Positions 1 through 64,000 of a stretch of 64,000 nt of DNA are shown piece by piece; the first letter of the stretch is position 1; every line of letters begins with the position of its first letter. The notes beneath the pieces were generated by a model. That model saw only the letters and a list, made by a program, of their open reading frames with translations. It ran no database searches and was not told the DNA's origin. This DNA comes from Zygnema circumcarinatum SAG 698-1b. Taxonomy: Eukaryota > Plantae > Zygnematophyceae. Position numbers and translations under genes: made by a program. The DNA lies in assembly GCA_037447605.1 (NCBI GenBank), contig CM074804.1:4441909-4505908 (forward strand). The letters are read 5' to 3'.

Positions 1-416
1 GGCTCTCGTCATACAGGTCAGCGCTTGGGGAAAATAACAATGGGAAATGAGGAGAGAGAGAGAGAGAGAGCAGAAAGCAGACAGCAGAGAGAGCAGAAAG
101 TGCAGTGTGAGAGAGAGAGACAGACAGAGAGACAGAGAGTGAGAGAACGGATTTTTGGGATTCTAAAAAGTCTTAAGTTGTTAAGGTGCTTGTTTGTTCG
201 TGAGAAATCCTGCACAGGTCGGACCCATCGCAACCTTCTCCCTCTCTCTCCCACTCTCTCTCGGCCTCTCTCTCCCCTCCCCGTCCCTCCCTCCCTTGTT
301 TTGTGTGAAATGGACTACAGGGCAATTCTCCCGAGGAGCTCCCTGAGTTCGTGCTCGCATGCGCCCGTGTCTGCCAGCTGGACTTCAGTGGTGCTGCCAC
401 GTTGGCAACAGAGTAG
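1..416 (+). CDS. Last two exons (<1-16, 321-416) of an EDR2-like protein (DUF1336/EDR2 C-terminal domain); 5' partial
   Basis: A GT-AG splice gives ALVIQ|GNSPEELPEFVLACARVCQLDFSGAATLATE*, resembling the DUF1336 C-terminus (FLIQGNTxEELPExLLGxxRxxxLDxSxA). Not present in the ORF track. Confidence 0.75.
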
Positions 417-1564
417 GGCTGTCTGTTGGGTTTGGGGATTGTAAAGTAGTGAGGAACCATGTATGGTGTATGTATGTATGCTATGTATTTAAGGTGAATG
501 TGCAGAATATATTTTCAAAGAGGGGATAGGCAGCCTTTTGGCAGGGGATGCTTGGAAAGTGGAGTAGGGAAGATTTTAGGATTCGCTCACACCTCTTGCA
601 TTTGCATGTGGTAAATAATATTTGCGGCCACTTTTCACGTATGAAGTTCAGCTAGCAATCGCAGACTCCTCTTGTAAACTGGCGGATTTGCATGTGTTTC
701 CTTTCAGAGTCGAGTGGTTTATGCTGATTCACAAAAGGTTCGCTGGTAACCTGTACCTAGTCAAGCTATTAATGACACCAGGGCAGTAATCGGCAAATGA
801 TTGTACTCGCAGATAGTGCAATAATATTTACATATACAACACTGATATTGCTGACATGCTGAAATAGTAACGTCAATGTAAATTATTGTCGTAAAACCCA
901 CAATGCCACTGCGAAATTTCGAGTCGCACAAGCTGGCGTAAGCCCGTGCCGTACAGCCCTCAGCGCGTGCGCAGGCCACGGATCGGAGCGGCCTTCAACG
1001 CGCCGTGACAGGCCGTCACGCATTCACATGTCCAGATTCCGACGACTGCTAGAACTGTTTACTGCGTCTCCATGCGCAATCGCCAGAACTGCGCGCACAG
1101 AACTTGTCGTTCCGCGCGACGGCGCATGGAACGCGGCGCGCTGCATGGCCCGGCGCGACCCGCCGCGAGCGAGCGCAGAGAGAGAAAAGGAGAGAGCGGG
1201 AGAGGGCGCATGCGCTCGCGCGGGGAGCTGCCACGTCGCGGGCGAGCGCAGGGGTGCACGACATCCGGCCGATATAGCGCGGGCGGCGGGGGCCGTTAGA
1301 GCGTCGGAAGGGACGCCCGAGGTGCGTGCTGCTGTTGCTACGTGGCGTAGGCAGCAGGACGTCAGCCATGGCTGGCTGAGTGGGGTAGCAGTAGCAGGAG
1401 GTAGCGCAGAATTCCCTCCCTCCCTCCCTTCCTGCCTCCCCCGCCATCGCCTTCTCCAGCAGGAGGCAGCAGGTGGTACTTGTCGTGTGCATATGCTGTC
1501 TCGAGTCCTTATTGCGCGCGTAGGTCAGTTTCGGGTTCCGTAGAGCAGCGCAGAGCAGGGCAGC

Positions 1565-4500
1565 ATGGAGAGGGCGAGCGATCTCAATGGCGTGCTGACC
1601 ATGGACCTGCGGTGGCTGGCGTGCGTGAAGAGCCGCGTGTACATGATCCCGTCCTCGAGCGAGCGCGCAGACCGCGAGAGCTACCAGCCCGTGCTCGACC
1701 TCATCGGGGACTCCAGCGTCGTGCTCATCGGGGAGGGGTAGGGTTCAGGGCCGGTGGGAGGGGCTGGATTTAAGGAAATTTGGGAAGGGGGGAATCGTAA
1801 AGAGGTTAAGGGGAAGGGTGGAGGGAGACGATAGGGATCAAGAAAAAAGACGGGGCAGAGAGGAAGGGACAAGGCTTCAGGGAAAGAAATAGGGGATGGG
1901 TCTCAGGGGAAACGAGGGGGGCGGGGGTCGCGGGGGACAGAAGTGTCAGTGGAAGAGGGGATTTTCGAAGGTAGAATTTCCGAGAGGGGAAGAGGGGAAG
2001 AGGGGAGGCGGTAGGAGGGAGGGAGGGAGAGAGGGCCTGGTTGGAAGGAAGGAGTGTGGGGGGAGGTAGAGAGGTGGAAGGAGAGTGGAAGGTCGGAGAC
2101 TGGGAGAAGATGGTTTGAGGGATGGGGTTGGAACTGAGAAATTAGGGCTTTATTGTTTTTAGGGTTATTAGGGGATGTGGGAGGGGCTGACGGGAGGAGG
2201 GGAGGATGAGAAAGAGAGAAACAGAGAGGGAAGGCAGGTGCTGTGTAAGGGGCCAGGGGCGGAGGAGATGAAGGGACAGGGTGGGGAGGAAAGGGGGAGG
2301 GAGAGGAGAGAGAAAAGAAAGAGAGGGGGAGAGAGAGCGGAGGGGATGTGAGGAGGGCTTTTAGATAGCCACCGTGAGCGGGCTCTACTTCGTTTTTTCT
2401 CTGATGGGATATTTGGTTATTTTTTTCCCTCAGAACACACGGAACAGCAGACTTTTTCCAAGAGAGGCAGAAGATCACCAAGTGGCTCATTGAGGAAAAG
2501 GTAAAGCTTCTGTAACGTTTCAATTATTGGATGGTGAATGATAAATTTTACGAACCTCTGATCCTATTTGGATATTTCTTTCCTTTATGTTCTCAAACAT
2601 TTCAATTGTGGACGAACTCAGGATGGAAAAGAAAATGTTTTTCCATTCTTTCTTCTTTTTCTGTGCGTGATTTTTTGTTTTTTTCAGAATTTCACCATGC
2701 TTTGCGTGGAAGCTGATTGGCTGGACGCCCAGAAATGTCACTGCTATGTTCAAAACTTGGAGCACGTCGCCTCTGCAGAAGAGGCGCTCTCCGGATTTCA
2801 GCGGTTTCCTTCGTGGATGTGGCGAAATAAAGTGCGTTTTTTCAATTCTTTTTGAAAATGAGATATAGTCAATCTACGGCACATCTGTATGGGGATTTCA
2901 TATTTCTGAAATTTCAGGAGGGGCCAGAGTTCAGGGAGGGTGTGGTTTGTTGTAAAGGCGAGAGAAGAAAGAGGGGAGAAAGTCGGGAAGGGAGGAGGGG
3001 TACTGAAGTACAGCCAAACAGATTTGACTTCCGTCTTGTGAATGTTGGCTGTATTCACCTGATCTTCTTTCATGGAGGATATGACCCTCTCTTACTTTTA
3101 GAGCAGTGGAGACCTCCTGAAGCTAAGAGACAGTTGCTTTCAAACTTCTAGCGGAAGCAGGTCAAGGCCTATATAATTCGTTAAGGAAAAAGCTGTTGCG
3201 TGTAGAGTCTTTCCGTACTGCTAACCAGCTAACCAACCACATGCATGCCAGTAATGAAGGTGCAATGATGATGATAAGAATGACGACGTTGTTCGAGCTA
3301 ATGTTGAAGCTAAAAAAAAAAAGGCGTTTTCATGTGTTTTGCCGTCAAGCAACAGTGTGTTTCAGTATTTTGGAAGCTTGTAAATTGCATGTCACTGCAG
3401 GTCATGAGGTCTTCTTTTTTGTGTTTTCTCAAGATTTCTAACCATTTTTTAGTTGTTCTCCATCATTGTGCACGTGTGGATAGATTCATGCAGCGGTACT
3501 GAACTCATCACTGTGTATGTGGGGCAACGGAAGAGAGTGAGGAGTAAGAGTGAGAAGGTACAGATATAGCGGAGGGTAGAGATTTACTGGAAAGGGGCTG
3601 AAGGCTGGGGAGAAGAGAAGCATACAAGAAGATAGGAGGTGGAAGGGAGATAGTGGAAAGGGGAGGGGAAGAGAAGAGAGTGCGAAGGAGGGAACGGGAG
3701 AGAGAAATTGCAAAGAGACATACGGAAAGAAAAATAACATACAGAGAGCGAGTAGAGAGAAGGATAGAAGAGAGATAGAGAGAGAGATAGAGGGAGCGGG
3801 AGGGAGAGAGGTGGGGTTGAAATCTGACTTACCTTTGCAGGGGACATTCCAAACGTCGCTTCACTTTTTTCACCTCGTACCCACTTTGTCGTTCAAAAAC
3901 AACATGAAAATAAAATCTTCAACCCTCTCTCCCCTCACTCCCTCCCTCCCCGTCCTCCCTCCTTTCCTCCCTTCCCCTCCGTTCCTTCCTGTTTTTTTCC
4001 TCCCTGTCCCCCCCTCCGCTCTCTCTCCATCTCTCCCCCCCCTCCCCACACACAGGAAGTGAAGCAGTTCTTGGAGTGGCTCCGAGATCGCAACAGCAAA
4101 ATTCTCCGTCAGGCGGAGGAGGGAGGCGACAAGAGAGAGCAAATGGAGAAGCTGGTGGGGTTCTATGGACTGGACATTTACAGCATGCAGGCGTCTCTCT
4201 TGGCTCTCAAAAGTTACTTGGAGGAGAAATATCCGGAAATTGCGAAGAAGGTTTTGGAGCATTACGATGACCTCTCTGTGCGGGGAGTACCGGCCCTTAG
4301 AGAGGACAGTCCGGACTTGCGGGACTTAGCCAACAGTCCGGTCGTGGAGCAGCTGCTGAGCATGTTGGAGCAGGTGAGCTGTCGAAGTTACCATAAGAGA
4401 TGTAGGGATTGATTGACTATGGTTAATAAGGTATTGCTCGTTAAATCGCTAGCTCCCTAAGCGGGATTAAAGCTGCATTTTTTGCTAAACGAGAAGGATT

Positions 4501-6831
4501 ATTTCTGAACAAGCGGCATCTGAAAGTATGCTATCGTTAGAGAGACTGTTGTTCCATGTCGAGATACAGTGCTGTTTTGAGGTGTGTCTGCAATCCGGAA
4601 GTTTTTTGTGTCTTTTTGAAGGAGTTGGACCTTCGGGGGTTTCGCGGTTTCTAATGTTTTGGTTACGCTTTGGGTTTTAGGACTTTGACGATTAGTTGAT
4701 TCCTCTCTTGGTTTTGTTTCCCTGACTGTAGGCAGGAAAAAAGCTTTTAGAGGAACCATGCAGCGAAGATGCTCGCGTTGCCTCCGACTTGTACTTCTAC
4801 GCTCAGCAGGTGAGATCTCTCTCTCTTTCTCACTCTTTCTCGCTCGTTCTCACTCTCTCTCTCCCTCTCTCCCTCTCCATATTTCTCTCTCCTCTCCGCC
4901 TCCACCTGAACGCGCATCCGACGGCAGCGCGTGATGGTCGGAATGGAGGCGCCTCCAGTTCCAAGCAGCCGCTTACTTAGCCGCTATTGTTAAGCCGCCA
5001 ATTTGTTAGTCAATTTAGTCACACTTTTTTAACCGCGGGAAAAAAAATAGTCATGGGCATAAGATCCATTTTCTAATTTCTTCATTCGTGCGTTTTCGTC
5101 GCATTGTGCTTCTGTACTACAATTCATACACCCCCTCCACCCCTCGCCTATTCACTCGTCCCTCCTCGCCCTATCTCCTCTGTTCCCTTTCCCACCCCCC
5201 TCTCGCCATCTTCTCTACTCTTCCTCCACTCTTACTCGCACTCTCCGCCTATCCCTTTCTCCCCTTTTTCCCTCTTCTCTTGACCTCCCAATTTCCCCTG
5301 TTTTATCCTTCCCCGCCCTTCCCTTCCTTTCTCCCTGCTCTCTCCCCTCTCCACCCCTTTCCCTCATCCCTGTCTCTCCCTTTTCCTCCCTCGCTCTTCC
5401 CCTTTTTCTCTCTCTCCCCTCTTCCCTCACCTCCCCCTCCTCTCCCTCCCCTTCTTCCGTCCCTCCGCCCTCCTCCACCCTCTCCGCCGGTCCCCATCCA
5501 CAACCCCCTCCAATCTCCCCTTCTCCCTTCATATTTCTCCGTTTCCCTCCCTCCCTCTCGCGCTCCTCTCTCAACCCATCCCCCCCTCTCTCCCACCCCC
5601 CTCTCCCCCCCCATCAGAACGCCCGCATCATGGCGAACGCCCGGTCGTACTACCGCGCCCTCCTTCAGGGCGGGCAGGCTGCATGGAACGTGCGCGAGCA
5701 GCACATGTTCCAAACCTTCATGGCGCTGCTTTCGCACGTGCGCTCACCCCCCGGCGGGCGCAAGGCCCCCGCGAAGGCGGTGGTGTGGGCGCACAACGTT
5801 CACGTTGGGGACGCACGGGGGATGGAGATGGGCTGGAAGGGTGCGCTTAGCCTCGGCCAGATGGTGCGGGAACGTTCCGGACTCGCCTCCGTCAGCGTCG
5901 GATTCAGCACCTACGAGGTGGGGGAGGGGGGGGGGGGAGAGGGGGAACTTGAGGGAAGAGGGAAAGGGCTTTAAACAAATCCTTCATTCGTAAAGTTAGT
6001 TCATCGTGTTTCTGTAAGTTGAAGGGTGGAGTTTTGGCTTGACTAGCCCGTGTTTGTTTACTTCGTCCTTCCTTTGGTATTTTTAGTTCTTGTATTGATA
6101 ACCTTTCATTTGAAGGAGTGTTTTGGGAGGGGGGTCCAACGGCAGGGCACTCTCACAACGGCGGACGAGTGGGGTGGAGAGCCGAAGACGTATACGCTGA
6201 AGCCCGCGAAGCTGGGCAGCTATGAAGAGATTTTTCATAGTCTTGAGCTTCCAAGGTTCGTGCTGCATCTCGGTTCGGTTCCTTTCAAGGACCCCACCTT
6301 GCTTCAGGTACTTTCCTTTTTCCGAATAACCTTATGTACTCTCTCTCTCTCTCCCCCCCCCCTCTCTCTCTCTCACTCTCTCTCTCTCTGTCTTTCTTTC
6401 CCCCCACTCTCCCTACCTCCCTTCCACTCTTCTTCTCTCTCTCCCTTTCGCCCTCTTATCTCCCTCTCACCCACTCTCAAATACTAACTTTTTGCATGTG
6501 AGCATGTCACCTTTTACTGCAAGTTTAATCCATTTCTCCGTCATGGAGTACGGGAAAGGAGGCGGCTACATGCCTAAATTGCTTTATCAAGCGTATAGAT
6601 TGCGATGGTTATCTTCAGAAGGTTATTTTTTTTGTGTTGAATGAACTTGAACCATTAACTCGGCTTACTCGCAATCACGTGGAAACGGATTTTTGCGGTT
6701 TCCAGCGTGAAATAGGCGTGCTCTATAAGCCCGATAAGGAAGACATGTGCCACTACTTCCATGCGAAGCTCTCCGACCAGTTCGACGTCATCATCCATAT
6801 CGACAAGTCGCATGCCGTGGAACCGTTGTGA
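1565..6831 (+). CDS. Erythromycin esterase family (EreA/EreB-like) protein, 8 exons: 1565-1737, 2434-2500, 2688-2831, 4056-4373, 4732-4809, 5618-5917, 6146-6307, 6706-6831
   Basis: The spliced protein carries the family motifs in order: VVLIGEG|THGTADFFQERQKITKWLIEEK, VEADWLDA, FQRFPSWMWRN, VGFYGLDIYSM, WNVREQHM, AVVWAHNVHVGDAR, LSLGQMVRE, ADEWG, REIGVLYKP, HYFHAKLSDQFDVIIHID. All junctions are GT-AG and in frame. Confidence 0.9.
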
Positions 6832-8872
6832 CCGACACAGTTTTAGTCAGTCAGAACGGCATCTCCGTTAGCGGGCCCTGCAGAGAGTTGGGAGGTCATT
6901 GCTTTTAGAAAGAGGACGCCACCAGCGCTACATTGGAAGGAGGACACTTTCTCTTTTGTTTGGGTAGACTTTTCCTTTCTCTTGTTAGATCACAACCTTT
7001 TTTTCCTTTTCGATGTGTGTTTTCTCGACACGTGCAGAGGGTCGATGGATGCGGGTGTGAACACAAAGGTCCCTTCTCCATGCTAAAGAGATTAAGGATT
7101 GCTAAGCTAAGGCAATGTCAAGTATAACTCACTGCAGCAATGCTCACACAAGTCATGTTTACGAGAACACACCAACAAGATATAATCAGCAGAGCAATGC
7201 CGAGCAACCTTTCCACTCAGTTATATAGAGATGGCTACAAGGGTAACAATTCATACATTTTAGAGAAATCTACTCCTTAGCCCACTTGAGAGTACACCCT
7301 AAATTTGCCAAGCCATATGCACATAAATAAGTTGACAATCAACATGGTCACATTTTTCGCAACGCGTACTTAGCCTAATTGTCTCGATGCTCTCAGCACT
7401 TCACCTGACCTTCCATCGCATGAAAGTTGCCACAGCCATGATGATGAGCCATGATGTCTGCATCCCTCTGTGGCTGTCACGCTTCTCCTCGCGGCTACGC
7501 TAATGCCCAGGCATCCCTTTCGGCAGGCCTCTGCCACCAAATCTACCCAAATGGGCTGGCAATCTACAAGGCCAAATTTGTGACAACCCTGACCTAGATT
7601 AGCCGCACGATTCCCTTTGCAGTTCGCCTGAGCTTCCATCATGTGTTGCCATAACCAGCAACGTCCGCACGATGTTTGCCTTTAATGTCGGTCCATGTGG
7701 CAACCCTAATGCTAAGTCATCCCTTTCGGCATGCCTCTTCCACCTACCGGTTGTCCCCCAACAGCGCCCTCCATTCACTTGCCGTACGTGAATCCATACT
7801 TTCATCTGGACGTACATGCACGGGATCCTGTCATTTCAACACAATCATGCTTAGGAAAGAGCATCATCTTAGGACCAAAAAAATTGGAGGGATTAGACGT
7901 GGAAAAGAAGAGACAAAAATGGCGAGGAGAGAGAGGGATGTGAGGGGAGAGAGAGGGAGACTTCTAGTTGATGTCTGGTGAGATCAAGGCATTCTAAATT
8001 CCTGAACATTGGGGCAGGTCAATAAACAGCAGCAGTAAGAAGCACCTTTGGTTCTACTGAGCGGATGGCTGGAAGGACCGTTCTCTCAGTCAAATAGTTA
8101 CTAGGAAAAATTACAAGAGGGAACCAAAGAAAAAAACCTTTGTTGTCGATTTTAAGATTTGATTTGCTTTTTACTTTTTTCAGCATGGCTGCTGTTTGGA
8201 GGCAACGGCTAACCATTGAATCACGCTGGGCATTAAGAATTAGACTACATTTAATTCGCATAATCGCATTTGAAGCACCGCACCCATTCGAAGGCACGAT
8301 ATACATGATTGCAAACTCAATCTTCCGCTGGACAGCAATTAACATCTATATTAGCTCTTTTTGTATCATCTTACCGTGGAAAAAGGCGTGTTGCATGACA
8401 GTGATTTTGGGATTCTTTTGTTGAGCATGTCAACAAAAGAATCGATTCCTCACTACCAGCATCAGACACGTGTCCTACGACCTCTGCCTATACCGTACAA
8501 GCGTCCCAAACCTCATGCCGTCTGAACCCTCGCTCAAGTGCAGCCTGCAGGATAGTGCTGCCACTGTCCACTGTCTCTGTCCGATCCAATGCTTGGCTGC
8601 CTGCTAAACCCTAAATCCGTAGCTCTGCACCGATCACCAGATGACCACCTTTCGTCCAAAAATTTCCCCTAAGAGCACCTCGCGCAATTGATTTCGACTT
8701 AGCTCACATTTTCCTGACGCCAAATACGGTACGGTAGCAACCCGAGCAACGGTTCCACTGCTCCGATGAATTTGAACGAGAGCCAAATTGTGAGCTCAAG
8801 AAAATCAAACCGACAAAGGTGGCCGTGCGTGGCCCTCAGCACTCCTCCCCCTCTCTCTGCGGCCTTGCCTCC

Positions 8873-11800
8873 CTATCTCTCACTCCGTGACTCTCCTCTC
8901 TGCTCTCCTCCTCGCCCTCCTACCTCCCCTCCCATAGGAAAAACAACTTCAGCACCCCGTCTCCCTTCCAGCAATGCCTCTCCCTCCCTAACCACCTCGA
9001 GCTGCGGTAAGCTTACACCCGACCCCGACCTTACAATGCTCTCCAAAGTCCCTTCAGTGTATCCCGCCATAGATGTCGTAATTCCTCTCCCACCATACCC
9101 ATACCCCTCTCCGCTTAAACCCTGCACTGGGCCCTCTCCCCCCTCCACCGGCTCCAACGCATACCAGGTGCCCGTACCCGCTGACCCACCGCTTGCAGGC
9201 ACATATAAAATCGGTATCTCCGACTGCAAATCCGTCAGAGCATATCTTCCAGGGGCGGCTCCTTGAAGTTGCTGTCCTGAGCTTTCCCATAGAGCCGCTG
9301 CAGAATTTATCGGCTGCTGTATCCCAGCCAAAGGGTACAGGATCTGAACATCTACTCCACTTTGATACTGGGGGTAGAAAGAAGTGGAGCAAGGTTGAAT
9401 TTCTGGTGGAGATACTAATTGCAGCGGCGCACTCGCATCTCCCCTGAACCCCAGCACTTGTGGAACCTGAGGTGGGGCCTGAATTCGGGCCCACATTCCA
9501 GCGTGAAGTGGAAATTGAACTGCACCCTGACTTGGAAACTGAACCTGAACTGCAGGCTGACTTGGTAGCTGAATTGGTGGCTGAACTGCAGGCTGAATTG
9601 GGGTCTGACTTTCAGCTTGCGTTGGGGGCTGAATTGGTCCCTGGAAAGCGGCCTGCATTTGGGCCTGAATTGCAGCCTGAATTGAAGCCTGAGTTGGGGT
9701 TTGGGTTTGAGCGACAAGGAAGCTATTGCTAGTGCTTGAAATAGGATCACTTGGAGGTCTTATGGGGCTATGTATGCGCCGAGGAACAGGGGCTCTGAGG
9801 AGGCTTTGAACTGCAGACTCGAATAGGCTGGGGGAGGGAATATCGATTCCACTGACTGAAGGTTGAGGAGGAATTTGCGAGAACAAGGAAGGAAGAGAGC
9901 CTTCGCTTGCGACTCCCGGAAAGGCAGTTCGCCAGAGGTCAAGTCCTGCTCGCAGGTGCTCTTCATACCGTTCTGTGTACAAGTAGATCAGGGAGATTAG
10001 TGAAATGGAAGAGAGAAGAGGGCGTGCGAGAGAAAAGCAGAGATAAAGTCAAACCAGTAGCACCCTCGCGCACTTTGACGGGAATGAAACTAGCAGGAGA
10101 TTCAGGGAATTGCTTGGAACTCACTCACTTAACATAGAACAAACAGGAAGGCAACTTCTGCGAAGGGAAATAGAGTACAGGGAGAAAGAAAATGGAAGAG
10201 TGGAGGAATATCATCATCAAGTTACCTCGTCGATGACGATTCATGTGGCCGCCAAGGGCACGCGATCTGCTGAACCTCCTCCCACAAAACCTGCCAGCTA
10301 CAGATGAACACGTGTCAGCTGCATCCTCCCAGCCCTTGCAGAATTCTTTTGCATGAACATGACCTTGCAGGGGAAATGCCTTGGCTTGAAACTGACCAAA
10401 TATTGTGCCGCGACTCAACTCATGCTCGTTGTAAAGTGGCTACTCACCGGCAGACGTACTTCCCTCCGTCTCTCTGAACTCCCCCCTGTTGGCTGAACTC
10501 TGTCTCTCTCCCTCTTTGCACTGCTCCGTCACTACCTGTTCCCCCATCATGTGATTTTCCCCTTGTTGAACAGTAAGCCCTCGTTCTGCGAAATATCGTT
10601 CATCATCTGCTTCCAGTATGAAGCGCCTCTCCTCTATCATTCCCTTCAATAATCAACAATAACCCGCTATTAAACCCCTAACTCTGCTACCACCCACCTG
10701 TAAACCCAGACTCTCCTTCGTCATGAGGAGCTTCTGCGGGCCCTTCTCCCCCTCCTCCCGCCACTTCGCCACTTTGCCTTCCCTCCACGCTCGGAATCGC
10801 TGCGAATACTTCCCCCGCCGGCAGAGAGGGTGGCCCCAATGCAGCACTCTGACGAGCACCTGACATTTCCATGCTGCCGGACGAGCTTCCAGAACCTTCC
10901 TCTGAAGCTCTGCCGGTAAAGCGAAGGCGACTTTCTGCCCCCCTGATAATGCCCGAGCCATATCCAAAGTCTCTGCGAGCATCATTTGGCGGGAGTTTCA
11001 ATCTCCTTGTATATTCCATTGAGGAGTTTTCAGGCAATGTAACGGTTGCCATTTGAGTGGATCTGGATGTTGTCATGGTTTCAGGTCTTGTTGAAGGTAG
11101 AGGTTGGCTGATTTCCTCTGTCGAAGGCATGGGAAGAATCCAAGGAGCTGCTTCCGTCCATGCAGTAACCCTACCACTGGCAAAGGAAACAAAATCGCAT
11201 CTGAGTACTTTATAAACCCCAACCAATGACGATACATGTACGTAAGGAGCAACAAAACCCGCCCAGAAAGCATACATAAAGCAGAAGTTTAGCAGGAACA
11301 TACCTCGACACGATGCGAGCGACATCTCGTTCATTTGGATTCCCTTGAAATGAAAGCTGGTTGCTGCTGGAAGATGCTGCCTTTGGAGGCAATCCCGAGA
11401 GGCCCTTCAGAGGTGCGAGCAGAGGCACTCCAAATAGGCGAACGGTCTTTCTCTTCGGATTCTCCCTCTCAATCTCTATCCCTCCCTCCCCATTTTGCGC
11501 TGATCCTGATGCAATTCGCGGAGGCAGTCTCCACATAACAGCATTTCTTAAAGCCGTTTTTGCCCTGTCGATCGCATCCTGCTTGTCCTTTTCCGTCTCG
11601 TACTCCTCCCTCCAACCACTTGCTCCCACATCTCTCTCAGCTCCCGTTCGCTTGAAACCCCTCTCGCTCTGTCTAGAATCAGACCGATATCCGAAAGGTC
11701 CGGCCTCGTCAACCTTTTGCTTTCCTCGTTGCTTCGCCTTCTTGGCTTGCTCGAGCTGCTCCTCATTTTGAACTGACTCTGCCTCTTTACTCTCTGTAGT

Positions 11801-11875
11801 CCGACCGCTTGATTCGGAGCCCTCGGGGTTTCCTTGTCCTTCTCCTTGCCCTTCGGACTGAACCCCGGAAGCCAT
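8873..11875 (-). CDS. Single C2H2 zinc-finger transcription factor, JAGGED/NUBBIN-like, with an RLFGV repression motif and a Q/P-rich C-terminus; ~5 exons (~11875-11304, ~11174-10699, ~10613-10448, 10291-10226, ~9972-8873)
   Basis: Splicing rebuilds GKYVCR|FCGRRFSRSRALGGHMNRHRR|ERYEEHLRAGLDL, a variant of the plant QALGGH finger. Exon 1 contains VRLFGVPL. The start and internal exons are less certain than the finger. Confidence 0.75.
9440..9720 (-). repeat. Degenerate coding minisatellite encoding QPPIQ/QPAVQ repeats
   Basis: Recurrent ctgcaggctgaattg / gcctgaattg units; the protein reads QAAIQAQMQAAFQGPIQPPTQAESQTPIQPAVQPPIQLPSQPAVQ. Confidence 0.7.
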
Positions 11876-12737
11876 GGCTGGACCACGGGCATGCTCAAAA
11901 GGTGCAGAATGTAAGGTCCATAGAGTCAGCTGCTGCTGAGTTCGTCGAGTGAAGCTCCACCCACTTAACGAGGTGGAGAAGGTCCCACTGCTTCTCCGAA
12001 AGCTGCAAATTAAAATTATGAAAGCGGGTTTAGATTGTAGGAGAGTTGCAGAGGGAAGACAACGCTGCAGCAGAGTTATCTCAATAAGTATCTCACCGTG
12101 TACATGATTGGAGTAGCAATCGCCCTCGCTGCCGGAGAAGGGAGAAAGAGGCTTGCATAGCCACAGGTTGAACATGAAACAAAGGTGCTCCATAGCCTCT
12201 GTTGAAAAATATCTTCGGCGCTCTGAAGTGCTGCAATCGCTGAGCAGGCAGGGGGGGAAACAAAGAGGACGAAGCAAGCGGCTCGCTGGAAAGCTTGTCA
12301 ATTGCACGGAGCAGCCGCGAAATATCTGGACAAACCTCAACAGAAGGAAGGGAGGCTCTTGAGGCACTTTACATTTGAGATGTTGGGAATTAAATCACGC
12401 AAACATGTCGCATCAATACAGGGATTCACCAAACATCACCCTTGGAAGTCCGCAGATATCCAGCTTTGACTGCTTTTAAAATAAACGACTTGTTACTTGC
12501 AAGTATCCAAAAGCAGAACTCGGCTCAAGCGCTAAGAAAGGTGTTTTTTTCGGTTGATTGATTCATGCAAGGAGAGCGGCTGCACGGCCAAGCTCCAATA
12601 TTTGCAGGATGACCGCGTAAAGCATCAAAATTACATCTTGAAAACTATGCACAAACGCCATAGCAGAGCAGGCTGCGATGAATATCTTGGGAAGCGGGTG
12701 TAAAGTTGGGGGGTGGAGGGGGGGCCGGTGGGGGGGA

Positions 12738-12754
12738 AGAGAGANNNNNNNNNN

Positions 12755-12786
<32 letters not shown>

Positions 12787-12845
12787 TTGAGAGAGAGAGA
12801 GCAAGAGAGAGAGAGAGAGAGGGCGAGGGAGCGAGAGAGAGCGAG
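12738..12845. repeat. (GA)n microsatellite containing a 10-N assembly gap (12745-12754)
   Basis: Directly visible. Confidence 0.95.
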
Positions 12846-13440
12846 AAAGTGCGAGAAATAGACGAGAAGTGAGTGAAAGAGAGTTTTATATTGCAGAAAG
12901 AGCCCTCAAATAATCTCCTTGATCCAATCTGGATTATTTTTCTGTAACAATACCCAAATAATTTGTTCCGATCGCTTATCATTCTCTATCACGCTTACTG
13001 TTCCATCAAAAAATCCAGAAATCAACGCGAAGCTCCAGAAATACACCAATTCAAGCAAACGCCATTCCGGACTCAGATTTCAACCCAAATGGTGCTTACA
13101 TATGCTAGCTGCAGTTGACGTTTCGCTTGCGTGGTGCAATGTTTCATAGCACGGTTGCCCTTGATCCATGGCAGGGTGCAGCCTGGCACTGAACCACTTG
13201 CTGCTGAAACATTCAATTCATTCAGCTGCCTCCATACCTTCAATTTCAGCGAACAAAGAGGGAGAGAAAGAGAGAGAGAGGGCGAGAGAGGGCGAGAGAG
13301 AGGGAGAGGCGGAGAGGGGCGGAGAGGCCGAGTGCGAGAGTGAGGCAGCAGCCCAGTGCGGGCGTCAGCCGCCCTGCAAGGCCGCCGGGTCCAGTCCCTT
13401 CCCGAAGCATCCCACCGCGGTGTGAATGGGCCTGCTTTCG

Positions 13441-13774
13441 CACGTGCGATCTCGGTTTCCCGAGGGTGCCACGTATGCGCGCGGGCCGCCGTGGCGCCTT
13501 TTGCACGTGAGAGAGCCCTGACCGCGCTTGCGGGGACTCGCGCTGACGTCATTGTCGACGCGTGGCAGCTTCGCGAACTGCATGTTCTACACGTGGCGGC
13601 GCGCGCATGGTCCGCCGGCCAGCCTTAAAAAAAAAAAAGGCCACCCGTCGCCGGGCCGCGCGTCACGTCATTCAGATGCGACAAGCGCGCGCGAGGCGGC
13701 GCGACTTTCAATAGGTCGGTCGATCGGTCGGTCGGTCGGTCGGACAGGTTTGGCGGGCGGGCGGGCGGCATGCA
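13441..13774. promoter_or_regulatory. Cluster of G-box/ABRE, CE3-like, C-box and RY motifs in a GC-rich intergenic region
   Basis: CACGTG at 13441 and 13504, GCCACGTA 13468, TGACGTCA 13544, ACGCGTGGC 13558, ACACGTGGC 13589, TCACGTCA 13663, CATGCA 13769. Confidence 0.5.
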
Positions 13775-14697
13775 AGGGGCCGCGCGTGGCGGGGCGGAAT
13801 TGGCGCACCCCTGGCGGCGGCTGCGGTCCCGCCGGCCCCGCCCCGCTCAGTGTCAGGAACCACGGGGACGGCCGTCCGGAGGGGAGGGCCTCCCTTGTTG
13901 GTGTATGCTAGTTAGTTAGTCACTCAGGCACTAAGTTTGTGTGGCGGGAGGTGTGCTCCTAGTGTTTCTATTATATGGCGAACTTCCAGTTACCGTGCAG
14001 GACTTCGGGGGTGTGCCCGTAGTGCGAGCGCGCGGAGTCAGAACTGACAGGGCGCGGCGTCAGGATGTCGGCGCAGCGAAGGAGGCGGCGGCGGCACGAT
14101 AGTATGAGGCGCGATGTCAGCAGCGCCTCATCTGGGAGTCCGTGGCGAGTCGGGAGGCGCCACGTGTTAAGTCAGCGGTACGGTACGCGGCTGAGCAAAG
14201 AGGAGTCAGATCTGACGGCGCAGGATGAGGATCGGAATGAGGCTGAGGCGGATCCAACGGGCTGCGGAGCTGGAATCCGCGCCAGCGAGCGGTGGATCCA
14301 ACGGCCGGGGATTAGGATGAGATTAGACCCATGCAAGGCGCTGCATGGGCGGCCGTGACACGACAGCGTCACGTTTCACGGCGCCATATTATATTTGAGA
14401 GGGTTTGTAGTGAGTGGTTTAATCTTGCTCTGCGGTGGCTGGTCTAGCTAGGCTATCGTCACTCGTGTTGTGAGTTAGTGACTGAGAGAAACAAACCTTT
14501 GTAGCTTGGGAGCTTATTCATTGTGATGTGTTTTATTTATGAAGGAGTTTTAGAGCCGTGAGTTTTCTTCCTTAATTCTCTCTTGTTGTAGAGTAGCAGA
14601 GGCACAGGACATGCTGCTATTCCGAACCATTCTCTTTTGCATTTTCTCTGTGAGTAAAATGGGCTTTGAGTGATTGCATTTGAGTTGAAGAGTTAGA

Positions 14698-15327
14698 ATG
14701 TCATCTTCCGTAGGCACTAGAGAACCTATGGAGGGCGGTTCACGTGGAGGAGTCCTGGACAGTGGTGATGGGCTCACACCAACATCCCTTCCCTCCTCGG
14801 GCGGGTCCAGGATTTTTTATGAGGTAGGGCTAAGCCCCTCATCAACTTGTGGAAGGGAGGTCCGCCGCCGCTTCCTTTCCTTTCACAGTTGGGGCGCCGT
14901 CCCTCTTTTTGAATGCATGCGCAGTCGTGGCAGGCAGTCATGCTCCTCTCGCCGCGTCACGCTGGCAGACTCCCGTCACGGCATCGCCTTGCAACGCACG
15001 CTGTCACGCGGCCTTGCCGCCCTTCATTGTCGCGCCGCACTCGTTGCTGCTGACAGCCTCGCCGGCTCCAGCCTGCGCTTCTTCCCCTTCGATGTGCTCC
15101 TCCCCCTCCCCCTTTCTGATATGTGCCCGCATTAGCGAACTCTGTGACCGCCTTTAAAGCCATGTTCTTAGGCCCAGCAGCAGCTTCAAATTTTCGAGGT
15201 TTGGAGGACTATTGAAGAGCTGCCTACGATCGGCTTGGTTCATTGTTTGGAGGGAGCACGGCAGTCCCTGGAGGTAGCGCGAGTCCAATACACGGAAAGA
15301 TCGCACACTGAACGTGGACACCCATAG
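14698..15327 (+). CDS. Candidate orphan two-exon small protein, 93 aa (exons 14698-14823, 15172-15327)
   Basis: ATG at 14698; a phase-0 donor GAG|GTAGGG and acceptor TTCTTAG|GCC join in frame to a TAG stop. An AT-rich TATA-like element lies at ~14386. No family recognised. Confidence 0.35.
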
Positions 15328-15859
15328 GGTGATTCCGTTGTAGTTTTTTTGCCAAACTCAAATTTGGTACGAACGCATATGTGTGCTCGATCCTACTTTA
15401 CAGATTTTGTGCCGAAGATTGGTCAGTTTTTGTCAAAGATCCATTGTAAGAAAGCGAAGTTTCGGTGCACACAGTAATAGAGTAAGGCTGAGGCAGCATT
15501 CCGAGACGCGATGCGTACCGTGCGGCACTGCTCTCTCTCTCACAGCGGAGGGACAGAGCCGTGGGTACGAGGCTCGTCCAAATATCGGATCGAGATACAA
15601 CGGAACAGCATACGATACGATACGAAAATGGACCATCCTAAACACTGCGATATACCCTATCGAGAATGACGATATCTACCGCAGCGTATCGATTATATCG
15701 ATTATACCGCGCGTGCCGCCCCTCCAACGGCAGCTTTTGCTTTGGGGCCCCTCCGCTTGCAGGCCCGACCGAGCGAGCGAGCTCGGCCTGGGGAGGGGGA
15801 GAGGGAGGGAGAGAGGGAGGGGAGGGAGGGGAGGGAGGGGAGGGAGGGGAGGGGAGGCC

Positions 15860-18800
15860 ATGGCGGACAGCTCGGGCGCCCGGGTGCGGCTGTACAAGCA
15901 ACGTGGTGGCAAGTCCGACCAGCAGCGCCGGCGAGAGGAGGCGCTCGCGCGGCAGAAGAGCGCCCGGCGCGACCTGCTCTCTCACGCTCGCCAGCTGGCG
16001 CTCAGCTTGGGAGGGGAGGAAGGGAGAGGGGGAAGGAGGGAGGGAGGGAGAGGGGAGGATGCAGGGAGGGAGAAAGGGGAAGAAGACGAGAGTATGTGGG
16101 AGAGAGATGAGGAGTCGGACTTGCAGAGTAGGAAGGGGAATGGAGGTGTGGAGGGTGGAGGTGTGGAGGATAGGGATAGCGAGGCGGGGGAGGGAGAAAG
16201 TGAGGGGGAAAGGGCGGAGAGGAGAGTGGGAGATGTGGTGGAGGGAGGGAGGCTGTGGGGGCAGAAGGCTCGGGAGTGGTATGGGAAGCAGCTTATGATG
16301 CCAGAATGGATGGTGGATGTTCCATCAAATATGCAGCAAGAATGGTTAGTTGTGCATTATCATCTATTATTTATAAAATTTATACTTAATTTCTCACGTC
16401 AATTCGGAGCATAGCTGGAATTAGGATACTTGTGTCTGAACTAGTTGTGAAGGTAACTTTATTTTGCGTGTCTAGGGGATTGACCTGTACCAATGTCGAG
16501 ATGAATACAGGTGATTGTGATGACGTTGTGCCCAGACAGAGCCCCGAGGAGTATTCTAACAGCCTGACTCTGCGAAGTATCACAAAATTTCATAATTATT
16601 TCTCAGAATTCTTTGGAAATGACATTTTGATGCAGGTACGTTCTTCCTCGGCCGGAGGGAAAGCGGTGCCTTGTTATTTCGTCAAACGGAACAACTGTGA
16701 GCAGATTACGGAATGGACAGATCCTTCATAAATTCCCATCTGCGCTTCCAAACGGTGCGAGAACGCGCCAAGTGGCAGCTGCCGCCCACATTTATTGCAT
16801 CCTTGATTGTATCTTCCACGAGGTACAAACTGGTTTAAGAAAATAAAATTCAATATCACAGATTTCCCTTGTCTTTGCACAATTACCGCATTTCCTAGTT
16901 AGTTTCTGTTCCTTGGCAACTATGTGACTAAATCGATGCTTTAGGAACCGTATACCCTTAAACCCTACAACCTTAAAAGCCCTCTGTTGATATTTATGGG
17001 AAACTTAAACCTTACTTAAGCTTAGGTAAAATTCTTGCCCTGGGTAGCCTTTGCGGAATCCATGAGGAACCGCTGCAACTCCGGAGTTGCATCCAATCAG
17101 TTGAAATATCTGCATCATGTGATGCAGGCAAGCGAAACGTACTATGTCCTCGACATGATGTCGTGGCGGGGCTATTCGTTGTACGACTGTTCTACGGAGT
17201 TCCGTTTTTTTTGGGTTAATACAAAACTTGCTGAGACAGGAGCTTTAGAGTCTCCTTCTACTTATCACCGATATCGATTCCAGACTTTGCCAGTTTATGA
17301 CTGTTCGGTGAAGGGCCTTCAAGCAGCGTATGGGGAATTGTATCCCTTTCAGAAAGACGGCCTTCTCTTTTGTAATAAGTGAGTATCGCATCACCAGAGT
17401 CTGCCAACGTGTTTTGGTATTTTTGAAGTCTTAAATTGAGTTGGATATCCGGCGATTGGACCTGAACTTTGGTGTTTGTTTGAGCATTTGCTTGAAATCC
17501 TATTAAAAACGAAAAAAAAGGTCTTTTAGGAAAAAGACGTTTTTTCGATGCCACTTGGTTTCAGTTATGTTTTGATGTTCGACATCTAGCATTTGAATAA
17601 GTTTTTCATTATAAATTTTCAAATAACATACTTATTTTTATGTCCCTACGACGTCGATGCTACGGCAATCTTTTCTGCTAATACCTCAGGTGGACATTAA
17701 AGATTGTTTAGTGTTTTTAGGGTATGTGACACGTGGCACTTCATGATTGGGCTGGCCAGACACACACACTATACCCTCGGCCTTACTCCCTTGGTGCTTT
17801 TGTGGAAGGACCTTTACTGCAGCAAATATGTAATTGACACAGACAGCCATGGAATCATTCCTCCAGAACAGCTGGTGCGGACTGTTACAGTTACTGTCAC
17901 AATTACAGTCTTGCTCATGCATCTCGCTCTGCGTTTCATGCCGACAGTCAGAACACGTCGAGGAAAGACTTCCATTTTCAAGTCTAATTCATTCCTTACT
18001 GCAATGAGGCTGGGGAGCAGGTTGTGTTAGAGCTGAGAGTTGGCGGGTCCCTTGTGACGGCTGACGACCCTCCTGCAGTGCTCGGGGTGCTCCCAAATGA
18101 CGTTTTATGTGTTAGTGCCGCCTCCTCCTTGCGCTCCTCATTTTCTCGTCTTTCCCTTGCTCTAGCTTACATGCTCTCTCCCCCTCTCTCTCTCTCCTCT
18201 CCCGATTCCAACCCCCCATTTCTCGTTCAGCAGCGAGAACAATATTGCTATGTCGATAGCAAGTATCCTAATGCTTGTCCCCTCTTCATTTCAGAAGTCC
18301 CTTCTAGCAATTCTTCACAGGAAGTATTCCCTTTCTATGCTTCATCCCTTGCCGTTCCACTGAAACCAAGTCTGGTTCCATGGAGCCTCTCCTCACCCCC
18401 CACCCTCTGCCCTCCTGCTCTACGTTGGTCACAGAGCGTGAAGGACCTCAGGGAGGGCACTCTCCTCCGGTTCTCTCTTCAAGAAGGGGATCTCCAGATA
18501 GTGAATGGAGTACCCCGATTGGCCGGCATGCGCCTGCAAGGGCTGGCGCACAGGCGGGGAGCCGGACCCGACAGCTGCAGCAAGGTGAAGATTTTTTCGT
18601 TGGGTTCCTTCAAAAGTTGGCACACTGTCGCTTTTTTATTTTCAGCTATCAGAATCAGGCTTGTTTCTTTTTCGTGGCGCGGTGTTTGGCGGTTCGCTTG
18701 TTTTGAGGGTTGCCATAGGTGGGAAGGAACGGAGGCGGAAGGAATGGCACGGGTATTAATGTGTCCAGTCGGACGGATTTTGGGGCATGGAAGCAGATTT

Positions 18801-18949
18801 TGTTTCAGTACGCCGCCCGCCACGACCCTTTGACCTTTGCAGACATAGTCGCAGGCATGGAGGCATCGCATGGGGAGGGGGATGCGCCTGTAGATGCGGG
18901 CTCTCCCTCTGTTGAGTATGGAATAGAAGTCGAGCCTACGAACCTTTAA
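15860..18949 (+). CDS. SNUPN: Snurportin-1 (m3G-cap snRNP import adaptor), ~7 exons
   Basis: IBB-like N-terminus (DQQRRREEALARQKSARRDL), then QLMMPEWMVDVP, RPEGKRCLVISS, CILDCIFHE, YYVLDMMSWRGYSLYDCSTEFRFFW, DGLLFCNK, HYTLGLTPLVLLWKD, DSCSK|ILFQY. Confidence 0.93.
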
Positions 18950-19235
18950 AGGCTAAAAAACGACGAAACCCCAGAGCGGAATTTTCTCGCGCTCTCCTAC
19001 CCTCTGTACAGTTTTAATTGTACTCAAATACGGATTAAAGCGTTCAGTCCCCCCGTTTAGTTCATGATGAGAAGAAGCTCTTTTGTTGCTTACAAGTTGT
19101 TTGGATTTGACGGGGAAGCGAAGGGGTGGCACGACGTCAGATTTCACATCCAGACATGGAACTCAACAGTGGTAGGAAAGAGGATAAGAACCGTATAAAT
19201 GAACTTCTCTTACACTGGAAAGAGCACAAAGGCGC

Positions 19236-22200
19236 CTAGCGAAGAGTAACACCGGAGTGAACGGTCAGCTTGGAGTCTGTCCCGCCGCTCACAATGGCTT
19301 CTGGGCCCCACCAGTCTACACATAATACCTGCATCATTACCTCAAAATGCCAACACCACACATTTGTGAGTGATCTCGAGCAGCCTCTCCCACTCTCACT
19401 CTCTCGCTCGCCCTCCCATCTTTCATACGGCTCCATGGCCTCAAGTAGTTGGCAGAAGATAACTCATATTCCCACAAAGAAGTTCGCTGAAACCTGACCT
19501 ACAGATCCTGAATCGAGCCTCTTCCCCATTTTCCTGGATGCACGAAATGCTGAAGGGAAATGCAAAAGCCCTTTAAACAAAAACACGAGGGCAGAGTGCT
19601 GACCTTCTCCGCCTCTGTATCTATAGTGTAAAGGGGAATCTGTCAGCCCAAGTAAAGCCCGAGATCAATGTTAGCCACTCTGTTGAATCCATGCATACAT
19701 TGATAGAGACCACAACTTAAACCAGGACTGCTCGCTTTTTTGACCTGAACCAACAATTGAAACATGTTTCCGTTTGTATCAACCGCCTGACTGAAAAGAA
19801 AGCGCAGAATGGGGATCATCTGGAGCCCTGCCAAATGTTCCTGTGAATTGGGTTTGGGAAAGAATCCGTGCCAAGTAGATGCTAGGTTGCTCTCTTAGCC
19901 ATTCACTACAAAAGTTAACAGGTTCCTCAGACAATTGAAAGAGCTTCAACCAATATTCAAAAGCATAAAAGGGAGCCTCTCTCAGCCTAGTTTTGCCTGC
20001 AGGCTGCAGAATTCCAAAGTTCAAGCACTGGCCTAGACAGATCCACAACTACAGAAATTTGTGCAGCTTTTGACCAAGCATTGGGATAAAGCAAGTGAAA
20101 TACAACTCAACGCACAAGCGAGCAAGCTATCTTTCATTGAACGATGGGACACACTGGCAAACACCTTCGACTTCGAATTTTATAAATGGAACTTAACAGC
20201 TGTCTTGACCCCACTCTCCTTTTTCTTGTCTTCTTCCCTCATGCATCACCGCTGTCATCTCACTATCTCTCCCACATTCTTTCAGGGAAAAAAATGCATA
20301 CCGCTGACCGAATGTCCCATAGTTTGAGGGTGCCATCATATGAAGCAGAAACAAGGTGATGCGCACTTTTAGGGTGCCTGCCAACGAGAAAAAGGATTAA
20401 CAAATAAATCTTTTGATGACTTAGTTCAGCGGTACATTGTCCGGCCCTGTGGAGACAGACCAAGGAAAGCATGAAATTTGACTTTGCAACAAGACATTGA
20501 ATGGGGGGAGGGAGGGAGAGAGCGTGAGAGGCGAGCACACAGGGAAAGTAGGTGAGAGGTGGACGTGGAGGGAAGGGTAAACGGAGGGCGTGTGGGAGAG
20601 AAAGCAGTCAAAATCAAACGTCCAAGATTTGACAAGTCCTTCAGCAAAGGCTCTATTGGCTTCTGCCATTCTGTGAGTTTGGAACACAATCAAGTCCTTT
20701 CATATGGAGAGCACAAAACCGGCAGGCTCAAAAAGCTGCTAATTGTGGAAAACTCACCATCGGACGGCTGATATCCAGCCCTTATGGGAGGTGAGCTGCT
20801 TCACAGGTGTCACAGCGCCTGCCAAAAAAATATCCCAAAACAAAATAATGTACAAGCAAACATGCTGATTTATCCAAAGCAACACAGTCGTTTGTTCACG
20901 CTTCCAAATCAATGAGAGGAAAGACACATCATCTTTTCACTGAACGGATGCAAGAAAAAATCTGAACCTTAAGAAACACAAAGAACCCAGTCACCTTAAT
21001 GACCGACTTTTCACCAGTGAGGCAACACACTCCCACAGTCCTTACTCGCTGTTCGTGGGTCCCACAGACGCAGTACTCTGTCGCCTCCGCCAGCAGCGAG
21101 GAGTCCCCCTCCCTCTCCCTCTCCTCCCGCACTCAGAGTGAGCACAGGCTGCGTGCCTGTCTGCTTCCCATGAAGTCCAACAAGCATAGATCATTAGCCC
21201 AAATGAATAGCACACTTTAGTTTATACGACCCACCCAAGGCTTAGCCAAACTAACTGCTTGAGTTGTAACTGCACACATACATACATATATACATACATG
21301 CACACATGTTGGGTGCAGTTAGCAGTCCAGACACCGGACGAATGTCTGACCAGGGTATGCGTGTTGATGCCCGTTGCGGCGTCCCAACAGCGGACGGAGT
21401 GATCCCATGAGCCGGAGAAGATGCAGTCGGAGGCCCACACAACTGCCGCCACGCACTGAGTGTGGCCGTCGAGGGCTGCTCGAGGAGCCACCTGCGGGGG
21501 GAGGAGGAGGAGGAGGAGGAGGAGGAGGAGAAGGAGGAGGAGGGAGATGGGACCCATCAGAGGATATGGAAATGAAGGGCCAGATATAATGCCAGACTTT
21601 GCATAACTTTGGTTTCCAGGTTTTTGGAGGACTGCGCAAACTCTGCCAAGTTTTGATGCTTTTTATAGACTCGTTTATTCAATCATCAACAAACAAAGTC
21701 AAACAAAGTCCACAAGAACGCTCAGTAGCCTTAGTGGTAGACAACCGGGCAAAGACATATTAACTACATGATCGGTCTTTCAAGATTTGTGATTTTTGAA
21801 TTTTGAAAGCTTTTGCTCCGAGCATAGGAAAGTGGTAGTTCATTGCTGATGAGTACGAATGTACACACACTTTTACTTTAGCGCAAGAAAGAACCCTTAA
21901 GAGTACCTCTACAACGCCCGATGGCACCGCGTCATCGGCTGCTGTCCTCCTCTTTTTGCTTCCGGACCCCAGCTCTCCCTCATCCTCCTGCTCCTCTCCC
22001 GCTGTGGGCCATAAACAGATCGTCCCATCCCACGAGCCGGAGCAAATCTGCAGTCAAGATCCATTCATAAAAAAACACAAAAAACAAATGAAACTCGTCG
22101 ATGAAATTACTAACTCATAATTACAAGGTTTCTCCTTTCGTTAGGAAAATGCTGCCCATAAGACGAGCTGTCGAACTGCAAACGCTCCGCATGACATATT

Positions 22201-24970
22201 ATAGAATACAACAATGGTGCATTATTATAGCTCCTCGCATGAACTATGAGGACCTTTATGATCGAGACAAGTAAGGTTGAGGCAGACCTCCTCGCCTGAA
22301 GGGCTTGCAGCCACACACTGAATAGCAGCCTTATGACTGCGGAATATCTTTCTGCAGCCTATTGTTTTCTCTTTCTTCAAACTGTCTTTATTCATAGGCA
22401 CCTGTCACCACAATCCGTAACCATTAGCAGATCAGTGAAGCTTTAAAAGTTAGTCTACAGCAGAAAACAGAGGAGAGTCAAGGTGTGAGTAGGCTTGAGG
22501 GGGCTCGGCAATCCCAAAGAGGGATGATCAAAGGCTTAAATAATTGTACATGCAGCGTCTGAATCACTAAGTGAAGATGCAAGCAAAAATGGCGTATCTA
22601 AATAGGAATCACAGCGAGATTAAGCTCAAGCTTTACGAAAGAATCCATGTATGTTTTGTATGTCCTATTCTCGTCAGCACATGTGGACGTACCGTCCAAA
22701 GGCGAAGAGAACGGTCTTTCGACGCAGTCACCACTTCTGCCACGTGGGCATCTGCAGACAGGCCATGCAGGTATGATGCCATCATTCCAACTGTACAAAA
22801 ATAACAAAGATATAAAGGGAGACCTGTGCGTATGTGCAGATTACAGGTATAAATGCGGCCAGTTACGGATGGTTGAATGGGAGGTAACTCTGCTAGTTGG
22901 CATACTACGCCCGTGTTAGCCTGCATATACAGCACTTAGTGCGAATGGATTTTAAGTTCATGCGAAAGCCTCTTTTTCCTCTAGTAAAGTGGATTCAATA
23001 ATACTCACCATCACTTCCGAGCAAGGTTATGGCTTAAAGAGGGGTTCAAGCGAGTCATTTAGTCAGGTCGACATAGGACTTGCACCTTTTTGCTGAGCTG
23101 AACGGAGGGTGACAATGGACGATACCACGTCAGTATGACCGGAGAGTGTGCACCGGCATTCACTTCCGTCCACTAGGACCCTGCCACGTGGCATAATCTG
23201 GTTACAACTTTGAGAAACTAACCCCCCCCTATGCAGCACCAGCACTTCAAGAAGCGCTTCTCTTGTTTCATCCGACAACTACGTTACGGACAGTAAATAA
23301 AATGGTAAAGAGGTGGTATACAGCCTTTGGGGGGCCCTCCTTACTTCGACAAGTGCAATTTAAAAGCTAGCCCTTATGAAACTAATTGTAAACTTACCTC
23401 GCCAAATTGTCATGGGATCCTATTAGCACAACTCTGCAGCCATGAACCCCCTTTCCCAAAAAATAAGCCTTTAGTGGTAGGAGGTGGTCCCAATAACCGT
23501 CCCCCAGCTTCTCATCCACCTATGGCCACACTTCAAAGGAATTACGCGAGAACTAGAGACAAGGAAGCTCAAAATACAAGCGCGAGGTTGACATCCATTC
23601 AACTGCAGACAATTTCAAGTCAAGTCCCTCACCCGGGAAGTGAGCCATCCACAGCACTTATCCAGTCGGGCAGCTTTTGGTGAGTCGTTGCTTTTGGGGG
23701 GACAATTGCTGTAATATACTCAATCGTCACCACAGTTTCCTAGAATTCCATCCCCTCTATAAAAAGGTTTCATCGGACGGCACAATAGGCATTGCATAAA
23801 GTGAACAGCGCATTTGCATGTGGCACAAGTCTTTCATGAAAAAGTTCATCGATTCCTGTTCGAAGTCCTAAGAAGCACTAACACAAAAACTAAATGCGAA
23901 ATTGATCTCATGTATTCATGCTAAAATGTTTCACAGCTGCTATTCCACTTGGTCGAACCATGAGAATATGCAACAGCCACTTTTCTGTACGAAAGAATTC
24001 CAAGTGTTCCAATTCTGAGCATACACTTGTGAAATGCATTTACGAGATAGACTGTTTCAGCAAGGACCTTCCAATCCCGTCCGACGAAACCTTTATTGGA
24101 TCTTCAAAGTCATAATACTACGCCCTAAGCCCCGTCCTACATGGAAGCCGCATTGCAGCCGCCATAACATCTAGATTCAATTCTAATTTAATCAATATCT
24201 AACCAGAATTTATCAAATCATCTACTCACCACAGAGAGGTTCATTGCAATGAGAATCTTTTCAAGAGAAGTCCGAAGGAGCTCTCCTTCGACCAAAAAGT
24301 CAAAAGGGTACGGCTTTTCTGCAAAGGGCAAGTGGTTCCAGCGTCGCGTTTTAAAACATTTTCGAGCATTTTGAACCTTTTAGCAGAATTAAGCCAGAAA
24401 GTCTCAAGGCAAGCGAAAGGACAAGGGATTTTCTTTCAAGGTCGGACTTGGGTTGCTCAATCATTTGAATTTCGGTAGGAAACAGCATATTTTCTATAAA
24501 ACTAAAAATTTATCCAATGAACATGCAATATGAAAATGACCTTAATCCTTAGAAACAAGAGAAAATTGGCATTGAACTCACGATGGCGATGCCATCAAAT
24601 GTACATGGAAATTATGGAGAACCAGGAGGAAACGGTCACAAGGCCTAAGGAGGAAAGGAATGACCTATGAGCTGAAAGTTATTTCTACTTATACTTAGAA
24701 ACTCTTGACATTACGACAACTGTCTGGCTGACTGGCTGAAATCAATTTTCCAGAAACTTAATAAATAAAAGTATGAAACTGTTCCTTACCCTTTCCAAGC
24801 AACGTATTGATGATCTCTGAGAGTCCATATCGAGTCAAGCTTGCTGGAAGCGCAAAAGGAGCTTCAGAAACCTTATGCTCCTGCGGAAGCCGAGTGAAAA
24901 ACTTAACCTGCACCTGCCGTTGCTCTCCTCCTCCTCCTCCCTCTCCTCTCGTATCTGCTTCGGCAGCCAT
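19236..24970 (-). CDS. WDR12: Ribosome biogenesis protein WDR12/YTM1 (NLE domain plus WD40 repeats), multi-exon
   Basis: VQVKFFT..PASLTRYGLSEIINTLL, PFDFLVEGELLRTSL, LPDWISAVDG, SGSWDGTICLW, SGSWDHSVRCWD, LVSASYDGTLKLWDIRS, VLCVDW..IVSGGTDSKL. Confidence 0.92.
24568..24680 (-). mobile_element. 3'-end fragment of the CRE-like retroelement family, in WDR12 intron 1
   Basis: ggcattgaactcacgatggcgatgccatcaaatgtacatgga matches the sequences at 35207, 37221 and 50097. Confidence 0.65.
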
Positions 24971-25550
24971 GGCTGCAGCCTTGCGGGTGCTTTTGCAGGC
25001 GCAGGCTTCTTCTCCTCCTGCAAGTGCTCACTCACTCACTCCAGCACGACTGACTGCCTGTTTGGTTCTAACCTGCTCTATGCTCCCCCATTCTCCGTTA
25101 CGTTTTGTTCCCAATCAGTCCCTATATCGCAGCAATGGGACGATTTTCCAGTTCAGAATTGAACAACTAACAGAACTAGTCGCAGTGCAACAGAGAACTG
25201 TGGTTCGCCTTGAAGTACGGTCCCGTTTTATTACCGTACGAATGTACGGTATGTGAGCGGCGTACGATGATGCCATGAGATGGGATGGGATGCGATGCGA
25301 TGGGATGAGGCCATCCGGTAGCGCCACAGCGATGGCCGAAACCAGAAATACTGGGGCAATTTCCAATGGACGGCTGCGATTGGTCGTTCTTCGAAGCGGA
25401 CGGTGGGGATTCCCCAGTCCTGTGCTGCCCGGCCCCCGCCTCCGAAGCCCTAAAGGTCGATGGCACTGCTAAAGGGGTCCTCTTTGGCCGCCGTCGCCTC
25501 CACGTGGCAGGCTCTCCGCTTCTGCTGGTGCCGTCCGGCGCTCGGCAGCC

Positions 25551-28212
25551 ATGGTGAGATCTCACTCTTCGCCTTCACATTTTTCCCTCCCTCCCTTCCC
25601 CTTTCCGTGTGTTTCCTTCGCTCAGTCTCTTTTTTCTCTAGCTCTCCCTCTTTCGCCTTACTCTCATACGTTCTCCCTCTGCCGGGGGCGGGGCGTCATG
25701 GCAGGCTCGGGGTTTGAAGAAGCATTTGAAGCGACTCAATGCGCCACGTCACTGGATGCTTGACAAGCTCGGGGGAGCCTTTGTATGTCCTCCTTTCCCG
25801 CTTTTCTCTCTTTCTCTCATGGGATGGGGGGGTGGGGCTGCGCTGCTTAAGAAACAGGTTTAGGGTTTGTAGGACGGGTAGGGCAGTGGCGGGGTTTAAG
25901 GATTTTGGGATTTCGGAGGCAATTGCTGCCTCAGTCGCCAGTATTGGGTGCCAATTGAGGAGGAACCCGTCGGCGCTTTGTTTTCTCGTTACTCTGTTGA
26001 TTTGGAATAATTTAGGGTTCAAAGGTGTGAAATGGGTCAGACTTCCGTATTAGTCTGTTGAAGGAAACTGTTGGAGAAGTGTGTGTTTTTCAATTTTGGA
26101 GAGAGGCGAGAAAAGGACGAATTAAGAAAGAAATTCATTTCAGCAGGGATATATCAGCCCTACTGCTTCAACCCAGTACACCGTAGTCTATATCGAATTA
26201 TTCTAATAGCGATGTGATTCCCGTTCTCTTTGTCCTTACAGGGGAGATGAATCGTTTTCGGGATAGTTTTAGATAAGTAGTGGGTTTCGGCCAGGTCATG
26301 CCAGCTGGCACTTTCACCGATGGTGTCAAACCTATTTATTGTGATAGTGCGTGTTCACACAGCGAGCAATGATGTATGAAGAGTAAATCAGTAAGGTATT
26401 GTGATGATGGTTCACGGTGATTGCGGGTCATATTGTGAGTGATGGTGCGGGTGATGTTGGGGATGTTCTCAGGCCCCGAAGCCCTCCCCTGGGCCCCACA
26501 AGGAGCGCGAGTGCCTCCCCTTGGCGGTGATGTTGCGGAACCGCCTGAAGTATGCGCTGACATACCGCGAAGTGATGGCCATCGTGATGCAGCGCCTCAT
26601 AGCTGTGGACGGCAAAGTGCGCACAGACAAGTGCTATCCCGCCGGCTTCATGGGTACGGAGGGACCCAGCTGCCTCTTCGTTCCCCCTTTTTTTGCCTTC
26701 CACTACTGCTTTTCCCTGCCCCTCATACTTCGTTCATCTTCACCTCTCCTTTTTTATCTGTTGTCTCTTTCCCCCTCCTTCTGAAGCGCTTCCACTTCTA
26801 CTTCGCCTGTTTTCCCTTCTTTTGCTTTCACAGTTGCTCAGAAAATGTCGAAGTGATTGATCGTGAGTTCTTGGAAGTGGTAGTTTTGCTAAACATTTGA
26901 GCATTTGATACTTCACTGTGGACGTTTCTCCGTTTGTTCAATTGCTGATTAGAAATGTTTTGTTTTTCGTATTGCAGATGTTGTCAGCATCGCAAAGACA
27001 GATGAGAATTTCAGACTGCTGTACGATGTGAAGGGCCGGTTTGTTCTTCACCGAATCACTCCAGAGGAAGCTAGGGTGAGTGGCCTCCTCCTGAAGCTTG
27101 AGCACGATATTGCGCTGCAGAGGTTGTTTTCTTGCAGTGTTTAGTGTTCTTGTCGATAAATTCCAGGAATAGAAGCTGCCAGCGTTTCCATTTCTTGCAG
27201 TGTATTTAGTCAGTCTGTATGGTGCTTCAAGTATGGCATGGCCCTCGCAACGTTTTGGGTTACGTGTAGCGATTGGGATGGTAACGTTCAAGCAGTTTGC
27301 TTGTGGGAAACAATTGCAGCTCTTTAACTCTGCCTTATTCTGTCTTCTTATTTTATTGACTAGCCCGGGATTGGTCCCATTTATCATCCGAATGTAAATC
27401 TAATTTAACTTTTCCATTGTCGTTCAAATAGTCCGATAAGTTTCAATGATAGTGTGATTAGGAACATGACGTTGAACAGGTTTTTCTATTGTTTGTTTTC
27501 ATTTGCAGTACAAGTTGTGCCGCGTTCGAACTCAGAAGATTGGAGACAAGGGCGTCCCATACATCACCACTGGCGATGGGCGCACAATTCGGTACCCGGA
27601 CCCTGCGATCAAGGTGAACGACACAGTGAAGGTCGATCTGGAAACCGGAAAGGTGTCGGAATTCATCAAGTTCGACATTGGCAACATGTGCATGGTTACT
27701 GGTGAGCAGATAGCATTGTCTGCTTGTCTCTGCCCCTCATTCTCTTGGTCCTTTCCCTCTCCTTTCTTTTTCACTTGTCACTCTGCCACTCCCTTGTCCA
27801 ACATGATTCTTTACTCCCTCGCCCCCGACCTCTCTCTCCTGCATTTCCCGCCTCCCTTAACGGATCAAAAGCAGCAAGTCAGGAGGAGAGCACCTGCATT
27901 CCAGTAAAACAAGTGTTGTGGAGCGATTTTCAGTTCAGTGACACGTGGCTTTTTGAGTGACGAATTGCAGGAGGACGCAATAGGGGGAGAGTGGGGATTG
28001 TGATGCACCGTGAGAAGCATAAGGGAAGCTTTGACATTTGCCACATCAAGGATGCGATGGGCCACCAGTTCGCCACCAGGCTGAGCAATGTGTTTGAGAT
28101 AGGGCAGGGGAACAAGCCGTGGGTGTCTCTGCCTAAGGGCAAGGGCATCAAGCTCAGCATTGTGGAGGAGATGCGCAAGAACAAGGCAGGCCCGGCTAAA
28201 GCTGCTGCTTAA
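25551..28212 (+). CDS. RPS4: 40S ribosomal protein S4 (eS4), 6 exons: 25551-25553, 25705-25782, 26473-~26653, ~26978-27075, ~27509-27701, 27971-28212
   Basis: M|[26 protein letters not shown]|[72 protein letters not shown]. Confidence 0.98.
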
Positions 28213-29362
28213 ATGGTAGGTCTGGAGGAGGATAGGGAGGAGGGCTTAACAAAGCAAGAGGCCTGGCTGTAGGGGAAAGGCGGGCCATTACTGGTGCGTT
28301 CCTGGAAGGTTCCTTCGGAGTGAGGGAGAGACTGGGAGTAGAGGCTGAAGTTGGCAGATCTTGCCCCAGAGTGTCTCGTGTAACGCCTGTGCAAGCCATG
28401 GAATACGAACCAGCGTTTCACGGCAAGGTGGAACTGTGCCTGTATGTGTTGAATTAGTTGAATCACATGTTTTATGCTGAACGATGGCTGTTCCTTTCAC
28501 GGTTCGATAGGGTCTGGTTTTTATTCATCTCGTTGCTTGTTTGTGGTCTACAGTCAGATTTGCCTGGATTGGTGACATCGGGAAGTAAACTTTATTGGTT
28601 AATTCAGGTCAACAGAGAACCAGCCTTAGTTATATAGCTGCGCGAGTCAATAACTTCGACACTTTACAGCCTGCTTGAAAGACCCGGTATGAAGGTATCA
28701 TATGCAGGCCTGGCATAAAAGTACATGAAAGGTCTCATATGTTCGCGAACAATCTGGCGGACCCATGACCCACGTGACATGTCACTCTACCCTTCGGCCG
28801 GTTTCCATGCGTAGAACATGAAACGGAACTAGCGGGCCTCAGATGCGAACGGCCCGATCTCGTAAACCGTCCGTCCCTTGACGCGGCAGCGGCCACACGT
28901 GTAGGCAGGAGGCGGTCCTCCGCGCGGCGAACAGGGGAAAAAAAAAACAAAAAAAAATCTATCGAAGGCCCCAGATCCGGTCCACTGCGGCCGGTGGATC
29001 TCGCGCCATCGGACGGCGGGGGCGCGGCCACGCCGCCCAAAGGATCAAATTCCCTCACGGGGTGGCAGCAGGCGCCCGCGCCCCGCGCCTTTTTCTCGCC
29101 GGAAAAACATTTGGCTGCCCGACTCAGAAAAGCGTTTTTCCGCTACCCGGAAGGAGCAGCCGCCCTCTCCAGTTCCTTTTTACTCCTGCCCGAAAATAAA
29201 GCGCAGGGAAAAAAGGGCGCCCAAAAAAGGTCCGGTCGCCAGGAGGGAGGCGCTTTCCCCCGGGAGGAGTGCCACGTGGAGGCAGGGATATGGCTGCTTG
29301 AGCTGGAAAGCACGGCGCTGAGGACACGTGGCACGCCTCCGCGGCAGCTCCTATGACTTCCA

Positions 29363-32300
29363 ATGGACGCTGCGGGGGAGAAGGGAGTCGAGGACTCCTC
29401 TCATCTTGAAGCTGCGGGGCCGCTTTCCCTGGAGGAGCCGGAGGTCAGTTGCAAACCCTAAAACGTATGCATCAGATCTGAAATGCGGAGGCAGGGGAAG
29501 GGGAGAGGGGGAGGAGAAATGGGGTACGGGAGGAGGTTCTGGATTCAGGTTTTGTAGGGTTTGGAGGAGCTGTGATTGAGGGATCTGGATGCGGTGTTGA
29601 TTGTTTCAGGGTTAACGCCAGCATTTGATGGAGTCGTGCTACATTTCTGACGGGAAATGCAGGAGAGTTTGGGTTAGAACAGATGTTAGGATAGGGTTAG
29701 GGTTAAAGAGCAAAAAATCAGGATTCGAGTTAGTTGAAAGGGTAGGGTGCCCTGTTGAGAGTCGATGGGGAAGGCTGGGAGAGGATTAGGTTTAAGTGGC
29801 AGGGGACAGTGGTGTTGCGAGACGTGATGCTGATTGAGTATGTTGTGGGCGTGATGTAGCTGCAAGACTATGCAACAACTGTCGATCCGAGTCACATTGT
29901 GAGGTTGATTCGAAAGCTGCTGCCGGATCATAAGGTTGTTAAGAAAGCGCACTTGCAGAAGGGGGAGGGAGAGGAAGAGGGAGAAGGAGCGGGGGAAGGA
30001 GAAGGTGGAGGAGAAAAGCAGAGCTGTGTGTGGTCAGGAGGAGCTTCGAAGGGGCCACTTCTTGATCGGTTATGCGGACCAGCAAGGAGAGGAGATGGAG
30101 ATGGAGAGGGCTGGGAAGAGAGGGAGGGAGGGGCAGGGGGAGAGGGAGTGGACAAGGTGGAGGGAACAAGAGAGGGCAAGAGACCGGTTCTCGATGATAC
30201 CGGGTGCAAGGAAGAACACAGGGAAGAAGGGAGAGGAAGTGCTGAGGACAGAGGAGAGAGGGATGATATATGGGAGAGGGGCCAGAACAGCGAGGATAAC
30301 TTGCAGGAGGCTCGCGGCTTGGAGAGTCGAAAAAGTAGGAAGCGAGGGTGGGATGATGGAATGGCGGAATTGGGAGAGAAGAATGTCACGAAACATGAAG
30401 GAAAGAATAGAGAATCGCATGGAGATTCCATGAAAGATGACGAGGGCATGGAAAAGCAGGAGATGGAGGTTAAAGAGGAAGCTGGAGAGGGGGGTGGAGT
30501 GGGGAGGGGAAATGGGAGCGACAACGAATATGGGGGAGGGAAGGAGGTGGAAGAAGATCCGAGAGAAGAAGCGGGCTGTCTTCTTTGGGATCTCGCTGCT
30601 AGCGAATCTCATGCAGACTTCCTTGTAAGTTCTAGGAATAGGTTCAATCTGGCCATTTCAGCGATAATTTTATTGTAAATCCTTTTAGTGGAGTCAGTAT
30701 TCTGCTGCTTATTTGGATTGCTACGCTTTCCTTAGCCAGGCAGACTGTTGTTTCTTGGACTGACGTTATCTTTAGAGCATAGTAGGGACATTTTTATTGA
30801 TTGATCATTTCCTACAGTAGTGTGAGGATAGGAGAGAATGAAAGGGAGTGGACGGACGTGATTGAGAGTGAGAAGGTACTGAAGATGCAGAATGGTGTTT
30901 GACGGGCAGGTGAAAAGCCACATATTGGAGGTCCTCGTGGCTATTTTGCAGATACCGTACACGAATCGCATCCGGGTGAGAGCGCCAACCACTCACCTTA
31001 ATGAATTTCTCAAGATAAGGGCAGATGAGTGTGAATCTGCACGGTAGCATGTTAAGGACTTGAACAGAGAAGATGGTGTTCAATGTGTTACTTAATCACA
31101 TGAGGAACGCCGTAGCAGCCACATGCGTTAAAGTTCGGTGCAGTATATTTGATGTGCAAAATTTACTGTTTCTTGCAAGATTCAGGAGATATCGCTGGGG
31201 ATTCTGGGAAACTTGGCTTGCCATCCGGGCCCTGAGCGAGCCATGGTCCAAACAAAAGGATTGGTCCAGCTGGTGGTTCAGCAACTCTTTGGAGACGATC
31301 CGCCGAGCCTGATGGAGACCTGCAGGTATGAAGAAGCTCTGGAAATTTTTGCAAAATTTCTTTCATCTCCCGTGCTTTACCTGCTACTGTTCGAAGCTCG
31401 TACGTGAGGTGGTGTCAGGTTCATATTGGTTATTTATGTCTGTCCTATACTTCACCTCCCTTTGGTTTTTGCTGAAGACTGGATTGCGACGTTGATGTTC
31501 AACGGCCGCTCTTAGCCGTAGCAGGCTGGTATGGGCACTGCTGCAGGCTATTAAGCGCTGGCTTGCACAGTGAGGAAGCTGCGACCTGGATTGCAGCTAT
31601 TGATTCGGAGGAAGTATTAGGACGCATTATGTGGATGGCAGCAAATACAGTGCACGCTCAACTGTTGGAGAAGGTCATTCTTGATCTCTTCTTCGCATGC
31701 ATGCACATGTTATTACTTTTGCTTAGTGAAACTTAGCAATTTATCGCCCAAAATCACGTGGAACGGTTTCACAGCAAATCGGCAGAATCGTTCAGAAGTT
31801 GATATTATTGGCAGTTGTTTGGCAGTTTTCCCCCATTGACTTATCTGATTGAAAATGTGGATTGGACTCTTGTTTACTTTCTTATCTTGTCGTTTGGTTG
31901 CAGAGTACGGAGCTGCTTCTGGCGATGGTGGATGGTAGAACGGAAGTCTCCTCTCCCCTCCTTCCTGGTCTGCTGCGTCTCGGCCTCCCCGAGCTTCTGA
32001 CGGATATGATGGCCAGCGAACTTACTGCTGTCACGGAGGGGACTTCGGGACATGGGTGCGTTCACTTGTCTTTCTCAAAGAGCTGTATCTTCACCACTTA
32101 CTATTTTCATCTCCTCCTCCTTTCGTCGTTTTCTTCTTCTATGTTTTCTTTTATGTTTTCTTTTATGTTTACTTTGTCTAGAGTCGCGTGATGTTCAGAG
32201 AGGAGGAACGGGAAAGGGGAGAGGATTGGAAAGGGAAAGACGAAAGATAAGGGAGAGACAACGAGGTGAGGAAACGAGATATGAGAGAATGCAGAGAGTA

Positions 32301-34278
32301 CAGAAGGAGGGTGGGAGGAGAAAGGAGAGAGGAGAGTGGATGTGACATAGACTCCCAGACTGCAAACCAAGGGACTAAGAGGAGAGCAGCACGAGGTCGC
32401 TGCAGGGACCTTGTGTTGGACATTGTGCTTCAGATTACAGAAGCACTCTCATTATCTGACGACTGCGCAGAGCAGCTCGCTGCTGATAGGAAGCTGTTCT
32501 CGTTGGCCTGTCAAGTGGTGCGCCTTTCCGGCAGTGATGAGGTACTTCCAAAAACTCGAACACGTCCCAGGGGGTCCCGCTTCATTGATCCGCTCAAGTA
32601 GAGCTGGGTCACGAGGGTAGGGTAGGGTGCACGCTCAACTGGCCTTCATGGTCCTTATGGTGATTACCTTCATCAATTCTGACCAAGAACATGCTCTCAC
32701 ATCTGACATAGAAGAGAACACTTCACGTTCTGAGACGACGGTTAGTTCATAGCTGGATGTGACCGAATATCTTTTTCGTTTTTTTGTTGCCATTTTCTGA
32801 AATTCGCTGTTGGGCTGACAGCGTTGTTCCTTTCTTCCATGCTCTATGAGCTGTAGTTGGTACTGCATTGGGGTACTCAGCGTCTTCTAGACATTGAATT
32901 TCAATTCATAATTTTTTTATGGGTCTTTATATGCAGATTGGGCCCTCGGGCATAACAGCCACAGTCCTTCTCGCTAACCTTCTGGCGGAAGATGTTGGAC
33001 TCATTCATGAACTTGCCCATGGTGAGAGAAACTTTCAATATTACATAAAATTGGAATGTATGCGTAGATGAGCTAGACTCACTGAAGCTGTAATGCTGAA
33101 TTGTTCGGTGGGGCAAGAACCGAAGTTGCAAAGCTCACTACCTTTGTGTGATCTGAAACTGGAAATTTTCATGGTGGGGGAAGCACAAAGAATTGTTTTT
33201 CATAGAGCAAAGTTGGGGTCTGCTGCCAATCATGTACTTATCAATACATTATAAATGTATTGGTGACCCCCGTCGTTAGGACGTAGCATCTCTGTGTGTG
33301 TTGTTTGTTCATCCAAACTGGTACACGATCCTTGTATCATAGTGCGGGAGAGGGATCCTGTGTGACTTCCGACAATCAAAGGATATTGCAGGAACACTAT
33401 AGGGGATCTGATCAATGCGCAAAATGAGTGCACTAACTTGCAGTCTATAGTGCTTCAGCAGTCATGTATTTGAATAACAATACACGACCCTTTTGCTCTT
33501 TGCCAGATATAGTGCTGGCAGGCAGCCTTCTCTCTCTCATACCCGGAGCTGGAGACGACCCCGGGGCTCGAAATGCTCTTTGGAGCATCCTGGGACGCAT
33601 GTGCCGCCGTTTGGTGTCTCCGTTGAACGGAGAGGAGCCGTATGGCCTGGCCGGTATGGCCGCTGTGTTTGCAGAGGGATGCCATCTGGTGGTGGAGGAC
33701 CTCACGGAGCATCGCGAGGAGGATCTGGAGGAGGACGAGGACAGGGCGCAGGCGGGCCATGACGTTTCGACTAGCACAAGTCGAGGCCTCGAGGCCAAGC
33801 TTATCACTGTATCCACCATCATCATCATCATCATTTTATCATCCTTAATCATCCTCATCGCATATTCATCATCATCATCATAATCACCACCGTCTTCGTC
33901 GTCATTATCATCGTCTATCATCATCTCGGCATGCAGCCTGTCCCTTTGTACCCCACCTGAGATACCAAAAAATGTCATGCACTTATTCTAAACCTCTTTT
34001 TGCTTGTTTCCCACGACAAGTATGAAAACCCTACAAAACACTAAGTTTTTGAACCCTACAAAAATGAATTCCTTAACCCCCAGCAGGCGAGCAACATGGC
34101 ACTCGTAATGGAGCAGTGGCTGAAGACGCGCGGTCAGTCTAATGGCCACACGGGACAACTCTTAACGGCCGTACAGGTCGCATGTAGCAAGTTACGGGGT
34201 TACGTAGCAGGGAGTCAGACCCAAGTAGGGGCTCTGCGGAAACGGCAGTTGGAGGGGCATAGGAATGGGCTAGTGTGA
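29363..34278 (+). CDS. SAAL1-like ARM-repeat protein (plant type), multi-exon
   Basis: TTVDPSHIVRLIRKLLP, EEAGCLLWDLAASESHADFL, EISLGILGNLACH and QQLFGDDPPSLMETCR match the plant saal1/ARM family pattern. Confidence 0.8.
33817..33925. repeat. Imperfect (CAT)n microsatellite, intronic
   Basis: Directly visible. Confidence 0.8.
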
Positions 34279-35302
34279 GAGAAAAATGAGAATGTGTTTT
34301 AGACGGGGAGAAAGCTCCACTTCACGTGTACGTGAAGTCTTCCGTTGAGATAAGAGGTAGTGGAGGCGAGTAGAGGTTCAGAGGGGTATAAAAGCGATAA
34401 GTAATGCATTTGTTGGAGTCGCCATATTGAGCTGTATTCTGCGTCAGAGTGAGCTGCAGAGGAGACCTTTTCTCCTATCATAGCTGCATCCCCTATTTTT
34501 TTTGGTCTCTTACGTGTTCTTTTGAGGTGTGGTTCTTTCAAAAGGTTTGTATTTGATTTTTCTTTCAGCCCTATGGTTTGCACGTTAGTAATGTAGTCCC
34601 TCGCAGACGGTTTCTGCTCCATTTTTCAGTGCAAGTTGCATAGCGTCAATTTAGACAAATGTACAAAAGATTGGGTACTTGCGCCGTTCTTTCCTTCTTA
34701 TTACGGCTGCCCAAGCGAGGATGAACTTTTCTACGAATGGGCTCCTTTTGGGCCTGTGCAAGTTTTAGTTCTGAGTCTGTATTGAAAAAGAATTTAGGTG
34801 ACTTAGAAAATTTTCAACCATCTACATGTAACCTGCTTACGATTGAAACCGGCTGCGGGTGTGCCAAGTCAATTCTAGAAGTTGCTTTTCTGCTTTAACA
34901 TGTGTTCCTAAAGAAATAGAAATGCTAGGAATGGGTGGGTTCTTTGCGCTGAAGTTTGGATTGTTAGTTTCAGTTTCAGTTTCTGTTTAGTGTTTCATTT
35001 CACAAGCTGGTCATATTCTGGGCTTTTACTGAGGGGATTGGAAGCTGAGTGTCGACCATAAACCCCCTAAAATCCCTTAAGACCTGGAAATCTCCAACAT
35101 TTGAAATCTGTTATTCGCGACAAAAAAAACCTGAACTCGAAGTCAATACCCTGGAATACTTAAAAATCATACAAGCTGTAAAAACTCTGAAAACAGAAGA
35201 TGGAAGTGGCATTGATCTCACGATGGCGAGGCCATCAAATGTACATGGACAAAATCAGCATGGGGAACAACGAGGAACTGGGAGCAAAGGACAAAAGAAA
35301 AA

Positions 35303-36288
35303 GGAGAACTATATACCGGCCCCTTTTTTGGTTATCCCGCCATTGTTTTTTTGAAATCCGACCCTCCCATTTCGGCTATTCTGCCCCCTGTTTTGAAATA
35401 TCCCGCCCCCCCCCCATTTTGGATATTCCCCCCCGTTTTCTCCTTCTCACACATCAGCGCAACGTTCGAGAGAGAGAGCAAAGGAGAGAAATAGAGTGAG
35501 CAGAGGAGTGAGAACAAAGGAGAGAGAGACTAGAGTAGAGAGCACAGGAGAGAGCAAAGGGGAGAGAGAATGAGCAGAGGAGTGAGAGCAAAGGAGAGAG
35601 AGACTAGAGTAGAGAGCACAAGAGAAAGCAAAGGAGAGAGAGTAGAGGAGAGAAAGACTAGAGGAGAGAGAGCAGAGGAGAGAGAGAGAGAGAGAAAGAG
35701 AGAAAGAGAGAAAGAGAGAGAGAGAGAGAGCAGAGTGAGAGCAGAGGAGAGAGACTACAGGAGAGAGCAAAGGAGAGAGAAGAGAGAGAGAGAGCAAAGG
35801 AGCGAGAGCCGAGGAGAGAGAGTATAGAGGAGAGAGAAAGAGCAGAGGAGTGAGAGTAAAGGAGAGAGAGACTAGAGGAGAGAGCACAGGAGAGAGAGAG
35901 AATGAGCAGAGGAGAGAGAGAGAGAAAGAGAGAGAGAGAGAAGAGAGAGCAAGCAAGCAAGCCAACCATTACATCATGACAGAGCTTCACACCCACCAAA
36001 AGAAAAAGGATAAAAAGAGAATAAAAAGTTCCTAAATATAGAAAAACTCGCAAACCGAGAGGAAGAAGGGAAGGGAGGGGTGGGCAGGGGAGGGGAGGGG
36101 AGGGGTGGGCAGGGGAGGGGAGGGTAGAGGACGGGAGGGCCGGGTAAGAAATATTCAAAACAGGGGGGCGATCTCCTCCCGAAGTATCCAAAATGGGGGA
36201 GGGGGGCAGAATAGCCGAAATGGGAGGGTCGGATTTCAAAAAACCAGTGGCGGGATAACCAAAAAAGGGGGGCGGTATATAGTTCTCC
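35303..36288. mobile_element. Non-autonomous long-TIR DNA transposon (MULE-like MITE), copy 1
   Basis: Imperfect TIRs of about 120 bp (GGAGAACTATATACCG...CGGTATATAGTTCTCC), an 8-bp target-site duplication AAGAAAAA on both sides, a GA-rich tandem interior and no transposase. Confidence 0.85.
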
Positions 36289-37220
36289 AAGAAAAAAGCT
36301 AGGAGCGAAAAGTTACGCCTATGCTCAACAACGCTTCAAGCCCTCCCTCAAGCAGCCGCGAAGGGCACATCGCGCGGAGGGAGGGAGGGAAGGAGGGAGC
36401 GGCGGAAGGCCACCGACNNNNNNNNNNTGGAGTCGCCATATTGAGCTGTATTCTGCGTCAGAGTGAGCTGCAGAGGAGACCTTTTCTCCTATCATAGCTG
36501 CATCCCCTATTTTTTTTGGTCTCTTACGTGTTCTTTTGAGGTGTGGTTCTTTCAAAAGGTTTGTATTTGATTTTTCTTTCAGCCCTATGGTTTGCACGTT
36601 AGTAATGTAGTCCCTCGCAGACGGTTTCTGCTCCATTTTTCAGTGCAAGTTGCATAGCGTCAATTTAGACAAATGTACAAAAGATTGGGTACTTGCGCCG
36701 TTCTTTCCTTCTTATTACGGCTGCCCAAGCGAGGATGAACTTTTCTACGAATGGGCTCCTTTTGGGCCTGTGCAAGTTTTAGTTCTGAGTCTGTATTGAA
36801 AAAGAATTTAGGTGACTTAGAAAATTTTCAACCATCTACATGTAACCTGCTTACGATTGAAACCGGCTGCGGGTGTGCCAAGTCAATTCTAGAAGTTGCT
36901 TTTCTGCTTTAACATGTGTTCCTAAAGAAATAGAAATGCTAGGAATGGGTGGGTTCTTTGCGCTGAAGTTTGGATTGTTAGTTTCAGTTTCAGTTTCTGT
37001 TTAGTGTTTCATTTCACAAGCTGGTCATATTCTGGGCTTTTACTGAGGGGATTGGAAGCTGAGTGTCGACCATAAACCCCCTAAAATCCCTTAAGACCTG
37101 GAAATCTCCAACATTTGAAATCTGTTATTCGCGACAAAAAAAACCTGAACTCGAAGTCAATACCCTGGAATACTTAAAAATCATACAAGCTGTAAAAACT
37201 CTGAAAACAGAAGATGGAAG

Positions 37221-37694
37221 TGGCATTGATCTCACGATGGCGAGGCCATCAAATGTACATGGACAAAATCAGCATGGGGAACAACGAGGAACTGGGAGCA
37301 AAGGACAAAAGAAAAAGGAGAACTATATACCGGCCCCTTTTTTGGTTATCCCGCCATTGTTTTTTTGAAATCCGACCCTCCCATTTCGGCTATTCTGCCC
37401 CCTGTTTTGAAATATCCCGCCCCCCCCCCATTTTGGATATTTCCCCCCCGTTTTCTCCTTCTCACACATCAGCGCAACGTTCGAGAGAGAGAGCAAAGGA
37501 GAGAAATAGAGTGAGCAGAGGAGTGAGAACAAAGGAGAGAGAGACTAGAGTAGAGAGCACAGGAGAGAGCAAAGGGGAGAGAGAATGAGCAGAGGAGTGA
37601 GAGCAAAGGAGAGAGAGACTAGAGTAGAGAGCACAAGAGAGAGCAAAGGAGAGAGAGTAGAGGAGAGAAAGACTAGAGGAGAGAGAGCAGAGGG

Positions 37695-37733
<39 letters not shown>

Positions 37734-38680
37734 CAGAGTGAGAGCAGAGGAGAGAGACTACAGGAGAGAGCAAAGGAGAGAGAGAAGAGAGAGAGAGCAA
37801 AGGAGCGAGAGCCGAGGAGAGAGAGTATAGAGGAGAGAGAAAGAGCAGAGGAGTGAGAGTAGAGGAGAGAGAGACTAGAGGAGAGAGCAAAGGAGAGAGA
37901 GAGAATGAGCAGAGGAGAGAGAGAGAGAAAGAGAGAGAGAGAGAAGAGAGAGCAAGCAAGCAAGCCAACCATTACATCATGACAGAGCTTCACACCCACC
38001 AAAAGAAAAAGGATAAAAAGAGAATAAAAAGTTCCTAAATATAGAAAAACTCGCAAACCGAGAGGAAGAAGGGAAGGGAGGGGTGGGCAGGGGAGGGGAG
38101 GGGAGGGGTGGGCAGGGGAGGGGAGGGTAGAGGACGGGAGGGCCGGGTAAGAAATATTCAAAACAGGGGGGCGATCTCCTCCCGAAGTATCCAAAATGGG
38201 GGAGGGGGGCAGAATAGCCGAAATGGGAGGGTCGGATTTCAAAAAACCAGTGGCGGGATAACCAAAAAAGGGGGGCGGTATATAGTTCTCCAAGAAAAAA
38301 GCTAGGAGCGAAAAGTTACGCCTATGCTCAACAACGCTTCAAGCCCTCCCTCAAGCAGCCGCGAAGGGCACATCGCGCGGAGGGAGGGAGGGAAGGAGGG
38401 AGCGGCGGAAGGCCACCGACACGGCCACCATCAACGGCGGCTTCACGCCGAAGGAGCGGAGAAGCGAGGCAACGCTGAAGGGCGATGAAAATGCGCTGTC
38501 GATAAAAAGTAGCGAGGATCGCCGGAGGAGGGGAGGAGGGCTTCCGGGGCCGTGTGCGCATCTGGGAGGACCGATGGGCGCACTGACGAAGGAAAGCACC
38601 CAAACGGGTGTCGAGGCAACCAAAAATATCAACAGCCATAGGAACAAACTCGTCGGCCGCGTCGCGGTGGGCATATGCGC
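37221..38680 (-). mobile_element. 5'-truncated non-LTR retrotransposon remnant (CRE-like, restriction-like endonuclease C-terminus), interrupted by the MITE; partial copy at 35207-36417
   Basis: The minus strand reads EFVPMAVDIFGCLDTRLGAFLRQCAHR..FYRQRIFIALQRCLA, like the FVPxAxxxFG..RQRxSxALQR end of REL-type LINE ORFs. A homologous uninterrupted copy lies at 50097-50400. Confidence 0.6.
37317..38291. mobile_element. Non-autonomous long-TIR DNA transposon (MULE-like MITE), copy 2 (within the duplicated block)
   Basis: Same TIRs and target-site duplication as 35303-36288. Confidence 0.85.
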
Positions 38681-38779
38681 GCTGAAAAATCTGCAGATTC
38701 TGACTCTGAAGACTCTACAGGTGCGGTGGACTATCCAGGACGACCTCTAAAGGTTGCAGGAGAACAGGGAAGCTCGAGC

Positions 38780-41700
38780 ATGGCACCCCGAATGCGCTCT
38801 TCCTCCCCTCTCTTTCTCTCCCTCTTTCTCTCCCTCCTTTCCCTCTCCCGCCTCTCTCCGTTCCGCCTCTCACTCTCTCTCCTCTCGCTCTTCCTCCTCT
38901 CCTTCTCTTTTTCTGCAACAAGCACCTCTCTTGAGACCTTTGAGAGCTCCTCTGAAGCCATGGGCGCAATAGCTTTCGCCGTTGTAGGCCGAACTGAGTA
39001 TGCTTTTGACCTCTACTCTCTCCCTACTCCCCCTCTTGAAGCTTCACGACAGACTGAAGGGCGTCTTAAAGAGTGGATAGGAAAATCCTCCAAAGCGCAG
39101 TCCGAGCCATGGGCTGCACGTGGCAGAAAGCTGCTGAACGTAGGGGAGAGGGAGGAGGAGGGAGAAGAGGGGAGTGGGGTTAAGGAGGGAGTGGAGGGGA
39201 AGGGAGAGGAGTGGGAGCGGGAGCGAGAGCGGGAGCAGGAGGAGGGAAAGGAGGAGGAGAAGGTGTGTGTGGAGCAGGGGGAGGAGGGAGAGGAGGATGG
39301 GGGCGAGGAGGTGAAGAAGGGAGAGGAGCAGGTGGGGGAGGAGCGATACACTGCAGGCCCCTCTGTGAACTATCACGGTTACTCCATTCCGAGCAGCTCC
39401 AAACTTAGGGAGGTGCTTGAAGAGAGAAAGTTAAAAAGTGGGTCTAACGATGGAGTTGACATTTTGTTCATTTCTGAACGGAATGGAAATGTAGCGGAGG
39501 TTTTCTATGCGAACGGGAACCTTTCCGCTCCACCCTTGCAGCTGACACATGGACTGGCCCTCCATGACCGTCCCTGTGCTGTTCCGGGAACTGCGGAAAT
39601 GGTGTTGTCAGCAACGGAACGACCCTCAGGGACACCCCGGCAGGCTTGGACGGCTGTCTATAAGCATGATTTTAGGCTCAATACGACCAAGGTTAGTCTC
39701 CCCCCCCCCCCGGCCCCACCCCCGGTCCTTTTCTTTCTCTACCTTGCTTTTGTCCTTTTTTTCAGGTATGTGTGTTTGCCTGCTTCATTTGAAAGGTTAC
39801 ATTTGTATTGTCTGCATTTAAAGTACTCATTCGGGTAACTTGTTTATTTTTATTTTTGTGTTTTGCAATGCTGCAAATCTTCTTCCCTAGAGCCGCTCCC
39901 ACTTGCTTTCAAAATTAAAAGTTTCACTGCATGCTGTTCAGTGAGTAGAAGCCTACTTCGTAATAAAGGAACATTAGCAGTCTGGCTACCGAAGAAAGCG
40001 CTGAGACCAAAGGTAACAGGCAACCGATAGGAAGCGAAGTGATACAACCGAAACGAACAGCCTACGGCGTGACCGAAGACTTCTTGCTCACCTCTCCCTC
40101 TCCTCTCTTGGCTCTCTTCTCTCTACCTCCTCTCCCCTTCCTCACTCGCTCTCCCCTCCCTCCCTTTTTCCCCTCTCTCTCTCTCCACTCTCCCTCCTTG
40201 TTTCCCTCTCCTCCCTCTCTCCTTTTCAGCGCCTCTCACCGGAAGGCGTAACCGACTATAGCCCTTCCGTTTCCCCTTCAGGAGGATGGGTAGCTGTCGC
40301 ATCCCCCAAAAGCTCTCCCTTCTGGTCGACCCGCCAAGGTCCCCCTCTCGATATCTTCACCTTCCGCACATCGGACGGCTCAGATCGACTCAAAGTAGCC
40401 AGCAACGGTGGATGGCCCTCTTGGGGCCCTACCGACCGTACCCTCTATTTCCACAGCCCCGCCTCTGATGGATGGTACAGCCTTTATAAAGTAGAACTGC
40501 CAGAAGATATGAAGGCTGCAAGTTTCCCTCTTGAAGCTGTTCGTTTAAGTCCTCCTGGAGTGCATGTTCTCACTCCTTCTGCGGCTCCTTCTGGAAACTT
40601 CGTTGCGGTAGCAACAAGGCGACCTCCCTCCCCCTACAGGCATATTGAAGTTTGGGACTTAGAACGAAAGACGCTCCTTCCTCTCACAGCTACTGTACGC
40701 CCTGAGGCGCATCATTACAGTCCATTCGTTTTTGCAAATTCGAAGCAGATTGGTTATCATCGTTGTAGAGGGGTTTGCAAGCGAACAGCGTCGTGGGAGA
40801 TTGAAATGGAGGAGGAGAGAGCATCACATGGAGATAGAGCTTTGGTGGGAGAGAGCAACGTTCCAAATATTGAGTCTCTTCAATCGCCTATTCCCGGCTT
40901 GGCACTGCTGAGAACGAGTGGAGACTTTCCCGTGTTTTCTCCCAACGGTTCCATGGTGGCTATGATTCCGTCAGTCGGAGTGCGGGAGTCGGGAGTTGTA
41001 GTAATGAACGTGGACGGCTCGAATAAGCGCCAAGTATTCAGAGGCTCTGCATTTGGGTTGTCGTGGAATCCCGTTAAAGACGACACGGTGTATACCAGTT
41101 GTGGAATGATCTTCGCCAAGGAGCATTCTGAGGTTCACATTGTGGCGATATCTGGAGTGAAGGAGGGCGCTTTGGAAGAGGGAGAGCGCCCAGGGAGTGG
41201 CGCCTCTCTCTCCTCCCTGAAGTTGACTAAGGAAGGAACCGGAAACAATGCGTTCCCTGCAGTTTCCCCAGACGGGACAAAAATCGTTTTTCGTTCAGGT
41301 CGATCTGGGCACAAAAATCTGTATATAACGGATGCCGAGAAAGGGGAAGAGGGTTTTTTGAAAAGGCTTACAGAGGGGCCTTGGACGGATACTATGCCGA
41401 ACTGGTCACCTGATGGGAAATGGATCGCTTTCAGTTCAGATCGCGAGCAAGAGGGAACGTTTTCTATATACGTGGTGAATCCGGATGGCTCCGGGCTGCG
41501 GAAAGTTTTTGGAACTGGGGTTCAAGGAAGGGCAAACCATCCCTTTTTCAGCCCGGACTCGAAACAGATAGTGTTTACTTCTGACTATGCGGGGATTTCT
41601 GCAGAACCGGTCGCATTTCCGCACCAGTTTCAGCCGTATGGGGAAATTTTTGTCATGAATTTGGATGGGAGCGGGTTGGTGAGGCTCACGCACAATCAGG

Positions 41701-41849
41701 TGGAGGACGGGACTCCCTCTTGGGGACGGAAATTTGTCGGTTCGGAGGAGATCACTGGGGAGGGGGAAAAGCTGACTTGTGGATTTAGTGATGTTCGTTG
41801 GCTGGGTGCTCCTAACTCGGCGCAGGAGCAAGAAGTGCAGGTTCTATGA
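38780..41849 (+). CDS. TolB-like / DPP6 N-terminal-like (PD40 beta-propeller) protein, 2 exons (38780-~39691, 40230-41849), with a hydrophobic N-terminus
   Basis: GAIAFAVVGRTEYAFDLY, RLSPEGVTDYSPSVSPSG, NNAFPAVSPDGTKIVFRSGRSGHKNLYI, RLTEGPWTDTMPNWSPDGKWIAFSSDR, SAEPVAFPHQFQPYGEIF, RLTHNQVEDGTPSW. The start could alternatively be 38960. Confidence 0.9.
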
Positions 41850-43145
41850 GTTTGCTGGGTGGCCCTAGTGCGGTTAGTTCTAGTTTGAGTCTAGACGTGT
41901 ATAGACGGTGCATATGAGGGTATTGACACCTTCAAGACCTAACATAGGAAGATTTTGACAGCAGCTTGATAACCCCAAATATGTACATTTGTAAACATAC
42001 TTTAGTCAAGCACTGTAAATAGAGCATGAGTTTTGCATACTAGGAAGAATGAGGACTGGGGGTTCGAAATTTAGTGAAGTCGGAAGCCTACGACGAGCGC
42101 ATAGAGGTCATAGAACGGTCCTGTATATCTTGTAGCAGCCTTCAAATAGTGTCTCCGTTTGTTCAGAGCAATCATGTGGTGAATGGTTTGGCATGCATGG
42201 CATGGCATGGCATGGCTCCAATATGTGGTGGCGACTTGTCGATCACAATTGGGGCCACTTTGGCAGAGCGCGGGGACTGTCCTTGGGTCTGGTCTTTGGC
42301 AGTGCATTTCTCACAGCCGGGGAGGGAGGGAGCGTGGCTCCGCAGCTCTGCATAGTTTGCAGCTTTAAACCATTAAAAGAGCAGTCTGTACGGCAATTAA
42401 GGATGGCCGTAAACTTATCATTATTATTTTTAATTAGATTCTTCACCTCGGATTTAAAATTATGGTCGATTTAAAAATTTAAAAACGTGATTGCACTTTA
42501 AGCGCTTTGGCTTCAGGAGTGTCTACTTGGTTTCAATGATTAAATATTTCAAACTGAGAAAAAAAGATAAATGTAAGCAATATGCGTGAAATACGTGGGA
42601 AGCGACTATCATGCGCGATTTGAGAGTCAAATGATTTGCAAAACCTTAGTCGTTTACTAACGTGTGTTTAGTCATTTTATAGTAAGTTGTACGTCGATGG
42701 CTACGAACATCTTAGTAAGTAGGCGATGGTTAAGATTGAGGGTATCCCGAATTTTGCCACCACCACCAGCATGCAAGCAAGCACTCTCAGCTCGGGGCCT
42801 ATGCTAGTTAGCATCAGCGCTCGAGAGAGGCTCACGACAGCACTGCACTGCAGGAGCCTTCAAAGCATGACAGTAGGAAAAGCAACTATTCTCCCCAAAA
42901 GTCAGCATTCACATGCAGAGAACCAGTTACAGTCGCGCGCAGTCCCGGCGTCCAGTTTACCGCTGCCTTTTTAGATCGCTTCCCCTTCACCACTCCGCTT
43001 CTCTTCTCCCGCCTCCATTCCTCACCCAGATTTCTTGTTGTCCTTTCGGGTTCCCCCCCTATTGTTTATTAGGGTTGTTGTTCGCACAGTTTTGGGAGTC
43101 TCCTTGAAAGGCTACTGTAGGGCTGTTTTTAGGGTTAAGCGGAAG

Positions 43146-46100
43146 ATGCCGAAGGCTCGTGGTGGCCATAAGGAGGATGAAGGGCGGCAATGGCGCGAGC
43201 TTGTGCCCGTATTGTACGACTGGCTGTGCAACCACCACCTCGTCTGGCCCTCGCTCTCCTGCAGGTGCGAGGGCACTCGCAGAGAAAGACCTTTATTGAT
43301 AGAAGGGAAAGAGAAAATTGGAAAATGGGTCTCTTTATTCATTTCCTTTTCCTATTTCACCTTTATCTTTCACCATGTCTATCCTTAAGCGCTCTGAACC
43401 ACGAATTTAAACGGTCAAAGAGGCTTGCATTTCTATATATCGAGTTCGCGGAACCGCTCAAACTAATTCTACAAGCCTTTTTTTCGATGTTATATGCAAA
43501 GGAATCAGAATGTTTACGACTACATTGGAACTTGTAGCTACAATGTTGTGAAAACCTTCGAAAGTCTCGCTACCATTTCTAAGCGTTAGAACCTGCAGTC
43601 TGCAACCTCGCCCAGGATGACTAACTAAACCAGTTGAACTCTAATCAACCGTACAATCCCGAACCGCTAAAAGCATGTGGAAATTTTGAACTTTGAAAAC
43701 CGATAAAGCAGAACTTTTGAATCCCCAAAACTGAGATGGGATCTCTTGGACACCAATTTCAGTTCGAAGTAGGTTAAGTCATTTGTGAGGAGGGAGAAGA
43801 GGGGGTGACAGCGCTTCACATAAGACTGACTTTACTTAGTGCATTCTTTTTTGCAAGCAATTCGTACTGAATACTTGCCCGAAAGCCATTCGTTTCCTCA
43901 AAAGTATTTGCCAACAGAGTTTACTTTGTAGGTGCGCATGAAGGTGAGGCGTGCGAGGGCATAACAGCGTATATTCGGGATCCCGGGCGGGCCTTGAAAC
44001 AGATGGGGCCCGCAAGTGGAGGATCTCCGCTTCAAGAGGAAGCAGAGGCTGTACCTTTCCGAGCAGGTAAAGCCCACTCCTCCCCCCCCCTCTCTCGCTC
44101 TCCTCTCCCTCAGCATTTGGAGCGAGTATGTGGTTTAATTCGATACAACGCGCAAAACCAATACTGAGTTTGCAATCTCAGCACGTGTGGACGAAAGGAA
44201 CTAAAGCCTAGCGGTCTGAAGTCATTAATATCCTCATTATACCCCAGAAAACCCTGAGCTGGCAAGAAAGTGATCTGAAAATGAATGACACAAGGAACTT
44301 GGAAGAAACCCTTCCTACTGGAAACCCCGCAGGTGGTGAAAACTCTGGTTTTTTAAGAAAACTTAAAAACATTATTTTCTTGGGTGGTGGCTGGCCAGAC
44401 GGACGGGACGGTGCCGAACACTTTGGTGGTCGCGACTGTGGAGGTGGTGAAGCCGCGGGTGGCCGCGGCAGAACACATCAATTCAGTATGCACTCAGTTT
44501 ACTCTGTGACTGTTTAACTGTAACTGCAACTATAATTGGAGCTGCAACTGTAACTGTGACTGGAACTGTGTCTATTGCTGTTTTTTTCTTTTCGTGACCT
44601 TTTTTTTAAAACTGTCAAAGCCTCAAACGCCTCGGCCCCTCCTCGCTTGCAGTTTTCATATGACAACCGGTCGCCTTTTGTCCGAAAGACGAAGACCATT
44701 ATCCACCCGGGTGAGGTGGGCTCCATTCGCTTTTCGTTGTTCGCTTTCACCATGCTCAATCACTTATGCAGGCTTCCTTTCTTGTTCATCAGACAAATCT
44801 TCTCCCTCGTGTTCTCTCGCTCTCTCTCTCTCGTTCTATTTCTCTTCCACCTGGACGTGACGAGCTAGTTATGATCGTTTCTGGATCATGCGATGCCCCT
44901 ACCGTGCAGACATCTAGCAAACCTCTTCATTTTTTGTTTTTTTCCTTCGGTCGTGGCCCGCCTAGAAGAGATGCGACAAGATGTGTTCGTGTGAGAAAGG
45001 AGACCAGAGATGAGATAGGGGACAAGCGAGAACACAGGCGAGAAAGGAGAGACGAGAGAGAGTGAAATGAGAGGTACAAGATAGGAGATCAGTCTGCTTC
45101 GGACCCGTTGTGTGTAGGTGAATCGAATACGGGAGCTCCCAGAGGCCCCCCACATATTGGCCACACATACGGATAGTCCTGAGGTGCCTTTCTCTCTCAC
45201 CCCCCGCCTTCCCTCTCTCTCTGTCTCTCCTTTTTTTTTGCCTCGTTTTGCATACTGCAGTGGGGACGAGGAGCGGCCGTCTGAGGCCGCGGCAGTCACG
45301 TGCAGGTCTTTGTTTGGAATACGGAGACGCAACCGAACCGGCTGAAGAAGGAGTCCAAGGCGGGAGCCTCCCTGAGGGAGCACAAGGGCGGGAAAGAGGG
45401 GGCTGCCCATCTGGAAGAGTCTCGTCCTGATTTGGTACATCCGTCCATCCTTCACTCGTGTCATTGTGTGGGCAAAAGTTGAATGTTGAATGTTTCAGGT
45501 TTCATTTTTGTAGGGGTTTTGGGTTATTTCCAAACCCTAACAAGGACAAGAACTTTCTTTTATTTTTTCTCCTGCAGGTTTTGGTGGGCCATACTTCGGA
45601 AGCGAGATTCGCACTAGCTATGGGGCAGGCAGGTCCTCTAGTACTCAGTGGGGGCCAGGACGAACTGGTGGTCCTTTGGAACATAGAGGACCAAATGACC
45701 ACTTTGCAGGTGCTTCTCCTCCTCCGTTCCTCTCTCTGCCACACCTCTCTCTTCCCAAATCCCTCTCAAGCCTTCAAACGCTCTTGAACTTCACGACTTG
45801 AAATTCGTATTATCTGCCATTTCCTTTCTCCCTCTTTGCAGACCCCTGCAGGTGCAGACAGCAAGCCCAGGGGAGCGAGGTTGGCGGCCCGCGGGGTGTA
45901 CAAGGGCCACACGGCCACTGTAGAGGACGTGCAGTTCCGGCCGAGCAGCCGCGAGGAGTTTTGCAGCGTCGGGGACGACTCCCGCCTGCTGCTGTGGGAC
46001 GCGCGGGCGGGGGAGGGGGCGGTGGCGGCGGTCGAGAGGGCGCACGAGGGGGACCTGCACTGCGTGGATTGGAACGCACATGACGAAAATTTGATCCTCA

Positions 46101-47392
46101 CAGGATCGGCAGACGGGCAGGTGAAACTTTTCGATCGAAGGAGTCTGGAGACAAAGGGACCTTCCAAGGCTATTCACACTTTCGAGGGCCATTCGAAACC
46201 GGTCCTATGCGTGCAGGTGAGAACGCTCATTTTTGTGATCTGCGTCAGAACTAGACCAAAGGGGGCGAGTGTTTGTCGATGCTCAGGAAGTGACAGAGTT
46301 TGGCCAGTGATGAATAAGGTTATCCACCCCCCTCCCCCTCTCTATGCGGCTTATGAAGGGAAGCCGCTGGTGACTGTGCTCCTTGCAGTGGTGTCCCGAC
46401 CGCACCTCCGTGTTTGGAAGTTGTGCGGGGGACAAAACAGTGAACGTGTGGGACTCTGCACAGGTTCGGCCCGGCCACTCGCCATGGGGCCACATGGCTG
46501 CCTTTGCTCAAAAGCACTTCTCCTGGCCAGAGGCCACTTCCTCCTCTGAAGAAGAGCAGCTGTTGTGCTGCGCTCCCCTGCATGGCACATATGAAGAAGC
46601 TGCTGCTCCTTGTTTCTGCAGACTGCTCGCTCTGAGTGAGGGTTGGTTGCAGCCGTTCTGACTATTAGATGGAGGACCTGCTGGCGACAGGTGGCATCGA
46701 AGCACAGTGCAGCGCAGGAAGAGAGTGAGGACCGCGCACCTGAAGGCCTCATGTTCAAGCATGTGGGTCATCGGTGCGTCTCTCCCGCCCATACTTCGTC
46801 GCCCTGTGTGGAGGTCCTATAACGGAAAGAAGGGTTTTTTCCTTCGTCTGCAAGCACCGCTTGCTGAAGATTTTTTTTTTTATGACAAGATTTAAATGGA
46901 AATGCAGAAGAGTTCAGCTGCTTTCATGTGGATCCTTTATTTCCATGCTTTGCTGAGGATTCCCACGTGGGCTCAGAGACGAGGTGGTGGACTTCCATTG
47001 GGACCCCGTTGACCCCTGGACGATTGCCAGCGTGTCTGTGGAGAGCAGCAACAAAGGAGGCTCGGCCTTGCAGGTGCGCCTAGGGAAACCCTAAACCTCA
47101 TTATGGGGAGCTGCTCCATTGCGTTTTGGTGTTTTCCCACCTCGTTCGAGATTGCAATGAACAGAAACAGTGAACAGGATTATACCCCGCTTCAGTTTTG
47201 AATCCGTTTTCTCAAAGGAAAGAACTGTATGGCTAGTGAGAGCGGGCGAGAATTTGCATGCAGTTCTTTACTGACTGAGGGAAGCTTCCTGCGATGCAGC
47301 TGTGGCGGATCAGCGACCTCATCTACCGCTCGCCGGAGGAAGTGTTGGAGGAGCTGGCAGAGCACCGAGCGCATGTGCTCGGTCCAAACTGA
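43146..47392 (+). CDS. MSI4: MSI4/FVE-type histone-binding WD40 protein, ~11-12 exons
   Basis: WRELVPVLYDWLCNHHLVWPSLSCR|WGP..QRLYLSEQ|TDGTVPNTLVVATVEVVKPRVAAAEHI..TIIHPGE|VNRIRELP..ATHTDSPE, GHTATVEDVQF, DLHCVDWN, VVDFHWDPVDPWTIASVS, LWRISDLIYR. Confidence 0.93.
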
Positions 47393-47740
47393 CGTGGTGG
47401 CGCCAGTAGAGGCGGCCACAACACCTTGTTCAAAGTTTAGGGTTCAGATTTCCAATAAACGATCCACTCATCCACTTGACAACAACATAACACTTCCTTT
47501 CCCGTTACTTCTCTTTTAGCTCACTGTCCATCTCTCGTCTCCTCTCCTTTCCCACCCTCAACCCCATCGCCCTCTCTATCCCACTCGAGCACTCTCCCTT
47601 GTCTAAGCTGTTTCCAGCAATGACAACTTTTGTCAAAATATATGATGTCCACTTGCATGCAGTGTCCGTTTGATAGCCTCCGCCTTGACCGTGCTTTGAC
47701 CCCGTTGGTCGCGGCAAACAAGACCTTAAGTTCCCAACCA

Positions 47741-48760
47741 CTAACCCTAAACGCAAACCCTAACTTCATCACCTCTCAGGCAGAGCGTGAGGGTGACAGC
47801 AGTCGGAGGCCGTTGCCGGCAAGGTGCAATGCTTATCATTGAGCATTTGGAACCGCCATCCCTGCAGCCGTACACGCATCTGCAACAACACCCAAGCCCA
47901 ACGATAAATTTAGCAAATACAATTTTATTGAAAAAGTAAGTAGTTGCTAATTAAGCACAGCATCGTGCAATCATCTAAAGATAGATGAGGTGTGAGACCT
48001 AATGTATAGGTCCTGTGATGTGATGCCTGATGGCTCCAGGAAATGGATCGTCAACGAATCTAAACTTTTGAGAACTCTTAGAATTGCCATCTGTGGCGTA
48101 GGTTTAGCAATGAAGGTTTTGGAAGTTGGTTGATATTCAAATTATGGCCTTTAATGAGTTTGAAGTCATAAAAGGGAAGGCAATCAGATTGTTGCGTCGA
48201 AAATTATGTAATGTAAACTTACTATAGTTAAGACAAAAATCGAGAAAATTGCTGGAGAAACAGAACATTGACGAATCCAAGTATGCAGCCATCGCTTTAC
48301 TCCTCTCAACTCAACAAGACGTGTTTTCGAAATTTCAGTCATTCTTCAAATTTACCTTCTCCAGGAATGTGGAGCTCCCACCCGTAGCTCCCTTCGTCCG
48401 TCCTTTTGCCACTCTCCCGCACCATTTGCAAGCCCTCCTTTCTTTCGAGCTGACTCGTGTCTATCTTGACTCCACAAAATTTAAGCGTTTCTGCTGTTGT
48501 ACCCTTCACAGGCGGATGTCCCTCTCCCTCCCGTCGTTTTCTTCTTATCTTCTTCTAGACGCAGAGAGCAGACTGCTTCTTATTCTTCATGTTTTCAGTG
48601 CGCATTTTTTGGATATTGTTCGGACTTGTCTTAGGTCACTCAAAAATTCAGGTTCAAAGTCGCTTTGCAGGAGTTTATCCAATAGTTAGCATCTTTTGCT
48701 TGTAACTTCTTGATTAGGGTTTGCTTGGGGACGACAGAGTACGGGAGAGAAAAACAAAAG
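47741..48760 (-). pseudogene. Decayed partial duplicate of RRP8 (exon 1, intron 1, exon 2 and the start of intron 2)
   Basis: Colinear with ~53570-54800, introns included. Exon 1 reads MRTENMKNKKQSALCV* (in-frame TAG where RRP8 has AAG). Exon 2 reads MRVRLQGWRFQMLNDKHC versus [18 protein letters not shown]. Downstream exons are absent. Confidence 0.8.
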
Positions 48761-49015
48761 AGAGAGACGTGAAAGTACAGAAACGAGCCAGAGAGTGGCT
48801 GGAGGACAGACGGACGAGGAGCTGGAGAGAACGAAGAGAGAGGCTATACGGCGGGAGGGAGTAACGAAAGGCGGCATCTCCGCATGCTCTGCTTGAGAGG
48901 CGCCTATGACTGTGCAAGCATACTCCTTTGTTTAAAGTTATAGGCAACAGCCTTCAACCATGGCAGCTGCCAGTCATTGCATTCGAGTGTGTGTAACAAT
49001 TAGTTAGCCCTAGCC

Positions 49016-49816
49016 CTACTTCACATCCGATCCTCCCTTCCCACCATCAGGTGGTTTCTCTGATGGTCCGCCATCTACTCTCGTCAATGGCTTTCTTTTG
49101 GGCCATCGCTTCGCATGCTCGCTCCATTTGTTCCATCTAACAGGATCCGGAATGCCGCATAGTAAGCAAGGAACCACAGTTCTACCATAGCATGTCTTGC
49201 ATCTTGCCCATCCAACAACACCACTCACTCCTGCTCTGCCAGGCTTTGTGACATAGCCTCCCGTACCCGAACAAGCTCCACATTCTGCCCAGCCACTTTG
49301 GAAGCCACAGAGGCTGCACCAGCCACCAAATTCTGGGCCAACAATGGGAATTGGACGTTCTATGACTAAAAGAGGTTTGCTGCCAAGCATGTGGTCTGGA
49401 CCGAGACGAGCTTCATCTGCGCCAGAAAATAGGGTTCTCCGGCTGCGTTCTGAGGGTCTAGGAGGGTCTGAGGGTTCAGGAGGGCTTGGAGCTGCAGGAG
49501 GCGTACTCCCCTCATCACTGCTTGGCGCCATAATTTCATTGCCAGTATGTCTCGGTTTCTGCTTGTTATCACTTGCAACTCCTTTTCTAAGAGACTTCTT
49601 CTGCTCTTCGGCTTTACTGTGTAAACCATCATCTTGCTCCTTCGAACTTGAAACTGTTGGCCATGTTCGTGCGGTAGGGAGTCTTTCTCCCTGGCCACCA
49701 GATGCGGGTGTGATAAATGAAGAACTTCGCAAGGAAACCTGTTCAGCAGTATCGAGAGAACGAGCTACAAGTGCTCCGCCATTACGTTGCACTACAAAAG
49801 AAGAGCATCTGTCCAT
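49016..49816 (-). CDS. Intronless DnaJ/Hsp40 cysteine-rich (CxxCxGxG) zinc-finger protein without a J-domain
   Basis: Four CxxC pairs: CSLCG, CGACSGTG, CKTCYGRT, CLLCG, after an S/R-rich N-terminus. Confidence 0.7.
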   Translation of the reverse strand: MDRCSSFVVQRNGGALVARSLDTAEQVSLRSSSFITPASGGQGERLPTARTWPTVSSSKEQDDGLHSKAEEQKKSLRKGVASDNKQKPRHTGNEIMAPSSDEGSTPPAAPSPPEPSDPPRPSERSRRTLFSGADEARLGPDHMLGSKPLLVIERPIPIVGPEFGGWCSLCGFQSGWAECGACSGTGGYVTKPGRAGVSGVVGWARCKTCYGRTVVPCLLCGIPDPVRWNKWSEHAKRWPKRKPLTRVDGGPSEKPPDGGKGGSDVK

Positions 49817-50096
49817 GGTGAGAAGGGAATCGAGAGACACAAGGCGGTTACGATTTCCAGAATACTGTAAGCTAAGGCCGCCACCTCGCAATCAGCACGC
49901 CGCCCGCCTCTCTCACACTCCCTTCCTCGCACTTCCTCACTCGCCCTCGTTTTGAACAAAGCGGTCAGTACTCGCCAGTAGCCACTCGGCATTGTGTGAC
50001 GCCACTATGTCGCCATACTTTGGGTGACGTGATGTCATCCGTAGTACTTTTAAATCAGTTAATAATAGCCACTAGTTAGTAAGTAACGCAAACTTT

Positions 50097-50400
50097 CATT
50101 GAACTCGCGATGGCGAGGCCATCAAATTTACATGGATAAAGGCAAAATGTGGAACCACGAAGGACTGGTCACAAAGGACCGAAACACAATAAAACGAAGC
50201 TAGGAGCGGAAAACTACGCCTAGGCACAACAACGCAGCCCTAGAAGCAGCCGCGAAGGTCACCGATGTGAGGCACGTCGCGAGGAGGGAGCGGCGGAAGT
50301 CCACCAACACGGTCACCAACAACTGCAGCACGCCGAAGTAGCGTAGAAGCGAGGCAACGCTGAAGGGCGACGGAAGCCTTTAGATGGTAACGGCCTGCAG
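50097..50400 (-). mobile_element. CRE-like retroelement 3' remnant without the MITE insertion
   Basis: Reads SVALQRCLASTLLRRAAVVGDRVGGLPPLP and shares the 3' UTR and GATGGCGAGGCCATC hairpin with the 37221-38680 copy. Confidence 0.7.
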
Positions 50401-51007
50401 CAAGGAATTTTTTGGCTGGGTAACTGCACATGGCTATGGAATTTCTTAGCTAATATATAAAAGGGGGAGCCATGAACTCATGGGTAAGTAAACTTCCAGC
50501 CAAAAAAAAATGAGTAAATGACTTTCACCCTTCAAGTAAAATTTGCTAGAATTTCAGCATATTTTTCGACTTTTAGTGACACATTTTAGTCACTTTGCAA
50601 TATTCGACACATTTTAGCCCTTTATCTTTAATTCTTTTTACACAGTCATTTTAATCACTAAATTCTGGACATCTGGCTATGTATCTCCTACCTGGTAGCC
50701 TCCGGTTAGTAATTCTTAAGTTAGTAAATATCTGGCTAATAAAGCTTTAGGCTGCATTTCGTTGATTTGGAATTTACACAAACAAACATTTGCATGTGGA
50801 ATATGCCAAACATTTGAATCAACCGATTTTTTGGCTCTTACGGAGTGCATTTTCATTTCAACTTACATTTCAAAATTTCAAGAGAATTTGATAAGGGCAC
50901 CAGTAAGGAGCACCATCAACACAGCTGTCTTATTCTCCTCCTTGCCCCTCACTCTTAAAACGAGGACACATTGTTACCATTTAATGAAAAAAATGGAGCC
51001 CATAGAT

Positions 51008-54000
51008 CTACCGCCGTTTGTATATGCATGCCTTCAATATCGGCCAGTCTATAGCCGCCCGCTTTTTCTTACTAAGAGGCTCCTGGACCTGCAATCGCAA
51101 ACGACACACATGCATGCCACATGTACCTTCCGTGAGACACTGATTTAAAAGCCGTTTCTGGGGCAGATTTCCTGCTCAAGACATTCCTTACATCCCTCCC
51201 TATTAAAAAGTGAAGCATAGAAGGCCATGTCTCACACTTACCTTGTCCTTTTGAAAGAAAAACATCAAAAACATTTTGTTCGATGTGTCCTGGATGCTCC
51301 CCCCCATAGCCAGACGGAGAACAGTGAGATCATTGAACAAGCTACACCTCCTTTCGTGAAAGATTGAATATTTTTAAGGTGAAACTTTTCAGCCTACAAC
51401 AAGCGAGGTTAGGTAACAGAGAGAGGTTTTTCTGCCTTCCATACGTACTTGTATGCTTATATGCATGGTTGAACTGGATAATCCAGACCCTCCTATGCAT
51501 TTCAAATTTATATATTTATTCAAATACAGTTTAAAAAAAGCTGAGCATCAATAGGCCGAGGCCCAACCTCTGCTTGAAGCCGCAATCCGAGAGATTTGAG
51601 GGCGTTGACAAAGTGCTGTGGATCTCCACCGCCATTTGCAGGATCGAAGCGGCTCTTCACCTCAGCAATAATGAGAGTTCCCCTGCACTTGAAAGCAGAT
51701 AGCCCTCCCTTTCAGAGTCTCAAAATAGACCTACCACTATTCACCGAAAATATCATACTCGCGTGACACAACAAGGTAGGCATAGTTAATTAGTACAATA
51801 TGAATGCATCGGCAACACTGGTTCAAGACCATTTGCAGGAGGGGAGGGCCGCACTTAGGCTTGAGGACACGATACGCTTCGGAGAGGAAGGCGGGATAAT
51901 CGGTGCCCATAAGGGAGAGGCAGAAGACGGCCACATCCACTGACGCTCCTTCCAATGGAGTCTGTTTCAGTCGTTCCAAAATGGCAGCCATACTCATCAG
52001 GCCAGGAATCTCTGCCTGACGTCAAGAACATTGCTAAGTAACTGGGAAACGGCTTACTAGGTTTCAAAAAAAAAAAAAAAATCGTTCCTCAGTCGAGGCA
52101 GCAGGCTACCTCGATCGCTTCGGGCAAAACATGAAGTGAGAGAGCGAAAGCTTGAACTGTGCATCCATAAAAGCCCGGATTCTTGCGTGTGTGGCCTATT
52201 CATTACTTCAAGCAGTAGAACATGGCGGTTCAATCTACATTCAGAACACTATAAAATATACATTTCATGATATACGCAACGCCCTCAAATATTAGGGTTA
52301 GCCCTAAAGTGTTTAGCACATACATGAGCCATGTTGCAGGCTATAACAGAAGGATTGGCGGCTACAAGGTCGAGAGAGAACACTTTGTTCGTCACGTTAG
52401 CTGCAAGAGTCGCATCCCCTGCCCCCAGAAACCACTCCTTCAAAACCCTGATGGCCAACCCCATCTGCTGCCAAAGTAGAGTGATTCACAAACGACCATT
52501 TCTATTTGGCATGCACGAAGCCGCCTTTCAAGGAATCCAGCAGGAAGGGTAATGTTTAATGCTTCATTTCACGCCGAAGACAGTGCCATTCGAGAAGCAA
52601 AAAGAATCTGAAAACTTCCTTGGAGATTACAAGAGTGTACAGTGAAGGAGCATCGCACTCAACCGCAGAGAATGGAAACTCACCGCAGCCGAAGTCCGCC
52701 ACAACCAATGAAGGAGCTCGAGCCTTCAGCCAATCAGCCACCGCATGAACAGGAAGACGAGGCCAATGGGACGTTTGCTCCCTGTAGCCTTTGTGGTACT
52801 GCAAATCGGAAGTGTTGAAGACGCAACAACATCAGATAGATTGCTCAAACTGTTCATCAAACAGCTAGAGCAGGAGTAGCTAGAGTAGCATGCGAGGGGG
52901 GAATAAGGTAACCCTAGTGATTCAGAAGTGAAATCATAACCATAATGATTGAGGTGTTGAAACAAAGACCCCCAAATGGAAGGCTGTGGTTCAAGAACAT
53001 GTTCTAAGCTTAAGGTCTACATGTTGACCTGCAGATGTTGCCAAGAATGCCGAAGGGTTGATGAATGAATAGCCTGAACAAAAAGGATTTTCGATTTTTT
53101 AGAGCAAGGATATTACTAAAATCAATTGTTGACTTTACCTGAAAGAAGGAATCTGGGTCTTTACTGAAAAACTGAAGTGCATCTTCGCCTCTGCGGAGAA
53201 CAGCAGGCTGACTCCAGTCAGAAGTCTCGAGAAGAATCATAAAGTTGACTAGAGAACCTTCAATTAGTCAGCCACATGAAGGGACGAATTTGGAGGGAAA
53301 AGTGTTAGCTTGAAGACAACTGACAGACATGTTTGCTTAAGAAACTGCAGGCGTTGGAAAAGGGGGCGGGGGGGTGTAGGGAGAGAGAGGGGCGACACAG
53401 CAGCGTAACACTTGTATTGCCAATTTAACGACATGCAAGTCTGACACACTACACACTGTCCATTGCATGCTAATTTCAGCTTGACAGGCTCCAACTTAAC
53501 CTTATGTCGAACCAGATGATCGCGGTGCCGAATGAACACGTCTGCATGCAAGACCGTCCAAGCTCATACCCTAACCCTAAACACAAACCCTAATTTTCAT
53601 TTGTGACTTAGCCCGCCCTTCATCACCTCCGAACTGGTCGAGCCCAGGCAGAGCGTGAGGGTGACAGCTGGCGGAGGGCGTTGCCTGCAAGTGTAAAGCT
53701 TCTCGTTGAGCATGCGGAACCGCCCTCCCTGCAGCCGAGCACGCATCTACAACACCGCACCAAACACCAGCGACAAATTTAACAAATATAATTCGTTTAC
53801 AAGTAAGCATCTGCTAATTAGCGCAGCACTGTGCAGTCTCTAGGAGAGGTCTGAGTCCTAATAAACTGCAACTCCCTGTGATGTGATGCCTGAGAGCTCC
53901 AGAACAAACAAATATAATTAAAACAACAAATATAAGGATTCAGAAACTTTAGAGCTAGTACAGTTGGTCGGGTAATATTGAAGGTTTCGGAATTTGCTTT

Positions 54001-54684
54001 GGTGATTTTAGAGTATTTGGGGAATTCAAATTGTAGAGTAGTGTATTCCTTTTTTCACTGAGTTCGGCAATCAGCTCTCCTGTAAACATGTTGTAGCCAG
54101 CCAAATATGGGTGCATGTATTCTTTTTTCCCACCTTATGGGGCCTGTTCTTCTCCATCTTCTAATTGATTGTTCGCATGTTGTAAGTTTGAAGTCATAAA
54201 GGTGGCACAATTCAACCATGTGATACCAAGCAGCATAAGGATTTCAAGATTTGTTGACTGTTTAAGAAAAATCGAGAAAATCTGCCGACAAAAATACAGT
54301 ATCGAAAAATCCTCATGCAGTTATGACTTTAATTCTCTCTAATCACCAAAACTTGCAGCCACCAATTTCAAAACATTCCTTCAAACTTACCTTCTCCAGG
54401 AATGCCGAGCTCCCTCCCTTTCCTCCCCGTCTCCCTCCTCCTCTGGCTGCCACTCTCTCGCTCTCTTCCAAGCCCTCCATTCCGGCTGACACGTGTCCTT
54501 CATGATGCCCATCCATGACTCCACGAAACTGAGGGTTTCCACGGTCATGCCCTCCAAAAGCTGGAGATTCCTCTCCCTCCTTCTGGAGAGAAAGCTTCAC
54601 ATTCTTCTTCTTCCTTCTCTTCTTATTTTCCTTCTTCACGCCGAGTGCAGACTGCTTCGTGTCCCGCATGCTTTCGGCACGCAT
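51008..54684 (-). CDS. RRP8: RRP8 / nucleomethylin (25S rRNA m1A methyltransferase), ~9 exons
   Basis: FLEK|[96 protein letters not shown]. The start codon is uncertain. Confidence 0.92.
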
Positions 54685-55139
54685 TTTTCCGATGACCTGT
54701 TCGATTTTTCGGAGGTCACTCGGAGCTGCAAGAATTTATCTAGTTGTTTGCATATTCTGCTTGTTTTCCTTAGTCACTAAGTTATTTGATTAGGCTGGGG
54801 GGAGAAATAAAGAATGCAAGCAAGAGAGAGGGAGGAAGAGTAAAAGATAAAAGCAAAGAGACGAGCAACAAACACTCCAAGCGCTCTTGGCGAGATCAGC
54901 ACACTTTTAGGTGAAGGTAGACCGACTTTGACTACTGCAACACGGCCTGCCGCCGCCTGTCGCGATGTCGGCAGGACCTGCAAAGGTCAAGGGCTTGCTC
55001 TGCCTGCGCCCTCCCGCCGCCGAACGAAGGCCCTCTGCCGCGACGCGCGGTACCGCATTCAAAAGCTATGGCCAAATGGCCATGGGGAAGGGGAGCGACG
55101 GAGCAGGCAAGAATTGGAGCTACAGGGCAGGAGGCAGCC

Positions 55140-56314
55140 ATGGATGACGCCATGCCTGCAGCTATGGACTTTACGGCTCCTTTCCATCTGCTGCCCGTAT
55201 CCTCACCTCTTGCAACCTCTACAAGCTTTAATTTCAGTACAACTCCGACTTTACGAGATCATTGCCGACATATTCCGGTAGATAGTTTTTGGGTGACAGA
55301 AAGCCATCGGAAAAACGTGATGCACAAGCTTGATCTTGGATAATGAAACTTTCTTGCATATTAGCATGACGCGATATAAATGCATGCATTTCGCCATAGC
55401 GCACTCAAATGATGGACATTTAAGTATGCTTTTCTCTTTACGATAGGAAAACCTATGAGGTTGTGCAGCTTGACATTCGGCTGGAAGCTAGTGGAGGCGT
55501 TGGTGGATGCTGCTGAAGGCGGAGCGTCTGAGCAGCAGTTGAGAGGTCAAGTGAGTGGAATTTTACACTTCATGATTACTTCATGAGGTTTTGTTTTCAA
55601 GGAAGAGTAACTTGAAGGAAACGAAGAAGTGGAGGAAGAATGAAAGGCTCGAATCGTTTGTCTCCTTTTCTTTCTCCCGCTTGATGTTATTTTACGCCCA
55701 CTTGCACATATGCATTACGCCGATGACACCGTGGCCCGACTGCTTCAATTTTCATAAGAGGATAGCGTGCGTTTTCCCCCGTGCAGGTTGAGGAGCTTCA
55801 AGAACGGTTCCATCTCTGTCAGCAGTTGCTTCAAGCGGTCCCAGCTGGAAGCCATGGAAAGGATTTGGTAAGAACTCTAATGAACCCAATCGCTTCAATA
55901 ATGCATTGCTTTGAAGTAATCCGCTGTTCCATGTTTAACTTTTCTTTTCTGAATTTTTGAATCTTCTAGATGTTCTTGGTCACCGGCTTTGAAAGCATTA
56001 GATGTCGCTCAGAAGGCTCAATAGCGCAATTGGGAGCTTGAAGGGGCCTTGCCCTCCCCTCCCATTTCTTTTTTTTTTCTGGTCTGGTGAAGCTGTCAGT
56101 TCAATAACAACAATGTGAACGAGGAAAAAACATTTATTTATTCGATGCTTTTATATGTTTCAGACGCTGAAAGAGCAGCGGATGCAGCTTGACAAACTGC
56201 GACAGCAGATGAATCTTGCAAGGTATCTGTGGACTGAACAAAAAGGAACTATAAATCTTTTTGGCGCCCTGCAGTGCAGATGTAACCAGATATGTCTCGG
56301 CTGTTGCTTTGTGA
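55140..56314 (+). CDS. MED9: Mediator subunit 9 (plant type), 5 exons (~55140-55196, 55488-55550, 55788-55868, 56164-56222, 56275-56314)
   Basis: Spliced: MDDAMPAAMDFTAPFHLLP|LVEALVDAAEGGASEQQLRGQ|VEELQERFHLCQQLLQAVPAGSHGKDL|TLKEQRMQLDKLRQQMNLA|SADVTRYVSAVAL*, resembling plant MED9 (FHLLxLVExLxDAxExG..FEKCQQLL..TVEGQ). Missed by the ORF track. Confidence 0.78.
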
Positions 56315-56789
56315 GGTAGAGGTAGCAACACTATTAGAGATGCAGAGTGAGAAGTGAGGGCCCAGGGCGTCGGGCGAGAGGGCACGAGGGTTAGGGGAAA
56401 CGGACGGAGAGTACCTGGGGTTGGGTGAAAGCACATGATGTCTATATCTTTGACCTATCCAGAGTTCCTCCGTCCTATCATGCATCTTACAAAAACAATA
56501 TCTGCTAATTATTTTTCAGTTTTCTTCTTTAAGCTTATGCAAAGGTTCACTTTTGTGAGGGTGGCAGGCGTACAGTAGAGCGGTACACACAAATGATGGC
56601 GGCGACCGCTGACAAGGGCGAGGGTCATCCAGATGTGCCCTTACCATAGTGACAGCCCAGCAATTATGGCTATAACGATTCAAGTACTGAAGTTAACATT
56701 CACGTTCGTTGCTGTAATATTAAGAGTGTTTTGCTCGGGGTTGAAATTTGGTGTTTCTAGGGCTTTGTTGTTGAGTGTAGATCTAGATT

Positions 56790-56845
56790 TCCGCTCCTAG
56801 CTTTCAACGTACATTTGATAGCGTTCACATCAGATCAATGCCACA
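56790..56845 (+). mobile_element. Highly decayed inverted fragment of the same retroelement 3' end
   Basis: ccgctcctagcttt..gtacatttgatagcg..agatcaatgccac is the reverse complement of the family's terminal motifs. Confidence 0.5.
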
Positions 56846-57735
56846 GCAATTCTCTAGTTTCTGCACGGCTTCATTTTACCGTAGATATTAGATATTGAGA
56901 AAATGTAGACTGGACCTGAGTAGTGTACGAGCCCACTGACGGAAAGGGCTTCGATCTCGTAAGTCGAAGACATGCGCATTTTTTCATATCAAAATTCCAT
57001 CAGCTCTTAAGAAGAAGCAAGTGTAGGGAAAGCCTCCGTGTACGGGTTCTTTACAAAATTACATCGTCTCCCACGTTGGGAGGTGCGAAATGGAGACATG
57101 CGAGAATGAGCTTGCGTCACTTCATACTAAGAGCGGGGCGAGTATAATTACGTAAACAAACGCGGAGACCATGGAGTTTCTCATGAGAGTGTGTATCAGT
57201 TGAGGCAAGACAAATGTCGAGGCAATTTGCCCTCAACAATACAAGGCAGATGTCAAGCAATTATGCACCCGAAGGAATAATCGCACCCGCTTATCATCAA
57301 ACGTGCCAGAGATCTTCACCATTTCAACAAGTAAAAGGTTGTCAACAAAAACGAGAGCACTCAAAGACCAGGTACTGAAAGCAGACAGGCTGCCTCGGTT
57401 AATCTCTGAACAAACTCAGCTGCCAACACAAATCTCAGCAACTTAACAGCCAGATTGCCGAAAATAGTCCAAAGTAGACTTCATCATTTGCAGCGAGACA
57501 AAAATCCGGGATATCCCCCTCGTCGGACCGCCCCCCCCAGACCACCTCCTGTACACCCACGCCACCGTCTGTCCAAGACCCAGTTCTGGCGCCACTTGGC
57601 AAGCAGCGAGCGGACCTCGTCTGGAGGGCAAACAGAACAGCTTAAAGACGTACAGAACCAGTCGAATTCCCTACCCACCGTATCATCCTCCGGTAATCTA
57701 AACACGGGCTCAACCTCAATCTCTTCCAGCACTAT

Positions 57736-59416
<1,681 letters not shown>

Positions 59417-59934
59417 TTATAAAATACCGGCGGCAAACCATCAACAAACTGAGTGAAACCTATCAGACAAGCTCTAAACAGAGATCGAGAACAGAGGCCT
59501 GTTCAGTTGCTGCTGGAGAGGTGCAAACTTCGACCCTGTCTCCTTCAGATTGAATCAGTTCCTTCACCCTGAATTCTCTCAGCAAAATAACGTACACCAA
59601 CCCCTCAAATTACTTTTCAACCAACTAAGAATATCACCATGAACTACCAGAAGCAGACCACAAGTAGCGTTCGGAACAGCTCTTTCACATGCATTCAGCC
59701 CTGCAAAATGTAACACGGCGCTCAAGCTACCAGTACAGCCAATCATTACACAAACAACCACATGCATACACGTAACCTTATCAGTACTGGCCCCATACCT
59801 CAGTCAGAAAATTAGCAGACGTCTCAGAGAGGCAGGCCGCAGAGGGCGGCGGAGGAAATGGCCGACTCTAGGGCCGCTGCGCGGAACTAATCCTCCCTGG
59901 AAGCGTCACCCCTGTCACGCCCTCGGCGGGCTTG

Positions 59935-60010
59935 GGGTTTCGCTTATATCCGACGGCGCGGGGCAGCAGCCGAAACGTGGCCGCCACGATCGGACCGTCC
60001 ACGTGGCGCT
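59935..60010 (-). promoter_or_regulatory. Putative EF1A core promoter (TATA-like GATATAAG plus ACGTGGC G-boxes)
   Basis: cttatatc at ~59943 and acgtggc at ~59975 and ~60001, upstream of the non-coding first exon. Confidence 0.4.
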
Positions 60011-60798
60011 GCTCAGACGGTACGGCGGCAACTCCGCCAGCGCTGCGCCGCCAATGGAAGGCCGAAGTGCGGCGGAGGGAATATCTACGCCGCCACCTTG
60101 GCGGGCGGGAGGGACGGAGGGTTCAGGGTGGCGGCAGCAGCCGCAGATTTGCGAGGGTTCAGGGTCGACTCAACGGGCGGTTATACGTCGGGCAATACGG
60201 CACCGGGTGCCGTACGGCAATGCGGTAGTCCGTACTGTGAATCCGTGGTTTGTGGGTTTGCAACTTGAGCGGGTCTCAGATTTGCATCGGAGCTGCCAAA
60301 ACCAATGGGATCCTCCCAAAGAACTTCCGAAATTCAGATACCAAAACAAGTACTCTGGCAAAATAGAGATCTGCCTGCAAGAGTGTACTCGGGTATTAAA
60401 AGCTTCTAGTACTACTGAAGAAATACTTCTGTTGGAATGTTGTAAGACTGACATGCCCTATTGTCGAAAAATATTCGGGTATGTTCGGCTCTAGACTACA
60501 ATATATTGCAACCATCACAGCCGAGTCTGCAGCGAGCACCCTCGTTCCTCCCCCTCCGCTCCCTCTCCCACTCATTTCCCTTTCTCTCCCTCTTCCATTC
60601 TACCTATCTCCCACTCTCTCCTGTTCCCCCTCCCCGCCCCCCTCGCCCCCCACTCCGCATACGCTCTCCCCATCTCCACCTCATTCATACATTCTCCATG
60701 TGCTATTTAAAGAGCCCGGCAGTTCCGTGGCAGTTTCCATAGAACACAGCACCATCGTCTTTCAAACCACAAACACCAAACTGGAATTGAATTCGCAT

Positions 60799-61626
60799 CA
60801 TAAAACTGCCGCTCCACAAATGGTATTTTTCAAATTTCAGTACTTCAATCTGTACAGAATTTCCAGCTATTGTGCTAGCCTTGTTCTTCCAGCCAAGCCT
60901 GCACATTTTCCAACCGTTCTGTCAATTTCATCCGAGCTGCCTCTAGCTCTACCGCTGCTCTTTTCTACATCTCTACTTCTATCTCTCCCTCTCCCACTCC
61001 CTTCTTCGCTTACCCCTACCTCCCCTCCTCGTCCTCAAGCTTCGGACCCCTTGCCCACTGCTGAAGCACAATGTTGTCACTCAACAATGGAATACCTCAA
61101 ATTTCAGTACTTCCATCTGTACAGAATCCCAGCTATTGTGCCAAAATTGGTTCTTTCAGCAAAGCCTGCAAATCTTCCAACCGGACTGTCAATTCCGCCA
61201 TCCTCCAAGTTGCCTCTAGCTCCACCGCTGCTGTCCTCATTCCTCCTCCTACCTGTTCCTCTCCGTCTCCCCCTCCCTCCTCCCTTTCCCCCTCCCCCCT
61301 CCTCCCCAGAGTTGCCCGCAGGCTTCGGATCCCTTGTCCACTGATAAAGCACAAAACTGTCGCTCCATAATAGAATACCTCAACTTTCGGTCCTCCAATC
61401 TATACAAAATTCGCAGCTATTGTGCCAACCTTGCTTCTTCCAGCAAAGTCTGCAAATGCTCCAACTGCTCTGTCAATACCGCCACCTTCCGAGCTGCCTC
61501 TAGCTCTGCCGCTGCTCTGTCCTTCAGCCCTCCTACCTCTCCCCCTCCCTCGCCCATTTCCTTCCTCCCGTCCCCCACTCCCCCCTCCTCCCCAGAGTTG
61601 TCCTCAGGCTTCGGATCCCTTACCCA
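60799..61626 (-). repeat. Three diverged ~260-290-bp tandem copies of the BLTP3-like gene's C-terminal coding end plus proximal 3' UTR
   Basis: Units ~60799-61055, 61056-61337 and 61338-61626 share cagctattgtgc, ctgtcaat, gcctctagctc and gcttcggaxcccct. Confidence 0.85.
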
Positions 61627-64000
61627 CGCCTTCACCAGGTCCTTCACAAGCTCCTGACAGAGCTCCTGCGCCTTCCCGACTTCTATCTCGAGGTTCGCTA
61701 TTTTGCTCTGCCAAAGGGCTTCGTCCCCATGGGATATCCCCGCCTTCAAGAAATCTCTTCCGGTTACGGCCCTCGCACCTACAGCAAGTGTAACAAAGGA
61801 GTCGCAAAAGAAAATTTGGGGGTTGCAGAACTGGATATGAGAGGGAAGGAGAGAGGACGAGAAGAGGAGTCGAACTTCCTGTATGTATGGTGTCCAAATT
61901 TCTAGAAGCGTTACAATTTCAGGCCTCCTCGGGTCTTCAGGATTTGTTATGCTGATTCCAGTTTGCATCCTCTATAATTTCCTTATTCCTCTCACACATG
62001 CATTTAGGCCAAGAAACGGCTTACCAAGATTAACAAGCTGGTCTATGGTGCTCTGCGTGATCAGAGGGCTCCCTTGAAGTTGAAGTAACTTTAGCCCTCC
62101 TGCTGCAATCCTGGTCGCTGCTCCCACCTCCATCTTGCAGGTTTGAAAAAGGTGTTCCATGTCCACCTTCGTTACTTCCACTTCCGTCTGAAAGAAAACA
62201 GCACAGAGAGAGGGATAGAGAAGAGAAGGAGAGAGTGAGAAAGCAGATTCCGTGAGAATCCTCCCGAAGGTACAAGGTCAGAATCCTTCTTTCTCTCTGA
62301 TATATCCAATCACCCAGTAGAAGAAGGCAAGCGAAACCTAATGCAGTTCAAGAAGGCTTACCGGCTCCTGAACTGCCGTTATGATGCTCTTTATGGACCA
62401 TGCCTCCGGTGCCTTCCCATTCTGAATGGGTTCGTTTGAATCTTCATTGTTGACGAATGTCAATTTCAAATCCAGCCCACTACGTGAAGTTATTGAGGGA
62501 CTGCTGAAGCTTCCAGATGGACCATCTTCATTGGAAGGAGGCAAGTTCGAGTTTTCTCCATTCGTCCTAGGTAATACCCCTTCCAATACACGGGGCTTCA
62601 AGGCCTGAATGCCCTCCATTTGCATCTGGAGTGCGAAGGAAGTCAAAAAATGTAAGACAGTCAGCAACAAATAAGAAGTTAAAATGCAAGGAAGTTGCAA
62701 CAAATCTGAAGACGGTTCTTGACGACTAACTATTGGTAGGGCTACATATTTGTGAGGCTGGTTATCACTGTCAACATCAAAATAGCAAGATGTATCAGTC
62801 GACTGAAGGAATTAAGCTGTGATGGAGGGACTCGCCCCATATCAACTGGCCTTTTGTCAATGACCAGACTGGATTAACATTACGCCTTATTTGTACGGCG
62901 TACGAACAGAGGACGTCAGCAGATGGAATCGTGCCAGCTGGCTTTGGTTAACTTAGTCAACGAAAAGCCTGATGGAAATATGTACGATGGGAGAGGGCGG
63001 GTGTTTGTTGTTTTCATCAAGGGCAGGGTGACGACCACCCAGTCACCTCAATTCCGCGTTCACACTGTTCCATTCTTCGAGTAGCGTGAACAATTGTCTA
63101 ATCCGCCATTGCTGTCGCAACGACGGCAGCAGCCCCATGACGTCAAATATCGACGTACTAATGAAAAGCAAGTGCGCATGAAGCAACTGGGTCGTATGAC
63201 AGCATCCTAGAAGACATCATTTCTGGTGTCAGTTCCCAGTTGGATGCCGCTGATGCAATGAGAAGACCAGGAAAGTGAGTAATGGCATTCCACATACTGT
63301 AATGGTATTGATTGGAATTCGGTTGGCATTCGTTCCTGGTTGTCCATTAGTTCCTTCCACCTTATTAGCCGCTGAAATACGGAGCAAACGGAATGTGGAG
63401 TGCCAGCACCGGTCTTCTCTCTGTTCTATTCCATCCACTCCCACCAGCACTCCTTCAGCACCTTCAAGGGCGAACAGCCAATCCAGCAGCTGCACGTCGA
63501 TGTCCATCTCATCCGGCAAAGACATGTCCCAAGCTCCCTCCTTCACTTGCGACTCGCCAGATGGAGCCGTATTCCCCTCCCCTTCAGCTGCAGGAAATCA
63601 AAAGACAAGCAAATAAATTAAAAATAATAATAATTTTTTTTTTTTATATAAATAAATTATATCCCATACATCAAATTTGTATATGACATGCTTCCTTTCT
63701 AGTGCACTGCGGGGCAGTTTCAGCATACGATGCAGTTCCTGCAGGAATAGGCGAAACCTGAGTTCCAACTTTGAGACATTATGCAAGACCTTGCTTGATG
63801 AATGATGGTCGTTTCATTAGTTCACGGAAACTCACAAGATGAAACAGTGTTCTTCAGCTCATCAGTTCCGAGGAAGTTCGCTAGTGTTCCACTTTCTCTC
63901 ATGACAGAAATCAGCTGAACTATATCTTTCCCTGGAGTGCCATCGCGATCCAATACTCCAAACCTGCGCAAAAGCGCCTCATTATACCCCATACCACCAC
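61417..64000 (-). CDS. 3' part of a large chorein-N / BLTP3(UHRF1BP1)-like lipid-transfer protein (plant At3g20720-like); 5' partial
   Basis: LLDWLFALEGA..EDRCWHSTF, MEGIQALKP, GLDLKLTFV, WSIKSIITAVQEP|xEVEVTKVDMEHLFQTCKMEVGAATRIAAGGLKLLQLQGS..IDQLVNL match my recollection of this plant family. Confidence 0.7.

Follow-up and report, generated by a model that had tools for sequence, protein, structure and literature searches.

An intact eight-exon nuclear gene of the predominantly bacterial erythromycin esterase family in the alga Zygnema circumcarinatum

The erythromycin esterase (Ere) family is overwhelmingly bacterial, with at least 8000 candidates and named matches across many phyla. To our knowledge macrolide activity has been demonstrated only for the EreA–EreD lineages, of which EreC (PDB 6XCQ and 6XCS) serves here as the structural reference. 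Two further members from Bacillus cereus, BcR135 and BcR136 (PDB 3B55, 2RAD and 2QGM), were deposited as 'succinoglycan biosynthesis protein' and are esterases on small model substrates; the catalytic mechanism of the family is taken from the same source (PMC7979712). The core bacterial group of 'erythromycin esterase family proteins' is about 448 aa long and includes Acidobacteriota, Cyanobacteriota, Actinomycetota and Pseudomonadota as well as phosphoribosyltransferase (PRTase) fusions such as Mycobacterium tuberculosis Rv2030c. The linkage of these bacterial proteins is with phosphoribosyltransferase genes, not with resistance contexts. Algal precedents exist in the form of Ctob_004084 of Chrysochromulina tobin, a nuclear and expressed Ere-family gene of presumed bacterial origin (PMC4580454), and of the Ere-family candidates for horizontal gene transfer in Fugacium kawagutii (PMC11453091). 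Both organisms belong to other eukaryotic supergroups than Zygnema.

The gene lies in a 64,000-nt stretch of the genome (hereafter the window) of Zygnema circumcarinatum SAG 698-1b, a streptophyte alga of fresh water and a relative of the land plants, in which it is present as a single copy on the + strand at positions 1565–6831. It is a real, intact and intron-bearing nuclear member of the Ere family, and its eight exons total 1368 nt, or 455 codons and a TGA stop. An in-frame TAG eight codons before the ATG (1541–1543) bounds the reading frame, so that no N-terminal extension from exon 1 is available. Exon 1 (1565–1737) ends in VVLIGE plus two bases of a glycine codon, and this codon is completed across intron 1 (1738–2433; 696 nt, phase 2) by exon 2 (2434–2500), which reads (G)THGTADFFQERQKITKWLIEEK. 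Intron 2 (2501–2687; 187 nt, phase 0) is followed by exon 3 (2688–2831) with VEADW and FQRFPSWMWRNK, intron 3 (2832–4055; 1224 nt), exon 4 (4056–4373), which encodes the helical minor-lobe region, and intron 4 (4374–4731; 358 nt). Exon 5 (4732–4809) contributes 26 codons, and intron 5 (4810–5617; 808 nt) consists to 34% of CT-type tracts. Exon 6 (5618–5917) carries WNVRE and WAHNVHVGDARGMEMGW, and intron 6 (5918–6145; 228 nt), exon 7 (6146–6307) and intron 7 (6308–6705; 398 nt) lead to exon 8 (6706–6831), which holds the TGA stop and ends in EPL, where the bacterial consensus has an additional ETYPxG tail. All seven introns are of the GT..AG type. Purine or pyrimidine runs of at least 15 nt make up 16.5% of their bases; the exons have none (0%), and the remainder of the window has 3.9%.

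The exon–intron model can be set against a protein of 465 aa, P0356, encoded by an intron-free mRNA contig from another organism. All eight exons tile on it with neither gap nor overlap (residues 35–75, split codon 76, then 77–98, 99–146, 147–242, 243–268, 269–369, 370–423 and 424–464), and all seven junctions are therefore consistent with a mature mRNA. Identity to P0356 is 59% for exon 1, 73% for exon 2 and 48% for exon 4, the most diverged; exon 6 is 67–68% identical to P0001, a paralogue of P0356, and exon 7 is 74–76% identical to P0001 and P0356. The flanking genes are eukaryotic, encoding eEF1A, RPS4e, snurportin and WD40 proteins, and since the gene sits among such ordinary neighbours it is not a contaminant: the seven introns, their host-like tracts and the neighbours on the same contig establish its physical integration in the host genome. 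The initial annotation, which had described an intact eight-exon gene with GA/CT-rich introns and had considered contamination unlikely, was right on both counts. Synteny with a chlorophyte-like contig (L002) was considered and rejected: a CAF1C-type WD40 gene adjoins the Ere gene of that contig, but the WD40 gene of the window lies about 37 kb off.

Membership in the family is evident even from single exons. Scored exon by exon against the Pfam profile PF05139 (Erythro_esteras; gathering threshold 26.4 bits), five pass individually and match the profile in order: exon 3 (43.1 bits, 5.9e-11, profile positions 6–51), exon 4 (49.9 bits, 5e-13, 52–150), exon 6 (92.9 bits, 4.3e-26, 174–266), exon 7 (29.4 bits, 8.7e-07, 267–309) and exon 8 (35.6 bits, 1.1e-08, 324–357). 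A protein-cluster search with P0356 returned only bacterial PF05139 clusters. The nearest solved structures are those of BcR135 and BcR136, not EreC: a profile search of the PDB gave E-values of 1.8e-34 and 4.3e-30 for the former and 5.7e-09, over a partial alignment, for the latter, and exon 6 alone found no match in the PDB with phmmer although the family profile did. An AlphaFold2 model of the orthologue P0356 (pLDDT 89, pTM 0.91) adopts the two-lobe fold of the BcR proteins, with a β-sheet major lobe and a helical minor lobe, and superposes on 2qgm, 3b55 and 2rad with TM scores of 0.76–0.80 but on EreC with 0.67–0.68. The BcR proteins share the motifs GExxHG, ExDW and WxHNxH with the algal protein, but their identity to it is only 18–20% and they are bacterial and free of introns. 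EreC belongs to the same Pfam family and shares the fold, but is the more distant of the two at about 15% identity, and has AHNNN where the algal protein has AHNVH.

The catalytic centre is complete. Alignment to homologues, EreC and the BcR proteins places all five residues of the Ere mechanism: the glutamate and histidine of GExxH at codons 1733–1735 (equivalent to EreC E47) and 2438–2440 (H50, the general base according to PMC7979712), the glutamate of VEADW at 2709–2711 (E78), the arginine of WNxR at 5693–5695 (R261) and the histidine of WAHN at 5792–5794 (H289), all on the + strand. The statements of the initial annotation that the family is mainly bacterial and that residues are kept at the positions of the Ere active site are borne out by the candidate counts and the alignments. 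Around this centre the protein has changed. Among 120 near-invariant columns, defined by conservation of 90% or more across the bacterial sequences, it keeps 95, including the equivalents of E75, H78, E106, R294 and H328, and differs at 24; most of these changes are common to all members of its clade, which indicates that constraint went on after a shift. Compared with the core bacterial group, the algal clade lacks a pair of near-invariant cysteines as well as the ETYPxG tail at the C-terminus, and residues adjoining the catalytic histidine deviate even from the bacterial consensus. Viewed as a retooling of the branch, the differences would amount to a lost cysteine pair and tail and a rebuilt loop beside the catalytic histidine.

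The reading that we favour, and hold to be probable, is that of a functional nuclear gene for an Ere-family hydrolase that descends from bacteria at an old date, gained introns and probably shifted its substrate. Its product would be a two-lobed enzyme of about 455 aa in the Ere (erythromycin esterase/BcR135–136) family, and would probably be cytosolic. As in characterised Ere members, a histidine held by a glutamate would activate a water molecule, a second glutamate and a second histidine would help to position it, and the arginine would stabilise the oxyanion during cleavage of an ester or lactone bond, for which no metal would be required. A bacterial gene would have entered the algal lineage long ago, introns would have followed its entry, and duplication would have occurred in at least one relative. 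With about a fifth of the near-invariant residues of the family changed, the substrate is probably unlike that of the core bacterial group.

The gene forms a small clade, with support of 99–100, together with a pair of paralogous transcripts that both come from a single other sequencing project. P0356 is represented by full-length, mRNA-like contigs of 2.0–2.3 kb in three runs (SRR81289xx), and P0001 occurs in one of them. Contig L003 contains 37 extra nucleotides that end in CAG exactly at P0356 codon 98|99, an intron remnant identical in codon and phase to intron 2 of the window gene. The acquisition must be old, given that an intron position is held in common with a relative in which two paralogues exist. 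Word-limited and length-limited searches of 5.8 billion protein clusters and 241 million metagenome records found two sources for the clade. It is 38–46% identical to bacteria of many phyla, and its nearest relatives outside the clade are the core bacterial group, at this identity over nearly the full length. Its stem is very long, at 0.7–1.1 substitutions per site, a length that could partly reflect relaxed constraint. The initial annotation had proposed horizontal acquisition and had looked to nesting within bacteria as its support; the clade, on a stem of about one substitution per site, is nested with support inside no bacterial group, and the trees point to no particular donor. Bacterial ancestry stands as the most economical reading, and the case for it is drawn from how the family is distributed, not from the place of the clade in the tree. 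Three alternative placements gave p-AU values of 0.23, 0.42 and 0.11 and none was rejected; these values come from fast LG+F+G4 searches of 38 rows, which carry less weight than a mixture-model test would.

Other green-lineage members of the family bear on the most serious of the alternatives. Mesotaenium endlicherianum ME000268S04601 (P0056) and the chlorophyte-like P0007 (on L002) and P0078 are family members from broadly the same host lineage, and the window gene might be an old, fast-evolving duplicate of a gene of this type, all descending from a single early acquisition in Viridiplantae. We regard this as possible but somewhat doubtful. A single clade with P0056 and P0007/P0078 is retained by the AU test (delta lnL 17.9, p-AU 0.42), and duplicates that have neofunctionalised typically sit on long stems. 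However, free trees never unite these genes with the window clade and place them elsewhere, they have retained the tail and the consensus residues of the bacterial proteins unlike the window clade, and the gene on L002 has other intron positions. Within the 120 columns, P0056 and P0142 retain 108–109 consensus residues, against 95 in the window gene.

A second alternative concerns function and looks to the PRTase-linked bacterial cousins: the algal enzyme would have a role in stress or dormancy of the Rv2030c type, acting on a nucleotide- or protein-linked ester and not on a xenobiotic. On the bacterial side, a same-strand PF00156 gene neighbours the Ere gene at 22 or more of 80 bacterial loci in eight phyla, fusions of 669 aa occur often, genes for DUF5335 and dienelactone hydrolase turn up repeatedly as neighbours, PCMT fusions exist, and Rv2030c itself lies in the HspX operon (PMC4410610). 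Such a role in the alga is nonetheless unlikely. No PRTase-like sequence is present within the 64-kb window, the algal clade has strongly diverged from the PRTase-linked group, and a bacterial operon context is not transferable to a eukaryote.

Endosymbiotic gene transfer, by which the gene would have been inherited from the cyanobacterial plastid ancestor and not from a later bacterial donor, is harder still to credit. Close family members, about 40% identical, occur in Nostoc, Anabaena and Coleofasciculus, and monophyly with cyanobacteria survives the AU test (p-AU 0.23), but the constrained tree costs 34.8 lnL units, cyanobacterial proteins match the clade no more closely than do those of Acidobacteriota, Actinomycetota or Pseudomonadota, the clade is very rare among the records searched, and the product is without a recognisable transit peptide. 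The N-terminus exceeds those of the bacterial proteins by only about 12 residues and carries acidic residues (E2, D6 and D14) behind the stop eight codons upstream; inspection against bacterial N-termini recognised no transit peptide in exon 1.

The initial annotation put forward the view that the enzyme could protect the macrolide-sensitive ribosome of the plastid. It would then cleave 14-membered macrolides or similar microbial lactones and shield organellar 70S ribosomes; soil and freshwater algae do encounter macrolide producers, every residue of the Ere catalytic mechanism is retained, and a similar role has been discussed for the haptophyte Ere homologue (PMC4580454). This proposal fares poorly and we consider it very unlikely. 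Sequence and fold are closer to BcR135/136, whose known activity is confined to ester cleavage on small model substrates, than to EreC, to which identity is so low, organellar targeting is missing, the bacterial kin are PRTase-linked, and the residues beside the catalytic histidine differ even from the bacterial consensus; hydrolysis of macrolides by the window protein is accordingly unlikely. Equally slender is the prospect of a streptophyte-algal-specific Ere branch retooled as a cytosolic, macrolide- or lactone-cleaving enzyme, an inherited antibiotic detoxification that protects organellar translation. That the locus is an artefact, whether a bacterial contaminant, a chimera of the assembly or a pseudogene in decay, can be set aside as extremely improbable: the family is mostly bacterial and two 10-N gaps occur elsewhere in the window, but the seven introns of spliceosomal type, with tracts like those of the host, the eukaryotic genes on the same contig, an intact frame of 455 codons with conserved catalytic and clade-specific residues, and close homologues expressed in a relative all speak against it.

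The favoured reading of an old, bacterially derived and probably redirected hydrolase would supply a further, well-documented example of a bacterial-type enzyme gene retained in algae related to land plants. In genomes of this kind the name 'erythromycin esterase' is not to be taken as a sign of antibiotic resistance. With its clade-specific changes set around an intact catalytic centre, this gene is a clean subject for the role of Ere enzymes outside EreA–EreD, a question that extends to the widespread PRTase-linked bacterial group, including the M. tuberculosis dormancy-operon protein Rv2030c.

The Ere-family (erythromycin esterase, PF05139) gene of Zygnema circumcarinatum was read from window positions 1200-7200 on the plus strand as eight exons (E1-E8: 1565-1737, 2434-2500, 2688-2831, 4056-4373, 4732-4809, 5618-5917, 6146-6307 and 6706-6831) with a coding length of 1368 nt, that is 455 codons and a TGA; an in-frame TAG (1541-1543, plus strand) stands eight codons upstream of the ATG. 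The gene was searched exon by exon, and where a full-length protein was required we used P0356, the closest natural homologue returned, a 465-aa protein from mRNA-like contigs of another organism. The initial annotation of an intact eight-exon gene of this family is borne out. All seven introns are of the GT..AG type, and five exons, scanned individually, each exceed the Pfam PF05139 gathering score, with profile ranges that abut in order (6-51, 52-150, 174-266, 267-309, 324-357), which is not expected of chance ORFs. The strongest check of the model is the tiling of the exon translations on P0356 (35-75, split codon 76, 77-98, 99-146, 147-242, 243-268, 269-369, 370-423, 424-464) with zero gaps and zero overlaps at the junctions. 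Three sequencing runs yielded contigs of 2.0-2.3 kb (L084-L086) that carry the P0356 ORF uninterrupted between UTR-like flanks and look like mature mRNAs. The exons have a GC content of 57.5% (GC3 74%) compared to 48.7% in the introns, and all-purine or all-pyrimidine stretches of at least 15 make up 16.5% of intron bases, none of the exon bases and 3.9% of the remainder of the window (locally up to 10.7%).

Contamination, which had been judged unlikely, is excluded as the source of the gene by the eukaryotic nuclear genes in the same window (eEF1A, RPS4e, snurportin and WD40), among them an eEF1A gene on the minus strand (57.7-59.4 kb) that is divided by introns and whose product has a plant-like N-terminus. 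The 64-kb window holds no second Ere-like segment. An uninterrupted 446-aa ORF at 40509-41849 (plus strand) carries three PD40/TolB-type beta-propeller repeats (Pfam 1.2e-29) and is a bacterial-looking, possibly intronless gene on a eukaryotic contig, and as such another transfer candidate. A 1.83-kb segment is present as two direct copies with 99.0% identity (34587-36417 and 36601-38420), both packed with low-complexity, CT-rich ORFs. Between the copies lies a gap of ten Ns (36418-36427), and the pair could be either a genuine tandem repeat or a product of misassembly; another assembly gap of ten Ns is at 12745-12754.

When exon 6 was run against 1.84 billion representative proteins in a full HMMER scan, 1576 matches were returned, only one of them below 1e-30: P0001 (240 aa, contig L001), which is 67-68% identical to exon 6, all other matches in that scan being at or below 55%. 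Runs SRR8128902 and SRR8128905-7 are the source of P0001 and P0271/P0356; P0001 and P0356 are 61-66% identical and occur in one same run, and that organism thus carries two paralogues. Identity to P0356 is 59% in E1, 73% in E2, 62% in E3, 48% in E4, 60% in E6, 76% in E7 and 71% in E8; P0001, which does not cover E1-E4, reaches 74% in E7 and 66% in E8. The mRNA-like contig of P0001 (L001:1-130, SRR8128906) is missing some 65 codons from the counterpart of exon 4 and shifts frame at that point, which could reflect exon skipping or assembly collapse. P0001 and P0271 were also compared with 5.8 billion protein clusters in word-based searches, which turned up no additional member of the clade; among 241 million metagenome records scanned for peptide patterns specific to the clade, no full-length match exceeded 44%. 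Identity to the best bacterial matches is uniform, at 38-46%, across Acidobacteriota, Chloroflexota/Thermomicrobiota, Actinomycetota, Cyanobacteriota, Pseudomonadota, Verrucomicrobiota, Gemmatimonadota and Myxococcota. Other green-lineage members are of the bacterial-consensus type: P0007 (L002), P0078 and P0056 (Mesotaenium endlicherianum ME000268S04601). P0056 is a 633-aa gene model with long low-complexity stretches, one of which immediately precedes the QNARV motif, close to where window intron 5 lies; these stretches look like unrecognised introns taken as coding sequence. P0007 is encoded by a chlorophyte-like genomic gene (L002:6950-9425, SRR8931238, 61% GC) with long low-complexity inserts, adjoining a CAF1C-type WD40 gene.

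The clade of the window gene, P0001 and P0356 received 99-100 support in all three trees; its stem, on which the midpoint root falls, is 0.7-1.1 substitutions per site long. The trees comprised a FastTree of 195 rows (exon 6 as the window row, hits under 380 aa left out), an IQ-TREE LG+C20 PMSF 'quick' tree of 66 rows (exons 4, 6 and 7 as separate rows) and an LG+F+G4 tree of 38 rows; exons 1, 2, 3, 5 and 8 were too short for any tree. Nesting within bacteria had been proposed as support for horizontal transfer; the clade sits on its own long stem, and AU tests, run as fast searches without a mixture model, rejected none of three alternative placements: with cyanobacteria (delta lnL 34.8, p-AU 0.23), with P0056/P0007/P0078 (17.9, 0.42) or with these three and P0142 (51.9, 0.11). 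These results neither bear out nor contradict a position inside the bacteria, and they single out no donor.

The age of the gene can be gauged from an intron. Contigs L003 and L085 differ only in a 37-nt insert in L003 that terminates in CAG (L003:714-750 versus L085:707|708). It falls exactly between P0356 codons 98 and 99, matching window intron 2 in position and phase (after ...EEK/QEK), and truncates the ORF. The insert is best read as an alternative-acceptor isoform using an upstream acceptor of an intron at this site; with an intron at the same site in both organisms, at least window intron 2 is older than their split. The paralogue pair P0001/P0356 points the same way, towards an old gene. 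The introns of the chlorophyte-like L002 gene lie at other positions.

A profile of P0271 and bacterial relatives matches Bacillus cereus BcR135/136 structures over almost the full length (2QGM 1.8e-34, 2RAD/3B55 4.3e-30) and the macrolide esterase EreC weakly (6XCQ, 5.7e-09). The AF2 model of P0356 (pLDDT 89.3, pTM 0.91) has TM scores of 0.76-0.80 to 2qgm/3b55/2rad and 0.67-0.68 to EreC, with ChaN next. In EreC, the general base H50 is held by E47, water is placed by E78 and H289, and R261 stabilises the oxyanion (PMC7979712). This set aligns with GE(1733-1735)..H(2438-2440), VE(2709-2711)ADW, WNVR(5693-5695)E and WAH(5792-5794)N, and the alignment to EreC and homologues confirms that the active-site positions are kept, as initially annotated. 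In 75 sequences, most of them bacterial, 120 columns are at least 90% conserved; the window gene retains 95 of these and differs at 24, compared to 108-109 retained by Mesotaenium P0056 and P0142. Most of the 24 changes are common to P0356 and P0001; they include (P0356 numbering) P110L, E277R/K, D295E, S330V, A337G, T338M, E345A, N347S, V372L, A374T, A425E and S438C/Y. Among them is also the loss of both near-invariant cysteines (C210, C228). The C-terminal ETYPxG tail is absent from the window gene. Shared, fixed changes beside an intact catalytic centre are consistent with a shift in function while selection went on, and not with decay. Exon 1 starts about 12 residues ahead of bacterial N-termini, and from this short, non-transit-like N-terminus we infer a cytosolic protein.

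Membership of the Ere family is not the same as macrolide resistance. Morar et al. in 2012 are said to have found BcR136 unable to inactivate macrolides. BcR135/136, the closest characterised proteins, are esterases on small substrates, e.g. p-nitrophenyl butyrate (PMC7979712). The nearest bacterial group is coupled repeatedly to a phosphoribosyltransferase, adjoining or fused to the Ere-like gene (e.g. L006:438-1169, L007:455-1222, L014:437-1183), with 669-aa fusions common and a same-strand PF00156 neighbour at no fewer than 22 of 80 bacterial loci (L004-L083) from eight phyla; the pair forms a module conserved among bacteria. The HspX operon of M. tuberculosis encodes a protein of the same fused type, Rv2030c (PMC4410610). 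DUF5335 (L006:2575-2964) and dienelactone hydrolase (L010:2572-3354) neighbours and PCMT fusions recur in the same group, and no PRTase-like sequence occurs in the 64-kb window. Nothing in the bacterial gene context points to antibiotics, and macrolide cleavage by the Zygnema product is very improbable; the product is best read as a predicted cytosolic hydrolase of esters or lactones that needs no metal.

Nuclear genes of this family, presumed to derive from bacteria, are on record for a haptophyte (PMC4580454) and a dinoflagellate (PMC11453091), and a literature search found no paper on green-lineage members. The window gene adds a new, divergent member to an enzyme family already known; as an old gene of bacterial type it is a further such case in a streptophyte alga, a result that is solid and unsurprising.
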